From: an uncultured delta proteobacterium | GTDB lineage: Bacteria; Desulfobacterota; RBG-13-43-22 | Assembly (NCBI GenBank): GCA_963802945.1 | Contig: CAWDKY010000072.1 | Coordinates: 1-13,019, forward strand | Direction: 5' to 3' | DNA: 13,019 nt | In this document: positions 1 to 13,019 of the stretch, piece after piece | Layout of the letters: the number at the start of each line of letters is the position of its first letter | Numbering within the stretch: position 1 is the stretch's first letter | Program-made: the position numbers and the translations under genes | Notes under the pieces: model-generated | Told to the model about the DNA's origin: nothing | The model's database searches: none | The model's input: the letters and a program-made list of their open reading frames with translations, nothing else

Positions 1-1300
1 TTAGGGCTGCAAGGTTCAATCCTGTTCAATATATTGTGCGGATCGCCCACGGCATGGTTGATCTACAGGATTGCAAAACACCTCGGATACAAATATGCCC
101 TGGCTGCCATCCCTTTTACACTATTTCCTCCCGTTTACATGGTAAATCTGTTCACCAGCCTGACAGAAGTTCTCTTTGCACTGGTCCTTGTTCTGGCCAT
201 TTATTTCTTCCTCAGGCAAAAATATATCCTCTCAGCAATTGTTATTTCTTTCATCCCGTTTGCCCGGACAGAAGGCCTGATGTTCCTTTTTTCCTTCTTG
301 CTTTCATTTTAATAAGGGAATACAAATCTATTCCTTACCTCCTGGCCGGATTTGTTCTATTCAGCATTGCAGGTTATTTCCATTATAAAACCGTCTTCTG
401 GTTTTTCACTGCCATGCCATACAGCAGTGATGCATCGGCCATATATGGAAGCGGCAGTTTCTGGTATTACCTGGAACGATTCCATCAATTGATCGGATGG
501 CCGTTGGCCATCCTGGGGGGAGTTGGCCTAATATACCTGGTCCTCAAGCTTTTTAGAAGAAGTAACTGGTCAATTTCGACCGTTCTTGTGGCAGAGTATT
601 ATCTGTTGACAGGCTCATTTATAACATACATATTAGCCCAGAGCGTTTTATGGTGGAAGGGATGGATGGCAGTCCTGGCCAGCCCGGTTTATGGTAAGCA
701 TCACTCCGATAGGAAGTTATCTCGCCGTGGTCGGATTAAGCCAGCTGCTTTTCTATCTCGTAAGAAGTCCTGGTTACTCCCCTTTCCGGTTATAGTTATC
801 ATTGTCGGACTGGTGATCATTTCCCCTTATACCCTGGACGAAATCCCGCTCCGTGTGTCAAAAGAAACTGAAACGATGAAAATGACGGCGCAAAGTATCA
901 AAAAGCTGCATCATCAAAGCGGGCCCATTTATTATTTTGATCCTAAATTTGCCTTCTACCTTGGAAAAGATCCTTTTGATAACAATCAACTCAGAAGGGT
1001 AGTTAATACGGACAGGCCTGACCTGGGGGTGGCTGACAGTTCTTTTCCTGATCTGGGATCCTCACTTTGCAGAATTTGAACATAAGCTCAACCTGGAAAA
1101 TTTAACGCATAACCCCAATTTCAGGCTGATCGACGGATTCACCCCAGCCCAGGATTTCAGGTTCTTCACCGGGCGAAATTACATGTCGCTGATCATTCAA
1201 AAAATCCCTGTTAAACGTCCTGAAGATGATTTCAGACCGGTCGATTCCATAAATTTTGAAACCCAGGAGCCTCCCGACCGGGCATTATACCTGAGTACCC
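1..1300 (+). pseudogene. Partial, frameshifted multi-pass membrane protein, GT-C (ArnT/PMT-like) glycosyltransferase-like, Bacteroidota-style
   Basis: Open from base 1 (LGLQGSILFNILCG...FTSLTEVLFAL...PFARTEGL). It continues through frame changes at ~290, ~685, ~750 and ~1045 to ...FLIWDPHFAEFEH...INFETQEPPDRALYLSTP and has many hydrophobic helices. There is no native stop before the composition switch at ~1300. The frameshifts may be sequencing errors. Confidence 0.6.
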
Positions 1301-1302
1301 CC

Positions 1303-1730
1303 CGCCGAAGGAGGCCCGACGGCTCCTGCCGAGCGCCCAGCAGCTCGACGGGATGATGCACCGCGCCCGGACCTGGCTCGACTGGGGCGTACCCACCCTG
1401 TCCCTCCGATTCTATCGGCAGGCCACGGAGCTGAAGCCGGGTTCCTGCCCGCCCGGGTCAGAATCGCCCGGTCCCTGCTGGGACTCGGGCTGATCGATGA
1501 CGCCGACCGAGCGTTCAATGAGGTCCTCGCGGTGCGGGAGGAAATCGAGGCCCGGCTCGGAAAGGGAGCGGTCCTCGGGGCGCGCGCCCGACCGAAGGAG
1601 GAGGTCGCGGCCTACCGGAAGCTGCTCGCGGAGCAGGCTCGCGGACTGAGGTGCATGACCATCTCCTCGCCGCGCTCATCGAACTCGGCGACTGGGCGAG
1701 AGCGAAGACCGAGGTGGAAGAGGTGTTGTC
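1303..1730 (+). pseudogene. Internal fragment of a high-GC helical-repeat (TPR-like) protein, frameshifted
   Basis: Stitched reading: KEARRLLPSAQQLDGMMHRARTWLDWGVPTLSLRFYRQATELKPG / FLPARVRIARSLLGLGLIDDADRAFNEVLAVREE...AYRKLLAEQARGL / VHDHLLAALIELGDWARAKTEVEEVLS. It has a TPR-like A/G/L pattern and strongly G/C-ending codons, with shifts at ~1442 and ~1648. No start or stop is present. Confidence 0.55.
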
Positions 1731-1881
1731 GTACTTCGATGTACGCCTCATGCCTGGAATTTTTTCGTGTAAAGGACAACGCTCAGTCCCACCCCTTCGG
1801 GGCGGGTTCCCGGTTTTGGGCGCCTTGAATCTATACCTTTTTGAGCAACCTGTAAAAAATATTTTTTCAACATCCTGTTAA
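1730..1881 (-). mobile_element. Truncated MITE/REP-like non-autonomous element
   Basis: Two degenerate direct repeats, TTTTTGAGCAACCTGT (1838-1853) and TTTTTCAACATCCTGT (1863-1878), match at 13/16 and resemble IS terminal sequences of the AGGCTGTTGAAAAA type. An internal hairpin CCCACCCC-TTC-GGGGCGGG lies at 1788-1806. The resemblance to deltaproteobacterial intergenic repeats is from recall only. Confidence 0.5.
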
Positions 1882-2335
1882 TGATAATGGCTCCCCGCAC
1901 CGTGATGGGGGAATCTTCCAGGCAAGGAAAATTTTTGCTTTGGTAGTTCGCCCATTAACGCCCCGCAGTCACGCCTTTGGAGTAACAGGGCAGGACGTTT
2001 ATTTAGATTGGCATAGGCCATCTATTTAGACAGTGTTTAATAAGGTTGTCAATCTCTAAAAAGTTTTGTTTTGGCACGTTTTTTATGGGGGTCTTGAACC
2101 TTGTACCGTACCGGATAACCATTAAGATTTCCCCTGAGGGTTGATTTGAGAAGTTCTTCCTGAAATGTTGATTTTAAATTTTGGCTCTTTTTACTATAAT
2201 ACAACAGTAATCAACAAAAATGACTTGCAATTTATTGACTTTTTAGTTAGTAAAGAATAATAAATCATAAATAATTTAAACAAGTTTCCTTTTTAGCAAC
2301 CTTTTACCAAGGTCGTGTCAAAGGAGGCAAATAAA

Positions 2336-2899
2336 GTGCTACACAATTTTTGGAGCAGTTCTATATTTGGGTTTATCGTGTTAAATGTAGTGGGTTTTAT
2401 TTTAGGTTATTTTGCTGGCTTATCTAAGAGTATGAGAAATAATTCTTTCAAATTGCCTAAAATCGTTCATAAAGCCTATGTGATTATCTTATTTGTTCTG
2501 CCCATATGTATTTTGCCATTTCTTCCCCAACCTAGATTTGATTTTCACCTCTGGACATTAATAATCGGAATTGCATTAACAGTTATCGGTATAACTATTG
2601 AAATTTTTGCTTTTTGTAAGATTGGTATCATCCCCGGTGGTAAAGCAGGAAATAAAGTTATAAATGCAGGCATTTATAGTTTGGTAAGACATCCTATATA
2701 TTCTGGTACCATTTTATGGTCTTTAGGAATAGTTTTAATTTTAAGGGCTAAATACGCTTTAATATACGTACCAATTTTTATTATCCTTTCTATGTTTTTG
2801 ACATTAGCTGAGGAGAACGGATTGATAGAAGATTTTGGGGGAAACTATAAAGAATATAAGAAAAAGACTAAATGGAGACTTTTCCCCTATTTATTTTGA
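2336..2899 (+). CDS. Isoprenylcysteine carboxyl methyltransferase (ICMT/Ste14/PEMT) family membrane protein
   Basis: Motifs GIYSLVRHPIYSG and EE..L...FG..YKEY.KK..RLFP, with hydrophobic helices. RBS AAGGAGG (2321-2327) favours the GTG at 2336 over 2315. Markedly AT-rich. Confidence 0.9.
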   Translation: MLHNFWSSSIFGFIVLNVVGFILGYFAGLSKSMRNNSFKLPKIVHKAYVIILFVLPICILPFLPQPRFDFHLWTLIIGIALTVIGITIEIFAFCKIGIIPGGKAGNKVINAGIYSLVRHPIYSGTILWSLGIVLILRAKYALIYVPIFIILSMFLTLAEENGLIEDFGGNYKEYKKKTKWRLFPYLF

Positions 2900-2921
2900 A
2901 AATATAGAAGTTCGGGACTTC

Positions 2922-2948
2922 ATATAACAGCGGGCTGGCGGGCTCGCT
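2922..2948 (+). other. Possible left half of an attC-like site
   Basis: ATATAAC (inverse-core-like) lies 22 nt after the stop of an AT-rich gene and is followed by a GC-rich arm, AGCGGGCTGGCGGGCTCGC. No complementary right arm or GTT core was found. Confidence 0.4.
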
Positions 2949-2995
2949 TGAACGGCGAAGGAACTATCAGATTTCACAAACGGGAGAACGTAGAC

Positions 2996-3067
2996 GTGAG
3001 AATGACTGCGATTGAGAAGCATTTCATCAATAGTCCGGAGCATACACTCCGATGGTTCAGGGAATAG
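2996..3067 (+). pseudogene. N-terminal stump, possibly of a class I SAM methyltransferase
   Basis: GGAG RBS then MRMTAIEKHFINSPEHT, which runs into unrelated sequence and stops at 3067. The family call is from recall of similar N-termini. Confidence 0.35.
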
Positions 3068-3153
3068 CCATCGGCTATCCCGACTGGGACGCGCCGGTCA
3101 ATAAACTTCGCGCGGCAAGAGAGCCTCTGGATAAGATGGCGAAAGTTTACTAA
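3052..3153 (+). pseudogene. C-terminal stump of a nitroreductase
   Basis: MVQGIAIGYPDWDAPVNKLRAAREPLDKMAKVY* matches the nitroreductase C-terminal pattern GIAIGYPD...PxN.....RxPL. Confidence 0.7.
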
Positions 3154-3205
3154 CCTAAAACAAATGCAAAACCCAATTGGAATGGGGCGAGATTGATTCA
3201 AAAAT

Positions 3206-3253
3206 TTATTAGGTTGAGCTTTTCTTCACCTACTCATCCTCTCAACCTAGTAA
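3206..3253. repeat. 13-bp inverted repeat with a 22-nt loop
   Basis: TTATTAGGTTGAG (3206-3218) pairs with CTCAACCTAGTAA (3241-3253) at 12/13. It lies just upstream of the OYE gene. Confidence 0.65.
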
Positions 3254-3289
3254 TATTGTTTCTGGTCAGCCCTAAGAAAGGAACCCTTG

Positions 3290-4420
3290 ATGAAATTATT
3301 CGAACCGATTACTATCCGTGGTATGGTCGTGCCGAACCGCATTGTCTATCCGGCCATTCAATTGAATATGGGCATGAATAGCCGGCGGGCTCGAGCTTTT
3401 TACAGCGAGCGCGCCAAAGGGGGCGCCGGTCTTATTCTAACTGCCAATACCGCAATCGACAACTTTGCCTGCGAGGACCTCTGGGGCGGCACCGCAGGCC
3501 TGAACGATTTTATCAAAAGGCTGCGTGTTTTTACCGGTGATGTTCACGCCGCCGGCGGTAAAATCGGGGTGCAGTTATGGCAGGCGAACCGCTTTCCACA
3601 AGGTAAAGGGGTGCAAGCTGCAGGAAAAGAAATGTATCCGGATAGCGGAGAACGCATTGCGCCATCCGCAGTGGAGGATATGCGGGCTTTGACCCTTCCT
3701 GAAATCGATGCCATCATTTACCGTTTTGCCAAAGGCGCCCGTAACGTGCGTGACGCCGGGTTTGACTGCGTGGAAATCCACGGGGCCCATAGGTACTTAC
3801 TGGCACAATTTTCCAACGCGGCGACCAATCAGCGCACTGACCAGTTCGGCAGCGATTTAACCGGCAGAATGAAAATGGGAGTAGACATCGTTAAAGCTAT
3901 GCGGGCTTTTGTGGGTCGGGATTTCCCCATTTTGTTTCGGCTAGGGGCTTTGGAAGAAAACGGCCAAATACACCAGGATAGTTTGATATACGCTCAGGAA
4001 TTAGAAAAAGCCGGAGTGGATTGCCTGGATATTTCTACTGGTGGCTGGGGCCCGAATCCTGTCACTCCCACCAAACATCACCCGATGGGTACCTTTGTCT
4101 ATCTCGCGGAACCGATTAAAAAAGTGGTTAAAATACCGGTGATTGCCGTGGGTAAAATCAACAACCCCGAGGTTGCGGAATCAATTCTGGAAAAAGGGCA
4201 GGCGGATATGGTCGCCATCGGCAGACAATTAATAGCCGACCCTTACTGGCCTTTAAAAGTAAAGGAAAATCGGTTTAAAGATGTGGTGAAGTGCGAGTCT
4301 TGTAATATCAACTGTTCCGCACCGGCCTTCGAGCGTAAATTAGCTCCGGATGCGCCTATCTGTAAAAACAACCCAATCGTGGGAAAAGAATGGGAATTAA
4401 AAGCTTCAAGTAGTTTGTAA
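3290..4420 (+). CDS. NADH:flavin oxidoreductase, Old Yellow Enzyme family (FMN TIM barrel) with a C-terminal Cys cluster
   Basis: Motifs LFEPITIRGM.VPNRIV, FYSERAKGGAGLI, AGFDCVEIHGAHRYLL.QF, NQRTDQFG, IPVIAVGKI and ADMVAIGRQLIADPYWP, plus CESCNINC...C. RBS AAAGGA precedes ATG 3290. Confidence 0.95.
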   Translation: MKLFEPITIRGMVVPNRIVYPAIQLNMGMNSRRARAFYSERAKGGAGLILTANTAIDNFACEDLWGGTAGLNDFIKRLRVFTGDVHAAGGKIGVQLWQANRFPQGKGVQAAGKEMYPDSGERIAPSAVEDMRALTLPEIDAIIYRFAKGARNVRDAGFDCVEIHGAHRYLLAQFSNAATNQRTDQFGSDLTGRMKMGVDIVKAMRAFVGRDFPILFRLGALEENGQIHQDSLIYAQELEKAGVDCLDISTGGWGPNPVTPTKHHPMGTFVYLAEPIKKVVKIPVIAVGKINNPEVAESILEKGQADMVAIGRQLIADPYWPLKVKENRFKDVVKCESCNINCSAPAFERKLAPDAPICKNNPIVGKEWELKASSSL

Positions 4421-4473
4421 TTTTTAATTGAAAAATAGAATGTTAGTAACGAGCAAAAAACTTTTAGGTGAGA

Positions 4474-4499
4474 TTAAGGAGTTCTTCCTAACTCTTTAA
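4474..4499 (+). terminator. Hairpin downstream of the OYE gene, possible terminator
   Basis: TTAAGGAGTT-cttcct-AACTCTTTAA forms 9/10 Watson-Crick pairs plus one G-T. It is AT-rich and has no clear U-tract. Confidence 0.35.
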
Positions 4500-4602
4500 A
4501 CTTTAAGTTAACATAAAATAGAAGAGTTCAAACAGTAATCGAGATAATAGCAATCAAGCCCAACGCCCTTGAACTCCAGATAGACTGCTCGGATTTCCAG
4601 CT

Positions 4603-4685
4603 TCCTTCCCCTTGCCTTCAGCCCTAATTTTCTTCTTGATCCAGTTTTTTTCTTGTTTTATACTCTTTCCATCAAAAGCAAAGTT
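4603..4685 (+). promoter_or_regulatory. Repeat Y copy 1: sigma70-type promoter module
   Basis: TTGATC (4636-4641)-17 bp-TATACT (4659-4664). Ungapped match to 12760-12842 at 64/83. Confidence 0.8.
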
Positions 4686-4711
4686 TTGCAAATTTTTAAA
4701 TGAGGGCCAAC

Positions 4712-5155
4712 ATGTTTTCACTAAAAAGCATTCTGGTACCCACAGATTTTTCCGAATACTCGGACAAGGCACTGCAAAAGGCAATAGACATCGCTAAACA
4801 ATCCAACGCCAAGATTTATCTAATACATGTGGCCAGAAAAGTCTTTCAATACGGGGTCGATTATGGCCTTGATCCACAAATACTTGACCGGTTGGAAAAT
4901 GCAAGTTTCGCTACGGTTAAAAAAATGCTTACGGACCAACTCGCAAAATTTCTGGATTCAAAGTCAATTGAGATCATAAACGATATCCGTATAGGAACCC
5001 CTTACCTGGAAATCTTAAAATATCAACAAGAAAAAAAGATAGATTTAATCGTGATTTCCTCCCACGGCAAAACAGGTTTATTGAGTCATCTTATCGGAAG
5101 CGTGGCCGAAAAAGTTGTAAGAAGTGCCAAATGCTCGGTTCTTCTGGTGAGGTAG
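4712..5155 (+). CDS. Universal stress protein (UspA family)
   Basis: Motifs KSILVPTDFSEYS, G.PY.EIL, IDLIVISSHGKTG and LIGSVAEKVVRSAKCSVLLVR. A GAGG RBS precedes ATG 4712. Confidence 0.95.
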   Translation: MFSLKSILVPTDFSEYSDKALQKAIDIAKQSNAKIYLIHVARKVFQYGVDYGLDPQILDRLENASFATVKKMLTDQLAKFLDSKSIEIINDIRIGTPYLEILKYQQEKKIDLIVISSHGKTGLLSHLIGSVAEKVVRSAKCSVLLVR

Positions 5156-5444
5156 GGTTAATTTATGATGACGGAAGCCTGGACATAAGGCGGGTTGTAC
5201 AGCACATGTTGTTAACCGTTATCGCCATTTCTAATCGTAATCTTTATCTTTTTTTATGAAACTGTTTAGTTGTAGATACCGTCCTCGTCAAGCAAAAATT
5301 GGCTTATAATTTGAATCGAACTTTTTACTGGATTTTGTTCGTCGTCAGCAAAGAGTGAAACTGGGGTAAATTTAGTTTGCACTTTTAAAGTTGGTCTGGG
5401 TGGAAAAGGAGGCTATACTGTTAGCTGTCAGAAAGGAAGAAAGC

Positions 5445-5522
5445 AAAGGTTGAAACGGAAAAGTCATCGTTTGTGCGATTATGCCGAAACTGATTAATAT
5501 TATCTTTGGCATCCTCAAATCC
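5445..5522 (+). mobile_element. Decayed C-terminal remnant of an IS110-family transposase
   Basis: KG*NGKVIVCAIMPKLINIIFGILKS fits the IS110 C-terminal pattern GK..K....A.MRKL..I..G.LKS. It contains an in-frame stop and an R-to-P change. Confidence 0.7.
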
Positions 5523-5883
5523 GATTACAAGATAGCCGAAGCTTCTTTCCTTCCAGACATTTTTTTCGGACCAAAGAATTAAATCGATTAGAATTAATCC
5601 GTTTTAACGAAATCCTTGCTTTTATCTGGAAAGAATGTATTATATTCTGATTATAAAATTGCTCGAAAGAAAAAGAAGGATAGATTAGGCAGAAATAAGT
5701 CCACACCATATCCAAGAAATCCTGCAAAAAGTCCGGCATGATTTTCTTCTTTACCCAAAAGCCTTTCCCGGTCGAAAATCTGGTCCCAAGCTTTTAGGTG
5801 ATCTGATACCAGGGCCTTCCTCCCATCTCAAAAAAATTAGATGCTGGTCCGTCCTAATTTTTCTTCTATAAGAAAAATGGGTT

Positions 5884-7224
5884 ATGTCTGAATCTGATAA
5901 AAATTCATCCTCAATGCCGCCTGTCGGTCTAACCCCTGATACGACCCGAAGAGTTTTTTACGGTTGGTGGATCGTTTTAGGGAGTATGATTACCCTGATT
6001 TTTTCCTGTGGCATTGGTTTTTATAGCCACGGCGCTATCTTGGATCCCCTGCGGGTCCATTATGGATGGTCCAAGGGAATTATCTCTAATGCGCTGACTA
6101 TGTATTTTGCCGCTACCGGGGTCTTGGGTATGGTGGTGGGGCGGGCCGTTGATCGGTTCGGCGCAAAACCTCTTCTCATTCTGGGTTCTATTATTTTTGG
6201 AATTGGATTCTTTCTTTTGAGCCGGATTACCCAACTCTGGCAATTATTTGCGGTCTACTTGCTCCTGTCTGTTGGAACGAGTTGTGCGTCTACGCTAACC
6301 ATTAGCACCCTGATCGCCAACTGGTTTGTCTTCAAGCGGGGATTGGCCATGGGATTGACCATGAGCGGACTAAGCTTAGGAGGGATGGTCATGGTGCCTT
6401 TTACCGTCTATCTGACCTCCCACTGGGGTCTCCGGACGGCCTTACCCACCTTGGGGGGTATCTTTTGCCTAGTGATCATACCGATAGCCTCATTCCTTAT
6501 TAAACAACATCCCGCAGATGTGGGCCAATTTCCCGACGGCCAACGGCTGTCTCCCTTATCCTTAGACATATCGGACAGCCGAATCTCCTTTGCTCCGCAG
6601 ATGCGCGTCTGGACACGGGTTGAAGCGATGCATACAACCGCCTTCTGGGCTATTGTTATAGGTTTTTTGCTGGCCCAGACCGGGCAGCTCGCCTTTCTCG
6701 TTCATCAGGTGTCTTTCTTGAGCCAAACCTTGGGATCGGCCGGGGCGGCGGCCAGGGCGGTAAGTGTTACGACCGCGGCCAGTGTTGTCAGTCGTCTATT
6801 TCTTGGATCGATTGCCGACCGTTTTGATAAGCGGTTCGTGGCCATTTTTTGTTTTTTACTCCAGGGAATAGCCGTTCTTTTTATGGCCCACTTCCACCAG
6901 GTGGTGGTTGTTTATCTCGGGACCTTTGTCTTCGGTCTGACTATGGGTGGAATCGTTATGATGCAGTCTCTTTTGATCGGCGATTGTTTCGGCATGGTTT
7001 CCTTCGGCACGATTATCGGTTTTTCCGGGTTGTTCACCCAAGTAGGGTCTTCTTTCGGCCCGACCATCGCCGGCCTTATTTTTGACGCTACCCAGGATTA
7101 CGGGATCGCTTTCACTATCTTTGGGATTGCCAGTCTATCGGCTATTGTGGCCGTTTTCTTCGCTAGACCTCCGATGCCTCTCCAGGGTGTATCAGTCTAC
7201 ACCGGGACAAGTGAACCCTCTTAG
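5884..7224 (+). CDS. Major facilitator superfamily transporter (OFA/MCT-like)
   Basis: 446 aa with about 12 hydrophobic helices. Motif A appears as GRAVDRFGAK and GSIADRFDKR; also FYGWWIV and NWFVFKRGLAMG. Confidence 0.95.
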   Translation: MSESDKNSSSMPPVGLTPDTTRRVFYGWWIVLGSMITLIFSCGIGFYSHGAILDPLRVHYGWSKGIISNALTMYFAATGVLGMVVGRAVDRFGAKPLLILGSIIFGIGFFLLSRITQLWQLFAVYLLLSVGTSCASTLTISTLIANWFVFKRGLAMGLTMSGLSLGGMVMVPFTVYLTSHWGLRTALPTLGGIFCLVIIPIASFLIKQHPADVGQFPDGQRLSPLSLDISDSRISFAPQMRVWTRVEAMHTTAFWAIVIGFLLAQTGQLAFLVHQVSFLSQTLGSAGAAARAVSVTTAASVVSRLFLGSIADRFDKRFVAIFCFLLQGIAVLFMAHFHQVVVVYLGTFVFGLTMGGIVMMQSLLIGDCFGMVSFGTIIGFSGLFTQVGSSFGPTIAGLIFDATQDYGIAFTIFGIASLSAIVAVFFARPPMPLQGVSVYTGTSEPS

Positions 7225-7399
7225 GGTAAACCTGTGAAGATGAGGCTCTCTTGGTTGTAAATATTATTCGGACGTTATTTCACAACTTGAATTCAAAACT
7301 ATAATTCTTAACAACTCACTAAATGGGACCACGGGAAATGACCGCGCCCCCATGATTTCCGGCCTTAGGCATATCACCATCGGTCGAGAGGTGGCTCTT

Positions 7400-7531
7400 A
7401 TGACTGACATAGACTCTTTTAAACAAGAAGAAATCTGTTTTGTTATCAGTCCCGTTGGTGAACCGACTTCTGATACGAGGACGTGGTCAGACAAGGTGTA
7501 TGCCCCATTCATCTCCGGCCCATTTACCTGA
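7400..7531 (+). pseudogene. N-terminal stump of a nucleoside 2-deoxyribosyltransferase-like protein
   Basis: GAGGT RBS, then MTDIDSFKQEEICFVISPVGEPTSDTRTWSDKVY.... The CFVISPxG...S.TR..SD.V pattern is the typical N-terminus of this group. It stops after 43 aa. Confidence 0.65.
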
Positions 7532-7585
7532 GATTCAATATTCTCAATGGGAAGATTCGGCGAGCGTAACTTTTATTTTATTAAT

Positions 7586-7640
7586 TTCAATATTTCAAAC
7601 GGTTAATTTTCCGGTCTATCTTCTTAAAACATTAGGTGAA
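7586..7640 (+). repeat. Repeat X copy 1
   Basis: The core 7602-7633, GTTAATTTTCCGGTCTATCTTCTTAAAACATT, matches 12613-12644 at 31/32. The flanks TTCAATATTTC and AGGTGAA are also shared. Confidence 0.9.
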
Positions 7641-7832
7641 AGCTTCAAAAAAAGGCGGCTGTTGAACAAGCCCTTAAAGTGGCCTTAGATATTTCTTAAT
7701 TGAAATTATGCCCTGGTGGATGATAAAAGGATGAGAATGATTAGATTCAGTCAAAACCCTCGGCCATGTGGGGGAAAGAAGTTGTGTTAGAACCAGCGGC
7801 CCTTTAACGATGGATTGAAAAGGAGTGCAAAT

Positions 7833-9021
7833 ATGAAGATTATAAGTGTAGACGTCATGGAGCTTAAACCACGGAATAATCCCCGCTGGCGGCCTGTTGT
7901 CTGCCGTATCAATACCGATGAAGGCCTTTCTGGATATGGCGAGGCGGCCATGGCTTACGGCGTAGGCGCATCTGCCGCTTTCGGAATAATCAAAGACCTT
8001 TCTCGCATGATTATCGACAAAGATCCTCTCGATAACGAAGTAATCTGGGACAGGTTATATAAAGCCACCTTCTGGGGGCAGAACGGCGGTCCAGTGATTT
8101 TCTCTGGTATCAGTGCTATCGATATAGCCTTATGGGACATCAAGGGCAAGGCATTCAACGTTCCCGTTTACAAGCTGCTCGGAGGCAAGAGAAGGGATAA
8201 ACTAAGGGCTTATGCCAGCCAACTTCAATTCGGCTGGGGTGACAAGCTCACATCAGTCTGTACCACAGAGGATTATGCCGCCGTTGCCCGGAAGGCGGTA
8301 GCTGAAGGCTACGACGCCATCAAAATCGACTTCTTTACCTTCGATAGGGATGGAAAAAATTTTTTCTTCCGAAGATTCCACCAGATTACTCAAACCCTAT
8401 TATCTCGACTTGATTGAGGAAAGAGTTTCTGCGGTAAGAGAGGCCATTGGCCCGAAGGTCGACATCATTATAGAAGCCCATTCCTTTACCGATGCCCAGG
8501 CGGCCATCCAGATCGGAAAGAGAGCCGAAAAGTATAATATTTTTGCCTATGAAGAACCAACTACTCCGACTCCAAAGATGACCAAGCTGGTAGCCGAAAA
8601 CGTCAAAATCCCGATTGCCAGTGGAGAGAGAATTTACACCCGATGGGGCTACGCCCCTTATTTTGAAAACGGCTCGCTGGCTCTCATCCAGCCTGATTTT
8701 GGTACTTGTGGCGGGATCACCGAAGGAAAGAAGATCTGCGACATGGCTTATGCTTACGATGTAAGTGTTCAGGCGCATGTCTGTGCCAGCCCGCTTTCAA
8801 CAGCCGCAGCCCTGCATTTGGAAGCGGTCATCCATAACTTTTGTATCCATGAGCATCATGTTATCAATCTATCTTCCTTTAATAAAGAACTCTGCCTCTA
8901 TGATTATCAACCGGTTGACGGCTATATCAGAGTTCCGGAGAATCCCGGCCTGGGCAATGAATTATCCCAATACGCTTTGGAAACAGCCAATAAGTTAACG
9001 GTATCGAGGCCGAAAAAATAA
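7833..9021 (+). CDS. Mandelate racemase/muconate lactonizing enzyme family protein (enolase superfamily), split by one frameshift
   Basis: N-part: RINTDEGLSGYGEA, SAIDIALWDIKGK, PVYKLLGG, GYDAIKID. C-part: IIIEAH, YEEP, IPIASGE, QPD..TCGGITE, HEHH, PGLG. The frames join across the A6T6 run at 8354-8365. RBS AAGGAG precedes ATG 7833. It is either a sequencing indel or a pseudogene. Confidence 0.9.
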
Positions 9022-9027
9022 AAGGCG

Positions 9028-9053
9028 AGTATCTCCGGCAGAGCCGGGGGCTT
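9028..9053 (-). repeat. GC hairpin resembling an IS200/IS605-family end or REP; may also act as a terminator
   Basis: CTCCGGC-AGA-GCCGGGG at 9033-9049. The minus strand reads AAGCCCCCGGCTCTGCCGGAGATAC, like IS200-type subterminal hairpins. No tnpA is in the window. Confidence 0.5.
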
Positions 9054-9283
9054 GAAGATGGATAGCGAGAGCATAGAAGCATTAAAACGAGCCCTGATCG
9101 GGGTAAAGAATCAGAGGGAGGAGGCATTTATTTTGCTAAATGCGGTCCCGGAAGAATATTAGAAAGATGTGGTAGAATATTTCCTGATTTTAACTGGGCT
9201 CAAAAAAATTGATAATCGGCATTGAATCAAAAAACCGAATTAAGGATCCCTCAATTCCTATTTCTCAGTGATTGGAGAGTCAT

Positions 9284-9589
9284 ATGGCAAGAGGTTACTG
9301 GATCGGTAGGGTCGATATTACTGACCCAGAGAAATACAAAGAATATATTGCGGCCAATGCTGAACCATTTAAGAAGTTTGGCGCTCGCTTCTTGGTGCGG
9401 GTCGGTAGTTTTGAAAACCCAGAGGGTTCGTGCCGCTCTCGCAACATTGTGATTGAGTTTCCATCCTACCAAGCAGCACTCAATTGTTATAATTCGCCCG
9501 AATACCAAAAGGCAATTAAACTTAGGCAACCGGTGTCAAGTGGAGATATCGTTATTATTGAAGGCTATGATGGTCCACAGCCTGGGTAA
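9284..9589 (+). CDS. DUF1330 family protein
   Basis: MARGYWIGRVDITDPEKYKEY...FGARFLVR...EG..RSRNIVIEFPSYQAALNCYNSPEYQKA...DIVIIEGYDG. A GGAG RBS precedes ATG 9284. Confidence 0.92.
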   Translation: MARGYWIGRVDITDPEKYKEYIAANAEPFKKFGARFLVRVGSFENPEGSCRSRNIVIEFPSYQAALNCYNSPEYQKAIKLRQPVSSGDIVIIEGYDGPQPG

Positions 9590-9643
9590 TCGTTGGACTT
9601 TTGTGAATTTTCCAATTCCAAATTATTCAAGAGGAAGGACAAG

Positions 9644-10012
9644 ATGGGACCGATAGATTGGTTGGACCAGATCGAAGTGATCATTTCCAATTGTGACGAG
9701 CATGGGATCACCGCATTCATAAACCAGAGGGGTAGCGAGAATTTCGCCGGGTCTGGTGGCTACCAGCTCATTGGAAAGAGCATGGTGGAGTGCCACCCCG
9801 AAGGAGCTGTGCGGGAGAAGTTTGTAAATCTGTTGAAGAGCCAAAAGTTCAATTGCTATACCATCGAGAGGAAGGGCAAGAAGATGCTGGTTTACCAGAC
9901 ACCTTTATTCAAGGACGGGGATTTCGTTGGGTATAATGAGATGATCCTTCCAATCCCTAAAATCATGCCGCATTTTGTGAGGGGGTCCGAAAATACTAAA
10001 CATACGGTTTGA
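9644..10012 (+). CDS. Small stand-alone PAS-domain protein
   Basis: I..CDEHGI..FIN...LIGKSMVECHP...NCYTIERKGKKMLVYQTP...MPHFVRG. RBS GAGGAAGG precedes ATG 9644. Confidence 0.85.
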   Translation: MGPIDWLDQIEVIISNCDEHGITAFINQRGSENFAGSGGYQLIGKSMVECHPEGAVREKFVNLLKSQKFNCYTIERKGKKMLVYQTPLFKDGDFVGYNEMILPIPKIMPHFVRGSENTKHTV

Positions 10013-10153
10013 TGGGAATCAAAACTACTGTGGGTAAAAGACGGTATGGCAAGTGAAACAGGGAGTAGACTGGCTGAGAAAAGGCACAAAAGAATGCTAA
10101 GGTTTCTGGAAGATTACAAAGAGGAGATGAATCTCAATGATGAAGGATCTTGA
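10013..10153 (+). pseudogene. C-terminal stump of an HD-superfamily phosphohydrolase (YedJ-like)
   Basis: WESKLLWVKDGMASETGSRLAEKRHKRMLRFLEDYKEEMNLNDEGS* fits the pattern KLL.LKD.M.TETG..LA..RH..M..FL. Confidence 0.7.
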
Positions 10154-10328
10154 TGTGTGCTGTACCCCAAGGTTATGGATGTTAATATGGTCTTCTTGCC
10201 ATTTTCTGCTCTAAAGAAAAGAAATATCATTACCATATACTATAAACGAAGAATTCATCAGAGGATTTAAACATAACAAGATTCCCGTACTAAACATTGA
10301 AAAATCTCGTCAGTAGCGGTTTATAGAA

Positions 10329-10385
10329 GGCTAACAAATCAATCCAGCGGACGTCTTGTAGCCGCCATTGATGGCCACGTTATGC
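10329..10385 (+). other. Degenerate integron attC-like site (57 bp)
   Basis: R'' GGCTAAC, spacer AAATC, L'' AATCCAGC, then GGAC...GCCGCC, L'-like ATTGATG (4/7 of the expected GCTGATT), spacer GCCAC and R' GTTATGC. It starts 12 nt after the TAG (10314-10316) of an AT-rich reading-frame remnant. Confidence 0.65.
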
Positions 10386-10664
10386 TCACTTTCAACGGTA
10401 ATCAATAAAAGCTGTTTTTGTCAAAAAAGCCCAGCATTGCAAACTTCGTATTTTCTGTTAATAAGCAGTAAATATATGGTAATAAATTATGTCTCTTGAT
10501 ATATTAACTACTTATATAAAAATGAAAATTAATTTATACTATTTTTAGAAATAAATATCCGGGAAAGACGAACTTGGTATATTAATTGTTGGACTGGAAC
10601 CGCAACCCTCTTGTTTTTTCATCTTCCGGCAACCATCTCAAAAAACAATCGTAAGGAGAGAAAA

Positions 10665-11159
10665 ATGAAAAACACAGCAATGCTTTTATCGCTTCTTCTA
10701 CTTGTTTTAGCAGGCGCTTTTGTGGGCCAGGCAATAGCCGACGAAGCAAACAAAAAGTCGCAAACTATATCTCGGGCCGGCTCTCAGCCTTCCGACAAAG
10801 GGCCTGCGGAATATTTTACCGGCAATGTCCGCATTGACCCTCTGTTCCCTGCAAATGATTCGGCGCACTTTTCCGGCGCGTATGTCACCTTCGAGCCGGG
10901 GGCCAGATCTGCTTGGCACATTCACCCGACAGGGCAACATCTGATCGTTACCGCTGGCGTTGGCCGGACACAGGAATGGGGAGGCCCGATAGAGGAAATC
11001 AAAGCTGGCGACGTGATCTGGTGCCCGCCAGGGGTAAAGCATTGGCACGGAGCCTCACCCACCACCTCAATGACGCATATAGCCATCACGGGAACAATCA
11101 ACGGCAAAAACGTTGAATGGATGGAAAAGGTCACCGACGAGCAATACAACGGTAAATAA
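10665..11159 (+). CDS. Cupin-domain protein with a signal peptide ((R)-mandelonitrile lyase-like/QdoI-like)
   Basis: Motifs [49 protein letters not shown] and [12 protein letters not shown]. Hydrophobic N-terminus ending AIA. RBS AAGGAG. Confidence 0.93.
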
Positions 11160-11169
11160 GGAGTTAACC

Positions 11170-11895
11170 ATGAATAAAAAAAATACAACGTTCGTGGCAC
11201 TCATATTTACCTCGATGTTTACCTTTGCAACCATCTCGGAGGCGCAGATTATGAAAAACAAAGGCTTGAATGCCAAACAGCAAAGTATCGTCACCATCGC
11301 GGCCTTTACCGCCAACGGTGATCTGCGGGAACTGAAAACGGCCCTGAATGAAGGGCTTGATGTCGGTTTGACCATCAATGAAATCAAGGAAGTCCTCGTG
11401 CAGATGTACGCCTATGCGGGATTTCCCCGAAGCCTGAACGGTATCAATGCCTTCATAGGCGTCCTGGAAGAACGGGAACAGAAAGGCATCAAGGACGAGC
11501 TTGGCAAAGAACCAAGGCCCATGCCTGCCAACAAAAGCAGCATCGAATTCGGAACGGAAATTCAGACTAGACTGATAGGAGCGCCGGCCACTGGGAAGTA
11601 TATTACTTTCTCCCCCGCCATTGATAAGTTTTTAAAAGGACACCTTTTTGGAGACATCTTCGGACGCGACAACCTGGATTTCCAGAGCAGAGAGATAGCA
11701 ACTATTTCGGCTCTGGCCAATATTGAGGGAGTCAATCCACAGCTGCAGTCTCATTTTAACATCGGGTTTAATACAGGTCTGACCGAGGCGCAGATGAGGA
11801 GCCTGATATCCGTTCTCGAAGTCAAAGTTGGCAAGAAAGCAGCCGATAATGCGAACGAAATTCTGAGCAAGGTTTTGAGCAGCAGGGCCGGCTAA
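11170..11895 (+). CDS. Carboxymuconolactone decarboxylase/AhpD-like family protein (two CMD repeats)
   Basis: Motifs [54 protein letters not shown] and QLQSH. RBS AAGGAG precedes ATG 11170. The N-terminus looks like a signal peptide. Confidence 0.92.
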
Positions 11896-11946
11896 GGATG
11901 TAGACAAACTGATACGTCTAATTAATATACGCGAAACGAGGCAGAT

Positions 11947-12429
11947 ATGGAAAAGATTCTGGTGGGTTATTTTTCCCACAGTGGCAACACTCGTGAAATT
12001 GCCAATAAAATTCACAAAAACGTGGGCGGCGATATTTTTGAAATTAAGGCCGTAAAGCCGTATCCTGATGATTACGATGCAGTTGTAAAACAAGCAAAGC
12101 AGGAATTGGATTCCGGCTACAAACCAGCATTGAAAACAAAAATTGAGAACATCAAGTCATATGATTTAGTTTTTATAGGCTACCCCATTTGGTGGGGCAC
12201 GTTTCCCGCTCCGGTCAAAACCTTTTTGTCGGAATATGGTTTCTCGGGAAAGACCATTGTACCATTTTGCACGCACGAGGGAAGCGGTCTGGGACGAAGC
12301 GTTTCGGATATCTCAAAACTTTGCCCAAAATCGACCTTGCTAGATAGTATTGCCATTTGGGGAAGGGATGTGAAAAGCGCACAAAATGAGGTTTCTGAGT
12401 GGCTGCAGAAAATTAAAATCACGAAATAA
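11947..12429 (+). CDS. Flavodoxin (Flavodoxin_4-like)
   Basis: Motifs YFSHSGNTREIA, YDLVFIGYPIWWG and GKTIVPFCTHEGSGLG. GAGG RBS. Confidence 0.95.
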   Translation: MEKILVGYFSHSGNTREIANKIHKNVGGDIFEIKAVKPYPDDYDAVVKQAKQELDSGYKPALKTKIENIKSYDLVFIGYPIWWGTFPAPVKTFLSEYGFSGKTIVPFCTHEGSGLGRSVSDISKLCPKSTLLDSIAIWGRDVKSAQNEVSEWLQKIKITK

Positions 12430-12480
12430 GAAATCTTAATGACAAGTAAAATACGATTAAAAATATTGAAGATGACGTAA

Positions 12481-12525
12481 ATAGGTAAGAAAATTTTAGC
12501 CCTGTCCGCCAGCCCAAAGGAAGGG
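12481..12525 (+). pseudogene. N-terminal stump of an NADPH-dependent FMN reductase/iron-sulfur flavoprotein family gene
   Basis: IGKKILALSASPKEG resembles MxKKILxLSxSPRKGGNS, with ATA in place of the start codon. Such genes often follow cupin/CMD/flavodoxin clusters. Confidence 0.5.
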
Positions 12526-12590
12526 AGGGCTATGGCCAAAAACGGAGCGATGATACTTCAATTTCAAGGCCGGAAAAGTCCAGCCAATTC

Positions 12591-12654
12591 TTCAATATTT
12601 CCATCCGTAATCGTTAATTTTCTGGTCTATCTTCTTAAAACATTTGTAGGTGAA
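12591..12654 (+). repeat. Repeat X copy 2
   Basis: The core 12613-12644 matches 7602-7633 at 31/32. The flanks TTCAATATTTC and AGGTGAA are shared, with small indels. Confidence 0.9.
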
Positions 12655-12759
12655 GTCCACGAGCAAGAAGGATCTGTCAGTCCTTTTCCCTTTATCAACT
12701 TCTATTTAAAAATCCCTGACCTGCAAAGTCCCAAGTCCCTTATTCTGCGAAAAATTCCC

Positions 12760-12842
12760 TCCTTCCGCTTGCCTTTGGCCCCATTTATCTTCTTGACCGG
12801 GTCTTTTTCGTCTCTTATACTCCTACTGTTAAAAGCCAAGTT
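12760..12842 (+). promoter_or_regulatory. Repeat Y copy 2: sigma70-type promoter module
   Basis: TTGACC (12793-12798)-17 bp-TATACT (12816-12821). Matches 4603-4685 at 64/83. Confidence 0.8.
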
Positions 12843-12870
12843 CTTATCAAAAAATACAGTCCTAAAGCAA

Positions 12871-12899
12871 TTGACACCAGTGAGTAGAGGGTTTACTGT
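12871..12899 (+). promoter_or_regulatory. Possible second sigma70 promoter
   Basis: TTGACA-17 bp-TACTGT, upstream of the gene at 12969. Confidence 0.45.
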
Positions 12900-12968
12900 T
12901 CCGTATCCGACAAAGGCTCTGGACAGAAAGGAATGCCTCTTGGGCATCACCTCAGGAGATTGAAGACT

Positions 12969-13019
12969 ATGCCAAAAAACCGTCTTATGACCTTCGCAGT
13001 GATCCTGCTGACTATCGCT
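12969..13019 (+). CDS. 5' end of a probable exported or membrane protein (runs off the window)
   Basis: AGGAG RBS, then MPKNRLMTFAVILLTIA, which has a basic n-region and a hydrophobic h-region. Confidence 0.6.
   Translation, partial: MPKNRLMTFAVILLTIA

Follow-up and report, generated by a model that had tools for sequence, protein, structure and literature searches.

An accessory region of an uncultured Thermodesulfobacteriota genome whose spacers carry genome-wide repeats, among them a putative IS91-family right end

Introduction

How does a stretch of bacterial DNA come to hold a patchwork of unrelated genes and gene stumps that all face the same way? The question is raised by a 13-kb contig (13,019 nt), the whole of which is the window analysed here, from a metagenome-assembled genome (MAG) of an uncultured peat/soil Thermodesulfobacteriota. 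The MAG (G000) comprises 72 contigs with a mean GC content of approximately 47.5% and a bin contamination of 6.7%. A first-pass annotation of positions 2336-13019 proposed that pieces of DNA are added in one orientation, with ragged ends and reusable promoter modules, in an eroded integron or by an undescribed capture system. Are there traces of an integron? What are the spacers made of, and are the genes foreign to the genome? Is the contig a faithful copy of one molecule?

Genes and gene stumps

Open reading frames and Pfam matches place every recognisable gene in 2336-13019 on the + strand, as had been stated for all 11 genes. Ahead of that range, a broken gene for a GT39/PMT_2-like membrane glycosyltransferase (1..1290, +; PMT_2 match in frame 1 over 1-312, E 1.6e-5) has at least two frameshifts, the frame changing near 312 and near 1060. 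No DNA match to 1..1290 was found in the genome itself or in 30 relatives. A TPR-like gene fragment with frameshifts follows (1299..1729, +; weak TPR_16 match), its 65% GC foreign to the composition of the genome; metagenome contigs (depth 337 and 99) match the window from 1299 on and diverge before that position.

The remaining genes, again all on the + strand, are ordinary singletons or short operons, each with its own upstream region and mostly native to the genus. The gene for a PEMT/ICMT-like membrane methyltransferase (2315..2899; Pfam PEMT 2.8e-8, also ICMT) has a protein-identical copy on contig C30, as does, less exactly, the intact gene for an FMN oxidoreductase of the Old-yellow-enzyme (OYE) type (3287..4420; Oxidored_FMN, 6.4e-56), the C30 copy differing mainly at third codon positions and by four single-base deletions. 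The universal stress protein (USP) gene (4700..5155; Usp, 2.2e-32) has paralogues on C29, C43, C15 and C53, some with the same family D repeat upstream. Orthologues of the MFS transporter gene (5884..7224; MFS_1, 5.5e-42) are 82-97% identical within the genus and their upstream regions differ. An enolase-superfamily gene (7833..9021; MR_MLE_N and MR_MLE_C on two overlapping ORFs) is split at 8360 by a +1 frameshift within an A6T6 run that is one T shorter in relatives. The DUF1330 gene (9284..9589; 2.6e-34) and orf139 (9644..10012) form a pair conserved in the genus; homology to the pair (9284..10012) in relatives stops at 9988, and a soil-metagenome contig covers 9824-10047 with one mismatch. 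Cupin (10665..11159), CMD (AhpD-like; 11170..11895) and flavodoxin (11947..12429) genes, assigned by Pfam, are probably one operon (10665..12429), patchy in its distribution, with DNA matches only in one same-family and one same-phylum genome. At 12969 a lipoprotein gene starts; the 97% copy of this end of the window on C29 continues into a lipoprotein gene of 405 aa.

The idea that these are captured foreign pieces is not upheld, most of them having 82-97% DNA identity in same-genus genomes. Base composition does differ between genes, GC spanning 30% to 65%, but the extremes are the PEMT-like gene (30%), the 65%-GC fragment outside the range first read and AT-rich spacers, and the other genes lie near the genome mean.

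Three of six proposed stumps are verified gene ends, and to these the description of ragged ends applies. At 3052 lies the 3′ end of a nitroreductase gene (3034..3150, +; C29 encodes a 221-aa nitroreductase whose C-terminus matches at 55% identity), relatives' homology setting in sharply at 3051. At 7400 it is the 5′ end of a gene for a 443-aa protein (7400..7531, +; first 38 residues, 74% identity), and 7298-7600 recurs as a unit with other flanks in peat metagenome contigs. At 10013 an HD-domain gene is represented by its 3′ end (10013..10150, +; 37.5% identity over 40 aa). A homologue search with the candidate at 2996 found none. Position 5445 marks a breakpoint: some 260 bases that the window lacks, without coding homology, are present there in one relative and in one metagenome contig. 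The candidate at 12481 was rejected as a gene stump, the sequence being repeat family E.

Co-orientation and the integron reading

Unrelated genes in a single orientation are what integron cassette arrays and clusters of attC sites lacking an integrase (CALINs) also display, and this likeness is the point in favour of an eroded example of either. The co-orientation, which had been taken as a hallmark of integron cassette arrays, is no greater than elsewhere in this genome, an outcome that the first-pass annotation had itself listed as counting against its proposal. Using a crude ORF caller for gene calls and co-orientation figures alike, 1364 of 4007 genes (34%) fall in same-strand runs of at least 11, windows of 10.7 kb have all their genes on one strand in 699 of 3289 cases (21%), and 66% of gene pairs at least 200 nt apart are co-oriented. 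A search of the genome found no integron integrase: the best match scored 79.6 bits where the cut-off is 265, and 14 of 14 control genomes give this weak signal too. The attC-like relics reported earlier were not recovered: a crude R″/R′ scan for inverse-core/core pairs returned no candidates within 2336-13019; the four pairs that it gave at 1086-1216 fall within coding sequence, and shuffled sequence yielded 3.0 on average. The spacers are long (250-730 nt) with promoter-like modules, the genes do not appear promoterless, and the repeats between genes occur genome-wide in both orientations. We regard an integron or CALIN origin as extremely improbable.

Repeats in the spacers

The spacer repeats match dozens of sites in the genome itself, in both orientations, and also occur genus- and family-wide. 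Profile searches of the genome gave 71 copies of family A, 12 of B, 26 of C, 91 of D and 68 of E. Family D is the most informative. By sequence comparison it corresponds to the right end, the last 80-130 bp, of an insertion sequence of the IS91 family (HUH/Y2, rolling-circle). The sole intact transposase in the genome is encoded on C25 (444 aa, with Zn_Tnp_IS91 and Y2_Tnp domains). Comparison of this element with an intact copy in a relative, G010, shows shared homology beginning 131 nt before the start codon and a blastn alignment that stops 80 nt after the stop codon; the D module has the same offset in each (2966-3041), and visual inspection shows the flanks parting immediately beyond it. 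Among nine distinct copies in relatives that keep the 3′ end of the transposase gene, eight have D on the same strand 134-142 nt past the stop codon and one is without D. Within the genome itself a same-strand transposase relic lies no more than 450 nt upstream of 22 of the 91 D copies and downstream of none; for 1000 random gene starts, taken as a control, there were eight with a relic. In this genome, transposase fragments that reach the C-terminus are followed by D in only five of ten cases.

The D consensus contains TTGACC or TTGATC, a 17-nt spacing and TATACT, a near-consensus sigma-70 promoter predicted to point outward into the next gene. That gene shares the orientation of D in 78 of 90 cases and lies at a median distance of 93 nt, and the 66 genes downstream of D fall into 57 sequence clusters, i.e. 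they are mostly unrelated. We infer, from the consensus match, that D may fire as a promoter.

The window has two D ends, together with two relics of the transposase gene and perhaps a third, all on the + strand. One D end (4607..4684) carries a putative outward TTGATC-17-TATACT (4636-4664) and ends 16 nt before the USP gene; the other (12764..12841), with TTGACC-17-TATACT (12793-12821), precedes the lipoprotein gene. Joined directly to the first is a relic of transposase residues 409-425 (4556..4606; blastx 82% over 17 aa, E 8.8e-4), aligned to the C25 copy by eye. A second relic, of approximately residues 346-368, precedes the OYE gene (3154..3222; blastx 76% over 17 aa, E 0.004 for the whole window), the blastx match covering 3154-3204 and the extension to 3222 being made by eye. 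Before the MFS gene 5623..5808 may be a degenerate relic of residues 206-264 (blastx 31% over 65 aa with one stop), a weak match that is not significant alone (E 0.17).

The other families are less readily traced, and a DNA comparison of B, C, E, F and G with the intact IS91-family element showed no homology. The MITE-like family A element (1730..1885, +), other copies of which have terminal inverted repeats, shows no orientation with respect to genes (next gene co-oriented in 31 of 71). Before the PEMT-like gene are modules G (2090-2166), B (2154-2214) and C (2203-2335), together spanning 2090..2335 on the + strand; B has a promoter-like site at 2173-2200 and C supplies a leader in which a ribosome-binding site and the start codon lie. 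Among copies of G, B and C, 5/5, 11/12 and 22/26, respectively, have the next gene in the same orientation. Repeats X and Y of the first-pass annotation are real, but belong to genome-wide families of 12 and 68 copies and are not specific to this locus. X is module B, the second copy being the B-like module at 4474..4547 (+), which direct repeats D3 and D8 place 2328 nt from 2146-2219. Y is family E, found by repeat comparison as a fragment at 7586..7640 (+) and as an element at 12511..12654 (+); it has no orientation to genes, and a transposase relic lies directly upstream in 9 of 68 copies. Module F (10391..10590, +), before the cupin operon, has two copies in the genome and is found in relatives too. 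The notion of reusable promoter modules stands insofar as D and B lie upstream of unrelated, co-oriented genes; they are not special to this locus.

Origin of the patchwork

Gene order in the window is not common to related MAGs, the comparison that the first-pass annotation had proposed. A D-rich 20-kb stretch of a 305-kb contig of the same genome is scattered gene by gene in five same-genus genomes, whereas a core 20-kb stretch is collinear in one of them, G005, and preserved in blocks in the others. The reading we favour, with some confidence, is that the region is part of a fast-rearranging accessory zone and not a cassette array with a dedicated machine, and that its spacers derive from genome-wide repeats, chiefly the IS91-family end and relics of the element. 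Counting against this reading, D ends occupy only two of approximately eight spacers in the window and significant relics number only two. The earlier observations are on this evidence partly confirmed and their interpretation partly supported. An enzyme of a kind named there, an HUH nuclease, does occur outside the window: the intact transposase is on C25 and its relics lie in the window's spacers. The system is nevertheless of a described kind, IS91/ISCR.

Could the array be a true product of directional capture? One-ended rolling-circle transposition of the IS91-family element, in ISCR-like fashion, would take ragged flanking DNA, and the circles would re-enter by homologous recombination, each event adding an element end and a gene in one orientation. 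Relics and D ends in the window all face as the genes do, the stumps are gene ends cut at sharp borders, and a unit of D plus a nitroreductase gene in G005, G008 and G004 is homologous from the 5′ border of D onwards. On C25, 207-nt direct repeats (98% alike) of the 5′ part of a flavoprotein gene flank the intact element together with a gene for a 159-aa protein. These resemble the duplicated 3′-CS that Toleman et al. are said to have described around ISCR1 in 2006. Capture of genes by the element is plausible. For IS801, PMC3189936 describes both carriage of 290-1431 nt of upstream DNA and formation of right-end miniatures. Set against this, no event was caught in the act. With one intact transposase in the genome and one in 13 relatives, the family appears mostly dead. 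The 5′ limits of D copies range over element positions 1201 to 1640 and are not confined to a few discrete sites, so that decay fits equally with abortive transposition. Most spacers lack a relic, co-orientation is not unusual in this genome, and Bardaji et al. attribute most IS801 fragments in genomes to reorganisation and not to one-ended transposition. We consider active accretion rather unlikely.

A different concern is that the contig mixes strains or is misjoined at high-copy repeats, the patchwork then not being one real molecule. The window is one short contig in its entirety, from a bin whose contamination is 6.7%. Two of its segments are 97% duplicates of contig ends, 1730-4542 of C30 and 12538-13019 of C29, and dispersed repeats adjoin or contain the borders at 1730, 4542 and 12538. 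Positions 1-1729 have no match in the genome or relatives and include the 65%-GC piece, with its very deep metagenome match from 1299; the frameshift at 8360 is in a homopolymer run, and no public run held more than 12% of sampled words. The duplicated contig ends, homopolymer frameshifts and foreign GC-rich piece mean that the patchwork may in part be an effect of assembly or strain mixing. Yet the 305-kb contig C30 has a like patchwork that also combines D ends and stumps with a transposase relic, and several junctions recur independently: C30 carries 1730-4542, G005 carries 3051-4540 and 4622-7300, and metagenome contigs cover 5074-5446, 5453-6261 and 9824-10047. For the junctions near 4542-4620, 7299, 7600-7815, 9022-9250, 10150-10633 and 12430-12757 independent support was not found, and relatives' metagenome contigs break at 7298-7300 and 10633. 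In one soil run there are pieces 99-100% identical to the OYE gene (in the allele of this contig) and to the MFS, enolase-type and DUF1330/orf139 genes, and these genes therefore co-occur in one population. The C29-like lipoprotein gene of G005 has as neighbours genes similar to those at the end of C30, so the two anchors of the contig belong to one neighbourhood. We infer that the contig is correctly assembled and hold an artefact to be distinctly improbable.

Relation to known systems

The closest known parallels are ISCR1, for the outward promoters it carries, and IS801, for its miniature right-end fragments. ISCR1, an IS91-related element, has a gene for an HUH rolling-circle-type transposase, then a conserved end with outward sigma-70-type promoters (POUT), then variable, unrelated genes; its oriIS region is given as 232 bp, the first genes downstream as 93 groups and the intergenic distance as 0-1211 bp (PMC6218425). 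In the present genome D starts 134-142 nt past the transposase stop codon, and the 66 genes downstream of it form 57 clusters at a median of 93 nt. The likeness drawn is one of layout, and the promoters here are predicted. ISCR1 is found in class 1 integrons of clinical gamma-proteobacteria by resistance genes, whereas the present element is chromosomal, in uncultured peat/soil Thermodesulfobacteriota, beside redox, stress and transport genes of housekeeping type, and nearly all copies are solo ends (91 against one intact gene). IS801, of the IS91 family, is described in PMC3189936 as leaving fragments that retain the right (origin) end while left cuts vary, and flanking DNA can be carried; its miniatures come in discrete lengths, with a left-end-like tetranucleotide at the border. 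The D copies differ in their scattered 5′ limits and in their far higher number. Putative mobile promoters (Matus-Garcia, Nijveen, van Passel 2012) are at least 80% similar over at least 50 nt upstream of non-homologous genes, both inside single genomes and between genera (PMC3575422). D is likewise a highly similar sequence before non-homologous genes; the reported families are mostly pairs of unknown origin (PMC3575422), whereas D is one 91-member family with an identified source element. Integron arrays and CALINs share the single orientation and differ from the window, which has no attC or IntI, predicted promoters of its own for the genes, long spacers and genome-wide repeats.

Returning to the fast-rearranging accessory zone, we propose that copies of the IS91-family element inserted repeatedly and then decayed, and that deletions and recombination among the many copies came next. 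Such a history would have rearranged this locus, leaving solo, promoter-bearing ends upstream of genes and truncating neighbouring genes to stumps, and promoter-plus-gene units may in this way have been reshuffled between species.

Gene content and genomic setting

The window is the whole of contig C72 (13,019 bp) in a genome of 4.37 Mb (72 contigs, 100% complete and 6.7% contaminated), the large contigs of which have a GC content of approximately 47–48%. The MFS transporter protein leads to relatives among uncultured MAGs labelled 'delta proteobacterium' or Thermodesulfobacteriota, a large share of which are long-read assemblies, and words of the window recur in sequencing runs from peat and soil metagenomes. 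The + strand carries every recognisable gene: a PEMT/ICMT-like methyltransferase (2315–2899, 30% GC), an OYE-type flavoenzyme (3287–4420), a universal stress protein (4700–5155), an MFS transporter (5884–7224), an enolase-superfamily enzyme split by one extra base (7833–9021), a DUF1330 protein with a 139-residue partner, a group of cupin, CMD and flavodoxin genes and the beginning of a lipoprotein gene.

The enolase-type gene is broken at 8360 in an A6T6 run, where two relatives have one T fewer, and a copy of the OYE gene on the 305-kb contig C30 (C30:300982–302108) carries four single-base deletions. These homopolymer indels may be long-read consensus errors rather than pseudogenes. The DUF1330 gene and its partner, which belongs to no known family, occupy 9284–10012 and are kept as a pair in two genomes of the same genus (G009 and G013) with 87–90% DNA identity. 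Homology to the partner stops at 9988, so that its last eight codons are replaced in the window.

Repeat families in the spacers

Comparison of the window with its own genome using BLAST identifies the repeats in the spacers, labelled A to G, as dispersed families. Two rounds of profile search in that genome retrieved 71 copies of A, 12 of B, 26 of C, 91 of D, 68 of E and 5 of G. The repeats are distributed across the genus and the family's three other genera, and were scarcely detected in 12 other families of the phylum. Rfam gave no match to the window at E values up to 1, hence none of the repeats represents a described RNA family. The two repeats to which the first-pass annotation drew attention as X and Y, here B and E, are both present, albeit as genome-wide families that are not special to this locus.

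The families differ in their relationship to the adjacent gene. The next gene is co-oriented with 11 of 12 copies of B, 22 of 26 of C, 78 of 90 of D and all five of G, while the values for A (31/71) and E (32/67) indicate no orientation towards genes. A promoter scan detects the B copy and both D copies of the window (4607–4684 and 12764–12841). The proposal that reusable promoter modules are present is borne out, although what carries them is a known kind of element.

The 71 copies of A are divided between the + (41) and − (30) strands and many display inverted termini; the copy in the window lacks the left part. The family is MITE-like, approximately 150–220 nt in length (1730–1885 in the window), with an internal GC-rich hairpin followed by a T-rich segment, and is conserved across the family of genomes. 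Relatives show E (12511–12654 and 7586–7640 in the window) abutting truncated transposase genes, and E might be an element that inserts into the IS91-type lineage described below, or else the terminus of a diverged second lineage of that type.

The motif ACRGTAATC, often preceded by TTCAA, is found at 2203–2219, 4531–4547, 10394–10410, 12604–12612 and 7598–7606, positions that include the border of B with C, that of a second B-type segment (B′) with a transposase relic, the start of module F and the inside of E. It is not enriched overall (84 occurrences in the genome as opposed to approximately 73 expected); 45 of the 84 are intergenic, in a few conserved contexts. A possible origin of B, C, E, F and G in the IS91-type element found no support at the DNA level: none gives a significant match to either of the two intact copies described below, the best match other than D being that of G on the opposite strand (E value 0.0015). 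A derivation of the motif from the transposase coding sequence was considered and dropped.

Family D is the right end of an IS91-family element

Family D presents a near-consensus TTGACC or TTGATC, a spacer of 17 nt, TATACT and then a conserved leader. Clustering by sequence sorts the genes directly behind 66 copies into 57 groups, and those on C30 include radical-SAM, nitroreductase and MarC members in addition to other families. Putative mobile promoters have been defined by at least 80% identity over at least 50 nt upstream of non-homologous genes; those reported occur mostly as pairs and are of unknown origin (PMC3575422). Many D matches exhibit 80–90% identity across 60–110 nt, and with its varied downstream genes D qualifies as a putative mobile promoter.

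The origin of D can be traced. Translation of the DNA immediately 5′ of the first D copy in the window resembles the C-terminal part of an IS91-family transposase. The genome encodes one intact transposase of this type, on contig C25, with 444 residues and Zn_Tnp_IS91 (5e-20) and Y2_Tnp (7.7e-22) domains, together with fragments at approximately 45 loci. The first-pass annotation placed an enzyme, with an HUH nuclease among the candidates, outside the window and that expectation is upheld, the enzyme again being of a known kind. The intact transposase shares 89% protein sequence identity with that of a second species (G010), and a blastn alignment of the two copies takes in the gene together with 131 nt upstream of its start codon and 80 nt downstream of its stop codon. 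Both have D at the same offset (2966–3041), and on visual inspection their flanks part immediately behind it. Among relatives, D lies 134–142 nt downstream of the stop codon on the same strand in eight of nine distinct copies in which the 3′ end of the transposase gene is retained, with one copy lacking D. In the window's own genome five of ten C-terminal transposase fragments are followed by D. A transposase relic is located within 450 nt upstream and on the same strand for 22 of 91 D copies and downstream for none of the 91; the control value is 8 of 1000 random gene starts, and the same upstream test gives 9/68 for E, 3/26 for C and 0/71 for A. The shared offset in the intact copies, the linkage in relatives and the upstream relics identify D as the right end of an IS91-family element. 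By analogy, this end would be the replication origin of the element.

A sensitive blastx comparison of the window with the transposase rose above noise at three places, each on the + strand. The segment 4556–4606 matches residues 409–425 (82% identity, E value 8.8e-4) and is joined directly to D, 3154–3204 matches residues 346–362 (76% identity, E value 0.004) and lies between a nitroreductase stump and the OYE gene, and 5623–5808, before the MFS gene, is a weak match to residues 206–264 (E value 0.17). Counting these relics with the two D ends, remnants of the element are present in three or four of approximately eight spacers.

Where D copies align to the element without interruption, the alignment begins anywhere between positions 1201 and 1640 of the element and mostly covers its last 130 nt or less. 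A discrete left limit for solo D copies was rejected, as conserved sequence extends upstream in many of them and the limits are spread. On C25 (38824–43155; positions 496–702 and 3018–3224 in the L118 numbering) the intact element and a gene for 159 residues are placed between direct repeats of 207 nt that are 98% alike and correspond to the 5′ part of a flavoprotein gene. This gene lies behind the D end of the element and encodes a secreted protein. As judged from sequence, nested 5′ truncations and the one unit with 207-nt repeats are compatible with rolling-circle or one-ended transposition, and under a bolder, rather unlikely reading of ISCR-like capture the C25 layout is what a captured circle re-entering by homologous recombination would look like.

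Gene stumps and co-orientation

Of six stumps listed in the first-pass annotation three are true gene ends. The segment 3034–3150 matches the C-terminus of a nitroreductase of 221 residues, 7400–7531 the first 38 residues of a protein of 443 residues (74%) and 10013–10150 the C-terminus of an HD-domain protein, all on the + strand. For the stump at 2996 a homologue was sought and not found. Position 5445 is a breakpoint, since a relative (G005) and a peat metagenome contig hold approximately 260 extra bases between 5445 and 5446–5449; on contig C53 sequences resembling 5268–5336 and 5445–5521 adjoin with their relative order inverted. The segment at 12481 was rejected as a gene piece as it belongs to a repeat. 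Pfam at E values up to 1 recognised none of the short stumps and verification of some was by other means.

Is the co-orientation unusual? A crude codon-usage ORF caller of our own gave 4007 genes at 79% coding density and placed 34% of them in same-strand runs of at least 11, although the caller is rough and run lengths may be inflated. Among segments of 10.7 kb containing at least seven genes 21% have all their genes on one strand, and 66% of gene pairs at least 200 nt apart are co-oriented. The chance that seven consecutive long gaps are all co-oriented is approximately 0.05, which is unremarkable given a scan of many windows. Cumulative GC skew climbs across the window, which fits a location of its genes on the leading strand. 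The description of this region as a patchwork is partly confirmed: the co-oriented genes, three stumps and repeats are real, while the attC relics and the notion that the co-orientation is out of the ordinary did not stand.

Integrity of the assembly and plasticity among relatives

Repeats of this type break short-read assemblies and may mis-join contigs, a practical warning, and an assembly artefact must be weighed as an explanation of the patchwork. Several observations call for caution. Bases 1–1729, which include a piece of 65% GC, have no match in the rest of the genome or in 30 relatives, and the best public sequencing run contains 12% of sampled window words. Against a pure artefact, C30 is built like the window over its final 40 kb: the seven D ends there all point one way, the genes are unrelated, and a transposase relic is present along with stumps of DnaJ and, on the minus strand, AOR. 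In addition a relative (G005) holds 3051–4540 on one contig and 4622–7300 on another, metagenome contigs cover 5074–5446, 5453–6261 and 9824–10047, and one soil run has pieces 99–100% identical to four window genes. Parts of the window without metagenome contig cover were given no weight.

Duplicated segments are a further ground for caution. The segment 1730–4542 is 97% identical to C30:299422–302223 and 12538–13019 is 97% identical to part of contig C29. The stretch 1769–3090 is nearly identical to C30, and differences between the OYE genes fall mostly on third codon positions; the two copies look like alleles or strains. Two further points speak against a pure artefact. On contig C103 of G005 genes like those at the C30 end adjoin a D-plus-lipoprotein unit similar to that on C29, an arrangement which indicates that the two anchors of the window come from a single neighbourhood. 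In related populations, contigs are interrupted at 7298–7300 and 10633 and join 2154 to 12757, which marks these borders as true sites of recombination in the population at large. From these alignments, 2154–12757 was considered as a possible single insertion between G and the D-plus-lipoprotein unit. The joint of 2154 to 12757 is present in metagenome contigs and G005, and may be just another combination of modules because G is itself repeated (five copies).

Other features of these regions are recorded here. Bases 1–1729 encode a GT39-like glycosyltransferase with at least two frameshifts, followed by a TPR-like fragment of 65% GC. In two peat runs a contig of very high depth (337 and 99) aligns to the window from 1299 onwards and diverges upstream of that position. 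C30:262000–305045 carries approximately 35 unrelated co-oriented genes and at its far end C-terminal stumps of DnaJ and, on the opposite strand, of aldehyde-ferredoxin-oxidoreductase, together with a broken PNPOx gene and a transposase relic.

In 13 genomes of the same genus the genes of the window are on different contigs or far apart, and in one of these, assembled into 20 contigs, they are spread over several. The D-rich segment C30:272001–291999 is likewise scattered in five genomes, although it was picked for its D copies and so is not a neutral control. The region C15:100001–120000 is collinear over 20 kb in G005, with blocks of at least 9 kb in other genomes, and C17:230001–250000 is poorly conserved. 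Orthologous MFS genes differ in what precedes them: homology begins at 5592, at 5729 or only 6–8 nt before the start codon, and one species has an E element immediately next to the gene.

Integron, capture system or decayed element

An integron cassette is bounded by attC sites of 50–150 nt, in which an inverse core RYYYAAC and a core GTTRRRY flank an imperfect palindrome. An eroded integron or CALIN, as the first-pass annotation suggested, finds no support here. A TIGR02249 search for an integron integrase in the genome, an assembly of 72 contigs from which a piece may be missing, gave a best score of 79.6 bits against a cut-off of 265, the matches being Xer-like only with the same weak signal in 14 of 14 control genomes. 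Our own scan for inverse-core and core pairs 50–150 nt apart with complementary arms, cruder than IntegronFinder so that degenerate sites could escape, found none in 2336–13019. Four pairs were found at 1086–1216, in the glycosyltransferase coding sequence, the arms of which match at no more than 14 of 25 positions, compared to a mean of 3.0 pairs in shuffled sequence. The spacers, of 250–730 nt and bearing promoter-like modules, are unlike the mostly promoterless, tightly packed cassettes of an integron. Nor is a new capture system supported; this candidate is removed, and neither an integron nor an unknown machine is needed to account for the locus.

The likely explanation is the decay of an IS91-family element. 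Copies of the element probably inserted many times, after which the transposase genes decayed and the ends that face outward survived at sites where they would drive a gene. The numerous homologous copies would then provide points for recombination and deletion, cutting neighbours into stumps, and recombination among them would reshuffle promoter-plus-gene units.

Related elements provide comparisons. In ISCR1, a 232-bp oriIS region behind the transposase gene contains two outward promoters shown by reporter assays, the first downstream genes form 93 groups and transposition has not been demonstrated (PMC6218425). IS801 produces right-end miniatures of 229–679 nt and takes with it 290–1431 nt of upstream DNA, and most genomic fragments were judged to be products of reorganisation (PMC3189936). 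A literature search of limited scope found no paper on an IS91/ISCR element of this kind in Desulfobacterota.

A more ambitious proposal is that an IS91/ISCR-type rolling-circle element constitutes a chromosomal system for gene shuffling and promoter delivery, with the window as one such array. Approximately 90 outward-promoter ends per genome, placed before some 2% of all genes, would have spread through one family of uncultured peat Thermodesulfobacteriota, and one-ended transposition followed by homologous re-entry would generate co-oriented arrays of promoter-plus-gene units with ragged ends. The mechanism would be that of ISCR elements, but acting on ordinary redox, stress and transport genes away from the antibiotic-resistance setting. 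We judge this proposal to be doubtful.

With respect to the biology of these organisms, dozens of unrelated genes across a family of uncultured soil bacteria appear to receive a strong, ready-made promoter from one decayed element of IS91 type. The zones rich in D ends are reshuffled gene by gene between species, and a very large family of mobile promoters acquires a traceable source. If gene capture by the element were to prove correct, the element would represent an environmental equivalent of the ISCR elements that resistance plasmids carry.
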